Assembly: GCF_018350175.1 (NCBI RefSeq)
Contig: NC_058368.1
Span: 8,122,001 to 8,186,000 of the forward strand
Reading direction: 5' to 3'
DNA length: 64,000 nt
Source of the DNA: Felis catus
Lineage: Eukaryota
Position 1 is the first letter of the stretch, and each line of letters starts with the position of its first letter. The notes beneath the pieces were generated by a model. That model saw nothing but the letters and a program-made list of their open reading frames with translations. It ran no database searches and was not told where the DNA came from. Shown here in pieces: positions 1-64,000 of the stretch. A program made the translations under genes and the position numbers.

Positions 1-2611
1 GAGCAGTCTCTTCTCGCGTAGCCTTCCAGCCGATTTGGCCTCGGCTCTGGAAGGGATCACCACTTCAGTTGACATCGAGAGGTGTAGCTGGCTGTCTGCT
101 TGGGGTCCGTGATGTAGGGGTCACACTGAAGAAAAACCCTCCCATCTTCCGAGGGTCACAGCGAGTGAGAGTGAGAGCACTGTGTTTGTCCTCTCTCAGC
201 ACAGGATGGTCATTCAGTGACGAGCAGAATCGCCAGGACGCCACGTGTTCTCTGTCCCCATCCCCCTCCCTGAGCAGACATAGGTTCCCTCGCCTAGGAG
301 CCAGTCACTGCGGGGAACCCAGGGATCCTCACTCCTTGCAGCGTCCACAGCCTCATGAGGTTCACGGCTGCGAACCAAACTTTACATTACGACAAGGTGA
401 AACGCAAAGAGACGCATCAAAACGGTACGGGGACACAGAGGTGGCCACCACTAGCTGAGTGGGGGGCGCCGGGGAAGGTTGTGCGGGAGAGGTGACATTT
501 GACCTGGGTTTCCAGGGTTGGCTGTGAATTTACAGGGTCCAGAAGGGGAGGGAAGCCTGTCCGAGGGAGGCCTGGAAGGGCGCAGCAAGAGGTGGAGGGA
601 ATGGGGAGCAAAGACAGAAAATGAAGTCAGAAAGTAAGCTGGGGACCAAACTTGACTTTGTACTGGCACGTTGTATGAGAAAAATAATGCCAGACTTAAA
701 CGGCTCACCCCACTCTCTGTACAGCAGCCGGAAGAGCAAATAGTCTTGAGTCGTATGCACTCTTTGTACACAGGGGGCAGGAAAAAGACCAAACGAGAGA
801 TGTCTTTTCCAGGCCCGACTCCCAGTGAAGCCACTTCCGGCTGGAATAACTGGCCACTGAAGTCAGCCTCACTCTTCCTTTTCAGCAACCTTGGTTGGGA
901 GTAAGAAACACAGCGGTGGTCTTGACCTTGGAAAACACGGAAGTCTCTGTTCCTATCCTTTCTACCTTAGCTGGGCACCTTTCACACCAAGACCACAGCA
1001 GATTGCCCCCAAGAGGAGTGAGACATCTCATGCTCGATATGGTTCAAGTGGGAACTTAATCTAGGCTCATGTATGATCTCCAACCAGTAGTGATTTGGCA
1101 AGATCCCAGGAGGAAAAGAAATTTGTGTTCTAAGTTACAGCTAATTGTTCCCGTATTATTTTGCACTTCCCTATTACCTGAGCCGTAAGCATGCTTGAGG
1201 CAAGATACAGCATGAGTTAAAGTGAGCGTTAAAAAAAAGAAGCAAATTTGTTCCATTTGCAAGGAAGGTGAAGGGCATGGGTTGACAAAGAGAAGGGAGT
1301 ATTCAGCTGGCGAGCGACTCTCTAATTCTAAGAATGTTACAGAAAACCCTGGTAATACCACTACCTGCGAGCTTAACCCTTCACTTTGCTTAACCCACAG
1401 CCGATGGAGCCTTGTGGAAAGTCAAAAGGTAATAAACAATTTGCCGTTCGAGGCAAACTTATAAATTCCCAGGATAAAGATCTGAGAATGTTAAATCTTT
1501 GGGAAATACACAGGAAGAGTGAGGCAAAATGCCACCCACCCCCTCCTAATAGCTTTTAAATAAGATTCAGGAAGAGGTTTCAAAGTGAAGTGTTCAAAAC
1601 ATCTGCTTCTTATTTGAAATATAATTAGAAGTGTATCTTAATATATAAGGAATTTTAAGAGCTGAGAGGAAGAACGTTTCTGGGTGACTAAGTGTTTTGG
1701 ATGATGTCACAGTCATGGCATGAAGAGCAATACCAAAGACTCTTTAGCAAGATTTTGAGGAATTGTTTTCCTTAGTTGGTTTATTATCTTTGCGAGAAGT
1801 CATTTACAAATCAAATCAGAAGAAAGAGAAGGCGACTTTATCGAACACGATGAGGGATCGAGGGATTCCTGCCCCTGAATGTTACAAAGAGACACCAAAT
1901 GTTCTGTTACTTCTTTCCATTCCCGGCCCTTCTCCACTCCTATTTGTTTTTATTTGGTCCGTTTTCCACCCTGAGAGTCATAAAGAAAAAGGAACGTGCA
2001 TTTGATTAGAGAACTAAAAAAAGGAAACAAATGGCCACCGTCTGGCTCCCTGTTGCACATCACTTACCTGTCTCCCCTTGGCCAAATTTTTATGTCCTCA
2101 CATCCAGACCTATTACATTAGAACCCCTGGGGGGGTCAGACCCAGGCATGGAGGGGGGGGTTTGTTGTTGTTTTGTTTTGGTTTTTGGTTTTTAAGCTCC
2201 CCAGGTGATGCTAATATGCAGCCCAGCCTGAGAACCACTGTCATGGATGATATGACCTCACGAGGGAGAGACTCCCCCGGGGGTCTCCACGCCATAAGCA
2301 AGTCGTTCCCAGGCTTTTGTATTCACAGAGCAGCAACATTTCAAAAAGCACTTGGGAGAGCCATATATCCTTTTTGTCAACATAGTAAAAACAGCCATTA
2401 TTTCATGAAATGAAGGACATTTTAATATCGGGAGAACAGAAGGACGTAATCAGAGAGTATTAAAAATCTGATTACATGTACATATGCACATACCTACGTA
2501 TACATACATATTTCATCGTCTTTCTTTTTGCCCTTTGGCGAAGGAAAGTTCTTCTTGGACTGCCTGGCTCTGGGAATGACTTGGATCCTATCCGCAGTGT
2601 TCCTTCCAAGA

Positions 2612-2860
2612 AGCTGACACTAATCGAGCACTTACTACATGCCAAGCACTTGTCTCGTTACTTTACATATATGAACTCGCTTCATTCCCACAACCCTAAA
2701 ACGTGGGCGGTGCTTATTATGTTCATTTCTCAGGTGAAGAAACAGATCACAGGGGGTTGAGCAATTCGCCTCAGGTCACGCAGTGAGTGATGGAGCCTGA
2801 GTTTGAACCCAGGCAATCTGATTTCAGAATCCTGCGTTCCTAACCCGTTCACCGTGCACG
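2612..2860 (-). mobile_element. MIR
   Basis: gagcacttactacatgccaagcact...caggtgaagaaacaga...gagtttgaacccaggcaatctg. Confidence 0.8.
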
Positions 2861-3649
2861 TAGTCGGGTGTTCATGTATTACATTATTCCGCAAGCAGTT
2901 CTTAAGCAGCTACTATGTGCTAGGTGCTGCGATGAACCCCAGGGGGTGTAAAACCTGGGCCCTTGATGCCTGGGTGATATGGAGACGTATCTCTCCCACC
3001 TCCCATGTTTCCCAGGAAGAGAATGAAGGAGGAGTACATTCAGCTTCTCTCTGTCCCCCTACCCACTATGAGCAGATGGCTGGCGCTTTGGAAGAAGCAA
3101 CCTGGTGGGCCAAGCCTGGTTTTTCTCCTCGGGAGGGGGTCGTTTGTAGTGGTGCCGATGACCGTGGGGGAAGTCTGGCCAGTTCACCGCCGTCCTGGAA
3201 GCCGTACCGGCCACTCAGTTACTGAGGGGCCTGGCCCCAAGCCGCGTATCCGCCGTAACTGGGCTTATCATCACTGGCAACAACCGCCGGGAATGAGAAA
3301 AGACTGGTCTCCCTGTGAATCTACACTGAAAACACATGAGTTGGGAAAAGCTGGGCATCTCTCCCGACATTCCCACATCCTCAACAGTTGCCAAAGGCCA
3401 AGGGTCTTGTACGTAGCATACAGGTGCCCACAGAGGTAGGCTAGGGAGCCCAAAGCAGGGGTTCCCAGCACAGACTGTGGGATAAGGTATACGAAATGCA
3501 GTTCTGGAGGCCCACAGGCAATTTAGACCTTGAGGGGTAGGGAGGGGGTGGTAGGATGCTCCAGGCAGGGGTGAAGGAAAATGCCGAGGCGGGAAAGGAC
3601 ATGGCATGCCGTTTAGGATGACCCGAGCACAAAGCCTCTGCCGCGGACC

Positions 3650-3960
3650 CGGTAGGAAGTGAGGACGGAGGGAGAGGCAGGGATAGAATTGGGAAAGGCC
3701 TTGAATGCCCGGCCAAGGCCTTTTGGATTTCATCCTGAAGGCAATGAGGAGTGCCCGAAGGATTTTAAGTGGGGAGTGAGTGGCATGATTTTACGTTTTG
3801 GCGAGATTGCTCTAGAACAGTATGGAGAACTGCGGACGGGATTGGCTTACCGGGAGGCTAGGACAGTGGCCAGGCGAAAGATGATGAGGTCCAGAGCCAA
3901 GGGTTTGGCTGTGTGGGCGAAGAGGAGGAGAGAGATTAAAGGGATGTCCGTGGATCACAG
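3650..3960 (+). mobile_element. L2 fragment
   Basis: tttggatttcatcctgaaggcaatgaggag...gattttaag...ggcatgattttacgtttt. Confidence 0.7.
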
Positions 3961-4819
3961 CGACTTATCAGCTTCGGGGATCAGGGGAAAAGGGGGAGGG
4001 CTGAGTTCTGGCTCAATGACTGGGCCTATGTCGGTGCTGTTCCCGATAGGGATTATAAGGACAGCGGGAAGGGATCGTTTTGAGGGGAGCTTTTGTCATG
4101 CTGTGGTTGGCCCCTCCCGTGGTTCACTGAAAGGGACCCCAGTATCGCAAGCCTGGCACTCTCCTGCAATTGCCAGCGACACCCATGAGACCGCAGCAGC
4201 CGTCCAGTGGTACGGGCTGGGATCCGTTTCGTTTCTTTCCCTCGCTCTGGGCACTGGCAGAGCATCAGCTGAGCGTCCAAGGTGTGGTTCTGGCTCCCTT
4301 TCCCCTGGGAATCACCAAGTGCCTCCTATTCTCCCTCCCCGCCAGTCACTCCCACCACACTCCCCAGCAACTGGTTCCACCAGTTTTTCTCAGCATTCTT
4401 CTCTTTCCTCCGCTCCTCCAGCCGAAAGCTATCCCGATGGAATCACCTACCCTCCAGGCAAACACGTTCTTCCCCTTCCTCGGGCAAGACACCCCATCCT
4501 AGCCAAGAAGCCACTACCCCGTTATCTTAACTCACGCTCCCAGCTGGTCTGTCTGTTTTGTGCGGAGCCCATCTGGGGTCAGCTCTGCCTGGGGCTGGTG
4601 GATTTAGCTTAAATATTCCAGCGCATCTGTTTTTTTCTGAGGTCTGCCCTGACAGAAGGCACACTCTGGTCTTTTAGCAGGAATTTAAGGTGATTGGGAC
4701 CATCTTGGGGTCAGCAGAAGAAGGGCTTGGGGCCACCCCGCCACGGAGCTAGAGCAACTCCAAGAATCTCCTCAGTGCCCCCTGCTCGGACTCTAGTATT
4801 TACCAAGAAGGACTCTTCA

Positions 4820-5045
4820 GGGGGCGCCTGGGTAGCTCTGTGGCTTAAGTATCTGACTCTTGGTATCAGCTCAGGTCATAATCTTACAGTTCGTGGGATT
4901 GAGCCCCGCGTCGGGCTCTACGCTGACAACACGGAGCCTGCTTCGGATATTTTCTCTCCCCCTCTCTCTTCCCCTCCCCTGCTTACGCGTGCTTTCTTTC
5001 TCTCTCTCAAAATAAATAAATAAACTTAAAAAAAAAAAGAAAAAA
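4820..5045 (+). mobile_element. CanSINE (feline SINEC)
   Basis: GGGGCGCCTGGGT head, (CT)n, A-tail, flanking gactcttc duplication. Confidence 0.95.
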
Positions 5046-5584
5046 GAAAAGACTCTTCTGTATTGGCCTCTCTCTACCCTCTGAGACTGGGCCGAGCCTG
5101 CGAGAAGATGGCTGGATTCTGGGCCAATAGGAAGATCACAGAAACAGCTAATTTTAGTCGACAATCGGAGAAGTTAAGTTTAGGACTGAATTAGATCTCG
5201 AATTTCCTTCTGGACCCTGCAACTCCGAGGACTTGCCTACCAAACGTGGCTGACTGCCATCGGCCAGGCCGGCATGGAGGAGGGTGGAGGCTCCAGGACT
5301 GTATTCTGGCAGGCTGGTCACCCGGCTCAGGCCTCTATAACCTCACCCTTTCCCATCCAGGGGGCGTCGTTTTGATGTGAATTGGAATTCAGACACGGCT
5401 CGATTATAGACCAAGCTCTGTTAACGAAATGGTGTTGCAACACCAAAGCTCTCGCAAAGAACCCGGACAAATGCAAGTGACCCTGCAGCCAAAACACAAA
5501 AATATCCCCTTCCAACACTGCTGCTCTATTGGGCCTTCCCTAAGCCCCAGCCGTGTGAATTGCCCCAGTGTAGTTAGTAACTTT

Positions 5585-5813
5585 CTTTTTTTTTTTTTTT
5601 TTAATTTTTTTTTTTTTAACATTTATTTATTTTTGAGACAGAGACAGAGCATGAACGGGGAGGGTCAGAGAGAGGGAGACACAGAATCGGAAACAGGCTC
5701 CGGGCTCTGAGCTGTCCGCACAGAGCCCGACGCGGGGCTCGAACTCACGGACCGCGAGATCGTGACCTGAGCCGAAGTCGGCCGCTTAACCGCCTGAGCC
5801 ACCCAGGCGCCCC
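5585..5813 (-). mobile_element. CanSINE
   Basis: Reverse-complement SINEC_Fc body with T-rich tail. Confidence 0.95.
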
Positions 5814-7623
5814 AATAACTTTCAACTCCCACCCGTCTTATCTCCTGCCCCTCTCCAGTTTTGCGTTGTCACGGAAGCGTTCTGGATTGGAAGGCGGGAA
5901 ATCGGGTTTTTATTCTGATTCTGCCCCTTCCCCGCAACAGCCACTTGGGCAGGTTACTTAACTCCTCTGGGCTTCAGTGTTACTCATCTAAAAATATCAG
6001 ATTGAAAAGGAGATTAAAAGAGATTAGATGAGAAAACACGTGGAAACTCTTGCATTTGGTACAGAGCAACAAAACGAGAGTTTTCTGTAAATGTCGCTTC
6101 AAAGCACTGCTGACCCTTTTCATATACTAATTTAAATGTTTCCCTTTGGCTCACACTGTTTATAGATTCACGTGGCAAGCAGTTATCAGCATCATCGCGG
6201 TATGGCAGTTCCGTCTTGTTAAATGAGTTTATCTGTGTTTTTCTCTCCCTGATATTTCCTGTAACCTTCACTCCAACCAGACAACAGTCAGAGGTTCTGT
6301 TTTCCCGGACTTCGTGTCTGAGAGGTGAGAGCAGAAATGTAGAGAGAACCAATAAAGCCCTGCTCGGTTTTCGGATGTCAAAATAGACTTTGAGTCTCAT
6401 AGCAGAGATAAGATAAAAGAGAAAGTTTTTGAGTCACAAAAAATAGGGTCTGAAAGGATTTAGGGCATAGAGGTGCCATCAACAACATAGTCAGGAGAAT
6501 GAATGATCAGATGAGAACAGCTTTTTGCAGTCCGAGAGAGTCATCCAGACCAAATGGGGTGGGCAGGGGAGAAGGCATCGGGGGGAGACAGGGTATTGTA
6601 GAGGAGAGCCTTACTTCCATCTCGGGAGAGACGGATTGGGTGGCAGGGCTCTCTCATGCTGGTGGGGGGCAGAGCATCAGTAGGGTAAAAAATGGCGGCC
6701 GGGTCAATCCACGTAGGGAACGTCTGAGACAGCCCCACCAGATTGTTCTGTCCCCAGTGTGAAGCATTCAAAAGTTAGCCATCTCTCCTTCCCTTACTGA
6801 GAGACAGTCAATAAACCTTCAGAGGAGGGCTAAGCATGACCTGCAGTGATCCAAGAACACACCAGAAGAAAGGGGATCATCACAGCCAATGCCAACGTAG
6901 GGAGTTGACAAGGACCAGGGACCTGGTGGAAGGGGGAACATCTTGGCTGATGCCAGAACGGGTAGATGATAATATGAGGGATCTGATCCCTTGAAGATGT
7001 GGCGTGTTAGCTAGAACTTGGACCTGTCCCCAGGCACATGGGCAGGGAGGGAAAACTCTGAATCAGTCAAGAACCTCCTGACTGAGTTTATTCTGAAGTG
7101 GCTGAGTTTTTACCACGAGAAGAATGGGGATTCAAGAAACAATATTATATTCCGTTAAAGAAAATAAAGTTCTACAGTTTTGCACCTCTGAGTTTTGTGG
7201 ATTAAGACTTTGTGACTACTAAAATACATTGTTCTCTCACCCGTTGATGATTCGGAGCACTTTCACATGTCATTTAAGTCGGGGCTGATGCTCCACGGGC
7301 ACGCACTCACCGGGACAGCCATACCGGGATCCGATTGGCTGATGATTTTGCCATACTGGTTATTAAATATTTTGAAATTACCCTGAAATTGAATGTCTAC
7401 TAATATGCATAGTCGCTGTGTTTGGGGTCAGTGTGTCTCATTTCTATTATAAATATCTTTATTCATTTATTCATTCGAGAAATAGTTACATTCTTTCCAA
7501 ATACCAGCAACTATTCTAGCAACTTAATGGTGAAAGGAACAGAAAAATAAGTTTCTGCCATCGTGGGCCTTACAGTCTAGTAGCAGAGATAGACAGAATT
7601 TAAGAATCCAAAAAATAGTGTTA

Positions 7624-7756
7624 GGGGTGCCTGGGTGGCTCAGTTGGTTAAGCATCTGACTTTGGCTCAGGTCGTGCTCTTGTGGTTTGTGGGTCTGAGC
7701 CCCGTGTCAGTCTCTGTGCTGACAGTCAGAGCCTGGAGCCTGTTTCAGATTCTGTG

Positions 7757-7794
<38 letters not shown>

Positions 7795-7870
7795 CCTCCC
7801 TTGTTCATGCTCTGTCTCTCTCTCTCTCGAAAATAACTAACATTAAAAAAAATTTTTTTTAATAAATAAA
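7624..7870 (+). mobile_element. CanSINE
   Basis: Head, (CT)n, A-tail. Confidence 0.95.
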
Positions 7871-9856
7871 TGTGAAATTACAACTGTTATCTCAATCAAA
7901 ACAAAGAAACAAAATTAACAAACAAACAAACAAAACAAAACAAACCCCAAAAACAAAAACAAACAAAAATTATAACTGTGATGCCCAGTACCTGGAAGGG
8001 GTACCTGGTGTTATGAGATTTCATAATTATATGCAGAGAGGTCACTTGAAGAGGTTAAGACTGGGCCGAGTCTAAAGAATGATGAGGTGTTAACCAGGTA
8101 AAGATGGAAGAGTAGGGAGTAGGGCATTTCAGGCAAAAGAATAGCACGTGCAAAGGTCCTGTGGTCTGAGGCAGCATGGTGGAGGACCAAGAAGGACAGA
8201 AAGGGGCCAGAATGGCTGAGGATAACCTGGAGTGTGGCCCAGGATGAGGCTGGACCTGGTAGGCCATGATAAAGATTAAATCTTTATCCCCAGGGGAAAG
8301 AAAAGGTTTTAAGCAAGACAGTAGGCTACAGGGGGATTGTGCCTCCCCCGGAACTGACTTTTAGTGTAGACACAGAAATCACTCTGGGAGGGTTTACGGC
8401 TTTGAAGATACACAATGCGGATGCAGCCAGTGACTGCGCAGAAATAACCATTTGTCCTGACAGAAATTTCTGGGTGTCTGCTACATGCAGATAAGGCTAG
8501 TTATGGGTACACGCTGGATCCGCGTGCTCCTACCTGCCCAGCACCCGGTTCTCCCTTCTGATAACAGCTCCTTGGTCGCCCTGCAGGGAACCACGTTTCG
8601 CCGCTGTCATTCCAGCTGAGAACCGGTGGGGTCAGTTCTGTTTTATTGCAGCCCCACCGCGACTGGCTCGGGGACAGCACAAGAGTCAACCACCTGGTCC
8701 ACTACGCCTCCTTCCTAGAGCCTCTTCCACAACAGTGGGGAGGGGGGATCCCGGGGATCGCCCCACCGAGGGATGTGGTCCCGAGGCTGCCCCCCGGCCA
8801 CCGTGCAGAAAGGGTGTGTCTGAGAGTGAAGCCGGTGCAGAAGGAACGTGAGCTGAGGCGAGAGAGTCCTCAGGCCCAACAGCATCTCCTGGAGCCTGAA
8901 CTTTGTAGTGTTGGGGGCCCGCGGCTTCGGCGATTTGAGCTGGCCCTCTTAGCGGCGGCCCAGAGGTTGGTCTCTCCTGGCTCTCACTCCCAAGTTCCCG
9001 AGCCGTGACCTTTGTTTCACATGCTTCTTTCCCCTTCTAGCGCGCGGTTCCCGCCCTGCTCCCGTGGGTGGAGGCCCTTCATTTGCCCACTTCTTCACAC
9101 CTTCCATCGTCTTCCATTCCCCACCCCCAGTGTCATCTTTATGCATATTTTAGGGTCTCCCGGCCCGGGTCTTTATCACCCCTCCCAAGCATCAGCATTG
9201 TTTCACGGCCCTGGCTCTCAAACTCACATCTCCGGGGACGTGTCCCCATCTTTTGACTTACAGCACAACCCATCACCTGTGCCACCGAACGGGAGGGAGA
9301 GCGTTGTTACAGCCACGAGGGAGGCCAGGCGGAGTATATTCCGGCCTCTCGCTTTACAGGTGACACAGCTGGAGACCAGAGAGGCTGCGACTGGTCTAGA
9401 CCATGCAGAGAGTTGGTCGGCAATTGCTGAATTGTCCAAAAGGATGTGGGGCAAAGCACCGCCCAGCTCCTCCTGCTGCTCGGCATTACTGAAACGTCGA
9501 AACCCACGGTGCCTTGCCTGTTCGAGAAACGGTAATGAGAAAGGGCAGGGTTCGTCCCCCTCCGCTGACTCTGTCGTCACCAGTTAGCTCATGAGAAATG
9601 CAGCGACTGCTGCGGGTTTAGGAGAGAAGGGGGCTAGAGAGGTGGAAACCTTGAATACAGGAGATCAGGCTGAGAGAGTAACACGATCACGCAGAGTTTG
9701 AAAGAAACCCTGTTTGCCGCCGAACGCATCTGCCAGATACGCTTGACCTCCTTCATCCTCATCTGCGCATGACCTCCTTCGTCCAGCTGAAACTCTCATT
9801 CCGTCTTCGCTTGGTGCCCCCGGTACTGCTGGCCACCTTAAGAAAACGAAAGTTTA

Positions 9857-10075
9857 GGGGCGCCCGGGTGGCTCAGTCGGTTGAGCGTCCGACTTCGGCT
9901 CAGGTCATGATCTCGTAGTACGTGAGTTCGAGTCCTGTGTTGGGCTCCCCGCTGATAGCACAGAGCCTGCTTGGGATTCTCTGTCTCTCTGTCTCTGCCT
10001 CTGTCTGTCTCTCTCTCTCTCTGCCCCTCCCCCTCTCTCTTTCTCAAAACTAAATAAATAAAGTTAAAAAAAAGA
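9857..10075 (+). mobile_element. CanSINE
   Basis: Head, (CT)n, A-tail. Confidence 0.95.
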
Positions 10076-11344
10076 AACAAACACGAAGGGGAAGAAAATA
10101 GGGGGGTATTACTGAAACGCCACTTAGGTGCTGCCGCGAGGGATTTTAATGCAGCTGCTGCCTTCTCCTAAGGGGAGATCACGCCCCTCTTGGTGGAAAA
10201 GGAGGCATATATAAAATAATAATAAAAACGGTCACTGCCTCGATTGAACAATAATTGCTCTGCATTGCACATGGGTGTGTATATTCAAGAGAGATGTAGA
10301 TAAATGTGGATGACAAACTTAAACAGTTAGGAAGCAACGATTCTTAACATCTGAAGAGGTAATGTCAGCCAAAAAACCCCCAAAATCCTTGATGAGGGTA
10401 AGGAGGCATTTCTCCTGGACACACACACACGCACGCGATGTACACAGGTTGTCTCGTGCATCCAAGTGACTTCCTTGTTTGGATAACTGGAAAGTACATT
10501 TGTGGCACCTCCTGAGGTAGGATGCAAACTGAGTTGAGGATGAATGAAATTTGCAACCATTTCTCTTCAGCCATTTCGCACAAGCCCTGACGCAATGAAA
10601 TTGTGTTCTAAAGACAAAGATTTGTCTAAAGGCAAACCATGTTCTAAAGACAAAGATGGGGACGAGACCTCTTTCTCAACAGAGGCGAGAGTCCTCTCTG
10701 TCCCTCTTTATTACTTTTGATGTGCTTGGGTCTTACCTCCCCAGCCGGACTCCTAGCTCCTTTTCTATACCTTGGCACGCCGCACAGACCCTGCTCTGGG
10801 ACCCCGCGTGTCGGACAGGCTCGGCAAATGCTGCTTGGTGGGCTGATGGCCAGCGGGACCAGGCAATTTCCTTCAAAACCAGGAGGACGTCTTGTCTTGG
10901 CAGCTCGTACTTGGAGGGTGAAAGACAAGCCAAAGACTGATTGAAACCGTAGCGGGTCTGGCTGTCCAAGCAGCCCGAGGTGGGGCAAAATGTGCTGAGC
11001 CTGGCCTGAGAGAGTCCAGCCCTGTGGTCAGACAGCCCCGGGCGCTTGTCCCGCCTTGACTCATCCAGGACTGGCTGCTTCTGCCTTTGAAAAGAGACCG
11101 GAGCCCCCGCTGAGGATTTGAAATTCAGTCATGATTTTTCAGTTGGGTCAGTCACCTCTTACTCTGATATTACTTGCTTCTCTTTCTGTCTGTCTGTCTG
11201 TCTGTCTCTCTTTTTCCGTCTCGGTTTCTCGCTTACTGTGCATTGAGCTTATTGGGGGCACAGAAAAAGGAAGAAAAGGTAAGGGAGTTCTACGAGGATG
11301 CCCTCCGCCTGGGAAGGCATTCTATTGCAAGAGGAACAAGGTTG

Positions 11345-11594
11345 TTTTTTTTTATTTTTTTATTTTTTTATTTTATTTATTTATTTTTTCAACGTTTATT
11401 TATTTTTGGGACAGAGAGAGAGACAGAGCATGAACGGGGGAGGGGCAGAGAGAGAGGGAGACACAGAATCGGAAACAGGCTCCAGGCTCTGAGCCATCAG
11501 CCCAGAGCCTGACGCGGGGCTCGAACTCACGGACCGCGAGATCGTGACCTGGCTGAAGTCGGACGCTTAACCGACTGCGCCACCCAGGTGCCCC
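11345..11594 (-). mobile_element. CanSINE (young SINEC_Fc)
   Basis: Near-consensus body, TSD aggttgttttttt. Confidence 0.95.
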
Positions 11595-11744
11595 TAGGTT
11601 GTTTTTTTTTAAAGAGGCTCACTTCTACCTAAAATCCCCGCCCCTCCCCCAAGCGCCTTACATTTCTAAGGAATCCCTTAGATTCCTGGAAGTGTCACAG
11701 GTTGCAACTCATTCCTTTCTCCTCTGTTAACATATAAACACACT

Positions 11745-11961
11745 TGGGGCGCCTGGGTGGCGCAGTCGGTTAAGCGTCTGACTTCAGCCAGGTCACGATC
11801 TCGCGGTCCGTGAGTTCGAGCCCCGCATCGGGCTCTGTGCGGACAGCTCAGAGCCTGGAGCCTGTTTCAGATTCTGTGTCTCCCTCTCTCTCTGCCCCTC
11901 CCCCATTCGTGCTCTGTCTCTCTCTGTCCCAAAAATAAATAAACGTTGAAAAAAAAATTTT
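11745..11961 (+). mobile_element. CanSINE (young)
   Basis: TSD aacatataaacacact. Confidence 0.95.
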
Positions 11962-12815
11962 AAAACATATAAACACACTCATTCAGAACGCTCTTTCAGA
12001 AAAATGGTAGCAGCCATTCATACTTTAGTATGAGTGAGTTTAGCAGATACTCCATTTATAGATGTCACTGAAAAAGAGACAGATGGAAGCAGGGGCCCTG
12101 AGCAATGGGGGGGGGGTATAAAGAGGGGAAGGGGAGTTACAGAAGAAATGAAGCAAAAAGAGAAAACTTTCTTCTTTCTTCTTTTTTCTTTCCTATTCTT
12201 TCTTCTTTCCTATTTTTGTCCCAGTGTCCAACATGCCTGTCTGGTTTAGGCTGATGGAAACGTGTGTGTGCGCGCGTTGGTGTGTGTGTTTTGTGCGTTT
12301 GCGCGTGTGTTGGAGTGGTGTGTGTGTGTGTGTGTGTGTTCATGTGTATGTTAGCGTGTGTGTGCGTTTGCAAGTCTGAGACGTTGAAGGGACAAGGACA
12401 TCAGTGAGTCTTTTCGGTTTTTCTCTAAATATTTCTAATTTTTTTGAAAATTTCTGTTACCTTGAACGATCCTTTACCTCCTTGTTTCTTATGCTCATAA
12501 CGTTATAAATGGAGAATAAATCCTGGAAAACCAGTCCATGCCATAAAATGCCAACGTTTCATAACAAAAAACACAGAAAAATAAGTAGAGCACAAATATA
12601 TGCTTTTATATTTATTTATTAAGTATCTAAAGCCAAACACTAAAAGCAACCCTGCTGATATTTCTTTGGAGGGTTTTTCTACAAAGGATGCACTTACTGA
12701 GCATTCTTAGAAGTGAGCTCATTCAAGTCTAAAGATGGCTTCTGTTGTCAACACGGGCATCCTTTATGGCCAGAAGGCCCTTGATATTACATAAAACTTA
12801 AGAGGCATCTTTCTT

Positions 12816-13257
12816 TTTAATTTTTTTGAACGTTTATTTATTTTTTGAGACAGAGAGAGACAGAGCATGAACAGGGGAGGGGCAGAGAGAGAGGGAGACA
12901 CAGAATCCGAAACAGGCTCCAGGCTCTGAGCCGTCAGCACAGAGCCCGACGCGGGGCTCGAACTCACAAACAGCGAGATCATGACCTGAGCCGAAGTCGG
13001 AGGCTTAACCGACTAAGCCACCCAGGCACCTCTCTACCATGTTATTATTATTTTTTTTAACATTTATTTATTTTTGAGACAGAGACAGAGCATGAACAGG
13101 GGAGGGGCAGAGAGAGAGGGAGACACAGAATCCGAAACAGGCTCCAGGCTCTGAGCCGTCAGCACACAGCCCGACGCAGGGCTCGAACTCACGAACCGGG
13201 AGATCATGACCTGAGCCGAAGTCGGACGCTTAACCGACTGAGCCACCCAGGCGCCCC
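12816..13257 (-). mobile_element. Tandem pair of CanSINEs within one 16-bp TSD
   Basis: SINEs at ~12816-13030 and ~13050-13257; aagaggcatctttctt at 12800-12815 and 13258-13273. Confidence 0.9.
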
Positions 13258-13453
13258 AAGAGGCATCTTTCTTAAGCCTCGTTTTTGCTAACGGAACATG
13301 TATGAGGGCATTTGAAATTGCTTGAATGGTAGCAGTGAAGGAACTTCCCTTTCCTTGCCCGCTGGACGGGGGGGGGGGGGGGGGGGGGGGCATGAGTCCA
13401 TCCTGAGTCAGAGGGCTGTTTGCTCTGCAGGTAAAGTCCTCAACACGCCCAGC

Positions 13454-13617
13454 CAGGACTGACTAGGTTAGTTGTGGGGTCCAGCGCAGAATGAAATCGA
13501 CAAGCCCCTCGTTCAAAAATAATTGAGAATTTCAATAAGGTGACAGCAGAGCATTAAAGCACGTGCAGGCCCTTCAGAGTGCAGGGCTCTGCCTGCCCGT
13601 GAAGCCACCAGCCCTGT
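13454..13617 (+). mobile_element. MER45A-like hAT-Tip100 fossil
   Basis: gttcaaaaataattgagaatttcaa..gtgacagcagagcattaaa...cccgtgaagcc..ccctg. Confidence 0.75.
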
Positions 13618-14477
13618 ACCCACCTGGTCGAAGAGATTCGAGGGACAATGGATACATTCTCTTCCTTACTCCACGCCCTGAGCTCTGCTTCCGCTCGACT
13701 CCTGGGCTCTGACTCAATTCTCCTCATCCCAGTGTATTCTCCTATCTTGAGTAACATCCCTCTCTGTCTGTCTGTCTGTCTGTCTGTCTCCCCTCCCCCC
13801 AACCCCAGCTTTCTTTTCTTCCTACCTCCAGCATTTTGATGCTTCGAGGTATGGTCTATCCAATCTTCAGATGCAAGTCGAAAGCCTGCTCCAAGATTAG
13901 CTCTAGTCCCCGGCACGTCTGGGTTTCAGACTTGCCCTGGTACCCTCCCGGTCTTCTTCTTTTTGATGCCAAATTGGATTTTAATTGTCAAGTCCTAAAG
14001 CAAGTGTCACACAAGGGTGATGAAGTGGCCGTGTGGGAGGTGGGTCCCAGGGGATCATCTGGGCTTACTTAGAGGGCCAAGAAGGAGTCAAAGAATAAAA
14101 CGATGCTCTCAACCACCGCCTTCACTTTTCCCTTTGCTACTGACCCCTTGATTTTGTCTTGTATTCCTCGTTTCTCCACACGTCCAACCTCCCGTCATTT
14201 CTCCTGGTCTCATTCTCCCAATGTGCTTGGACTGGGATCCAATCCTGCTTGGAGCCCTTGCTGAGGCGACTCTGGACCCACGATGAGATGGGAAACCTAA
14301 AGATGAAGACACAAGGATGGGCCCAGGGGCAAATGTTCAACCACAGAACCCTGCGTACCAGGGCCATGAACTTCCTCCAACACATGCTGTAGAGGAAGAG
14401 GAAATGTTTGACACATCTCTCAGATGGCCTTTGTGGTGACTGCTTTGAGATGGCTCTCGTCTAGCACCATAACCAGA

Positions 14478-14781
14478 TGACTCATAAAAGAGTCTTTATT
14501 CATTGACTCTTTCTTCAGAGGACTCAATGAAATGACTCACACCTCTGTTTACTAGATTTTATTGGGAATGTTAGGAGAAATCCTTTCCCCTGGGAACAGG
14601 AAGTTTTTGGTGTTTCTTGTGTAGGTTAAACACCATTGCGGGCATCACAGCACACACACTGTCAATGGGCTGACTTTCTGTCGGGGATGGTCAGTTAGGA
14701 TCAACAGAGCAATGTTTCCGGGCGGGTGGGTATATTTCACGTTAGTACCGGTTTCATAATCCAAATCCGCAGAAGGTAAGT
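14478..14781 (+). promoter_or_regulatory. Candidate enhancer/promoter followed by a strong splice donor
   Basis: AP-1 TGACTCA at 14478 and 14533; FOX TGTTTAC at 14546; ETS ACAGGAAGT at 14596; GC/KLF box 14720-14730; TATA-like 14731; AAG|GTAAGT at 14775/14776. Confidence 0.4.
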
Positions 14782-15529
14782 AAGCCTGGACAAATGTTTC
14801 CTGTCGTGAATTCTTCAAAGAGAATCTAAGTAAGAAAGGACAGGGGGGGTGTTGACAGAAAGCTTAATGACGGAATCTTGGGACCTGCAATCATCGATTT
14901 TGTACTATTGGGGGGATACTAAGGTATCTGCAGTCCATGAGAAATAAGGGGGGGATAGAGTCAGCTGGAGGCACCACTAGGATTGCTGCCCATGGCAGAA
15001 AGGCACATTGTGAACTCACCAGCGACAGACTTCAGACTCGGGGTAATCTGGACATGCGACAATGAAGCAGAGAGGGACCTGACGCCAGAGGCCAACAGAT
15101 ACCACAGAATAAGTACCCCTAGTGCCTGCGGAAGTTCCAGGAACCACAGGACAAGGAAGCCACCCATCTCTCCCCCAAACATCGGGTACCATCTTGGAAA
15201 AAGAAGCAGGGGAAGAGAGGGCTTCCCCTCTCTTGAGAATGAGCAATTACAAAGAGAAGAAAAACACTACCTGAAGAAAAACGTTAAAGTGTCAGATGGG
15301 CTGAGCTTTACGTGAGATCGGGCATTTAATAAAAATTTTCCCAGGAGCCATTCAATGGGAGAAAATGATGAGGTTACTTAGAGACCAAAGTCATTACATT
15401 TTTGCCTACACATCAAAGGGTCCCACGCAGGAGTTAGCAACCCTGTTACACATCTATTACAAGCCAGATACTATACTCGATGTGTGTGTGGGGGGGTGAG
15501 GGGTGGGCAAAGTCTAGTTTAAGAGAGAA

Positions 15530-16490
15530 GCAGATGGCAAAGAAATCATTACACAGCATTGTTGGTAAGCCCTATGACAGAGGACTACCTCGGTGATATA
15601 GGGGTCCAGGAGAGAGGCATTTAATTCAGAATAAGGACTCAGAAAGGCCCCCGGGTTGTTGAAATGAGCTGAATTTGGAAGGACAAGTAGGTCTTAAGTG
15701 GCATTTAAGTTCTAGATGAAGATATCAGGGAGGGAAGCACTTTCCGAGCCCAGAGAAGAGTAACAGAGAGACACGGAGGTGGGAAATGTGTGATGAGGTC
15801 AGGGGAGGGAGGGGATTCCGTGTAGTGGGATGTGAGGCAGGGTCAGGAGATGATGCTAACGAGGTAAGAGTCCAGTCGGGAAGAGCCCCGTGTGCCGCGC
15901 TAAGCCTTTTGACTTTGGTCTTGAAGGCTATCCGGATCATTGAAAGGTTCTCACCGGGAATAAGATAGAATCGGACTCTCGTTTGGAAAGGACGATTCAC
16001 TCAGGTGGCAGGGCGGAAGACAAGGAAAGGAGAAAGGGACAGGCGAGACCAGGGAAGCGACACTTGCAGTAACCTGGTGAGAAATAACGAGGGCCTGAAC
16101 CACAATCGTGGCTTTGCGAATGAAGGGCAGGGCCGGACTGAAGACACGCTCGCTCGGGAGGATGGGTTTTATAACCGAGGGGACGAGGGAGGGGAACGAG
16201 AGGAACTTGCAGAAATCTGACGGGACGGGAGTGCCCGTGCCCCAACGGGAAGGCAAACCAACAGCGGGTTTGAGGAGGCCGATGGCGAGTCGGGCGGGGG
16301 TGTGATCGATACGTCTGTGGTGGCACCAGACACCCAAGGGGGTCTGTCCAGTGTTGGAGTGGGCGGTGATATTCGATGCCCCCGAGAAGTGAAATGAGTG
16401 CTTGGGCTCATCGTTGGGCTTGGCCGCTTGACAGTCGGTGGCAACCTTCATAACAGCTTTGTTGAGCGCAAAGCCCGTTTGCGGTGAATT
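15530..16490 (+). mobile_element. L2 fragment
   Basis: Degenerate purine-rich L2 motifs (gactttggtcttgaagg, gcagtaacctggtgagaaataacgagggcctgaac). Confidence 0.7.
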
Positions 16491-18589
16491 GAGGGGTGGC
16501 GGGTGAGAAAGTGAGGCTAGTGTCCTCCCTCAAACCGAGCTTCTCCCCTCTGACGCACCCCTCTCTTGGTGAAGAGCCCCCCCCGAAACTGGGCGGTCTT
16601 CACCCAACCCCCGGCTCCTCTTCGTATCACATATTCGGTCAGTTCCCGAGTCCCGCCGACCCTGTTCCCTTGGGATCCCGTGACACCTCCTCTGTTCTCC
16701 ATACCGCCTGTCACCTTAATGCAGTGTTCCCAAGCCTGGTGACTCAACTTCCCAAGCAAGTGAGGCGTCTGCTAACAGCACAGATCCGATCGTGTAGCTC
16801 TTTGGCTGAACGGCACTAGGTGGCTCTGATAACCTTCTGGATGAAGTCTGGACTCCTTGGCGGGCCATGAAAAGCCCTTCGTGACTGGAGCTCTGCACTC
16901 CTCCCCGGCCTTCCGTCTCTCGGCCCTCCTCCCAGCCCCTTCCCCAGACCTCTGTGCTCCTCTCAGATTGAGTTCATGGGGCTCCCTCTCTCTCACGTCA
17001 GTCCTCAAGCACCCCGCGCTCACCTGTAGCATTAGCACCTCACCGCTAACGAGAACAAGAGAAGGAACTGACAGGATACGTGGGACGCTGGCTGGACCCA
17101 GTGAGATTGGGCTACATTGAAGGCATGACGTCGAGAGCCGTCGCGGGATTTCTACTTAGCTGTGCTCGGTGTCGAAGTGAAGAAGGCACCCTGAATGCCT
17201 CCGGCAACCCAGTGGGTAGACTGGAGGTGAACAGGGTGGGTGGAGCAGACAGCCAGGGGAGAAAGTTTGATGGGATGAGTACGACAGGCATTACAATGGC
17301 GTGTCACTTGGTAGAGGCTGGAGAGAAGAGGGAAGAAAGGCGCCCCTGGCTCCGCCCCTCCCCTCCCTGTCCACCCAGCAGGAGGAAGAGCCTTCTAGTT
17401 CTGTCCATCAGTGGGATGTCTGGTGGAGATAGGGGAGGCGAGGTAGGGATAGGGATAGAGGCAGATGAGAACGTAGCAAGAGGCTCTGCGGAGTAGAGAG
17501 AGATGCCCTGCCTTAACTTCTCTCCCCATCCTTCTCTCCCTAAGGCTGCAGAGGTGGGTTCAGAGTGCCTGGTAGTGTGGTCACTGGCAGAAGCAGGAGA
17601 GGACTTGCTGCTTGTGGGCCCGAGGGGGGCGGCCATTTATATTCGGAAATGCCCTATACACCGGGGACCGCCTGTATTCGAAAGATTCATTAACTCAGCA
17701 TCCTGTTTTCAACCTCTAAGCAGCACTGAGAAATTATTAGTCTGTGTTTTTATTAAGCCTTAAAACTTTTTTTTTTTCACATGCAATTGGTGCCAACTTT
17801 TTTTTTTTTTTTTTTCCCCAGAACTGGATCCAAAACAATAAGCCTGTACTCACACCCTAGCGTAGTTTTTGATAGGGGCGTTTTGTTGTTTTGACCAAGC
17901 AAGATTGGGTAAGCCGTTGAATTAAACTTAGCAATCATGTACTTGGAAAAAAAAAAAAAAAAAAGGAGGCGGGGGGTGGGTGGGGAGAGCCAATGGTTTG
18001 GAGAGAATGGAGTAGACAGCAGGACACAGGTTTTACTTCAGTCAAGACACAAGGGTATCGGGAACAAGAGAGTGGGACCGATGGAAAGATTAGGGGCTGG
18101 AAGGGAAAGATCAGGAGGTCCGTGGGTTCCGTGGCACAGTTGTTCAGGGCTACGGCGAGCTGGTCTCGGGTGTGGTCGCTCAAGCACAGTGATCACCAAG
18201 GTCTTCGAAGTAATGAAAAATGAAGAAATTGCAAGGCTGGAGTGTTGACGGACTCATTGACAAGAACACAGTGGTGGAGGGGATGCCGGGAGCTCAGAAC
18301 CCAAACCTTCGTTTATGAGTGTGAAAGCTACCGGGATGGGAAATGACAACAGCCAGGGGTGAGGAATGGCCCACGTTCAGGGCGTTGGCCTCTTTGTGGG
18401 AAGTTCGAGGACAGTGGTTTGAAATGGCAAGAGGGTGGTAGGAAAATCCTCAGACCTCTCCCTCCTGTTCCTGGTAAACGGACGGGGTGGGAGTGAGCAG
18501 TCCCCATTTGAGAAGAGGAAAGAAGGCCCATCTCTTGTCGTAAAACAGCAACCCGGAGAAAGCCTCTTGTCAAGAAGGCATTCTGCATT

Positions 18590-18960
18590 TTCCTCGCTTC
18601 CTCTCTGTGCTGGATTCCCGGATCCAGGCTTCTATGCCGACCTCACTTCTAAGAGTCACATCTTAGACGCGATGGCATCTGGCCATCTCTACCCGCATGT
18701 CAATAGACGACTCAAACGCTTGTGTCCAAAACTGAGTTCCCACCTTCCCCAGCAGGCCCCCCTTCCCCGTACTCACGACCTATTATGTTTCTTCCCCATG
18801 ATGGTGAGCTATAGCACTCTTTCCTCGGTGCTCACGTTGGATGGGTGGGACCATCTGACTCCTTGCTCTCCAAACCCTTTGGTTTTCAACCGGCTCCGTC
18901 GAGTTCCTCCAGCCCTCCTCCTCTTCTCGGCACTCCCCTCAGCGTGGTCACTCGCGTACA
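18590..18960 (-). mobile_element. L2 fragment
   Basis: atgtcaatagacgactcaaacgcttgtgtccaaaactgagttc resembles the reverse L2 consensus. Confidence 0.65.
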
Positions 18961-20579
18961 ATATCCTAGCTGCCCTCCTGCTCTCCCGTGGTGCTCCCGC
19001 TGCTGCCCGCATTCACGTTGTCGACATCGCAACTGTGTTCATCTTTATGAAGTTAAAAGCTCTTGCCAGGACCAGGGAAACACAGGGGCCCGCTCGGGAC
19101 TGGGACGTTAATGTCCTCGCTCGGCAGACTCCACTGCCCCGACCCACGGCCGATGGTGACCCCCAAAGGGTTACAACCTCCACACCGGGATGTGCTTGGT
19201 ACCCTGGGTTGCTTGGGTTGCCCACTGAGTGTGCCACGGGGGTGCCAGCTCGGGGTGGGGATGGCTCTAGTCTTTCTCTGCCCCAGATGCCACGAGGCCT
19301 TATCCAACCTTCCACGTGTGTGCGCCTGGGCCCCTCCCAAGACTGGAAGATCATGACAAAACATGGGCCTCCTGCTTTCATCTCCCTGGGCAGAGGGCAG
19401 GAGCCACAGTGGGGCAAGAGAAGGGAAGGGGAGTTAGGCAGGGCCACGGACCAGGAGATAGGAAGTAGGTGGCTGCGAACCTACCCTAGGAGGCAGGAGG
19501 GTGAAAGACGTGGACCACACATGAGCAGGGGCTCCAAGCTCCTGACACATTCCACTGTCCCATGCAACTCTAGGCACAGAAAACAAAATCAAAGAGAAAA
19601 TTCTTTAGAAATTTAAGCATCTTCAGCAATTACAGGAGCATCAAACCCCAACCGTCCAAGTGCACATCCTGTGCAACTGCCCTGGCCACGTCTGTCCATG
19701 ATGCCAGCTCTGTCTCTTCCCTCCTCTCCTCAAAATCCTTCAGTAGCTCACATCGACCCACCCCTTTTTTTAAGGAAGAAATGTCTAAGTGTTTTAACCT
19801 GGATTTTATCATTAGGCCTTCTGACACACTGTTCTCACGGTTTGGAACACATTTAGCCCCTTCCCATGTCCCTCGGCCTCACTAAGTCTTGTTCATTAAT
19901 GAGAGCTTGGTTTTAATACCACTTTCTCTGTGAAACTTTCCACCACCCTCTTGTTTAAGTGCTTCATTTGCTTGACCTCGCAGCACCGAGATCAAACGTG
20001 GAAGGACTTCCCCTGGAAAGACCAGTCACACATGTCATAAAACGAGGACTGAAATATGCACACAACTTGGAAGTAGGACTATAGGCCTTGACTCAAAATG
20101 GGTGGGGTTGCCCCTTGGACTTGGCAGGGCCCAGAGTGGAAGGCTCTATGACTCTGCCATTATTAACCTGTTCTTCTACAGGAGATTGAACATGTCACAA
20201 AAGGTGCGATGGCCCACAGGCCCACGTGTCTGTTACTTGCCATGCATGGCCTCTGTGGAGGCTGGGATTTTATCCTCTTTCCCTCATCCAACGCTTGCCA
20301 CCTGCTGAGAGGTCAGGAAATATTCGCTGGCTGGAACAATGAATGAAAGAATTGGATTTGCATTCCCAGGTTACCGTAGCATCCTAAGACTGTAAATCCT
20401 GCATTTTAATACTCGCGTTCCCCCCAAATAACGCAACCAGCTTCAAAGGTAGAGGACCTTAACTGGAGGTCCTCAGGGGTTCCCAAAGCATCCATGGATT
20501 AGCCTGGGGTGGAAGGACTGTGGATCCTGAAGAGTAAATGCAAAATTGTATGGGTACATGTAATTGTGGGAGGGAGATG

Positions 20580-20611
<32 letters not shown>
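20580..20611 (+). repeat. (TCTA)n microsatellite
   Basis: Read directly. Confidence 0.95.
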
Positions 20612-20613
<2 letters not shown>

Positions 20614-20724
20614 TTATCAGAAACTCAAAGTATCTGTCTTCCCAAAGTTAACACATCTTTGCTCTGAAGCAGTGGCTCCGAATGCTGTATTCCCAAATTT
20701 GCAGGGGTAAAAAGCGGGGGGAGA

Positions 20725-21020
20725 GAGCCCAGAAATAAGCCCTTGTGTATATCGTCAAATAATTTTTGACAGGAGAGTCAAGACCGTCCAATGGGGAAAA
20801 GACAGTCTTTTCAACAGATGGTGCTGGGAAAATTGGATATCCATCCATCCGTGCAAAAGAATGAAGGCTGGACCCTTACCGAACATCACATGCAAAAATT
20901 AACTCACAGTGGATCGAGGACCTAAAACTCTCAGCAGCAAACATAGGGCAAAAGCTTTGCAACATCAAACTTGGCAGTGATTTGTTGGTTATGACACCAA
21001 AGGCCCAGGTAACGAAAGCA
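20725..21020 (+). mobile_element. L1 ORF2 3' fragment (L1M-type)
   Basis: gagagcccagaaataa...tcttttcaacagatggtgctgggaaaattggatatcc. Confidence 0.85.
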
Positions 21021-21024
21021 TCCA

Positions 21025-21290
21025 AGTGACTCACCCCCAACAAAAACCCTGGACACTAAGGCTCACGTGAGCCTCCCTGGTTAGCAATACTCTCGGCTTG
21101 TGTCACGTATTGTTGCTGGGAGGAAAGAGTGCCGTGGGCGGCAATCCTCTGGGAGAAGACAGCTGGAGGCTGGTATTTGGTCCTCCTGGACTCCACTTAG
21201 GTGCCTTTTACCACGGCTGATTTTAATCCGTACCCTCTCTCCGTAAAGACCGTAACTGTGAATGTAACAGCTTTTCTGAGTGAACCAAAA
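21025..21290 (+). mobile_element. ERV LTR fragment (MER21-like)
   Basis: aaaaccctggacactaaggctc..gtgagcctccctggtt...gtaacagcttttctgagt resembles recalled MER21 consensus. Confidence 0.6.
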
Positions 21291-21376
21291 CACCCGAATT
21301 AATTAATTAATTATTTAAAAGCAGAGGGACAGAGCCAGGGCGGACGCGTGGCAAACAGGAAACAAAAACCACGCCG

Positions 21377-21860
21377 GGGGCGCCTGGGTGGCGCAGTCGG
21401 TTAAGCGTCCGACTTCGGCTCAGGTCACGATCTCGCGGTCCGTGAGTTCGAGCCCCGCGTCGGGCTCTGGGCTGACGGCTCAGAGCCTGGAGCCTGTTTC
21501 CGATTCTGTGTCTCCCTCTCTCTCTGCCCCTCCCTCGTTCATGCTCTGTCTCTCTCTGTCCCAAAAATAAATTTAAAAAAAAAAAATGAAAAAAATAAAA
21601 AAATAAAAAAAATAAAGGGCCTATTAAGAGTTCTATTTTAGGGGCGCCTGGGTGGCGCAGTCCGTTAAGCGTCCGACTTCAGCCAGGTCACGATCTCGCG
21701 GTCCGGGAGTTCGAGCCCCGCGTCGGGCTCTGGGCTGACGGCTCGGAGCCTGGAGCCTGTTTCCGATTCTGTGTCTCCCTCTCTCTCTGCCCCTCCCCCG
21801 TTCATGCTCTGTCTCTCTCTGTCCCAAAAATAAATAAACGTTGAAAAAAAAAACAAAACA
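21377..21860 (+). mobile_element. Two tandem young CanSINEs (~21377-21615, ~21641-21860)
   Basis: Two near-consensus heads and tails. Confidence 0.95.
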
Positions 21861-22274
21861 AACAACGCCCTAGAAACAAGTCCAAATACAACAGTTACCA
21901 AAATACATGCGGACGTATTCAAGTCGCCCGTTAAAAGACAGAGAGGCCTGGCGGAATTGGTTAAAAACAACAATGGGTAGGTCTAGAAAGGAAAAATTAT
22001 TAACATTTACAAAGAGCCGTCCCTCTGATCCTGTAAGTTCTGGAGGCTCACAGTTCTGTGAGGTTACAGGCTGGTGCGAAGTCCTAAGCCAGGGAGGAGT
22101 GGGGCAGAGGGAGCCCACACTCTTTCCTCCCCCGCATGTGAGATGCCCCGAGCCTCTCCTGCAGGGTCCCTCTCCGTGATGGAGTGTGCTTTGGACGTGC
22201 CAGCCTCAGTCACCTGTTATCCCCAGGCCAGCAACGTTAGTGCTCATTATACCATAAAATTAACTCCCTTTTTT

Positions 22275-22718
22275 TTTTTTTAAAAATCTTTATGTTTATT
22301 TTTGAGACAGAGAGAGACAGAGCATGAACGGGGGAGGGTCAGAGAGAGGGAGACACAGGATCTGAAGCAGGCTCCAGGCTCTGAGCTGTCAGCACAGAGC
22401 CCGACATGGGGCTCAAACCCATGAACTGTGAGATCATGACCTGAGCCAATGTTGACCACTTAACTGACTGAGCCACCCAGGGGTCCACAAAATGACTTAA
22501 AAAAAAAAATTTTTTTTTACATTTATTTATTTTTGATAGAGAGAGACAGAGCACAAGTAGGGGAGGGGTAGAGAGAGAGGGAGACACAGAATCGGAAGCA
22601 GGCTCCAGGCTCCGAGCTGTCAGCACAGAGCCCGACGGGGGGGCTCGAACTCACGAACGCGAGATCATGACCTGAGCCGAAGCCGGATGCTTAACCGACT
22701 GAGCCACCCAGGCACCCC
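22275..22718 (-). mobile_element. Tandem pair of CanSINEs within one 15-bp TSD
   Basis: ttaactccctttttt at 22260-22274 and 22719-22733. Confidence 0.9.
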
Positions 22719-23603
22719 TTAACTCCCTTTTTTGTGCATGACTACTCATCAGAGGCATTTGATAGACTCTAGCGGTTGCAACGTAACCTCAAATCAGTGC
22801 TGTTTTTTATTTGTGTGTTTGCTTTTTCACAGCTTCAGTCTCCAGAAGCAAGAGAAGCGGAGACAGGCCAAGGGGCCGCCTGCAAAGAGTGCCAGATCAC
22901 CAGCAGGATCTGCCGTCCAAGCGCCTCCCGGAGCCGAGCCGGGGACCTTCAGGGAAGTCGGTGGAGACGCTACCTCTGGCCGTAAGACAGAGCTGAGAGC
23001 CAGGGCTGGAAAAACGGACTCACAAGCAGAGGCTGCTTGGACGACGAGAAGAAAGTATTTGACCTGAGAGCAGATGAGGTAACATCCCCCAGGGACGTTG
23101 AAAGCCGTGTCTCTTTCCTGAGCTCAAACGAGCTGGGATTTCTCCAGCAGCTCGCAGAGATGTGCAGGCAACACCGGAAGATCAGACGCCGAGGGGAGGG
23201 CCTCGCTCAGAGCGGAGGACGAAGTCGATCCAGGTCTCTGAAGTCACACGCACCAGGCTTGACATTCGAGGGACGCTGGGTAAGCGTTTAACTTCCCGGA
23301 GACTGAATTCCCTCGTCTTTAGAACGAGGATGACAAAACCCCCTCACCGAGTTGGCAGGACGCCGGCAGAAAGTGGTAAAGGCTGGAACGCGAACCCCAC
23401 ACGCGTTGGCTCTTCTTCTCCCCGGCGCTCGGTAACCGGGTTTCGGATTCGTTTTCTATTTCTCGATCTCCAGCAGATACGTGCGGCGCAGCCCTAGCGA
23501 CGTAATTTCGCTGGAAAACAAAGCCTCTCCCTGCAGGGCAGCTGTCACGATAGAAGCTGCTTGGTACCCTCTAACCCTAAAAACTCAGAAACGTGCGGGG
23601 TGA

Positions 23604-23745
23604 GGGCGTCTGGGTGGCTCGTCGGTGGGGCGTCTGACTCTGGCTCGGGTCATGATCTCGCGGTCCGTGGGTTCCAGCCCCGTGTCAGGCTCTGTGCTGA
23701 CAGCTCAGAGCCTGGAGCCTGCTTCGGATTTAATTTAAAAAGAAA
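23604..23745 (+). mobile_element. Truncated CanSINE
   Basis: Head present, (CT)n region missing. Confidence 0.85.
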
Positions 23746-25708
23746 GACATAAAAAGAAACACTAGGTGTGCACTTCTCCCTCTGCACTGGCCTGGGGCGT
23801 CCTAGCTGTTTTTCTCACCCACCTTCCCCTTGGTGGTTCGGGTATTCTCAGTATTTTCTCTTGCGGAGTTCCATCCCTAGGCCCGCGTTTTCTCCAAAGT
23901 TCCGGTGGCCTGGATCCAAAGAGCCTGCGGGCATGTCCCCTTGGAGGGCTTGCCTTTACCTCACCAACACTTCTCGTTTGTTTTTCCAGAAAGTATGTAT
24001 GGAATGTAGCCAAGTGCCAAGTCCTGTGGTGGGGGGCGGGGGGTGGGGAGGGGTGGGTGGGCATTGTTTTCAGCTAAATTAGAAACAGTTTGCCCCTCAA
24101 GGAGTTCCCCTCCAGGGAACTGGAGAGGCGGATTATGCAATGATGAAAATACCGGACAGGACGTGCTACATTCCAGGTACCTGGGACACAGAGCAGGCCG
24201 GGCTCTGCCTGAGAACCCAAGGAAAGGCCATCCGGGAGAAAATGCCGCACCCCACCTGCTGAGGGCCTCTGGGGGCCTTGGCCACATCACAGGGCCTGCC
24301 CGGGTGGTGAGGCCACTGGGGATTCCTGGCGGCCCTGTCCGCTCGGCAGGCGGCAAGTGAAGCAATCACACAGCCTGAGAGGCCGACTAGGAAGGAGAAC
24401 GTTCCCCACCAGGGCGGAACTGGCCAGGGCGCTGCCTTTGACCGCAGTCCAGCGCTCATGAAATGTGGGAAGCACGGTGCGGAATCCGGGGCACCTCAAG
24501 GGCTCCCACACCTGCTGGGGAAGAGAAGGGAAGGTCTTGTGGACGGACAACCCCTCCCCCAAGGGATCGGCAGTGCGCACAGGGACACGTGGTAGGCAGC
24601 ACTCGCAGTCAAGTAAACACGGTCCCGGCCTTGGACTTGGCCCCGGGGGAGGCTGTTCTACACTCAGATGTGCTCGCCAGGCAATCTGGAGGACCCAGGC
24701 TCCGCAGCCCAGCAACGCTGCAGAAACCAAAATACTGAGGAGAATTCACAAAAGAATGAACGGGCTAGACATGTAAATAAACAGATATAATACCACAGCA
24801 GCTCTGTAAAACCCTCCGAAATCACCATTCTCGTGGTCACTTGGCAACACGACGGAGGGAAGAAAACACGACCTGGGGTCAGACGAGCCGGGTTCAGCCC
24901 CGGCTCTGAGTGCAGGAGGTGGGCCTCAAGGTCCTAATCTGTGAGCCAGGGCGGGTGTGAGGGGTTCCTTAGAACTCACGCGTGGAAAGCAAAGTACCTG
25001 CTTCATGTTAAGTGTTCAACGAACGGCTGTTGTTAGGATAGTTATTGGCACCGAGAGCCGAGCTGAGTGAGTTCTGCCCCCTGACCCTTCTTCTCATTCT
25101 GCATGGGATCCTAGACAAGTCCTTTGTCAACTCCCTTCTCTGTGCTTCGCGTCCTCTCCCTTCTGGTGGCATCTCTCCCCATTCCCCCCTGCCTCCCCCG
25201 GCTGCCTCACCAGCCGAAGGGGGGCCTCTTACACCCCGAGCCCCCTACCGCCTGTCGCACGCACACTTCGTACATATTCTGACATATTCTGCCTGGAAGT
25301 GTGGCGTCCCAGCGCCTGCCACTGACTCTGTACTGGACCAGGCGCCCTGAGTGTAGAGACAAGGCCGTTTTGACTGGTTCCTTTTCAGCACCTACAGATT
25401 GCCCTGTGTCCTATGTGCTCTTTGCGTATGGAGGATAACTAAACAACAACGACAACAGTCAGCAGAAACTGACTATGTTCACAAAGGAATCAAAATACCT
25501 TTACCCTACACGGTTCCAAGAGACGGGTGAATAAAGGTTACCGAAGCCAATCTCCCGTGGATGGTATCCCCAGATAGCACGTGGCTAGCACTTATGCGCC
25601 CAGGCCACTCTTCTAACCAGGCTACCAAAACCATGTGTTGTGGTCTTCAGTTTTCTGGAATTTATAATATGCATTCCAGGGCTATTGCAATTCAAATCCC
25701 AATACTAC

Positions 25709-25930
25709 AGGGGCACCTGGGTGGCTCAGTCGGGTAAGCCTCCGACTTCAGCTCAGGTCATGATCTCGCAATTTGTGAGTTCAAGCCCCGTGTCGGGTTC
25801 CGTGCTGACAGCTCGGAGCCTGGAGCCTGCCTCGGATTCTGCGTCTCCCTCGCTTTCCCTGCCCTTGCCCCGCTTGTGCTCTGTCCCTCTTTCTGTCTGT
25901 GTCTCTCTCAACATCAAAATAAACCCAAAC
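25709..25930 (+). mobile_element. CanSINE
   Basis: Head, (CT)n, tail. Confidence 0.95.
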
Positions 25931-26278
25931 CCCCAAACTACAAACTCTAAGAGATCATAAAATACATAGTAACAAAGATTGCTTCCAACAAGAGAAGCTG
26001 GCTGGGTAGGGTTTAGAAATCTCTTGGTTTGTTGAATAGACACCATGATAAGCTAATTTCACCTGTGGCTTTAGCAGTAAACTTTATAAACACCAAGGAT
26101 GTTCTTGGCAGGGGAGATGGCGGGAATTGTTAGCAATGCCTTGGGGTGGGACAACACACTCGAGACTAAGGACAAATGTACAGAGGAAATGAGGAAAGGA
26201 TAGTCAAAGTGAAAACTGGATTGAGGTTTTGGTGGAGCAGTGCTCTGTCCTGGCCTGAGGTCCTTCTTCCTCTTGGTG

Positions 26279-26309
<31 letters not shown>

Positions 26310-27985
26310 GGTGTCTCTCTCTCTCTTTACTCCCCGCCTTGACAGACCCTAAAGATGGGCAGGTGACAGGAAACATGTAGGATGTGGAGCAGACTGGCTG
26401 GAGAGATATTTGTGGACCACCCTCTTGTGACAGTATTCTTAAAGAATTTGGAAAAGGTCAGACCTGCTGATCTAAAGAAGGATTAACATCGGCAAAGGGT
26501 TTTCCTTTCCTGCCGGTTTCTACTAATCTCAATCTCTATTAATTGAGATTTGGAGGGACGGCACATAGTAGTTTCTCAATAAAATACTTTTAAAAAGTTT
26601 ATTTATTTACTTTGAGAGAGAGAGGGAGAGCACGTGAGCACGAACTGGGCCAGGAGGGCAGAGAGGGGGAGAGAGGATCCCCAGCTATGGAGGGGTTCCA
26701 ACAGCCCATTGGGTGTCTCTTCCGGTCATCTTGCTAAATGTCTGCTAAAAGAGAACTATGAACAGACACAATTTTGCTCATTTAGCCTTACAAAAAAAAA
26801 AAAAAAAAAAAGGCCTTCATGCCCCAGGGGCCCAGGGCACAAATGGCAGAGAATAAAATAGCAAACACTAATGAACTGCTGCTGGTACACAGATGGAAAC
26901 ATATTTACGCCTAATGAACAAGGGCCCAGGACCTGGGTTCTATCGGAAATAGTAAGAGGACAAAACGGAACACGGACAGGACACGTGTGGGTAAGGAAAG
27001 GTAGGTTAATGACCACGTCTGGCTTTCTGAAGCTCTGCGAAAGCTCTGTGGACACACACACTCAGATCTTACGGTAAGCCGACGAGAGTCGGATGCACCA
27101 GGATATTAGCGGAACGGCGTCGGTGGGGGGATTTATGTGGGAATATTTGGCGCATTAAACTTCAGCCGCTGTCAACACACTCGTGCCGATTAAGATGCTC
27201 ATATGGAGTATTTATGTCACGCTGCATTTATGAAGCTCTCTGGTGACTCTTCTTACACGAAGGGGACCATGTTGAGCATGAGATACTGTGCTTTTTGCAC
27301 AGCTGGAAAATGCCACGGTCCCTCCCTGCACTAGATTCCGTGTTGCTGATACCATCGGGGTTTCTGGCCTTAGAAAGGCCCCTGCAGGGCACCTGGGGAT
27401 TCCCGGGGACGTCAACCGGTGCCCCACCTCGGGGAGTAGGAGAAAACGAGAATCTGACGCAGCGGAATAATCACTCCCGGGGCCTTTCCTGTTTATTTTC
27501 ATATTCCTCCTGCCCACCACCTAATAACTCATCGTCTTCCCTCCTCTCTGACACTTTTGATACAAAGTAGAACCAGCAGAAAGTAATAGAAAGTTACAGA
27601 TGAAACGGGCTGAGGGAAGGTTTGGGACATCAGCCCTCCACTAGGCGGAAAGGTCAAAGCAGCAGTCCAGAGGTGGGATGGCTGAGGGGGGCAGCTAATG
27701 ACGGTCCCAAGGGCTGAAAATGTGGCACAGGGAGCGTTGTCCACAGGTAAGGGAACAAGAGAGCTGGATGTACATTCTCAGAGGAGTGAGATTCGACCAA
27801 GGAAAGGCTCACCCATCTTCTGGAAGTCTTTGGCAAGAGACAAGCAAAAGGTTCTAGCAGTCATGTTACGTTGAAAGGCAGCCTCACCTGTTTGAGGACA
27901 TCTGTTCGTGAATTTAGTTGAAAAGCATTTCATCACAAGTGATCATTTGGAGATGGAAGGTAATATGATGCACTCCCCTTCCTCC

Positions 27986-27987
<2 letters not shown>

Positions 27988-28029
<42 letters not shown>
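27988..28029 (+). repeat. (CA)n microsatellite
   Basis: Read directly. Confidence 0.95.
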
Positions 28030-28033
<4 letters not shown>

Positions 28034-28227
28034 TATTCCTCACTGAGAATCTCTCCCCATAGGTCTAGCCCTCATTGCACACTGGCCTTTTGAGAAGGCA
28101 GAGGAAGACTGCTTTATGGAAGAAAGTAAATAATATCATTAAAAAAATTTCTAATGCCTATCATTTTACCATTATAGCTTCATTCCTTTGGATCTTTCAA
28201 GTTCCTATTTAAAATGTAAACACCCTT

Positions 28228-28460
28228 GGGGCGCCTGGGTGGCGCAGTCGGTTAAGCGTCCGACTTCAGCCAGGTCACGATCTCGCGGTCCGTGAGTTCG
28301 AGCCCCGCGTCGGGCTCTGTGCTGACGGCTCAGAGCCTGGAGCCTGTTTCGGATTCTGTGTCTCCCTCTCTCTGACCCTCCCCTGTTCATGCTCTGTCTC
28401 TCTCTGTCCCCAAAAAAAAATAAACGTTGAAAAAAAAAATTAAAAAATAAATAAATAAAA
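28228..28460 (+). mobile_element. CanSINE (young)
   Basis: TSD aaaatgtaaacaccctt. Confidence 0.95.
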
Positions 28461-28729
28461 TGTAAACACCCTTGGATCAGAATAGAGGGGTACTCTATAA
28501 GCCCATCGGCAAGTAATAAGTAGTTGGTTGTCGTACAAGTTGTCTTGGGAGTCTTTACCTCTGAGTTATTTGGATACCTCAGACACCCTGGCCTGGATCT
28601 GTATCTTCCGGAGCCCCAGGCCTGCCATGCTGGGACTGAGATTTCACTGAGCTGAACTTTCCCTTCTGGTTGGCTTAGGTTCTAAGACATGAGCCTGGCT
28701 GGAGAGTTACAGGGCCTCAGGCCCTAAAA

Positions 28730-29200
28730 CAAAATTAAAAAGCAAACAACATAGCGGGGAAATATTTGCACTTTGTGACAAAGGTTAATCGCTTTACTAT
28801 AAAAAGAGCTTTTGAAAATCAATAAAAGGTAAATACTACAATAGAACATCAGCAACAAAAACAAGCAAAGAGACCCAACAAAAAAAATGTGGAAACATTC
28901 ACAAGGGAAGAAATACAACATGATAGAAAAGCAAAGAAAAACGGTTCATATTTATAAGAAATCAAAGGAATGCAAAATAAAGTAACGAGAGAGCTTTCCA
29001 CTTAGCAACTTAGAAAAAGTTTTGTTTTGTTTTACTAGTGATAAAAGTCAGTATTGGCAGGGTTCAGGAAAATGTATCTTTTTTAGACTGTTGGTAGGAG
29101 TGTAGATTGGCATGGCCTTCTGGAGGGAAACGTGGATATTTATCAAGACCCAGCATTCCTCAGGAAATTGGTTAAATAGAATATGGTACATCCACATTTC
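28730..29200 (+). mobile_element. Old L1 (L1ME-like) fragment
   Basis: A-rich degenerate ORF2-end motifs. Confidence 0.6.
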
Positions 29201-29214
29201 ACCATTAAAAATTT

Positions 29215-29416
29215 TTTTTAAAACGTGTATTTATTATTGAGAGATAGAGCATGAGCATGGGAGGGGCAGAGAGACGAGGAGACACAGACTCTGAAGCACG
29301 CTCCAGGCTCTGAGCTGTCAGCACAGAGCCCGATGCGGGGCTTGAACCCACAAACCACAAGACCATGACCTGAGCCAAAGTCGGACGCTTAACTGACTGA
29401 GCCACCCAGGCGCCCC
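29215..29416 (-). mobile_element. CanSINE
   Basis: Reverse-complement body. Confidence 0.95.
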
Positions 29417-29447
29417 ACACATGTCACCATTTAAAATGATGTTAAAG

Positions 29448-29915
29448 AGGCACCTGGGTGGCTCAGTTGGTTAAGCGTCCAACTCTTCATTTCGCCTCAG
29501 GTAATGATCTCACAGTTGGTGAGTTCGAGCCCCGCATCGGGCTCCGTGCTGACAGCGCAGGGCCTACTTGGGATCGTCTCTCCTGCTGTCTCTCTCTGAA
29601 CCTCTCCTACTCCCGGGCATGCACTCTCTCTCTCTCTCTCTGTCTCTCTCAAAAAATAAATAAAGGGGTGCCTGGGTGGCGCAGTCGGTTAAGCGTCCGA
29701 CTTCAGCCAGGTCACGATCTCGCGGTCCGTGAGTTCGAGCCCCGCTTCGGGCTCTGGGCTGATGGCTCAGAGCCTGGAGCCTGTTTCCGATTCTGTGTCT
29801 CCCTCTCTCTCTGCCCCTCCCCCGTTCATGCTCTGTCTCTCTCTGTCCCAAAAAAAAAAATAAATAAACGTTGAAAAAAATAAATTAAATAAATAAATAA
29901 ATAAATAAATAAATG
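29448..29915 (+). mobile_element. Older CanSINE with a young CanSINE inserted in its A-tail (~29665)
   Basis: Two heads; (TAAA)n tail. Confidence 0.9.
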
Positions 29916-30119
29916 AACAATTTAATTTAAAAAATATAGGTGTGAAGAACCAGATTATTTGTGATATAATTATTAACTATAAAATTAAGTATATAGAATG
30001 TACTTACCAAATTTATATAAAATTATCACTATAATATAATGTAAATCTAAGTAATGTACATTATAATTATTCCATAATTCTACAACATTTTTAAGTTTGA
30101 AATGTAGCTTGTTTCCATG

Positions 30120-30612
30120 AATGAGAAGGATGTGGAGAAAAGGGACGCCTCGCGCACTGCTGGTGGGAGTGCCACTGTGGAAAACAGTATGGAAGGTTCC
30201 TCAAAAAATTAAACATAGAACTACCATATGGCCCAGTAATGGCACCACCGGCTACTTACCTAAAGAAAACAAAAACACGAATTTCAAAAGACACATGTAC
30301 CCCTTTATCTATTGAGGCCTTACTTGCAATAGCCAAGATACGGAAACAAGCCCCGTGTCCACCCAGAGATGAATGGATAAAGATGTGCTATGTGTATACG
30401 ATGGAATGTTACTCGGCCGTATAAAAGCCCGAGATCTTGTCACTGGCAACGACATGGATGAACCTGGAGGGTAGAACGCTGAGTGAAGTAAGTCAGAGAA
30501 AGCCACATACCAAATGATTTCCCTTGTCGGTGGAATCTAAAAAACAAAACAAGTGAATAAAGAAACCCAAAACAGAAACAGACCCGTAATACAGAGAACA
30601 AACTGATGGTCC
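30120..30612 (+). mobile_element. Carnivore L1 3' fragment
   Basis: ggatgtggagaaaaggga...gatgaatggataaagatgt...tgagtgaagtaagtcagagaaag. Confidence 0.9.
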
Positions 30613-30619
30613 CTAGATT

Positions 30620-30832
30620 CTTTTTTTTAATGTTTATTTGTTTTTGAGAGACAGAGAGACAGCGTGCAAGCGGGGGAGGGGCGGAGAGAGAGGGAGACAC
30701 AGAATCCGAAGCAGGCTCCAGGCTCCGAGCTGTCGGCACCGAGCCTGATGTGGGGCTTGAACTCACGAAACTGCAAGATGATGACTTGAGCCGAAGGTGG
30801 ACGCTTAACCGACTGAGCCACCCAGGCGCCCC
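30620..30832 (-). mobile_element. CanSINE
   Basis: Reverse-complement body. Confidence 0.95.
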
Positions 30833-31105
30833 AGGATTCTTTACGATAGAAAATTATTGTTTCAAATTTCTTTTGCTTCCATGAGTGTAGCTCCTCGGAA
30901 ATCTAACGTTAAGAATTTCTCTAGCAGTGGTTTGTTCTACAAATATCTATTAAACTCCCCCTATGAGCCAGACACTATTCTAAGGTGAGAGATACGGTAT
31001 GTAAGACAAAATTCTATTTTTTATGTCCCTTTTGGCAGGGAACATAGACAATATTTAAAGCATACATAAATAAGAAAATGATAATTTCATAAAGAAAATA
31101 AAATG

Positions 31106-31224
31106 GAGGGCGCCTGGGTGGCACGGTCGATTAAATGTCCGACTTCGGCCCAGGTCATAATCTTGTGGTTCGTGGTTCAAGCCCCATGCTGGGTTCCACA
31201 CAGCACGGAGCCCGCTTGGGATTC

Positions 31225-31256
<32 letters not shown>

Positions 31257-31280
31257 CCCCTCCCCCACTTGCACTCACTC
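31106..31280 (+). mobile_element. CanSINE, tail lost
   Basis: Head and (CT)n. Confidence 0.85.
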
Positions 31281-33329
31281 AACAGGTCAGAGAACAATGT
31301 TAGCTATGATGACCAATCTGAATTATATTTGAGTTGAGACCAGGGTGGGGAGAAGGACTGAGCCTTGTGAGAAGCATTACAGGCATGAGGGAGAATAAGT
31401 GCAAAGGTCCTGAGGTGGGTACGATACCGGAATGCTTAAGGAGCAGGGTTCAGTGTGGTAAGAATCCGTATGAAAGACAGCAAGCGGGTGGTAAGAAATG
31501 AGGTCAGAGAATTAGGCAGGGACGAAATCACAGTGACTCTTCGGCCAGGTAAGGAATTTTAATTTTAGTCCATGGCAATGGGAAGCCATTGGAGGACTTC
31601 AATTTGTTGACAGTTTGATAAGATGTATCTTTTAAAGACAAGAAATAAAGCACAAATGTTTGGTAATATACACGCTTTTATTTCATAAAGCAATTCTGTG
31701 GGGTAGGTGTTATTTCGTCTCATTATAGACCCACTACAGAGACTCAGAGAAGTTGTGCGACCGTATAGCTCGTAGGCGGCATGGTTGGGAGGGGAACCAG
31801 GGGCTCCTGCATCCCGGGTAATTCACTTGCAAGGAAAACAAACAGTAGTCTACAATTCATACATTACCCTCACCATATGACTGAATCAAACGGACACACG
31901 AACTCTCCTGGGGCCACCTCCCCTGGTACAGGCTTTTAAGGAAGTAACTAAGGAACTCAGTCTGTGTCACCCTATGTGATTGCACCACGACTGGAAAATC
32001 TGAGACCTGGGTTGCCACATCTGACACCTCCCCCAGTCGTTCCTCGGCTGGCCCGGCTCATCCCTCAGGCAGCTGCAGGCTGAGGAAACATCCCACCCAC
32101 TCGGTGGTCTCTGTTTTATCTCTGGGTCCCCAGAGTGCTGCTCTTGGTTAACTGGACAGTCCCTCAGCTGGGACGTGCCAGCCCGTGCTTGCATTTTCTC
32201 TGTTCAGTCCGGATAGCCTGCTGTAGGGCCCTTCACCCACGTAGCTGTCTGGGATCTGAATTTGGCCTTCTTAAACAAGCAGGCAGCTGATGAGATATCT
32301 AGAGCAGTTAAACTCCTACAAACAGAAAGTAGACTGATGTTGCCAGGGGCTGGGGGGAGGGGGGGAGTGAGGAGTTGTTGTTTACTAGGGACAGAGTTTT
32401 AGTTTCGCAAGATGAAATAATTCTGAAAATCTGTTGCCCAACAACGTGGATACACTTAATACTACTGAATCGTACGCTTAAAAATGACCAAGAGGGTCAT
32501 TTTGACCACAGTTTGGGGGGGAAAAAGCAGATAAGCAATGAGCCTGGTATGCTCATGGACTGCTGTGCCCTTCTCCTCTGAGCTGTTCGCTCAAAGACAG
32601 AGCTCTGCTTCCGAGTGGAGGCATGGGCTTTGGTAATGAGACTCCTCGGCCTCTCGTCCGGTGGCATGGCTGAGAGCCCACTACTCTGGAATCTCTCTGA
32701 GGACAAAGACCATTTCTTTACCCTACCCCATCGATGCCTTCATCCACACCAATCCCCAGCAGCCCTTCTTGTCAAAGTCACAATGCTTTTCACTTTTCCA
32801 AATCCACGGGCCACTTTCTTGCCCTTCTCTATCTTTGACACAGCCGACCTCCTTGAAACGCACTCTTCTCTTGGTTTCCGGACTACCCGGTTTCCTCCTG
32901 ATTCACTAAAGATTTTAGATTCTTTTGCTGTCTCTACCTCTTCTCAACAGTTAAACACCAGCATACTCCAGGCTCCGTCATTGACTTTCTCTCTTCTCTC
33001 AGCATTTTCTTTCTAGATCATCTCATCCAGCCTTCGATTTACATACAAGTCTCTGTGGACAACTCCCAAATTTGTGCATTCATTCGGCTTGGGCTTCCTC
33101 CCTAAGCTCTAAAATTATGCCTCCAGCTGCCTCCTCGACCACTCCACTTGGATGTCTATTACGTTCATGGAGAATTTTCAATTCATGGGGGGAGGGGTAT
33201 ACACATGAAGTCATTTTGTGTTTTCCTATGGCTACCCAATTATGCTGCTCTGGATGGTCAAGAATCTTGGGATAGTTCAGTCCAATTGTATAGTGCTGAG
33301 ATTATGAAAGCTGTCTCATTACAGATTTA

Positions 33330-33523
33330 ATTTTTTTTATTTTTTATTTTTAGAGAGAGAGCATGAGTCGGGGAGAGAGGCAGGGGGAGAGAGAGAATCT
33401 CAAGCTGGCTTCATGCTGATCAGCACAGAGCCCAATGTGGGACTCAGGGCCACGACCCTGGGATCATAACCCGAGCTGAAATCAAGAGTCAGACACTCAA
33501 CCGACCGAGCCACCCAGGTGCCC
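33330..33523 (-). mobile_element. CanSINE (older subfamily)
   Basis: aatcaagagtc motif; flanking ctcatt.cagattt duplication. Confidence 0.9.
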
Positions 33524-33827
33524 CTCATTCCAGATTTTAAAATCTCAGTACTGAGCGTACTTAAATATTATTTTGATGGCCAATTCTCTGTCTAGGACAG
33601 GAAGTGTGTACAAACACCAGAAACATCTTAGAACACCAGAAAATAAGGACTCAATCAAAGAATTCTGGAGCCATTCCCAAAAAATTCAGGAGCCAACTCG
33701 AAGAGTCTCCCTCTATCTAAAAGTGGAAACATTTGAGCAACAATATAAAAATAATAACTGCGGTGAATTAAATATATTAAAAGCGATTAACTATATAGTT
33801 CATAATGAAACTTAAAAAAAAAATCAC

Positions 33828-34020
33828 AGGGTGCCTGGGTGGCTCCGTTGGTTATTTGACTTCGGCTCAGTCATGATCTCGTGGTTTGTGAGTCTGAGTC
33901 CCGCATCGGTGAGCTCGAGCCTCGATTAGGTGAGCCTACTTCTCTCTCCCTCTCTCTGCTCCTCATGGGATTGCCTCTCTTCTCTGCCCCTCACTCGCTT
34001 ATTCTCTCTCTCTCAAAAAA
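33828..34020 (+). mobile_element. CanSINE (divergent)
   Basis: Head and (CT)n. Confidence 0.85.
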
Positions 34021-34114
34021 ATCTCAACTCATTTGTCCTATTTGGAAAATGCTGGGGAACCAAGACATCATTTTGACAACTTGTAAGCAGGGAGAAATAG
34101 TAAATTTTCATGTT

Positions 34115-34330
34115 TTTTTTTTTAATTTTTTTTAACGTTTATTTATTTTTGAGACAGAGAGAGACAGAGCATGAATGGCGGTCAGAGAGAGGGAGACACA
34201 GAATCTGAAACAGGCTCCAGGCTCTGAGCGGTCAGCCCAGAGCCCGACGCGGGGCCCGAACTCACGGACCGTGAGATCATGACCTGAGCCGAAGTCGGCC
34301 GCCCAACCAACTGAGCCACCCAGGCGCCCC
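34115..34330 (-). mobile_element. CanSINE
   Basis: TSD taaattttcatgttt. Confidence 0.95.
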
Positions 34331-34383
34331 TAAATTTTCATGTTTAAAATGAGGCTCAGGGTAACAAAGTAGTTGATGAGGAG

Positions 34384-34510
34384 AAAGAAAGAAAAGAAAA
34401 GAAGAGAAAGGAAAAGAAAAGAAAAGAAAAGAAAAGAGAAAAGAAAAGAAAAAGAAAAAAGAAAAGAAAAGAAAAGAAAAGAAAAGAAAAGAAAAGAAAA
34501 GAAAAGAAAG
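34384..34510 (+). repeat. (GAAAA)n simple repeat
   Basis: Read directly. Confidence 0.95.
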
Positions 34511-36277
34511 GAAAACCGGAAAATGGCAAGTGTGGGCAAGGGTACGGAGAAATCAGAATTCTTATGTACTGTTGGTGGGAATGTAAAATCGTGCAGTCAC
34601 TATGGAAGACTGTATGAAGATATTATGCTAAGAGAAATAAGATAGCCACAAACACACAAAGAGTATCTGGTTCCACTTCTAGGAGGTATCCAGGGTATTC
34701 AGATTTGTAGAGACGATTACTATTAGCTCAGGGGAGGGAGAAGGGGGGAGTTGTTTCATGGACATGGGGTTTCAGATTTGGACGATGAAAAAGTCTTGAA
34801 GGTTGGCCACATAACAATGCGAATGCCCTTAACGCCACTAAACTTTACACTTGAACATGGCTCAGATGGTAAACGTTATACGTATGCTTTTACTGCAAGA
34901 AAAAAAGATGGAGACCAGACAATGGGATATTACCTTCCTCCTGGGGAGGAACGTAGCATCACCTATGAAATAGTGTTCCCCCAAAATCAAAACCATTGAC
35001 ATTTGATCGGGCCGCTGGATCTCACTACCAGTTTACAGAAAATGCAGGGACAGAGGAACATGTTAAACAACGTCACATGGAAGCAATCAGCAAAATCCAG
35101 ACTGTGGGAAACTGCAGGAAAGCAACCGAGTTTCTTCAATAAATAAGTTGCAAGAGAAAACAGTAGGAGGAGGAAACCATAGATTAAGAGTCTTAGAAGA
35201 CATAAAAACCGGTTGCAATATATGGAATTATTTGGGTCCTGATTCAAACAAACCACACACACACACAAAAGTATGACATACTCAGGGAATATGTGATCAT
35301 ATTCAGCGATCTTCTGGCTGTTTTTAGGTCCTTATCTTCTGGAGACTCACACTAGAATATTTATGGGTGGAATGGTATAATAACTAAGATTTGCTTCATA
35401 AGAATTGGGGCTGGGAAAGTCGGAGGAAATTGATGCAATGTGCTTGGCTGTGAGTCATCATTACTGAGGCCGATTGGTAGAAGCCACTACACTCTTTTTG
35501 CTCTACCTTTTTGCCTCTTATCCTGCACAGTTCAACGTTCTCTTTATAGAATGTTCAGCAAAGGGGATGGGAGCACGGTCTGCAAAAACGGTCACTCTCC
35601 CTCGCCCAGTGACTTGGCCTACCCAGCCGACAAGAGGTGGGGTAGAGTGGGTGGCGGCACCTTCTCGTTGAGCTGTCCACATGAGAGCCGGTCTCCTCTC
35701 TCTGGACTGCCAGAGCCTCTCACCCACTCTGACTTGTGTGTGGCAGGGTCCGCATGCCGGGTGTCTCCCGCAGCATGTCCGGGGGTTCTGGATGAGTCTT
35801 CGGATGGCCATCTTTGCCGTGCAGTCCCCTGGCATGGAGGTCTGACCCCGCCTCCAGCTTCAGCTGGTCCCAACCTCAGGCCCCAGCACAGCTCCTCGGG
35901 TTGCCCCTGCCTGGAGGACACAACTCTGGGCGGGGTACTTGAATATAGCTCAAGCCCAGCCATATTCCGAGCTGTGTACAAAACGCATAGGAAAGCCATG
36001 TGTCCGTCTCTTCCACTACTCTTCCCACATCCGGGCGGCATCAGACAATGTCTGGCAACTTGTAGGTAACAGACAGAACTGAGGCTGGGATGGGGGTCGA
36101 GTTGGGCCCATTCACCCTTTACAACTGATTCCTTGGGGGCTTTTCTCCTTGACGAGAAGCTCCCATGGCCAGGCTGAGCCTGCAAGGTAAGTTCTACTAG
36201 CTCAAGTATTCCAAATAGGGAAAGGTCCGAATTTCGTGTGAAATATAGAATTGGCAACTGGAATAAGCTTGTTGATT

Positions 36278-36539
36278 TTTTTTAATGTTTCTGTGATGTT
36301 TGTTCATATTTGAGAGAGAGAGAGAGACACACAGTGCAAGCTGGGGAGGGGCAGAGAGAGGGGGAGACACAGAATCCGAAGCAGGCTCCAGGCTCCACAG
36401 AGCCGGACGTGGGGCTCGAACCCACGAACTGTGAGATCATGACCTGAGCCAAAGTCGAGCGCTTAACGACTAAGCCACCCAAGCGCCCCTAAGCTTGTTG
36501 ATTTTTTTAAATGACTCTGTGTTTTTGTTTTTCTTTTTT

Positions 36540-36585
<46 letters not shown>

Positions 36586-36990
36586 CACAAGTCAGGGAGA
36601 GGGGCAGAGAGGGAGAGAGAGAAAAAATCTTTTTTTTTTTTAAAATTTTTTTTTCAACGTTTTTTATTTTTGGGACAGAGAGAGACAGAGCATGAACGGG
36701 GGAGGGGCAGAGAGAGAGGGAGACACAGAATCGGAAACAGGCTCCAGGCTCCGAGCCATCAGCCCAGAGCCTGACGCGGGGCTCGAACTCACGGACCGCG
36801 AGATTGTGACCTGGCTGAAGTCGGATGCTTAACCGACTGCGCCACCCAGGCGCCCCGAGAGAGAAAATCTTAAGAAGGCTCCATGCTGAGTGTGGAGTCT
36901 AATGCGGGACTCAGTCTCACAACTCTGGGATCATGACCCAAGCCAAAATCAAGAGTCCAACGCTCAACTGACTGAGCCACCAGGCACCCC
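36278..36990 (-). mobile_element. Cluster of three CanSINEs (~36278-36489; ~36535-36990 with nested young copy ~36630-36856)
   Basis: TSD aagcttgttgattttt; nested TSD gagagagaaaa(a)tctt. Confidence 0.9.
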
Positions 36991-37062
36991 TAGAAGCTGA
37001 GTTCTTAATCTCCATGTACTACCTATAATAAAACACTAAAAACATTTACCCAGTTAGGAGAT

Positions 37063-37110
<48 letters not shown>
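37063..37110 (+). repeat. (GATA)n microsatellite
   Basis: Read directly. Confidence 0.95.
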
Positions 37111-37189
37111 TAGATATCATATAGGTAGATATAGATTATATGTATTTAATATTCAAGTTAAAATTCATTGACCGTCTGAGATACAGGGC

Positions 37190-38480
37190 TTGTGAAAAGT
37201 TTAATCTGTATAGTCATTAAATCCTTACATATTGAACACTGCTTCTAAATTATCATAGAAACTAGTTGCCAAAAAATGTTAATCTCAGCTGGACTGGAAG
37301 AGCATTTGGGAAATGTGCCAATGTTGTTTGTAGAGGTGTTCCATGTTGTAAGTCTACCGGAGACCCAGAGGGATCTGCCTTTGTGGAATTTGAAACAAAA
37401 GAACCAGAAGCAAAACCTATTGAGGTAAGCCCGGATTCTAAAAAGAGGAAAAAAATTAGCGTATGTTCTAAATAGTAAGAATCTTTTTGGTAACCGTTTC
37501 AGTTACTTAATCCACCATCAGAGGCACCAAGAAAACCTGATGTATCCCCGAAGCCAGTAAAAATAAACCCTTTCATGCCCTGAAAGTACCTAGTGAGTTA
37601 TTTACTTGACATTTAAGTAGATGTAGCTGGAGTAAAATGAAACTCGTGATGGCACTCTGGCAGGAGAAACGAAAAAGAAGAAGAAGAAAGCCTGAATGAA
37701 GGGGGATATGAATGAACGATGAATATGTTGGGGCCAGAGTTGGAAAAGGACACAAGCAGCCAGAGCTCCTGTAAAGACATCCTCAAAGCAAAAAGCAAAA
37801 ACAAAAATGGGAAGGAGTTCAAGTAGCCAGCTTACCTGAAGTCAGCATGGAAGGGGAAGAAGGGAAATACCTTTGCAGATGCAGAATGCCCCCTCCCAAT
37901 CAAAAATAAAGAAAATGGTCCAGAAAAACAACATTAAAAATTTTTTTCTTTATATTTATTTATTTTTGAGACAGAAAGAAACAGAGCATGGGCGGGGGAG
38001 GGGCCAAAAGAGAGAGGGAGGCACAGAATCCGAAGCAGGCTCCAGGCTCTGAGTCGCCAGCACAGAGCCCGACCCGGGGCTCGAACCCACGACCCGTGAG
38101 ATCATGACCTGTGCCGAAGTCGGACGCTTAACCAACCGAGCCACCCAGGTGCCCCCCAGAATAACAACATTTTAAAAAGAAGCTTCAGAAATGCCCCAGA
38201 GAAAATGAAGGTAGGACTACTTTCAGGTTAGGAATGGATTAAGTTACATTCCACTCATTACATAGCGACAAACGTTTTCGCCGGATTTTTAATTTCTCAA
38301 GATGTAGAAGTCTTTACTAAAGAGGAAACAGGATACCGGACACGTAAAACATGGATCCCTCTTACAAGCAAAAAGGAAGCATGAAGAAAAAAAAGGGACA
38401 CAAGGTCAAAAGAATAGGTTATACAATTAATAGTACCTTCAAAGGAAGCCTATGGTATAAATTCTATGCCTGGCAATTGA
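37190..38480 (+). pseudogene. LARP7: Partial, intron-containing LARP7 pseudogene fragment: end of intron 4, exons 5-8, start of intron 8
   Basis: Exon 37259-37424 reads [53 protein letters not shown], about 37/53 identical to recalled human RRM1 ([53 protein letters not shown]). Exon 37503-37592 reads LLNPPSEAPRKPDVSPKPVK. Exon 37664-38210 has the Lys run, SLPEV and KEASE. Exon 38302-38443 reads DVEVFTKEE..SLLQAKRKH..VIQLIVPSK. GT-AG introns of 78, 71 and 91 nt separate them. Stops, frameshifts, a SINE inside exon 7 and a dead exon 8 donor (ggaagc) show it is non-functional. Confidence 0.92.
37936..38156 (-). mobile_element. CanSINE inserted in LARP7 pseudo-exon 7
   Basis: TSD cagaa(a/t)aacaacatt at 37921-37935 and 38157-38171. 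Confidence 0.95.
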
Positions 38481-38509
38481 TATACACTCCAAGGTTAAAC
38501 TATGGTTCT

Positions 38510-39152
38510 TTTTAAAGTTTTTACTTAAATTCCAGTTAGTTAACATACAGTGTAATATTAGTTTCAGGTGTAAAATATACTGACTCAACACTTTCACACA
38601 TCACCCTGTGTTCATCACAAGTGCAACCCTTAATCCCCACCACCTATTTTAACCCATCCCCCATCTGGTAACCATCAGATTGTTTTCTATAAAGTTTTTT
38701 TTTTAACTTTTACTTATTTTTCAGAGACAGAGACAGAGCATGAATAAGGGAGGGGCAGAGAGAGGGGGAGACACAGAATCTGAAACAGGCTCCAGCTGCT
38801 GGCACAGAGCCCGACGCGGGGCTGGAACCCACCAACCACGAGATCGTGACCTGAGCCGAAGTCGGACGCCCAATCGACTGAGCCACCCAGGCGCCCCAAG
38901 ATTGTTCTCTACAGTTAAGAGTCAGCCTCCTGTTTTGCCTCTGTCTCTCTCTTTACCTTTGCTCATCTTTTTTTTTTTTAATTTCACATATGAGTGAAAT
39001 CATATGGAATTTGTCTTTCTCAGACTGACTTATTCCACTTAACAGTCTTACGTTGTTACAAATGGCAAGATTTCATTCTTTTTTATGGCTAATAATCCAT
39101 TATGTATATATATATATCAATCACATCTTTTTTTTTTTTTTCTTTCTCATAT
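38510..39152 (-). mobile_element. Carnivore L1 3' end, 5'-truncated at the telomeric repeat
   Basis: ttaacatacagtgtaatattagtttcaggtgta...aatggcaagatttcattcttttttatggct. Confidence 0.85.
38695..38897 (-). mobile_element. CanSINE nested in L1
   Basis: TSD-like agattgtt(t/c)tcta. Confidence 0.95.
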
Positions 39153-39202
39153 CTAGGGCTAGGGTGAGGGTTAGGGTTAGGGGTTAGGGTTAGGGTGAGG
39201 GT
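39153..39202 (+). repeat. Interstitial telomeric repeat, 8 units (TTAGGG with CTAGGG/TGAGGG variants)
   Basis: CTAGGG CTAGGG TGAGGG TTAGGG TTAGGGG TTAGGG TTAGGG TGAGGG read directly. Confidence 0.9.
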
Positions 39203-40156
39203 ATGTGCCTGCCGTTCAGAAATATCTCCAGAGAATAAGACCCCAGAGTTCTGCTGGGGTGAGAATTAACATGGCTGCCATCTACCATGTTGATATAAAG
39301 AGGGGATTTGCGTCTCTAAATACTGTTTAGATATTCAGTTGTTCCTTTTTTTTATCTCTACCTTCACACCCACTTGTTGAGATATCAACACTTCTTAAAT
39401 ATTTGGTGTCTTCTCCAGAATAACTAGGCTGTTCCTCAACTTTTCTTCTTGTGTTTTTAGGAACCCAACCCTCCTAGGTCAAGGGTTAAAGTCAGGGTGA
39501 GGGTATGTGAAGTTAGGCTGTTTCAATAGCTATGATAATTAGCTTTGAAAGCCTACATTTTTAATATTTGCACAGATATTATCATTGCGAAGACCATCGT
39601 ATTTGTATGCGTTCCTTGACCTTATAAAAGAAGGCAGACAGAGGTGGAAGGAAAAACAACACAACACTGTTTGCTTAAATCTCGAATGACTCAATGCTAT
39701 TTAATGAGAGCACATCATGTACCAAGCAGTAAAGTAGGATTTAGGGGAATTCCCAAGGGAATCTCCAAGAGTCATTTTTATATCTAGGATTTGTTTGAAG
39801 AAAATTTAGAAGTCCCCTTGGACATGCTGTTCAGCTAAATCCCTTAGCTCACTATACTTTACAATATTTAGAACTCTATCTCTCTTGCATAATAATCAAA
39901 GTAAAGATTTGTTGGTTTCATCCGCTATAGGGACACTTCATAATGCCGGCCTATGTTTGGCTCAAGATATAAAAGTTGGTTATTTATTTCTTATTTAAAA
40001 ATTGTTTATGTTAAAGGCAAATTATATTTCATCTTTAGGGAAAGATTAGGTTTGGTATCTAAGACAAATGTATTTAATTTTTCTATGTAACCAAAATATG
40101 ACAGAGATTAATTCAGGCCTTTTTTCTCTTTCCTAAATAAAGTTGGTAGGTAATTG

Positions 40157-40685
40157 TATCAGTCACTTACTGTTACATTACACATTATCTCAAAGCTCAG
40201 AGGCTTAAACCAACAATAAATATTAGCTCAGACTTGATGAGGGTCAGAAATTTGGGAAAGGCTTAGGTGGTAGTTCTGGTTCAGGGTCTCTCTACAGGTT
40301 GAAGTGAAGAGGTTGGTGGGGGCTGCGGTTACACCTGAAGACTTGAGTGGGACTGGAGGGTCTGCTTCTAGGATGATTCACTCATGTGACTGGTAAGTCA
40401 ATATTGGCTGTTGGTAGGACACCTCAATCCCTCATCATATCCCCCCTTATACAGCTGATGGAGTGTCCTTACACCGTGGCCGACTTTCCCAAAGCAAGTG
40501 GTCCAAGTAAGCAAGACAAAAGCCCTAATGTCCTGTATGACCTTGCCTCCAAAGTTACACACTGTCATTTTCACAATAACCTATCGGTTACATGGGTCAC
40601 CCTATTCGGCAGGAGGGGAATACATAGGGACATAAAAACCAGGTAGCAAGAATCCCTGGAGACCATTTTCCAGGCTGGCTAAGAC
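40157..40685 (-). mobile_element. MLT1 (MaLR) LTR
   Basis: ggcttaaaccaacaataaat...gggtcagaaatttggga..ggcttag. Confidence 0.75.
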
Positions 40686-40779
40686 AGTAATCAAGGCGCA
40701 TTGGGAACCCATAGCTCCAAAATAAAACGTCGCTCGTATGGGGAGCATGAAACACGATGTAGCACATATTCTATAAAGT

Positions 40780-41236
40780 ATGGTATGGCAGATTGTTACA
40801 GAAATAGCCCCCAAAGAATCATGTCTCCCTAAACCCATGGTCTTGCATAGTTCTCTCTCTCACGACTCTGGGACTGGCCATACAACTTGCTTTGGCCAAT
40901 GGGATATTGGCGATGTAATGCAAGCAATGGTATGAAAAGCAAATGTACATTTGGACTTGCCCTTTTATGCCACTGGAGATTCTTCCTTCACCACGTTAAC
41001 AAGCCCAAGCTAGCCCTCTGGAGGCGAAAGAACACATGGAGAGAGACCAGCCAGATCAGCCAACTTAGCCAAGGCCCACCGACATGAATAAACACTACCA
41101 ATGGCCCTCAGAGCGTAGACGAGGTCTCCCCGCGGAGCACAGCCCAAATTACCAACCTATAAATAGTGAATAAGTAGTTGTTTTAAGCGACTAAGTTCTG
41201 AGTAGTTTCTTATGCAGCAATATATATATCTGACAC
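40780..41236 (+). mobile_element. MLT1 (MaLR) LTR
   Basis: cttgctttggccaatggga...ttgttttaagcgactaagtt..gtagtttcttatgcagcaata. Confidence 0.8.
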
Positions 41237-41317
41237 ATTTGGAATGCAATGATCCTTCCAATTTTGTCTTGGGAGAAATCACACAAGTCATAAAGCCGCA
41301 GAAGAAATAACTCTTCA

Positions 41318-41885
41318 GAACTGTGGTAATAGGGTAACCACTAGTCACGTGTAGCTCTCGAGCTCTCGGAGTGTGGCTAATCTGAATTAAGATGTGCTCT
41401 AACTGTAAAACACACACTGGGTTTTGAAGACTTCACATGGAAAAAGGAAACGTAAAATATCTCATTAATGTAAAAAATTCAGTACATGTCGAAATGATAT
41501 TATTTGGGGTTATAGGAGATTAAGTCAAGTATATCATTAAAATGAGTTTCACCTGTTTCTTTTTAACAATGTTAAAAATGTTTCAAAAATATGGCTCCTA
41601 GGGGTGCTGGGTGGCTCAGTTGGTTGAGGATCTAACTCTTGATTTCAGCTCAGGTCATGATCCCTGGGGATCGAGCCCCACATGGGGCTCACGCTGAGCT
41701 GGAGCCCCTGACCCTCTCCCCCACTCACGCATGCACTCTCTCTCTCTAAAATAAAACAAATAATAACAATAATTAAAATGGGAATAAAATATAAATACAT
41801 ATTTTAAAAATATGGCTCCTAGAAAACTTGAAATTACATATATGGCTCATGTTTATGGCTCATATTATATGCCCATCGGACTGTG
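41318..41885. mobile_element. MER33/MER3-like hAT-Charlie fossil split by a SINE
   Basis: ccactagtcacgtgtagct...gatgtgctctaactgtaaaacacacactgggttttgaagac. Confidence 0.8.
41601..41810 (+). mobile_element. CanSINE nested in MER33
   Basis: TSD aaaaatatggctcctag. Confidence 0.9.
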
Positions 41886-44039
41886 TCCTTCCTGGCTACC
41901 AGGAGAACTTTCAACCGTGACCATTGTTCTGTGCCAAGCTCTGTTCCCACAAATCAAGGGAAACAGAAGCTTCAGACCTCAAGGCCACTTTCTAAATCCC
42001 AATTCCACCACCCCCACCCCGCACCCACATACACGTACTATATAATCCTGTCCTTGGCCCCCATTCTGCTGTTTTCCTATCAGAACAGCCTCTCGAGAAA
42101 AGGTCTAAATTCGTTCACGCTACTTGTAAAATTCAATGGTAGCTTAAAGGTTTCCTATGATTTTCATTTTACAGTAGAAAGTAGATGCGTAAAGATTTGA
42201 AGATCCAAGGGTGAAATCATCAGGGATAAGTCAAAAGAGTTGTTTTCTTTTCCTCTCCATGTCCTCTCTCCTACCTCTCTATGCCCCAAGTAGTGGTTGA
42301 GAGGGAAATAGGCCTGGGAGGAAAAGACGAGACAGATGATAGACATAGTCTTATCTGGAATAGACTACACTCCACCTACATGTCCTGATGGTGCTTTCAT
42401 AATCAGGAGGCAAAAAGCCTTTCGCTGTGTCCTTGATGGAATCCTTCCTAAAACCCTTTCTACTCAGCTGAATACTACCCGGATCCATTGCTATAGGCTG
42501 CAATACACTTGACAAGCCCAGAAATGTGCAGAGAAAGGGACCCTGTGAAGGATTTTTGTTCATACATAGTAGCCCGTTATCCTTCCCCAGAGCAATCCAT
42601 TCTTACATTCATGCAGGAAAGAATTGGGTTGCAAACTTATGATCCATATGGCGTTTCTCTATGAAAATACTACTTAGAACTATCATGGGGGTGCAGCATC
42701 GGGGGGGGGGATGGAATATGTATGCACACTTCATTGTATTTTCTTTCTTACACCTAAATGAAACTATTCACCCATCAGCAGTACAGTACATATGTTGAAT
42801 ATATTTTAGAGAATAGATGGATTTTCACTGCCGTCCTCCCTCCCTTGTGATCAACATACGCACCAAGAAATCTCTGAGACTCTGTATTCTAAACAAGTAC
42901 GATGAATAATGATACTTGCCATGTATGCTTAGGGAGGCCACAAGCAGCAGAGAACTTTGTACAGAAATGAATTTGCATGTTGGTTCCGGAATTTATGACT
43001 TGATTTTGGGTGCACCATTTAACCTCTTTGAGCCTTATCTAGAAAATGACAACAAGGATATTTTTCTCATCGGGTTCAGGTGAGAATCTCTAGGGTGCCA
43101 TGTTTAAAGCATCAAACACAGGGCAGGGCACACGATAAAGGGTCTCGGTGAAGGTTGGTCTCATTGAGCTTTCCTTTCCCTTCTTCTACTTAAGACATGT
43201 GCTCTGGGAGCTAACGGCATCACTTCAGTTCTGACGTTTTGAGTGACCACAGGCAAGAACCTGAATTAAATCTCTCTAGTCTGAAAGCAGAATGTTATTA
43301 TTGTTACCACAACCAAGGATGAAAAGAGCCTTTCTTCTAGAAGTTTGCCACGTAAGGTGCAACTCACTGATTCAGACTTCCAGCTATGACCGGGCAAACC
43401 AGCTCGAGACAAATAACAAATGTGTTAATTAGTGAAATGAAGTGAATAAAGCAGTGGCTCAAGAGGTTTCGGTGTGGTTGTGTGAATGGCAAGTCCAGAC
43501 AGGATGGGTTTTGGTGGGGGGGTGGAAAAGGGTAGGAAGTCACCATCTTGGTCCAGCTTATTGGGAAAGGCTTTGTTGGAGAAGTCTGATTTTAGGATTA
43601 TTTGAATATTGGAAGGAGGACGGCTTTTGAGCTGGGCATGAAGGGGTGTTTCCGGGACAGGGTGTGGCTTGGGAGACAGTTCAAAGGACGGACAGAGAGG
43701 ATCTTGCTGTAAAGGAGAGGAGATACCCAATTACAATCAACATTATTCAAAATCAGTAGGGAAGGAGTAAGTCGCTGACCTATAACAAGAGACGGGTGGG
43801 ATCAGTGGGTGAGGCTTCTGAAAAGCCGGAAGCAAAAGTGAGTCTTTCAGAAATGCACAAGAATGTTTCCATGGGTATTGGCCCAACTAGAGTGAGGTGC
43901 AGGGACTTGGAGTCATTCTAAAGGGAGCTGTCTGTGTGGAAGCTCTCACGAGGAAAAACCAAAGGGATTGGGGACTGGTTCACTTGGACAGCAGATGGCT
44001 TAGGAGAGACTTAAATTCTCTTCATTTTTTACAAGACTC

Positions 44040-45080
44040 CTGAATAGAAACTTCTCTGAAGAAGGTACCCAAGAGGCCAATAAGCAACGAAGAGATGTTC
44101 AAATCATTAGTCATAAGGGAAATACAAATCAAGACCACAATGAGATACCATTTCACATCCACTAGGGTGACTAAAATAAAAAAGACAGACAATAGCATGT
44201 TAGCAAGATATGGAGAGAGTAGAACCCTCCTACACGGCTGGTGTGAACGTAAAATTGTGCAGCCTCTTTGCAAAACAGTGCAGCAGTTCCTCAAATGGTT
44301 AAACACGGAGCCGCCATATGACTCATCAATTCTACTCCTAGGTATGTGTATACCCAAGAGAAATGAAAACTTTTGTCCACAGAAAAGCTTGTACATGAAT
44401 GTACATGGCAGGATTGTTTACCATAGCCAAAAAATGGAAACGATCCAAATATCCATCTATTAATGAGAGGACAAATGAATGTAGAATATCCACACAATGG
44501 AATATTACTTAGGGATGAAGTGGTGATACACGGCACAGCACGGATAAACCTTGAGGACATTATGTTATGTGGAAGAAGCCAGTCAAAACAGACTACCTAT
44601 TGTATGGCGCCATTTATATGAAATGTCCAGATAAATAAGTCTATTGAGACAGAAAGGAATTTGGTGATTGCCTAGAGTTTGGAGGGGAAAGAGAAGACTG
44701 GGGGAAGTAAAGACTGACTTCAAATGGGCACATGGTTTTTTTGAAAGTGATGAATGTGTTCTTTTTTTAAATATTTATTTATTTTTGAGAGAGAGAGAGA
44801 GAGCGGGGGAGGGGCAGAGAGAGAGGGAGACATAGAATCCAAAGCAGGCTCCAGGATCTGAGCTGTCAGCCCAGAGCCTGATGCGGAGATAAAACCCATA
44901 GACCACAAGATCATGACCTGGGCTAAAGTCGGACGCTTAACTGACGGAGCCACCCAGGCACCCCATGATGAGTGTGTTCTAAAATTGATTGTGGTGCCAG
45001 TTGCACAACTCTGTGAAATACTAAAACTCATTGAACCGCACACTTAAGTGGGTGAGTCATACGGCATATGAATTATATTC
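44040..45080 (+). mobile_element. L1MB-like ORF2 end plus 3' UTR
   Basis: Translates to SLVIREIQIKTTMRYHFTSTRV, the L1 ORF2 C-terminus. Confidence 0.9.
44762..44964 (-). mobile_element. CanSINE nested in L1
   Basis: TSD tgatga(a/g)tgtgttct. Confidence 0.95.
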
Positions 45081-45300
45081 TATCACATAATTGTATATTT
45101 CCAACTACAGAATGATGTTGTGCCCCAGGACGGAACAATTGGGCTGCCAGTAATAGACCCAATATTATGGTCCAGCAAACCTTGCTCAGGCTATCTGTCT
45201 TATCCTCAGAGACCACTAAGCTGGGTTGCACACAGCACCCCCAAGGCCTGTGGAAACTTAAGCCAAGTCTACTCCTACGAAATTTCGGAGGGTTCCTGAT

Positions 45301-45670
45301 GCTGGTGTGCTAGTACACGTTCAATAACTCACTGACTCTCTGGTGGGAAGAAACTTCTAGCACAGCCAGTTTCCCTGGTGGGAACATTGCCACGATGGAC
45401 AATCTCAAGCTACCAACGCGGTAGCACTGAGGATAAAGTGGAGAAGAGAAAGGTGGTCATATATCGTCATAGAGTATTTCCACAATTCCAATACGATAGA
45501 TGTAAATAACCTTGAAAGCATGCCAAATAGCAGCATGTGAAAGAATTAGGGAGTGATGAGTTTTGATCATTTAATATCTTTTTTTTACACGGTTTATTTC
45601 ATTGTAAGCTTGCATAATTAGTGGGAGTTTTCTTTTTCTTCCTGTTTAAATAAAACATCCAGCGTTTACC
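45301..45670. mobile_element. MER63-like hAT fossil
   Basis: tggtgtgctagta...tcaagctaccaacg...gatgtaaataacct...ggagtgatgagttttga. Confidence 0.7.
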
Positions 45671-46179
45671 AGATTTACCTCCCCCCCCCCCAACATGCTG
45701 CCCGTGCTCGCGAAGAAGCAACAAGGGGACAAGAGGGCAGGTGGGGACAGCAGGCGGTTTAATGCCTTCTCTACACTCTCGGGAAAAGGTAAGGCTCTAG
45801 GGACATTCTTCCGTTCACCATTAGTGAATCTCTAAGTCATCGGAGATTTGGCTCGAACCTACCACGGCCACCCTGGAGTCCACGGAAGCACGTCAGAATG
45901 GAATTCACGTGGAAAATGCTACAGACATTTTCAGGCCGTTGGCCCTGACAGCTTGAGGTAATATGTTTAGAACAGAATCCAGGCTTGTTTTGTTGGTCTC
46001 TTTTGTTTGTTTGTCAAAACGAAAGGAACCTTTAAAGATAGAGAGTGGGCTATCCAGGGCCTCCTAGGAGGGTCCCTTCTTCTCCCAGCGAGCTGGGACT
46101 CATCCTGGACCTTCCCCCCACCCCATGCAGCTTCCACAGCCTTTTGTTTTTATTTCTAGTACTGCACCCAGTCAGCAAG

Positions 46180-46378
46180 TCTTTTTTTTTTTTTAATCAA
46201 AAAATTTTTTTTGATTTTTATTTTTGAGAGAGAGAGAGAGAGATTGACAGAATCCAAAGCACGCTCCAGGCTCTGAGCCGTCAGCACAGAGCCCGACACG
46301 GGGCTCGAACTCACGGACCGCAAGATCATGACCTGAGCCGAAGTCGGACGCTTAACTAACTGAGCCACCAGGTGCCCC
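46180..46378 (-). mobile_element. CanSINE
   Basis: TSD cagcaagtct. Confidence 0.95.
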
Positions 46379-47880
46379 AGCAAGTCTATATCGAGCACCC
46401 AGTATGTGCTAAGCAACTGGAGCCAGAGTCATGGAACGACCAACGCAGCCTCTGTCCACAGGGTCCTTAGAAATCTGTCGGAAGAATTCATCACCTTGTA
46501 TTATGGCCCCTCGTGCATGTGTCTGGGTCCGGTAGGCAAGAAGCCCACACAGGACACTAACACTGGTTCTCAGAGACTGTAGATACTCAATAAAACTTGT
46601 CAAATAAATGAAAGAGGTCGGTAGAGCCCAGACGATTCCACGCGCCCAGGCCTCTGAACCCTTCTAATGAAAATCTACCCTCAAGAAAGTGGAAGCTCTT
46701 CGGTCTTTCAGAACTGGGACACAGATTCCCAACTGCCGTCTTCCCTCTGACTGACTAATGTGTCCCTCAGCCACGAATCGCCTTCGTAGTCACCACTGAA
46801 TGAATGAGTACATAAATCAGTAATTTACGAGCGGCTTCAGTTTCTGGGTCAGAGATACCCTGAAGAGAAAGCAGAATGATTGTTCAAAGGATGTTTTAAG
46901 ATTCCTGGAGGTTGCACATTATGACTGCTGGGAGGGAGTCTATTTTTAACCAGCCACTGCATAAAAATGTAAGACATGTTTGGGTTTTTTGGTTTGTTTT
47001 GTTTTGTTTTACAGAACTGAACGAAGACAAAAGAGGAACCAAGGAACAGATGGGAATTTTCTTAAAGCTTTCAGCCCTGCCTATATATCATCTGCATTGC
47101 TGTAAATACACAGCATACAAAAACAAACACCCGGAAGAGACGCACAGAAACTCCGTGCCCAAGCACGTGTTCACAGACGAGCACAGCCCCCGACTGCCAG
47201 GCGGACGACGGGGGTGTCTTTTGATTTTAACAAATGAGCTTTTAAAAAGAGAAGAGCATGTCGTAGGTTACGCCGCATAGTGATTCTACAGGCGTAATTA
47301 GTATAAACCGATCGGGCTTTTGTTAATTAGGTACATTCTCCTGTGGTATTTAAAATGATCTCCTTGATGACTGATTTTACACAAACCAAAGGGGGCCTCC
47401 CTAGTTTGGAACATAGCTTATGCGATGCAGTGAACGCCTCCTTTCATCGGTAGGGAAATAATCTAGGAAAGTCAACTGTTTACATCCTTTCCCAAATAGC
47501 TCTAAATCCAGTAGGAAAAACAATTAGAAAACAGAGATACGAATCAATCCACATAACTCTGTGCCCAATTCCATGAACTACTGACCACCCCTAGACAGTC
47601 AATGGTAGTAAGAATTGCCTTACCTGTCAGAAGTGTCCCCTTGGTGGTCACTCAAAGATATGGCACCCCGGGGTCCATGGGATCACAGAATGAGCTAGAA
47701 GGGACCTCACAGATCTCTCTTGCTTCATAATTGAAAAACTGGGGCCCGCAAAGGTTGTGACATTAATATGAGTTCGGCAACACCTTTCATGAAATTAAAC
47801 AGGCTGTTTGCCTTTCCAGATCAGCTCCCCATCTGTCTTGCTCTCTTTTTTGTGAGAGGTTGACCTAATATGAGCTGCAT

Positions 47881-48052
47881 CACAAAATGCGGTCCTCGGA
47901 CCAGCAACATCAGCATCACCTGGGACCTTGTTAAACATGCAAATTCGCTGCCCCCACCTCAGACCTACTGAATCAGAAACGTTGATGCAGGGTCCAGAGC
48001 TCTGTGTTTTACCAAGTCTTCCAGGTGAGGCTCATGTTCATTAGAGACACTG
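47881..48052. mobile_element. MER5A inserted in an LTR33-like element (~47815-48470)
   Basis: ggaccagcaacatcagcatcacctggga..cttgttaaacatgcaaatt...cagacctactgaatcagaaac. Confidence 0.85.
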
Positions 48053-48889
48053 GATAACGTCTGGATGGTTCCTTAAACCTCTGGTTTCCATTTGGGCCTT
48101 GGCCAGCGGGGAATCCTGGCAGGAGATCCCAGACAGAAGAGGAGGGAGTGACGGCATTTTACCCCCAACCGGGTCCTCTCCCTGTTGGGATTGTCTAGGA
48201 CCATCTCCATCTGTGCATCCAAGGTCACTGCGGCTCTCGGGGGGGGAGAGCCCGTGAGTCACGTGACTCATTCCTTCTGGGGCCAGTAACTGATCCCTGC
48301 CCTCCCCCTGTAGGTCTAGGGATAGTAACAGTCTGGACGACTACTCACTCCAGATTCTGCTCTAGTTTTGGAGATTCCCCATCCACATCTTTGTAAAGGG
48401 TCGCTTTGTTGGGCCCTCCTCCAATTACCCTAAATTAGACCTGCCTCCTGGGATACCTGCCTGCCACAGACAGAAAGGTGGTTGTCTGACGAGGAGTAAG
48501 GAGTAAGGAGTGCTGGCTCTATGGGACTTTGCAAACGTGGGATAAGAATCTATCTCCCCCCCCCCCCCCTTCCACTTCAGTAGCATGAATGATGCTGGGG
48601 TAGTTCCAAATATTATATTTACAGCAAAAGAGCAAGCAATTTCTTTACACCCAACACGACCATGATGTCGTGATTTTCAAGACAAAGTTTATTTCTCCCC
48701 ATCGACCACCTACCTTTCTATCCTCTCCCTGCTCATCTCATACACCACGAAGCACAAGATTTGACTGGGCTTGACTCAAGACCTGATCTGCCTCTGTCTG
48801 CTGATCCATCTTCTAAGCCCTTTGCTCACAGACTCTTTATTTCTTTTAAATCCACTCTGCCTTGTTTTTGCTTTTTTTTTGGCAGGGGC

Positions 48890-49650
48890 GACAGCTTTTT
48901 CTGTGCAACATAAAACTCAACACCTTGTAAGCATTTTTAAGCATACCATTCAGCGGTGTCAAATCCATTGACGTTGTTGTGGGACCATCACCGCCACCCA
49001 TCTCCAGAGCTCTTTTTTTTTATCTCATAAAGCTGGAACTCTGTCCCCGCTACATAATAACCCCCCGCCCCTGTCCTCTAGCCCCTGACAGCCACCATTC
49101 TGCTTAATGTGTCTCTGAATCTGACCGCTCTATGTATCTCACATAAGTTGAATCATGCAGAATTTGTCTTTTTATGATCGGCTTGGTTCCCTTAGCATAA
49201 CGTCCTCAAGATTTATCCGTCTTGCAGCTTGTTGTCAGGATTTCTTTCTTTCTTTAGGCTACATAAATTGTCATTGTATGGATAGACCACGTTTTATTTA
49301 TCCATTCATCCGTCAGTGGATGGTTGGTTCGCTTCCGCCTTCCGACTATCATGAGTGATGCTGCTGTGAACAAAGATGTACAAATATCTGTTCGGGTTGT
49401 TGCTTTAAGTGCTTTCAGGTATATATCCCGGAAGTGGAATTGCTGGGTCACGTGGTAATTCTATGTTAATTTTTCGAGGGGCCGCCGTACTGTTTTCCAA
49501 AGCAGCTGCACCACTTTCTATTTCCAGCAAGAGTGTACGAGGGTGCCTTCCAATTTTCCACATCCTCACCATCGCTTGTTATTTTCTGGAGTTTTTTTTT
49601 TTTTTTCTTATAGTAGCCATTGTATTCGGCGTGAGGTGCTGTCTCATGGT
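48890..49650 (-). mobile_element. L1MA/MB 3' fragment
   Basis: tttatccattcatccgtcagtgga...ggaattgctgggtcacgtggtaattctatgtt. Confidence 0.9.
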
Positions 49651-51849
49651 GGGGTTTTTCTTACGCTCTTTCCTCTACCTAGAATGGCCTCCCTCTGTGT
49701 CCATCGTCTTGCCCGGTTGAAACCGATCTCCTTTGTACATCTCAACATGTTGTACTTGTATCGTGGCGACCATCATGCCTCCCCTTACGCTCTCGGGGTT
49801 TTTTATCTCCTCGATTTGGAGGCAAGTTCCTGCAGGACCGATGCTCTGGATTGTTCAGCTTTCTATCTTTCGTTGTGGTTAGCCCACAGCGTAGGCTCTA
49901 AAAGCCTGAATGATTTGAAATGCCAGCCGCCATCCAGCTAGTGGCAAGACCACAAGCAGCCCCAGGTTCCCTAACTCTCTGCCAGACACTCTTTCTCCTG
50001 CCGAGGGGCAGAGGAACCACATTAAAAACAAAGCAAAACAAAACACCGTGTTGTGTTTGGAAACGAGATCTGGCTTCGCGACGTTAACTGCTGTCTCTCA
50101 ATTTCTCACAACACATTTGCAACTCGAAAAACCGACCTCGTGCTCTCAAGCATACGGAATGCGTGCTGTGGTTCGTGGAGACCAGGGACTGGATTCCTGG
50201 CAATCAGCTCCAAATTACAGCGCCACACGCTGCACAAACCTCGCTGCCTTTAGACCAGATATAGGCCGATGTTGTCATTTTCCCCATCGTAGCCTGTCCC
50301 GCTGTGTTCTGTTTTAATCTTGATGGGTTTTAATCCGCTCTCTCTTTTCTGAGGAATGGGTGCTCATGCACCCCTCTTTCTTGATAAAGACATCCACGTT
50401 CTCACAGAAGACCCAGAAAGCAAGTTAACAGGCAAGAAGGATATTTAATCTGGTGTTCCGAATCCATATTCCCTTTGAGTTGGGTCGTGGTGGTGTTCGA
50501 GGCTCCTCGGAGAAACCTAATGAAATTCCACTCAACAATTTCCTTCCTAATTCACATTGGGGGACCTGCGTGTGAGGCTCAGCTTCAACAGCCACAACAT
50601 CTCCATTGTGTCCTTTACATTGCAAGTGAATGAATCATCAGCTGTTGTTTTTGGAGGCATGTCTTGATCCCTACGGTGGGTGCTGCTGTCCTCCCTAGCA
50701 CCGGGATTCCTGTCAGTTCTTGTCCCAGTAGGAGCACCTCACATCTCATCTACGTCCTGGAGAGATAGAGCGTGACAGGGTTTTTCCAGAACTGCGCTGC
50801 CATCTTTCATGACAATTTCCAGACGTCCCCTTGTTAGGAGAAACCTCCTTTTGCCAACCAGGCTCCCTCCTAGTGAGGTGTACCGTCCTCAAGTCAATTT
50901 GAAGCCTCATGGGATACAGATTCCTTGTCAAAGACTTCTCTTTCACTGAGGTTGGCTCTGGCACTCGTCACTATAGGCTTGACTCCAACCCAGAATGAAC
51001 CAAAACTAAACGAAACAAAACCGTGGGGCAATTTCTGCCATCTGAGTTGAAAATACGCTGACTCTGAAATACACTGAAAATACACTAACTCAACTCTGAG
51101 ATCTGCTCTCTGTACCTTCATTTAGCTGCGTGTGTATATAGCACAGGAAGATCATCTCACCATGAGGGGGCAGGAGGAGGAGGGAGGCATTTACAGTCCA
51201 GGGTTCAAGAGCGAAGCCTTGGAAATCCCATCGCTCAAGTTCGCTGCTTGTCTCTGCCATCAGTTGTGGGATCGTGGGCAGGTTACTTGGCTCTCCAAAT
51301 GCTAGTTTGTTCATCTGGAAAATGGAGATGTCCTCTCAAATAATCTCCACGACAATCATGCTAAGCTAATCCACAGAAAACATTCAGCGCAGTATTAAAC
51401 GTGTGGTAAGGAGAGAATACTGGATGTATCTGGTATAAAGTTACGTGTGGCTTAAAGAGGGCTGCTTTCACGGCGAGATGTGGTACAAGAGGCCATTTCC
51501 AAGGCACCGGTCCACAGTCAGCTTTCGTCACTGGAACACGAAGCAGGACCCTCAGATTGATTCTCAATCTCTCAAGTCTTTTCTGTTCTTGTTTTATTTA
51601 CCCAGCTCCTTTACTGCCCAACCTGCCCTTGTCCAAACTCAATGACTTCCTCCCTGTCTATCCACTCAGGACCTGATGGGTAAAGCTAGACAAGTGGGGA
51701 AGCTCTTCCGAGATGTGAGTTCACTCAGTACCTTGAGAGGATGTGCCAGCTTCCATGCTAGACATTGGGGAGTACGGCACTGAGTCAGGTGGATGCGGTC
51801 TCTCCCCTTGTGGAGCTTGCAGCTTGGCTTAAACAGTGACATGGTCACT

Positions 51850-52290
51850 CTGCTCTAGCCACATCACCTCCCGCTTCTTCAGTGTCCTCAATGTGTCAAG
51901 CACAATCTTGCCTCAGCGCCTTTGCACTATCTGTTTCTGGAACATGTGTCCCCAGGAAATTTTCATGGCTTGTTCCCCTGATTCCTTTGAGCAGATGATA
52001 AAACGTTCCCTCATCAGGATGCCCTTCAAGATCACTTCATCTAAAATAACCTTTCTACCCCTATTTCTGTCTTCCCTGCTTCATTTATCTTTATAGCACT
52101 TCACGCATGACGTATTCTATAGATGTGTCTCTACTTGTTAATTGGCTATCTCTTTCACCAAAATGTATGCACCAGAGGACGGGGATTTTGCCCATTTTGT
52201 TCACTACTGGGTCCCCTTGTACCTAAAGCAGTGCCTGAGATATCGCGGATGTGCAAGAAATATTATTTATTGATGAATGAGTAAATGAAA
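51850..52290 (-). mobile_element. L2 3' end
   Basis: ttgttcactactg...cctaaagcagtgcctg...aaatattatttattgatgaatgagtaaatga. Confidence 0.75.
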
Positions 52291-53066
52291 ACAAATACTT
52301 AAAATGCAATTGCAGGCTAATGAACTAAGTGTGGAATTGGAGATATCCCAGGTGAAGGGTGCTGAACTCAGATGTGGGGGTCAATGGCAGGGACAGGAAG
52401 GAAGCCAGAAGGAACGGATGTGCAAGACCTGGAGGCAACAGAGAGTGAACAGAGTGCACTCAAGGGTATGAAAGGTCTTCAGGTTGGTTGGAACATGTCA
52501 CGAAGGGATGTCAAATAAAGCTGAAGGGGCCAGATCACTCAGGGCTGGAGGGGCAAGCTTTCTGGTCCTGGGCCCTTACCTGCCAAATCACTCCCTCTTG
52601 AGGCAGTTGAAACAGGTAAATAACAACCAAGTAGTCACGTGAAGTGCTGGGATGAGCAGAGACACCATGGGTCTATGCTAGAATGGAATGGAAGGGGAGA
52701 AATCAGGAGAATGATTAGTAGTTTAATGTTGTGTTAGACTAAGCTAATAAATTCCATTTATTTATTTCTTCTTTAACGTCCATTTGTTCTTTGAATTCAT
52801 CAACTATTGATCAAATGCCTACTATGTGACAGGCACTGCATAGTTCAAGGGGTAATTAACCTGGACATACGACCCACACCCCACCTTCACAGAGCTTATT
52901 GTCCAGGGTGTAAAAGAAGGAAAGAAGAAAAACAAAACAAAGAAAACAGACAAAGTGACAAAATCACCACAAGTTGTAATACAATCTGAAGACTGAGGGC
53001 ACCTACCTACAGCAAAATGACATAAGTCCAGTGCAAAGTTGACTTAATTAAAGATGACAAGGTGTA

Positions 53067-53175
53067 GGGGCGCTTGGGTGGCTCGGTCACTTTAGCATCT
53101 GGCTCTTGATTTCAGCTCAGGCCATGATCCCAGGGTTGTGGGATCAAGTCCCATGTTCAGCATGCTTAAGATTCC

Positions 53176-53237
<62 letters not shown>

Positions 53238-53310
53238 TTGTCCCTCTACCTCACTCATGCTCTCTCTTTCTCTCCCTCTAAAATAAAAATAAATTTAAAG
53301 TAAATTTGAA
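53067..53310 (+). mobile_element. CanSINE (older)
   Basis: Head, long (CT)n, tail. Confidence 0.9.
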
Positions 53311-55254
53311 AAAAAGATGACCGATGTGTAGTGAAGGTTGGTCAAGGGTGCTATGAAAATGGTCAAGGTTGTGCCTCTCATCTTCGTCCCTGGTGCTGAT
53401 GATAATTACCTAGAAATACTTCAGTGAGGATTTGAATTCTCTGACCAGAGAATTTCATTGGTAGGTTCTTTGGTGGAGAGGGGGACATCCACTTTATTCT
53501 AAAACTTCTCCTCCCCTCCATCTAATCACTGACCATTCTCCTTCTGAGAGGTTCCGAGAGCCTCCCCTTCTGTCTCCAGGCCCTTCACCTGGCAGCCCCG
53601 GGCTGCCTAAACCGTCCCAGCCTACTTTTCAATGTCACTTCTCTGTTCCTTTGCCTTCAGTTCGCTTACGACGGTAGGCATAAATGCGCTATCTTCGCAG
53701 ATTGTGCATTGCAGGGTAGAGGGCCCTCCAAAATGAGGGGGCGTCCCTGTCCTGGGGTCAGATAAATGCAGTCAGCTATTTATCCACCTTGAAAGGTGGA
53801 ATATCCATCCATTAAAGGTCTACCGTCTCTGACAACGTTCTGCCAGTCACGGGACCCCAATACAAATGGCCCCTCTCATCGGTTGTGGTATTGCTCTGGC
53901 GAGGTTACCTCTCAGGCTGCCCCTGTGTCTGGAACATGCTTCCTCCCCCACGCTGCACAAACGTCTCTTCTATCATTGAAACAATCTTGGAAATCTTCCT
54001 TCCTTCCCGGAATCTCTTCTGTGGGAAAGGTTCTTTGCCTTTCACCCCGCCCCGTCCAAGTATGTTCCTCCCACGACCTGTTCCCTCAAATACACCTGCC
54101 TTGTGGCTGACATCGAGTGAATTGTCTGCTGTTTGTCCTTGGGTTCCTCCGAATCCCTGTGGGTGGATTTATCAGTAAGCTTCCAGAGGTCAGGAACTAT
54201 CTGTTTATTTGTACAATTATTATTACAAGGTAAATGCAGGAATAGAGCAAATGGGAAAACATAAACACGCCCGACACAGCACCTGGCCCAGAGAAGGGAC
54301 AATAGAAAGTAGTTATCAGTGCTAAAGAACAGATTGCTTTAAACCCTGTATTTATCTTTTTGGAGAAAAAAGATATGAATATGATATGACAGGGCGTAGG
54401 ACGAATTCTCCTCCCTAGCTTCACGTTTCCCCTCTGTAGGCAGCCACTCTTGGCCTGCGCTTGTGCATTTTTCCAGAGGTTTTGTGAAGAGTTTTGTAAT
54501 AGGTGAGACTTCGCGATGGAGAACTAGTTACTATAAGCCGGCTTTACTTACGTGTGGAAATGACTATCTTTCTTTCCTGCCTGCTTCCAGCCAATCCCTG
54601 GCTTCACCCTGACATCGTCGTTGAGTTATTCCACCCAGCTCCCCCTGACCTGACCTCCCTAAACCTTTGTCCCCTCCTCTGTCCGGTGGGGAGTCATAAT
54701 AGTGCTGAATTCGGAGGTGGGGGGAGGGCTGAGGGTTCTCACAAAAGGAATATCATGTATCCTGTATCTCTAGTGTATTATCTGTAATCGTCATAATAAT
54801 GATTACCTCGGTCATTCTTTACCCTCCTTGCACAAATGCTGTTAGACTTCTCCCTTATTGAAACCTAGTAGCCAACGTACGGTAACTCTCCTTTCTGCAG
54901 ACGGGGAACTGAGGTCCCGAATCCCACAATCCTTTAATGGCCATTCGAGCCAGCTCCGAAGGCCCGGAATTCCAAACCCCCTTCCCTCGCACCAGGCCTG
55001 CTTTGACTCTGCGCTCCCCGGAGGTTTGTGATTTCCCATGAAGTAACGTTGGACGAAGATGAGGTCACTTGAAAGATTTGTTTTTTCTTCGAACCATGAG
55101 GGCATGGAAAAAAATCAGCATGAGTCAAAACAAAAACAGGAACCATATGGGTCCAGAGAAGTCTGTGGAACACGCGAAGAGAAACAGCACCATTCTGCAC
55201 ATCCTAACAGCAGCGTGCCTCCCGGGCTCTTGAAAAGTTGAGCGGGGGGAGGGG

Positions 55255-55705
55255 GGAGGCACCCAGGGGGCTCAGTTGGGCGGCTGACTTAGGCTCAGGC
55301 CATGATCTCACAGTTTGTGGGTTTGAGCCCCGCGTCCGGCCCTGCGCTGACAGCTCAGAGCCCGGGGCCTGCTTGGGATTCTGTGTCTCCTTCTCCTTCT
55401 GTCCCTCCACAGCTCGTGCTCTGTTTCTGTCTCTTAAAAATAAATGAACATGAAGGGGCGCCTGGGTGGCTCAGTCGGTCAAGCGTCCGACTTCGGCTCA
55501 GGTCGTGATCTCGCGGTCCGTGAGTTCGAGCCCCGCGTCGGGCTCTGTGCTGACTGCTCAGAGCCTGCAGCCTGTTTCAGATTCTGTGTCTCCCTCTCTC
55601 TCTGCCCCTCCCCCGTTCATGCTCTGTCTCTCTCTGTCTCAAAAATAAATAAAAAACGTTAAAAAAAATTAAAAAAAATAAATAAACGAACATGAAAAAA
55701 AAAAA
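55255..55705 (+). mobile_element. CanSINE with a second CanSINE in its tail (~55455)
   Basis: TSD aataaa(t/c)gaacatgaa. Confidence 0.9.
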
Positions 55706-57339
55706 AAGCCGCAGGGGGCCAAGGCCCAGGTTTTATCAAATCTCCTTTCTCAACCTTCCTCATCTACCCCCTTGGTTCTATCAGAGCTCACTGCAGGGGA
55801 CCAATAGCCCCCCTTATGGTCTCTGAAGGGCAGGGCAGGCCTCGGTCCACAACATGTTTTTGTTTTTCCCCAGAGAGAAAACAAATAAGGTCTGCAGACC
55901 ACTCTGTCCTCCGGGATACTGCAGGGGGCGGGTGGAGAATTGCAACCCCCCCCCCCCCCCCCCCGCCAGACCCCTTTTAAACTAAGGGGATCTCCCTGAG
56001 CCAGACTAATTCCAGGGGCCGGACTGGAAGAAAGGTACCTCCGGTGGAAGACCCGTTAAAATGTTGCAGCTTCTCAAATGAAAAAGCCAACATTAAACGG
56101 GCACTTCTGCCCTTCCGGGAGGAAGTGGGCTGTCAGCGAAGGGGGAAGGAGGGACTGCGCTTCCCTCCGCGGGAAGCAGGGAGAGCCTCAGTGTCTCGAA
56201 CACGTAGCGGTGGGGACCGGGCTTGAGTCCTAGGTCACTCGCGGTGCAGGATACCGAGGTGGAAGGGGTGGCCTGCCGCAGCACGTAGGGCTGCACTGTC
56301 CCGCTGGGTCACTGACGACAGACGGGAGGCAGGGGCCTAGATTCAAAAGTGGTTCCGGCATTTAAGAGGGAAAAACAGGCCCGTTTGAGACAACACACGT
56401 GCTTTCCCTCTCACACACACAGAGGACGGGGACACAAAACAAAGGGTCCTTCCCCGCAGACCAGATACTTCAATGGTAGGAAACGTGAGGGCAAGAGATC
56501 TCTGACCCCACAGGAGCCAGATCGGAAAATGCTGACAACATTGGCAATCCAGTCCCATACGCTTCGGGCATTTGGGACAGCCGTGAAATGCAGGGGCCGG
56601 GTGGTTTTCTTTCAAAGAGAGGAAAGGACCTGGGTAAGGGGCCCGTGCGTGCAAGCAAGGGAGGTGAAATTTTCGTGAACACGGGAGGCCGTCGATCCGA
56701 GAGCCTGTGAGTGTGCGTGAGAACAGGAGTGCCCGTGACCAGAAGTGCTCATCGCAGAACGGGGTCAAGGCCCATGAGCAGGTTCTTGGGATTAGAAAGA
56801 ACGAAGCAAGACTCCGAGTCAGGGGAAGTGAGAGGGTGACACTTAGGGAGCAGCTCCTGTGGCTCAGGCAGTGTCCCAGACCCTACAGCTGCATCCTCTC
56901 CCTTCTCCCCGTGAACTTGAGGGGCCGCTACGCTTCTCCTCCACGGACAGGAGTCCCGAGGAAGTAACACCACGATCAGCTCTCCGCTCGCATGGCCACT
57001 GAAGGAGGAGAGGTGGGATTGCAACGCACTTCTGCCTGATGCCCCCAGCCCCTTGCCCCATCCCCTCCCCCGTGTTGTCCTTCAAGGTGGGACAGAGCAC
57101 AGAATACCTTTAAAAACTACCGAAGAAAGCGCTTGGAAGGTATCAGATCAGTCTGCTTGACCCTCCCAAGGACGCGGACATCTTAAGAGGGACCGGCTCG
57201 TGCCAGGCCATGCGTGTTCTACGTGACATAGGGCCTGAGTAGGCTGTTTCAATATTTTGGCATATTGTCTTTCTGGGTGTGGTGTACTATTGTTACAGGC
57301 CGCACACCCAGACAACATTGTGTGAGAGCTGCTGCTTAC

Positions 57340-57533
57340 CTGGAAACTCCGGGCACCAGGGTTTTAGCTGCAAGAGTGAGAATGGGTCCACCCTGTACAG
57401 GTATCTTGCAATGACAATAGCTGGCGGCTGTCCGTAACCCAGGACTTGATGCAGGCGACAAAAGGAAGTGTCGAGAGAGCTTGGCCCCCTACTGTGAAAT
57501 GAGACCCATCTAGTCACTTCCGGTTAACTTATA
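57340..57533 (-). promoter_or_regulatory. Candidate minus-strand promoter and first exon
   Basis: ETS ACCGGAAGTG 57515-57524; TATAAG 57528-57533; PU.1-like AAAAGGAAGTG 57460-57470; CAG|GTAAGC donor at 57340/57339. Confidence 0.3.
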
Positions 57534-57576
57534 ATTTTACGCAGCAAACTGTAAGTGACAGAGAAAGACGCTTTGA

Positions 57577-57760
57577 GGGGCCGCCTCGGTGGCCCATCCG
57601 GGTCCGGTTCTTGATTTTGGATCAGGTCATGACCTCATGGTTCGTGGGTTTGAGTACGGAGCCTGCTTGGGATTCTCCCTCTTCCTCGTTCCCTGCCCCT
57701 CCCCCGCACGCACATGTGTTCTTTCTCTCTCTCAAAATAAATAAAATTTTTTTAAAAATC
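57577..57760 (+). mobile_element. CanSINE (divergent)
   Basis: Degenerate head, (CT)n, tail. Confidence 0.85.
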
Positions 57761-58484
57761 CAGAAAAGCACTTTGGCATGAACCTCCAAATTCTTCTCAG
57801 GAGTAAGAAAAAAAATCTTAGCCAGGGGTGGCTCAGAGAATGTTCCAGTCTGGTCTGAATTCCTCTACCTTTTGGGTTTCCAAGTCCCAGTGATTCTCCC
57901 AAGCATATTCCGCGGTGATCTTGTCATCTACCTCCAATAAAGTCGATGTCTCGACATTGGGACTTGTTCAAGTTCCACTTTATGCCCTAAATAGGTAGCT
58001 AATCGATTAGATTCCTAAGAAGGTTTGTTCTCTCCCATAGGCCGGCCCAAATGCCTGTTGCTCGTAACTTCTGCTCTGCAAAGGACTTCTCTATATTTTT
58101 GAGGCCCTGCAAAGCCTGAAACTCCAGTGTTCTGGCCAGTTGCATTTTAATTCTGCCCATTCTTGTGGTCAGAAGAGACTAGATTCAGTTTCTCTTGATA
58201 GTAATAGTGACATCTTTATTTGGAGCCCTTCTCTGATCAAAAACAGAGATGCTGAGATTTTCTTGTTTAATTCTATCGCAAATCCTTTGGGTAAAGCAGC
58301 TCAGGGGTGTTACTATTAACTGTTTCATCCTCAGGATTGTGTGGGCTGCACTATGATACACTGCTAAAGGCTGAAATAGGTCTAGATCCTTGAAAGAATA
58401 CCACTCAGGTATTAAAACAGGGAGCTAAATGTAGTGTATTTAATTAAAATGGTATGTTTTATGTTAGGAGCTTCACATACTTTC

Positions 58485-58563
58485 TTTTTTTTTTTTCCCC
58501 AAGTTTGTTTGTTTATTTCAAGAGAGAGATAGAAATCCCAAGCAGGTTCCTCACTGTCAGCGC

Positions 58564-58603
<40 letters not shown>

Positions 58604-58752
58604 CGGGAAGGGCAGAGAAAAAGGGAGTGAGAGAATCCCAGGCAGGCTCTGCATTGTCAGCGTGGAGCCTGGAACTCACGAACCATGAGATCGTGACCTG
58701 AGCCAAAATCAAGAGTCGGTCGCTTCACCGACTGAGCCACCCAGGCGCCCCC
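58485..58752 (-). mobile_element. CanSINE with internal partial duplication
   Basis: aatccca.gcagg.t...tgtcagcg occurs twice. Confidence 0.85.
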
Positions 58753-58849
58753 GCCCCCGCCCCCACGCACCTGTTTTCATTTAATCCTTAGACTATCTCT
58801 ACGAGGTGCATGATCTATGTCCGTCTTACAGGATTTTTTTTTTATGGTG

Positions 58850-59225
58850 GCGGTAAAAAAGATAAAATTTACCACCTTAACCATTTTTAGGATTAGCATA
58901 TAAGAGGGTTAACTAGATTCTAACTATTTATAGCATATTGTGCAAGAGATCTCTAGAAGTCTTTCATCTTGAAAAACTGCAGCTCTTCACCCGTTGAGCA
59001 AGAACTTCCCACCCCGCCTTCCTCCAGCCCCTGAAAACTACCATTCAACTTTCTGTTTCTATGAGTTGACTACCCTGGGCACCTCATACAAGCGGAATCG
59101 TATGGCCTTTATCTTTCCGGGGCTGGTTTATTTCACTGAGCATGATGCTCCCACGCTGTAGCACATGTCAGAATTCCCGTCTTTTTTAGGGGCTCAATAA
59201 TAGTCCCTTGCGTGTCTATGCTATA
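58850..59225 (-). mobile_element. L1 3' fragment
   Basis: ccagcccctgaaaactaccattcaactttctgtttctatgag. Confidence 0.8.
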
Positions 59226-62200
59226 CCCTCTTTCGTGTCTGGGATTTTAATCCAGGCTGCAGATCCCACGCTCTTTCCTTGTGAGTAAACCGTGTTAACG
59301 TGTCAGCCCCAAAGGTTAAGGAGATTTGCAAACCTCACATTCTACATAACACGAAAGCAAAATGAGACGGTCGCGTCCCGGCTCTCTTCTTAGCCTTCCA
59401 AGCTCAGAGATGGAGTGAAACAGGGCACACGGCTAAGTGGAGCCCGCGTCTTTCTCACCGGAGAGAGCCCGGCTCCCCACTCCTCTGCTCGCTGTGCACC
59501 GCCCATTCCTGCCTCCCACCACCCTCCCACCCCAGCACACACCCTGGGCCTTTCCTCTCCTCTAAGTCACGTACCAAGGGCTCCAGGACGTCTCCAGTCT
59601 CCAGCTGAATGTAAATAGCGCTGAGACCTCAAACTCCCCGCCCTTCCTCACCCAGCCTTCCCTGTTGCCCAAGCTCGTCCTGTGGGCTGTGCCAGTGTCC
59701 TGCTGCTTGTGAGTCTAACGCCTCAGTCGTCTTCGCCTGCCTCTCCAGCCTCATCGGCCCCCCTGCAGCCGCCCAGGACAGCGGCTTCCGTCTTTCCGGC
59801 CCACCTCACATCCCCTCGGAGCTTCCCCTTTTCCAGAATCCCCTCCAAATCCTTGGACCGAGCCCTGCCGGCTCAGCAAGCTGCCGTGCTGCTTTCTGTA
59901 TCCACTTCCAGCACATTCCCACCCTCCACGAGCCACCCCTCCACGGCTCCCCACCGGGAGTGGTCTTGAACCACTTACATCCATTCCTCCCAGCTCGGCC
60001 ACATAGTAGAACGAACTGGTCTCCTTCGTGTCATCGAATCAAATCAGACTCAACCCCACCCTGCTCCAGCCCTTCCCCTCCTGCCTGCCCACTTCTCTCT
60101 CCTCATCTGGGCCCTCCTTGTTGGCTCGGCTCTGGTCAAGAGTATTTTCGGCCCCCAGCCCCACCCCCAGTCCGCGCCCTTCACGCTCACCTCCAACCTG
60201 TAGGCATTATTCACGTGCATCAACCCCAGACCCGGGGCTCCTTTCTCTTCCACTACTGATGTGAGCCCCCACTCTCTTCTCCCTCCGGCTCTTCGGAATG
60301 CCCTTTGCAGTTCAGATGAATCCCACCCCGTTGGGTCATTTGTCTTTTCTGACCCGTCTCGGATTTCGATGTAATTAATGTCTCCTTATAAATATTTTTA
60401 AGAACTCTATACGGACTTGTATATATCTAACACGATATATGCATACGTATCTTTTCACGTAAGTTCCTCTGAGAATCCGCCCGGCCTGCTTGTCCTATGC
60501 CCAAGTGGCTCCTTCACCCTCCCAGCATATGTTATATGCCATAAATAAATTATACCATAAACATCAGAGAGAGGGGGTTCAGGATAACACCGCAGTTGTC
60601 TTTCCAGCCAAGGTGAGTTTAATGGGTTCAGCGATGGAGAACTGGAGGAAATGGGGCTTGGGTCAAGATGCAGGTGAGCTCTGGAGAAGGGTGCAGCATT
60701 TTTTGGCAAAGCAAGCCCTGAGAGAGATTCCTGATAAGGCGGGGGTGTGGGGTCTGATCTTGGCATTCAGGCCTGCCTTCTGAGCCAAGAGCAACCTGCA
60801 CAAGGCCCCTGGGCACTCTGGCATGACACCAAGGGGCATTTTAGAGTTCCACAGCACCACCTGCCCCCCCGGCTTGGGTTACACAGAAGGGCCAAAGGCA
60901 AGAAGATGCCACGTGCGGACATCACAACCAGGGGAAGCCTCACCGTAAGCCGGGACCGAGGGCCACATTCTGGACCCGAGAGGCCAGTCCCAGCTCATTG
61001 GAAGCCAAAGCTAACCTCAGAACAGACAGAACTTTTTCTCATCCCCTACCCCGTCACAGACTTGACAAAATGTTAAATAAGACTTCCTAATCCAGATCCT
61101 GTCCCGAGAGAAGGAAATGAAAAGACCAAAGGGAGGATCCTGAACTGAGGGGCTACCCCCAAGCGACAGAATTTCAGCTGGAAGTGACTGAGTTTACTCA
61201 GATTGGCCAGATCCGGGCTTCCCCCACGGAGAGGAAGCGGGACTGATCAGTTGAGCCGGCTCCATTACAAAATCTGTGGGATTCGTCTCTCCTACACAGA
61301 TTGTGCACCCAGGAGACAGCCGCCGGAACGGATGGCTGGTGAATTAGCTCCTCTGGGCTTGGCAGGGGCTTTGGAGGTGACTTAGGTGGAACCTATCACT
61401 TTAGTGACAAGCACCCAGGACCCATGTGTCCATGCCCCTGCCTCGGGAGGCTAGCCCTTCCCACCACCCTCGCTGCTTGCTCGACTCTGTGTCCGTAATG
61501 CAGGAGATGTCACACTGAGGGTAACAAGGAAGGTAAATTAAGCTCAGTGGGACAGTATAGACAGCAGAGACAGCCTGCAGGGTTTGAAGAGCGGGAAGGC
61601 AAAGGCAGCTTGCTGTCCATGCCAGGCCCCAGGCCTGGGTGACCTGGGGTTGAAGATAGTGTATGTGGAGCCATCATCCTGAGAGGCTCGAAGTGGCAGG
61701 TCCCTTGCTGGGCATTTCTGCAGCGAGAGAGTTAACCTCCAACCATTCCTTGCTCAATACAATTTGCTTGACCTTTTATAGGGAAGGTGCGTTCCAAAAA
61801 TGTATACTCGCTTTTACACTTATCTAACACTTTTCCACAGTCACAAAGAAGAAGCAAAGCCAACTTCTTTTTAACTTGCTTGAGAGTACAGGCCTGTCCC
61901 CACTCCCTCTCAGCGTCTAAGCCAAGAGTGGAATATGCTCGTGTTGAATTAAGGAGTCACGGATCATCATTCTCCGATGATTAAGGACTCCTCTTCCATA
62001 TGTTGACGCTTCATTTCCCCCATGGAATCAGCTCTGTGTATTTCTCTGCACAGAAGCAGAGAAATGTATTTAAAAGCTTATTATGAGTAATCTCTTAAGC
62101 TTATTATGAGTACACTTATTCTAAGTGAGTGAAAGCAAATATGTCTTTATATAGTGTCTAGATAAGCACCGTGATGTTTAAGAAGTGTTCTTAAATGTGA

Positions 62201-62827
62201 AGTGTCTCGGTGATCACAGGCAAATGCCACTATCAGTTTCATTGGCTGGAATATAATCGAGGCTTACGTCAATCACATCTGACATTTCTATCCGGTGTAA
62301 TACTGTGCTTACATTATAAGGCAAGTTCTCAGGTTTGTGAACCTCATTCACCCAAATTGTTTCTCGCTGACTTTTTAGGGGTGACCGTGGGGGTGGGGAG
62401 AGACGAAAGAGGGTGATGGAGACCCTTGGGGCCTTTGGCAGCGGGGTGACCCTAAGCCTTGGCTTATGTCCACAATAAACAGTCAAAAATGAATCCTGAA
62501 TCATCAGGCCCTGGGAGCACGAAGGGGTCCACGTTTGGTGGTTCTAGCATGAAGCGGAGGACAAAAGAGCCAAGGTGGAAGTTGGCTGTCCTTTCTGCTT
62601 ACAAACCCCCTAGGTGACGTGGCATTTAAGCAGATGTGGTCCCCAGCACCATATCCCTGAACTGCATGTTAAAGAATAGCTAATCATTCTCCAAGATTAT
62701 CTCATCCGAGAGTCAAAGTTAATAGTGGCTCAAAGACCTTGGGAGTGTCACGGCTGTGCTTAGCCCTTCACACACACACCAGCTCGATGCTCCAAAGTGC
62801 CATGGGAAGGAGGTACGATTCACCACT

Positions 62828-63189
62828 GCTACAGAATGAATGTTTGTGTCTCTCCACAATTCACATGTTGAAACCTAATCCACAAGGTGATGGTATTAGG
62901 AGGTGGGGTCTTTGAGGGGTGATGCGATCACTGGGATGGTGCCCCCATAAACGGGACTGTTGCCCTGATAAAAGAGACCCCGGAGAGCCCCCTCCCCACT
63001 TCCGCCATGTGAGGGCACGTGAGAGGGTGCTGTCTACGGAGCAGGAAACAGACTCTCACCAGAGACTGATCTGTTGCTCACTTGATCTTGGACTTCGAGG
63101 CCTCCAGAACCGTGAGAAGTAAGTTTCTGCAGTTTGTAAGCCACCCAGTCCTATGGCAATTTGCTACAGCAGCCTGAATGGATAAGACA
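62828..63189 (+). mobile_element. MLT1A-like LTR, near full length
   Basis: tgaatgtttgtgtc...ggtattaggaggtggggtctttg...cctccagaaccgtgagaa...taagccacccagtc. Confidence 0.9.
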
Positions 63190-64000
63190 ACCCCTTTTTA
63201 CAGATGGAGGCCTTGTGTGTGTTGTATAAAAAGGGAAGTGGGGAGCTGAACTTCTAAGGAAATACACTGGCTTTATTTGTGATACCAACACAATACTCAC
63301 TGTGTACCAGGCACTCTTCTAAATGCTTGGCTCAGGCTAACTGGATTGCTCCTCGAAACAACCTTGAGGCGGGTGATTTGGCCAGGGACATAGAGCTGGG
63401 ACTGTAGACCCTCGGTGGTTGGTGCCAGCCCGTGCCCCGCACGCTGCCGTGCTGTTTCTCTGTGGTTCCATAGTACGAGGTCACATCTGACCCTGTGCTC
63501 CTCTTCTTCCTGGGCCCCGTCACCTTGACAACCACGTGGTGACTGGTCTTCTCTGTCACCACCCTGTGCACTCCACAGTGGTGAAGACTAGATCTTCTAC
63601 ACTGAACCTCAGTCTTCAGGACCCAAAGCAGAACCTAGCATATGGTAGGCCCTGGAAAAGGAATGGCTGAGTGCAAGGGTCCGTTCTATTCCTCTGTGAT
63701 AATGGTGCAGAACTGAGCCGACAACACAAACAGTTATGTAATCAATCTTGTTTGTTTGAAACGGATACACGCTAAATATATGAGACACTTCCAGAGTCTG
63801 AAATAGTCTAAAAACTAGGGTTTTGCAAAAGAGCCATTTGATACAACACCTATCAAAGATGTGCTAGTTTCTAGGCGATACTTCAAGCATTTGACAGGCA
63901 TTTTCTCATTTCCTTCTTGTAGCAGCTCTATGACGTAGGTACGATTGTATCTGTGTTGGTTTTTGTCAATTTCAGATGCACGAGCACAACCTTGGGTTCA

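Follow-up and report, generated by a model that had tools for sequence, protein, structure and literature searches.

Semi-processed retropseudogenes are reverse-transcribed copies of incompletely spliced polyadenylated RNA. For MIR302CHG, the transcript that hosts the pluripotency miR-302/367 cluster, fully spliced retrocopies have been described in placental mammals, all of which start at exon E1: type T1 carries E1, E302 and E3, type T2 carries E1 and E3, and the human exon E2 is reported to be missing from all of them (Pan & Lin, 2020, Sci Rep; PMC7692494). Table S2 of that paper holds five rows for the cat, among them T1S2 (~68.62 Mb, interrupted by a SINE), T1S3 (~5.78 Mb), T2S1 (~109.2 Mb, likewise SINE-interrupted) and T2S4 (~13.08 Mb, 331 bp); T1S2 and T1S3 were dated to the Laurasiatherian ancestor, and T2S4 and T2S1 to the Carnivora ancestor. 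The word LARP7 does not occur in its main text. The same authors suggested a Drosha-made 5′ end for retrocopies of mir-373, so the idea that a Drosha product could serve as a template for L1 is already in print. The host-gene facts used below come from PMC7692494, PMC8159989 and PMC4703056.

Here we describe a copy derived from the same host gene within a 64,000-nucleotide stretch of Felis catus DNA (the window; G000:C1:8122001-8186000). We consider it probable that window positions 37148-38491 are a dead, semi-processed, L1-type retrocopy of a polyadenylated post-Drosha fragment of the MIR302CHG host RNA; the copy shows no sign of function.

A LARP7-like segment and its parental locus

Translation of the plus strand between 37150 and 38520 gave four LARP7-like reading pieces that contain stops and frameshifts, and the 41-residue translation of the exon 5 copy matches human LARP7 (PDB 4wkr_A, residues 145-184) at E=1e-11. 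When the cat's own genome was searched with window positions 37150-37935, the real LARP7 gene was found on the minus strand of contig C11; here exons 4-8, bounded throughout by AG/GT, stay open for 280 codons, and exon 5 has a LARP7 match at E=1.2e-33. Positions at this parental locus are given as q coordinates, which run in the LARP7 sense from q1 (C11:110653092). Exon 4 (q127-210) is followed by the 140-nt intron 4 (q211-350), exon 5 (q351-515), exon 6 (q596-689), exon 7 (q760-1113) and exon 8 (q1209-1353). Within intron 8, Rfam models place the mir-367 hairpin (q1397-1464) and the mir-302d, a, c and b hairpins, which extend out to q2073, all in antisense orientation, as an earlier reading of the window made from its letters alone (the sequence-only reading) had stated for this gene. 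Measured from the TATA box and E1 (q~2243-2137) to the poly(A) site at q282, the host transcript is ~1.95 kb long. This geometry fits the human primary transcript of 1974 nt, which starts 153 nt upstream of miR-302b and ends ~12 nt after the poly(A) signal (PMC4703056).

Global alignment to the parent equates the window copy, on the minus strand, with q282-1399: identity amounts to 814 of 1018 aligned columns (80%), with 560/685 in exonic and 254/333 in intronic columns. Read on the plus strand and aligned to the parent, the segment consists of copies of exon 5 (37259-37424; part of RRM1, 83.6% identical over 165 columns), intron 5 (37425-37502, 78 nt), exon 6 (37503-37592), intron 6 (37593-37663, 71 nt), exon 7 (37664-38210), intron 7 (38211-38301, 91 nt), exon 8 (38302-38443, 88.9% identical over 135 columns) and the first 46 nt of intron 8 (38444-38491), which bears out the four exons and three intron lengths noted earlier from the letters alone. 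The exon 7 copy, in which translation and alignment reveal stops and frameshifts, is split by a later tRNA-derived SINE of carnivore type (37941-38178, minus strand, identified by SINE matches) with a duplicated target of ~14-18 nt (aacaacatt(t)taaaaa). SINEs of this type are abundant across the window.

Similarity to the parent begins 71 nt inside intron 4 and ends 46 nt inside intron 8. When window positions 30000-37160 and 38480-46000 were compared with q-1500 to 290 and q1380 to 4000 in a sensitive BLAST search, neither exon 4 nor exon 9 was seen, and what matched beyond the copy was repetitive or due to chance; nor did a permissive Rfam scan across window positions 34000-43000 detect mir-302 or mir-367 at E<=1. 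Repeats aside, the flanks of the window copy have no homology to the parental locus over 40 kb. The absence of exon 4, exon 9 and the microRNA hairpins had been noticed in the sequence-only reading, which held that homology reaching into exon 4 or through the hairpins would favour segmental duplication; at this locus no such homology was found.

Dispersed copies and the poly(A) end

A genome search with the parent and window sequences yielded nine dispersed copies besides the parent, one of which is the window copy. The others are C1b (C1:128579583-128580933), C17a (C17:~75203234-75204098), C17b (C17:~50645870-977), C2 (C2:165765210-353) and the four copies C47, C31, C18 and C15; left out of the set was a 43-nt low-complexity match to the lysine-rich (AAG)n part of exon 7 (C1:186991631-673). 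Judged by structure, SINE interruption and approximate coordinate, C18 would correspond to T1S2, C15 to T1S3, C47 to T2S1 and C31 to T2S4. None of the five cat rows of Table S2 in PMC7692494 corresponds to the window copy, C1b, C17a, C17b or C2; relative to the published cat list, this genome has five further single-gene copies and one chimeric copy.

Alignment of the E3 region in the nine copies and the parent showed that similarity ends at q282 in eight of the nine, while the ninth, C15, lacks this part. The position lies 17 nt downstream of an AATAAA on the antisense strand (q304-299). Just outside it, C17a carries a run of 27 T and C17b one of 22 T, which as tails belong to the antisense strand, degenerate T-rich runs are found in C1b and C18, and short T runs in C31 and C2; no T run was found there in C47 or in the window copy. 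C17b is bounded by a perfect 15/15 target-site duplication, a match reached by none of 2000 shuffles, and C2 by one of 12/14, reached by 85/2000, while the best matches in C1b (430/2000) and C17a (1289/2000) are not significant. The common end, the T tails and the target-site duplications indicate that the copies are L1-type retrocopies of an RNA antisense to LARP7. A processed pseudogene of LARP7 mRNA, which the sequence-only reading had already dismissed on account of the introns, is ruled out, since all three introns are present and the sibling tails are on the antisense strand.

On its left, the window copy ends at the site where the antisense host RNA MIR302CHG is polyadenylated, as had been anticipated. 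The earlier placing of this end ~70 nt into intron 4 was accurate, but its position is 37148 and not ~37200. Likewise, the ATTAAA (plus-strand tttaat, ~37200) that had been proposed as the signal lies within ~45 bases in the left part of the copy that have no parental counterpart; the homologue of the parental AATAAA is a decayed signal, AATGAA, at 37164-37169 on the minus strand. No poly(T) is found at the left end of the window copy; its expected place is occupied by a (GATA)n microsatellite and AT-rich tract (37063-37147, read from the sequence), which may descend from the retrocopy tail. Nor does the copy have a significant target-site duplication, the best match being reached by 323/2000 shuffles in a free search and by 3637/5000 in a fixed-position test; the latter rejected as chance the pair AGTTAGGAGATGAT / GGTTAAACTATGGT beside the copy. 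Both absences agree with what had been seen in the letters.

The siblings also define the exons of the host RNA. C31 and C47 connect q528 to q2138-2210 (E1 to E3), C15 and C18 connect it to an exon with a mir-302a-like hairpin at q~1715-1817 (E302 to E3), and both junction types use canonical antisense GT-AG sites. The hairpins of mir-367, 302d, 302c and 302b are in no copy of this genome. With the acceptor set by the E1-E3, E302-E3 and E2-like-E3 junctions in C31, C47, C15 and C1b, the equivalent of the terminal exon E3 (q282-528) occupies 37148-37437 on the minus strand of the window, which in plus-strand reading corresponds to the 3′ portion of LARP7 intron 4 followed by exon 5 and then 13 nt of intron 5. 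The adjoining stretch on the same strand, 37438-37835, is a retained host-gene intron (q529-974), whose antisense AG is the plus-strand 'ct' at 37438-37439 and whose antisense GT is the 'ac' at 37834-37835. The window copy contains neither E1 nor E302 and keeps q529-974; it is thus a new structural type, neither T1 nor T2. Its template is the antisense, Pol II-transcribed MIR302CHG RNA and not LARP7 mRNA, so that the minus strand of the window is the RNA sense, and it resembles an intron-containing LARP7 fragment because the host RNA crosses LARP7 exons 8 to 5 in antisense.

Over the E3 region, K2P distances to the parent, itself partly under selection, are 0.28 for the window copy, 0.21 for C1b and 0.18 for C17a, and 0.30 for C18 (T1S2), 0.36 for C15 (T1S3), 0.19 for C31 (T2S4) and 0.13 for C47 (T2S1). 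The window copy and C18 share states, including extra bases after 'TTGACC', that are absent from the present parent and from the younger copies. Together, its distance and these shared states suggest that the window copy is probably Laurasiatheria-wide in age, as old as the MIR302CHG events of that span.

The right end and the mir-367 Drosha cut

For hsa-miR-367-3p, the listed 22-mer (PMC10965815; PMC7601472) is identical to the parent antisense q1421-1400, and the 3′ cut made by Drosha at mir-367 therefore separates q1400 from q1399. The last matching bases of the window copy are q1397-1399 ('cca', 38489-38491), which puts its end at the nucleotide right after the 3′ terminus of miR-367-3p, and C1b ends '...cca(t)', at q1399 or q1400. 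Identity to the parent drops to 65% over the last 46 nt of the window copy, and its end is therefore exact to about 1-3 nt. On the RNA strand, 38444-38491 comprises the 13-nt 3′ strand of the lower stem of the mir-367 hairpin and a further 33 nt. The right end of the window copy thus appears to lie at the 3′ Drosha cut of mir-367, as had been conjectured, with the end of C1b at the same base ±1.

Two details had been read otherwise from the letters. Similarity was thought to fade ~30 nt into intron 8, short of the actual end at 38491, and a neighbouring L1 placed at 38510 was thought capable of hiding the boundary; L1 homology begins only at ~38500-38512, past the end of the copy, and therefore does not mask it. 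A template-switch chimera with this L1 was considered and rejected, the element being on the opposite strand and starting 9-21 nt away. The sequence-only reading had also offered two templates, the 3′ fragment left by Drosha and the terminal exon of the host gene: the evidence supports the former but not the latter, since E3 covers only q282-528 and the host intron is retained.

C1b is an independent event, with its own splicing, different flanks and a K2P of 0.21 against 0.28 for the window copy. It lacks q529-974, which was removed at a canonical antisense GT-AG pair, the strong parental donor being ...CTGTAG/GTAAGC and the acceptor ...CTTTTTAG/GTTCGG; this is the E3 acceptor common to the T1 and T2 copies. 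The donor (q975), which lies between mir-367 and E3, may be equal to that of human exon E2.

If, instead, the whole pri-miR-302/367 RNA had been retrocopied uncleaved and unspliced, the reverse transcript could have stopped beside the mir-367 hairpin, through ordinary L1 5′ truncation or through stalling at the hairpin, with no role for Drosha. L1-mediated copies are as a rule 5′-truncated, and of the five copies without E1 the other three are truncated elsewhere, at ~q375 (C17b), q407 (C2) and ~q1135 (C17a); moreover, a stable hairpin lies just upstream on the template, mir-367 folding at -46.5 kcal/mol (z=-6.7) with 13 nt of lower stem beyond the cut. The strand of this lower stem, however, is present in both the window copy and C1b, and stalling of reverse transcriptase at the stem base, which would fall 13 nt earlier, does not fit. 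Such stalling is also made unlikely by the T1 copies, in which reverse transcriptase passed the full mir-302a hairpin. Truncation at random must account for two independent copies that stop at the same base ±1, a base predicted beforehand from the end of the mature miRNA. Under uniform truncation this has a chance of ~1e-4: for at least two of five E1-less copies to end no more than 3 nt from the cut, and assuming truncation to be uniform over 1945 nt, the value is 1.3e-4, the Drosha-site end being defined by two copies only, both from one genome. We therefore regard retrocopying of the uncleaved RNA as unlikely.

A common 5′ end in two copies would also be expected from a fixed transcription start, as it would be if a capped RNA arose from an internal promoter just downstream of mir-367 and the match to the Drosha site were coincidental; several human MIR302CHG isoforms are indeed annotated (Pan & Lin, 2020; PMC7692494). 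Such a start, however, would need to match the 3′ end of miR-367-3p within a nucleotide, and the only TATA-like element seen lies at q~2243, upstream of E1. To our knowledge, no published MIR302CHG isoform starts just downstream of mir-367, and we think an internal promoter very improbable.

Both ends of the window copy coincide with RNA-processing sites of the antisense transcript, which bears on the possibility that 1.1 kb of the LARP7 locus was simply duplicated at the DNA level (segmental duplication). Duplication would account for the retained introns, and for the survival of neither tail nor target-site duplication at the window copy. It would not account for the coincidence of the ends with RNA processing or for a left end common to seven other dispersed copies, some of which have poly(T) and target-site duplications. 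In addition, the flanks are without parental homology over the 40 kb searched, except for repeats, and copy and parent are on separate contigs, C1 and C11. To a DNA-level duplication we give hardly any credence.

A possible route and its relation to known retrocopies

From this anatomy we infer a route in which the ~1.95-kb primary transcript, nascent or complete, would have been cut by Drosha at its last hairpin, mir-367, in early-embryonic or germline cells. The ~1.1-kb downstream fragment, presumably uncapped and with a 5′ monophosphate, would have escaped degradation and acquired its 3′ end by cleavage and polyadenylation at the usual site of the host gene, within LARP7 intron 4. It would then have been left unspliced, as in the window copy, or been spliced from an internal donor to E3, as in C1b. 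L1 machinery acting in trans would have reverse-transcribed the fragment over its full length, from the poly(A) tail to the extreme 5′ end, and integrated the copy into a different chromosome, after which the window copy would have gained its SINE and lost its tail to the (GATA)n microsatellite. Counting against this route is the expectation that uncapped 5′-monophosphate RNA is degraded by 5′-3′ exonuclease. On balance, we lean towards the general proposition that L1 can mobilise an uncapped, polyadenylated downstream Drosha product, of which the window copy and C1b would be snapshots ~60-90 million years old.

A route through RNA and the antisense strand explains how an intron-containing gene fragment came to lie on another chromosome, and such fragments are a trap for pseudogene annotation. 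If Drosha was indeed involved, the two copies preserve an intermediate of microRNA processing in physical form, and with it the precise point at which Drosha cut mir-367 in vivo. They would also imply that transcription continues to, and uses, the poly(A) site of the host gene after cropping; that the cropped fragment can be spliced, from the E2-like donor to E3 in C1b, after or despite cleavage; and that the piece lying downstream of a hairpin in an intron or lncRNA can survive and become available to the L1 machinery of germline or early-embryonic cells. This would bear on the order of Microprocessor cleavage, splicing and 3′-end formation on lncRNA hosts of microRNAs. More broadly, some mammalian 'unprocessed pseudogene fragments' would have arisen by the retrocopying of antisense non-coding RNAs, and the 5′ ends of retrocopies could be mined genome-wide for ancestral Microprocessor cleavage.

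In the literature searched, which concerned Drosha-fragment retrocopies and LARP7P loci, we found in print no intron-retaining copies that mimic LARP7 fragments (the supplement of PMC7692494 might show such copies), no copies beginning downstream of a Drosha cut and no copy with a donor between mir-367 and E3. The window copy can nevertheless be set against several known systems. On its plus strand it is like an unprocessed LARP7 pseudogene, in that it shows exons 5-8 with introns, stops and frameshifts; it is unlike an unprocessed or duplicated pseudogene in that its ends are antisense RNA-processing sites and homology is lacking in its flanks. With semi-processed retropseudogenes it shares an incompletely spliced polyadenylated template. 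Here, however, the introns that are visible belong to the gene on the opposite strand, and the template had no reason to splice them; the retained intron of its own is q529-974.

Compared with the mir-373 retrocopies, which consist of the hairpin itself with a tail directly attached and whose mechanism was called unclear by the authors (PMC7692494), the template proposed for the window copy is the downstream cleavage fragment, ending at a signal-directed poly(A) site 1.1 kb away, and requires no unknown step. The closest relatives are the T1 and T2 retrocopies (PMC7692494), with which it has in common the parental RNA, the 3′ end and poly(A) site and the E3 sequence, as well as the presumed L1 mechanism and embryonic setting. 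Unlike them, it has no E1, retains a host intron and hence LARP7 exons 6-8 with their introns, and has its 5′ end at the Drosha cut of mir-367. Spliced retrocopies of MIR302CHG are already published, and the window copy extends that family.

Flanks of the window copy and bases held in common with C18

The window copy, an intron-retaining retrocopy of the antisense miR-302/367 host RNA MIR302CHG, carries extra bases past the poly(A)-signal region (window 37170-37225) that are also found in the sibling retrocopy C18 (T1S2) and that occur neither in the present parental LARP7 locus nor in the younger copies. On comparison of these sequences, the distribution implies that parental intron 4 / E3 (the latter a MIR302CHG exon) would have undergone a later deletion.

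Exactly at the expected tail position of the window copy lies a (GATA)n microsatellite with about 15 repeat units (window 37063-37125), which possibly arose from the retrocopy tail. To the right of the copy, a 3′-truncated L1 ORF2 fragment (window about 38500-39130) contains a SINE (about 38700-38900) and is directly followed by short interstitial telomere-like arrays of the (TTAGGG) type with variants (39150-39205 and 39475-39505). This patchwork of L1 fragment, SINE and telomere-like arrays suggests repair or rearrangement.

A chimeric E1-HMGB1-like retrocopy

A young chimeric retrocopy was found on the minus strand of contig C16 (L041 about 375-1590; G000:C16:~76042540-76043750). Its 5′ start is that of the T2 (E1-E3) copies, and its portion of MIR302CHG exon E1 spans 72 nt, with 71/72 identical to the parent. 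Precisely at the E1 splice donor, E1 is fused to an HMGB1-like mRNA consisting of a 13-nt leader, an ORF that contains a single stop, a 3′UTR and an A-rich tail, and the entire chimera is flanked on both sides by a target-site duplication of 17-18 nt, GAAAAA(A)CACTAAATCA. Because the junction is splice-precise, it suggests that the chimera originated either by trans-splicing or from an E1 promoter copy formerly located upstream of HMGB1 exon 2. The chimera does not appear among the cat rows of Table S2 of Pan & Lin (2020, PMC7692494).

Sibling retrocopies C17b and C1b

The cleanest L1 hallmark among the MIR302CHG retrocopies is that of C17b (L023 1468-1627; G000:C17:~50645833-50645992), a strongly 5′-truncated copy of roughly 95 nt (parental positions q282 to about q375) that has kept its T22 tail and is flanked by a target-site duplication matching perfectly over 15 nt.

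Copy C1b (L017 870-2220; G000:C1:128579583-128580933) bears a T-rich tail and has since acquired SINE and L1 insertions. Here, the copied sequence extends from the mir-367 Drosha cut to q975, where it is spliced to E3 via a canonical antisense donor, and C1b may be the first evidence from a retrocopy that a putative exon-E2-like donor exists in a species other than human.
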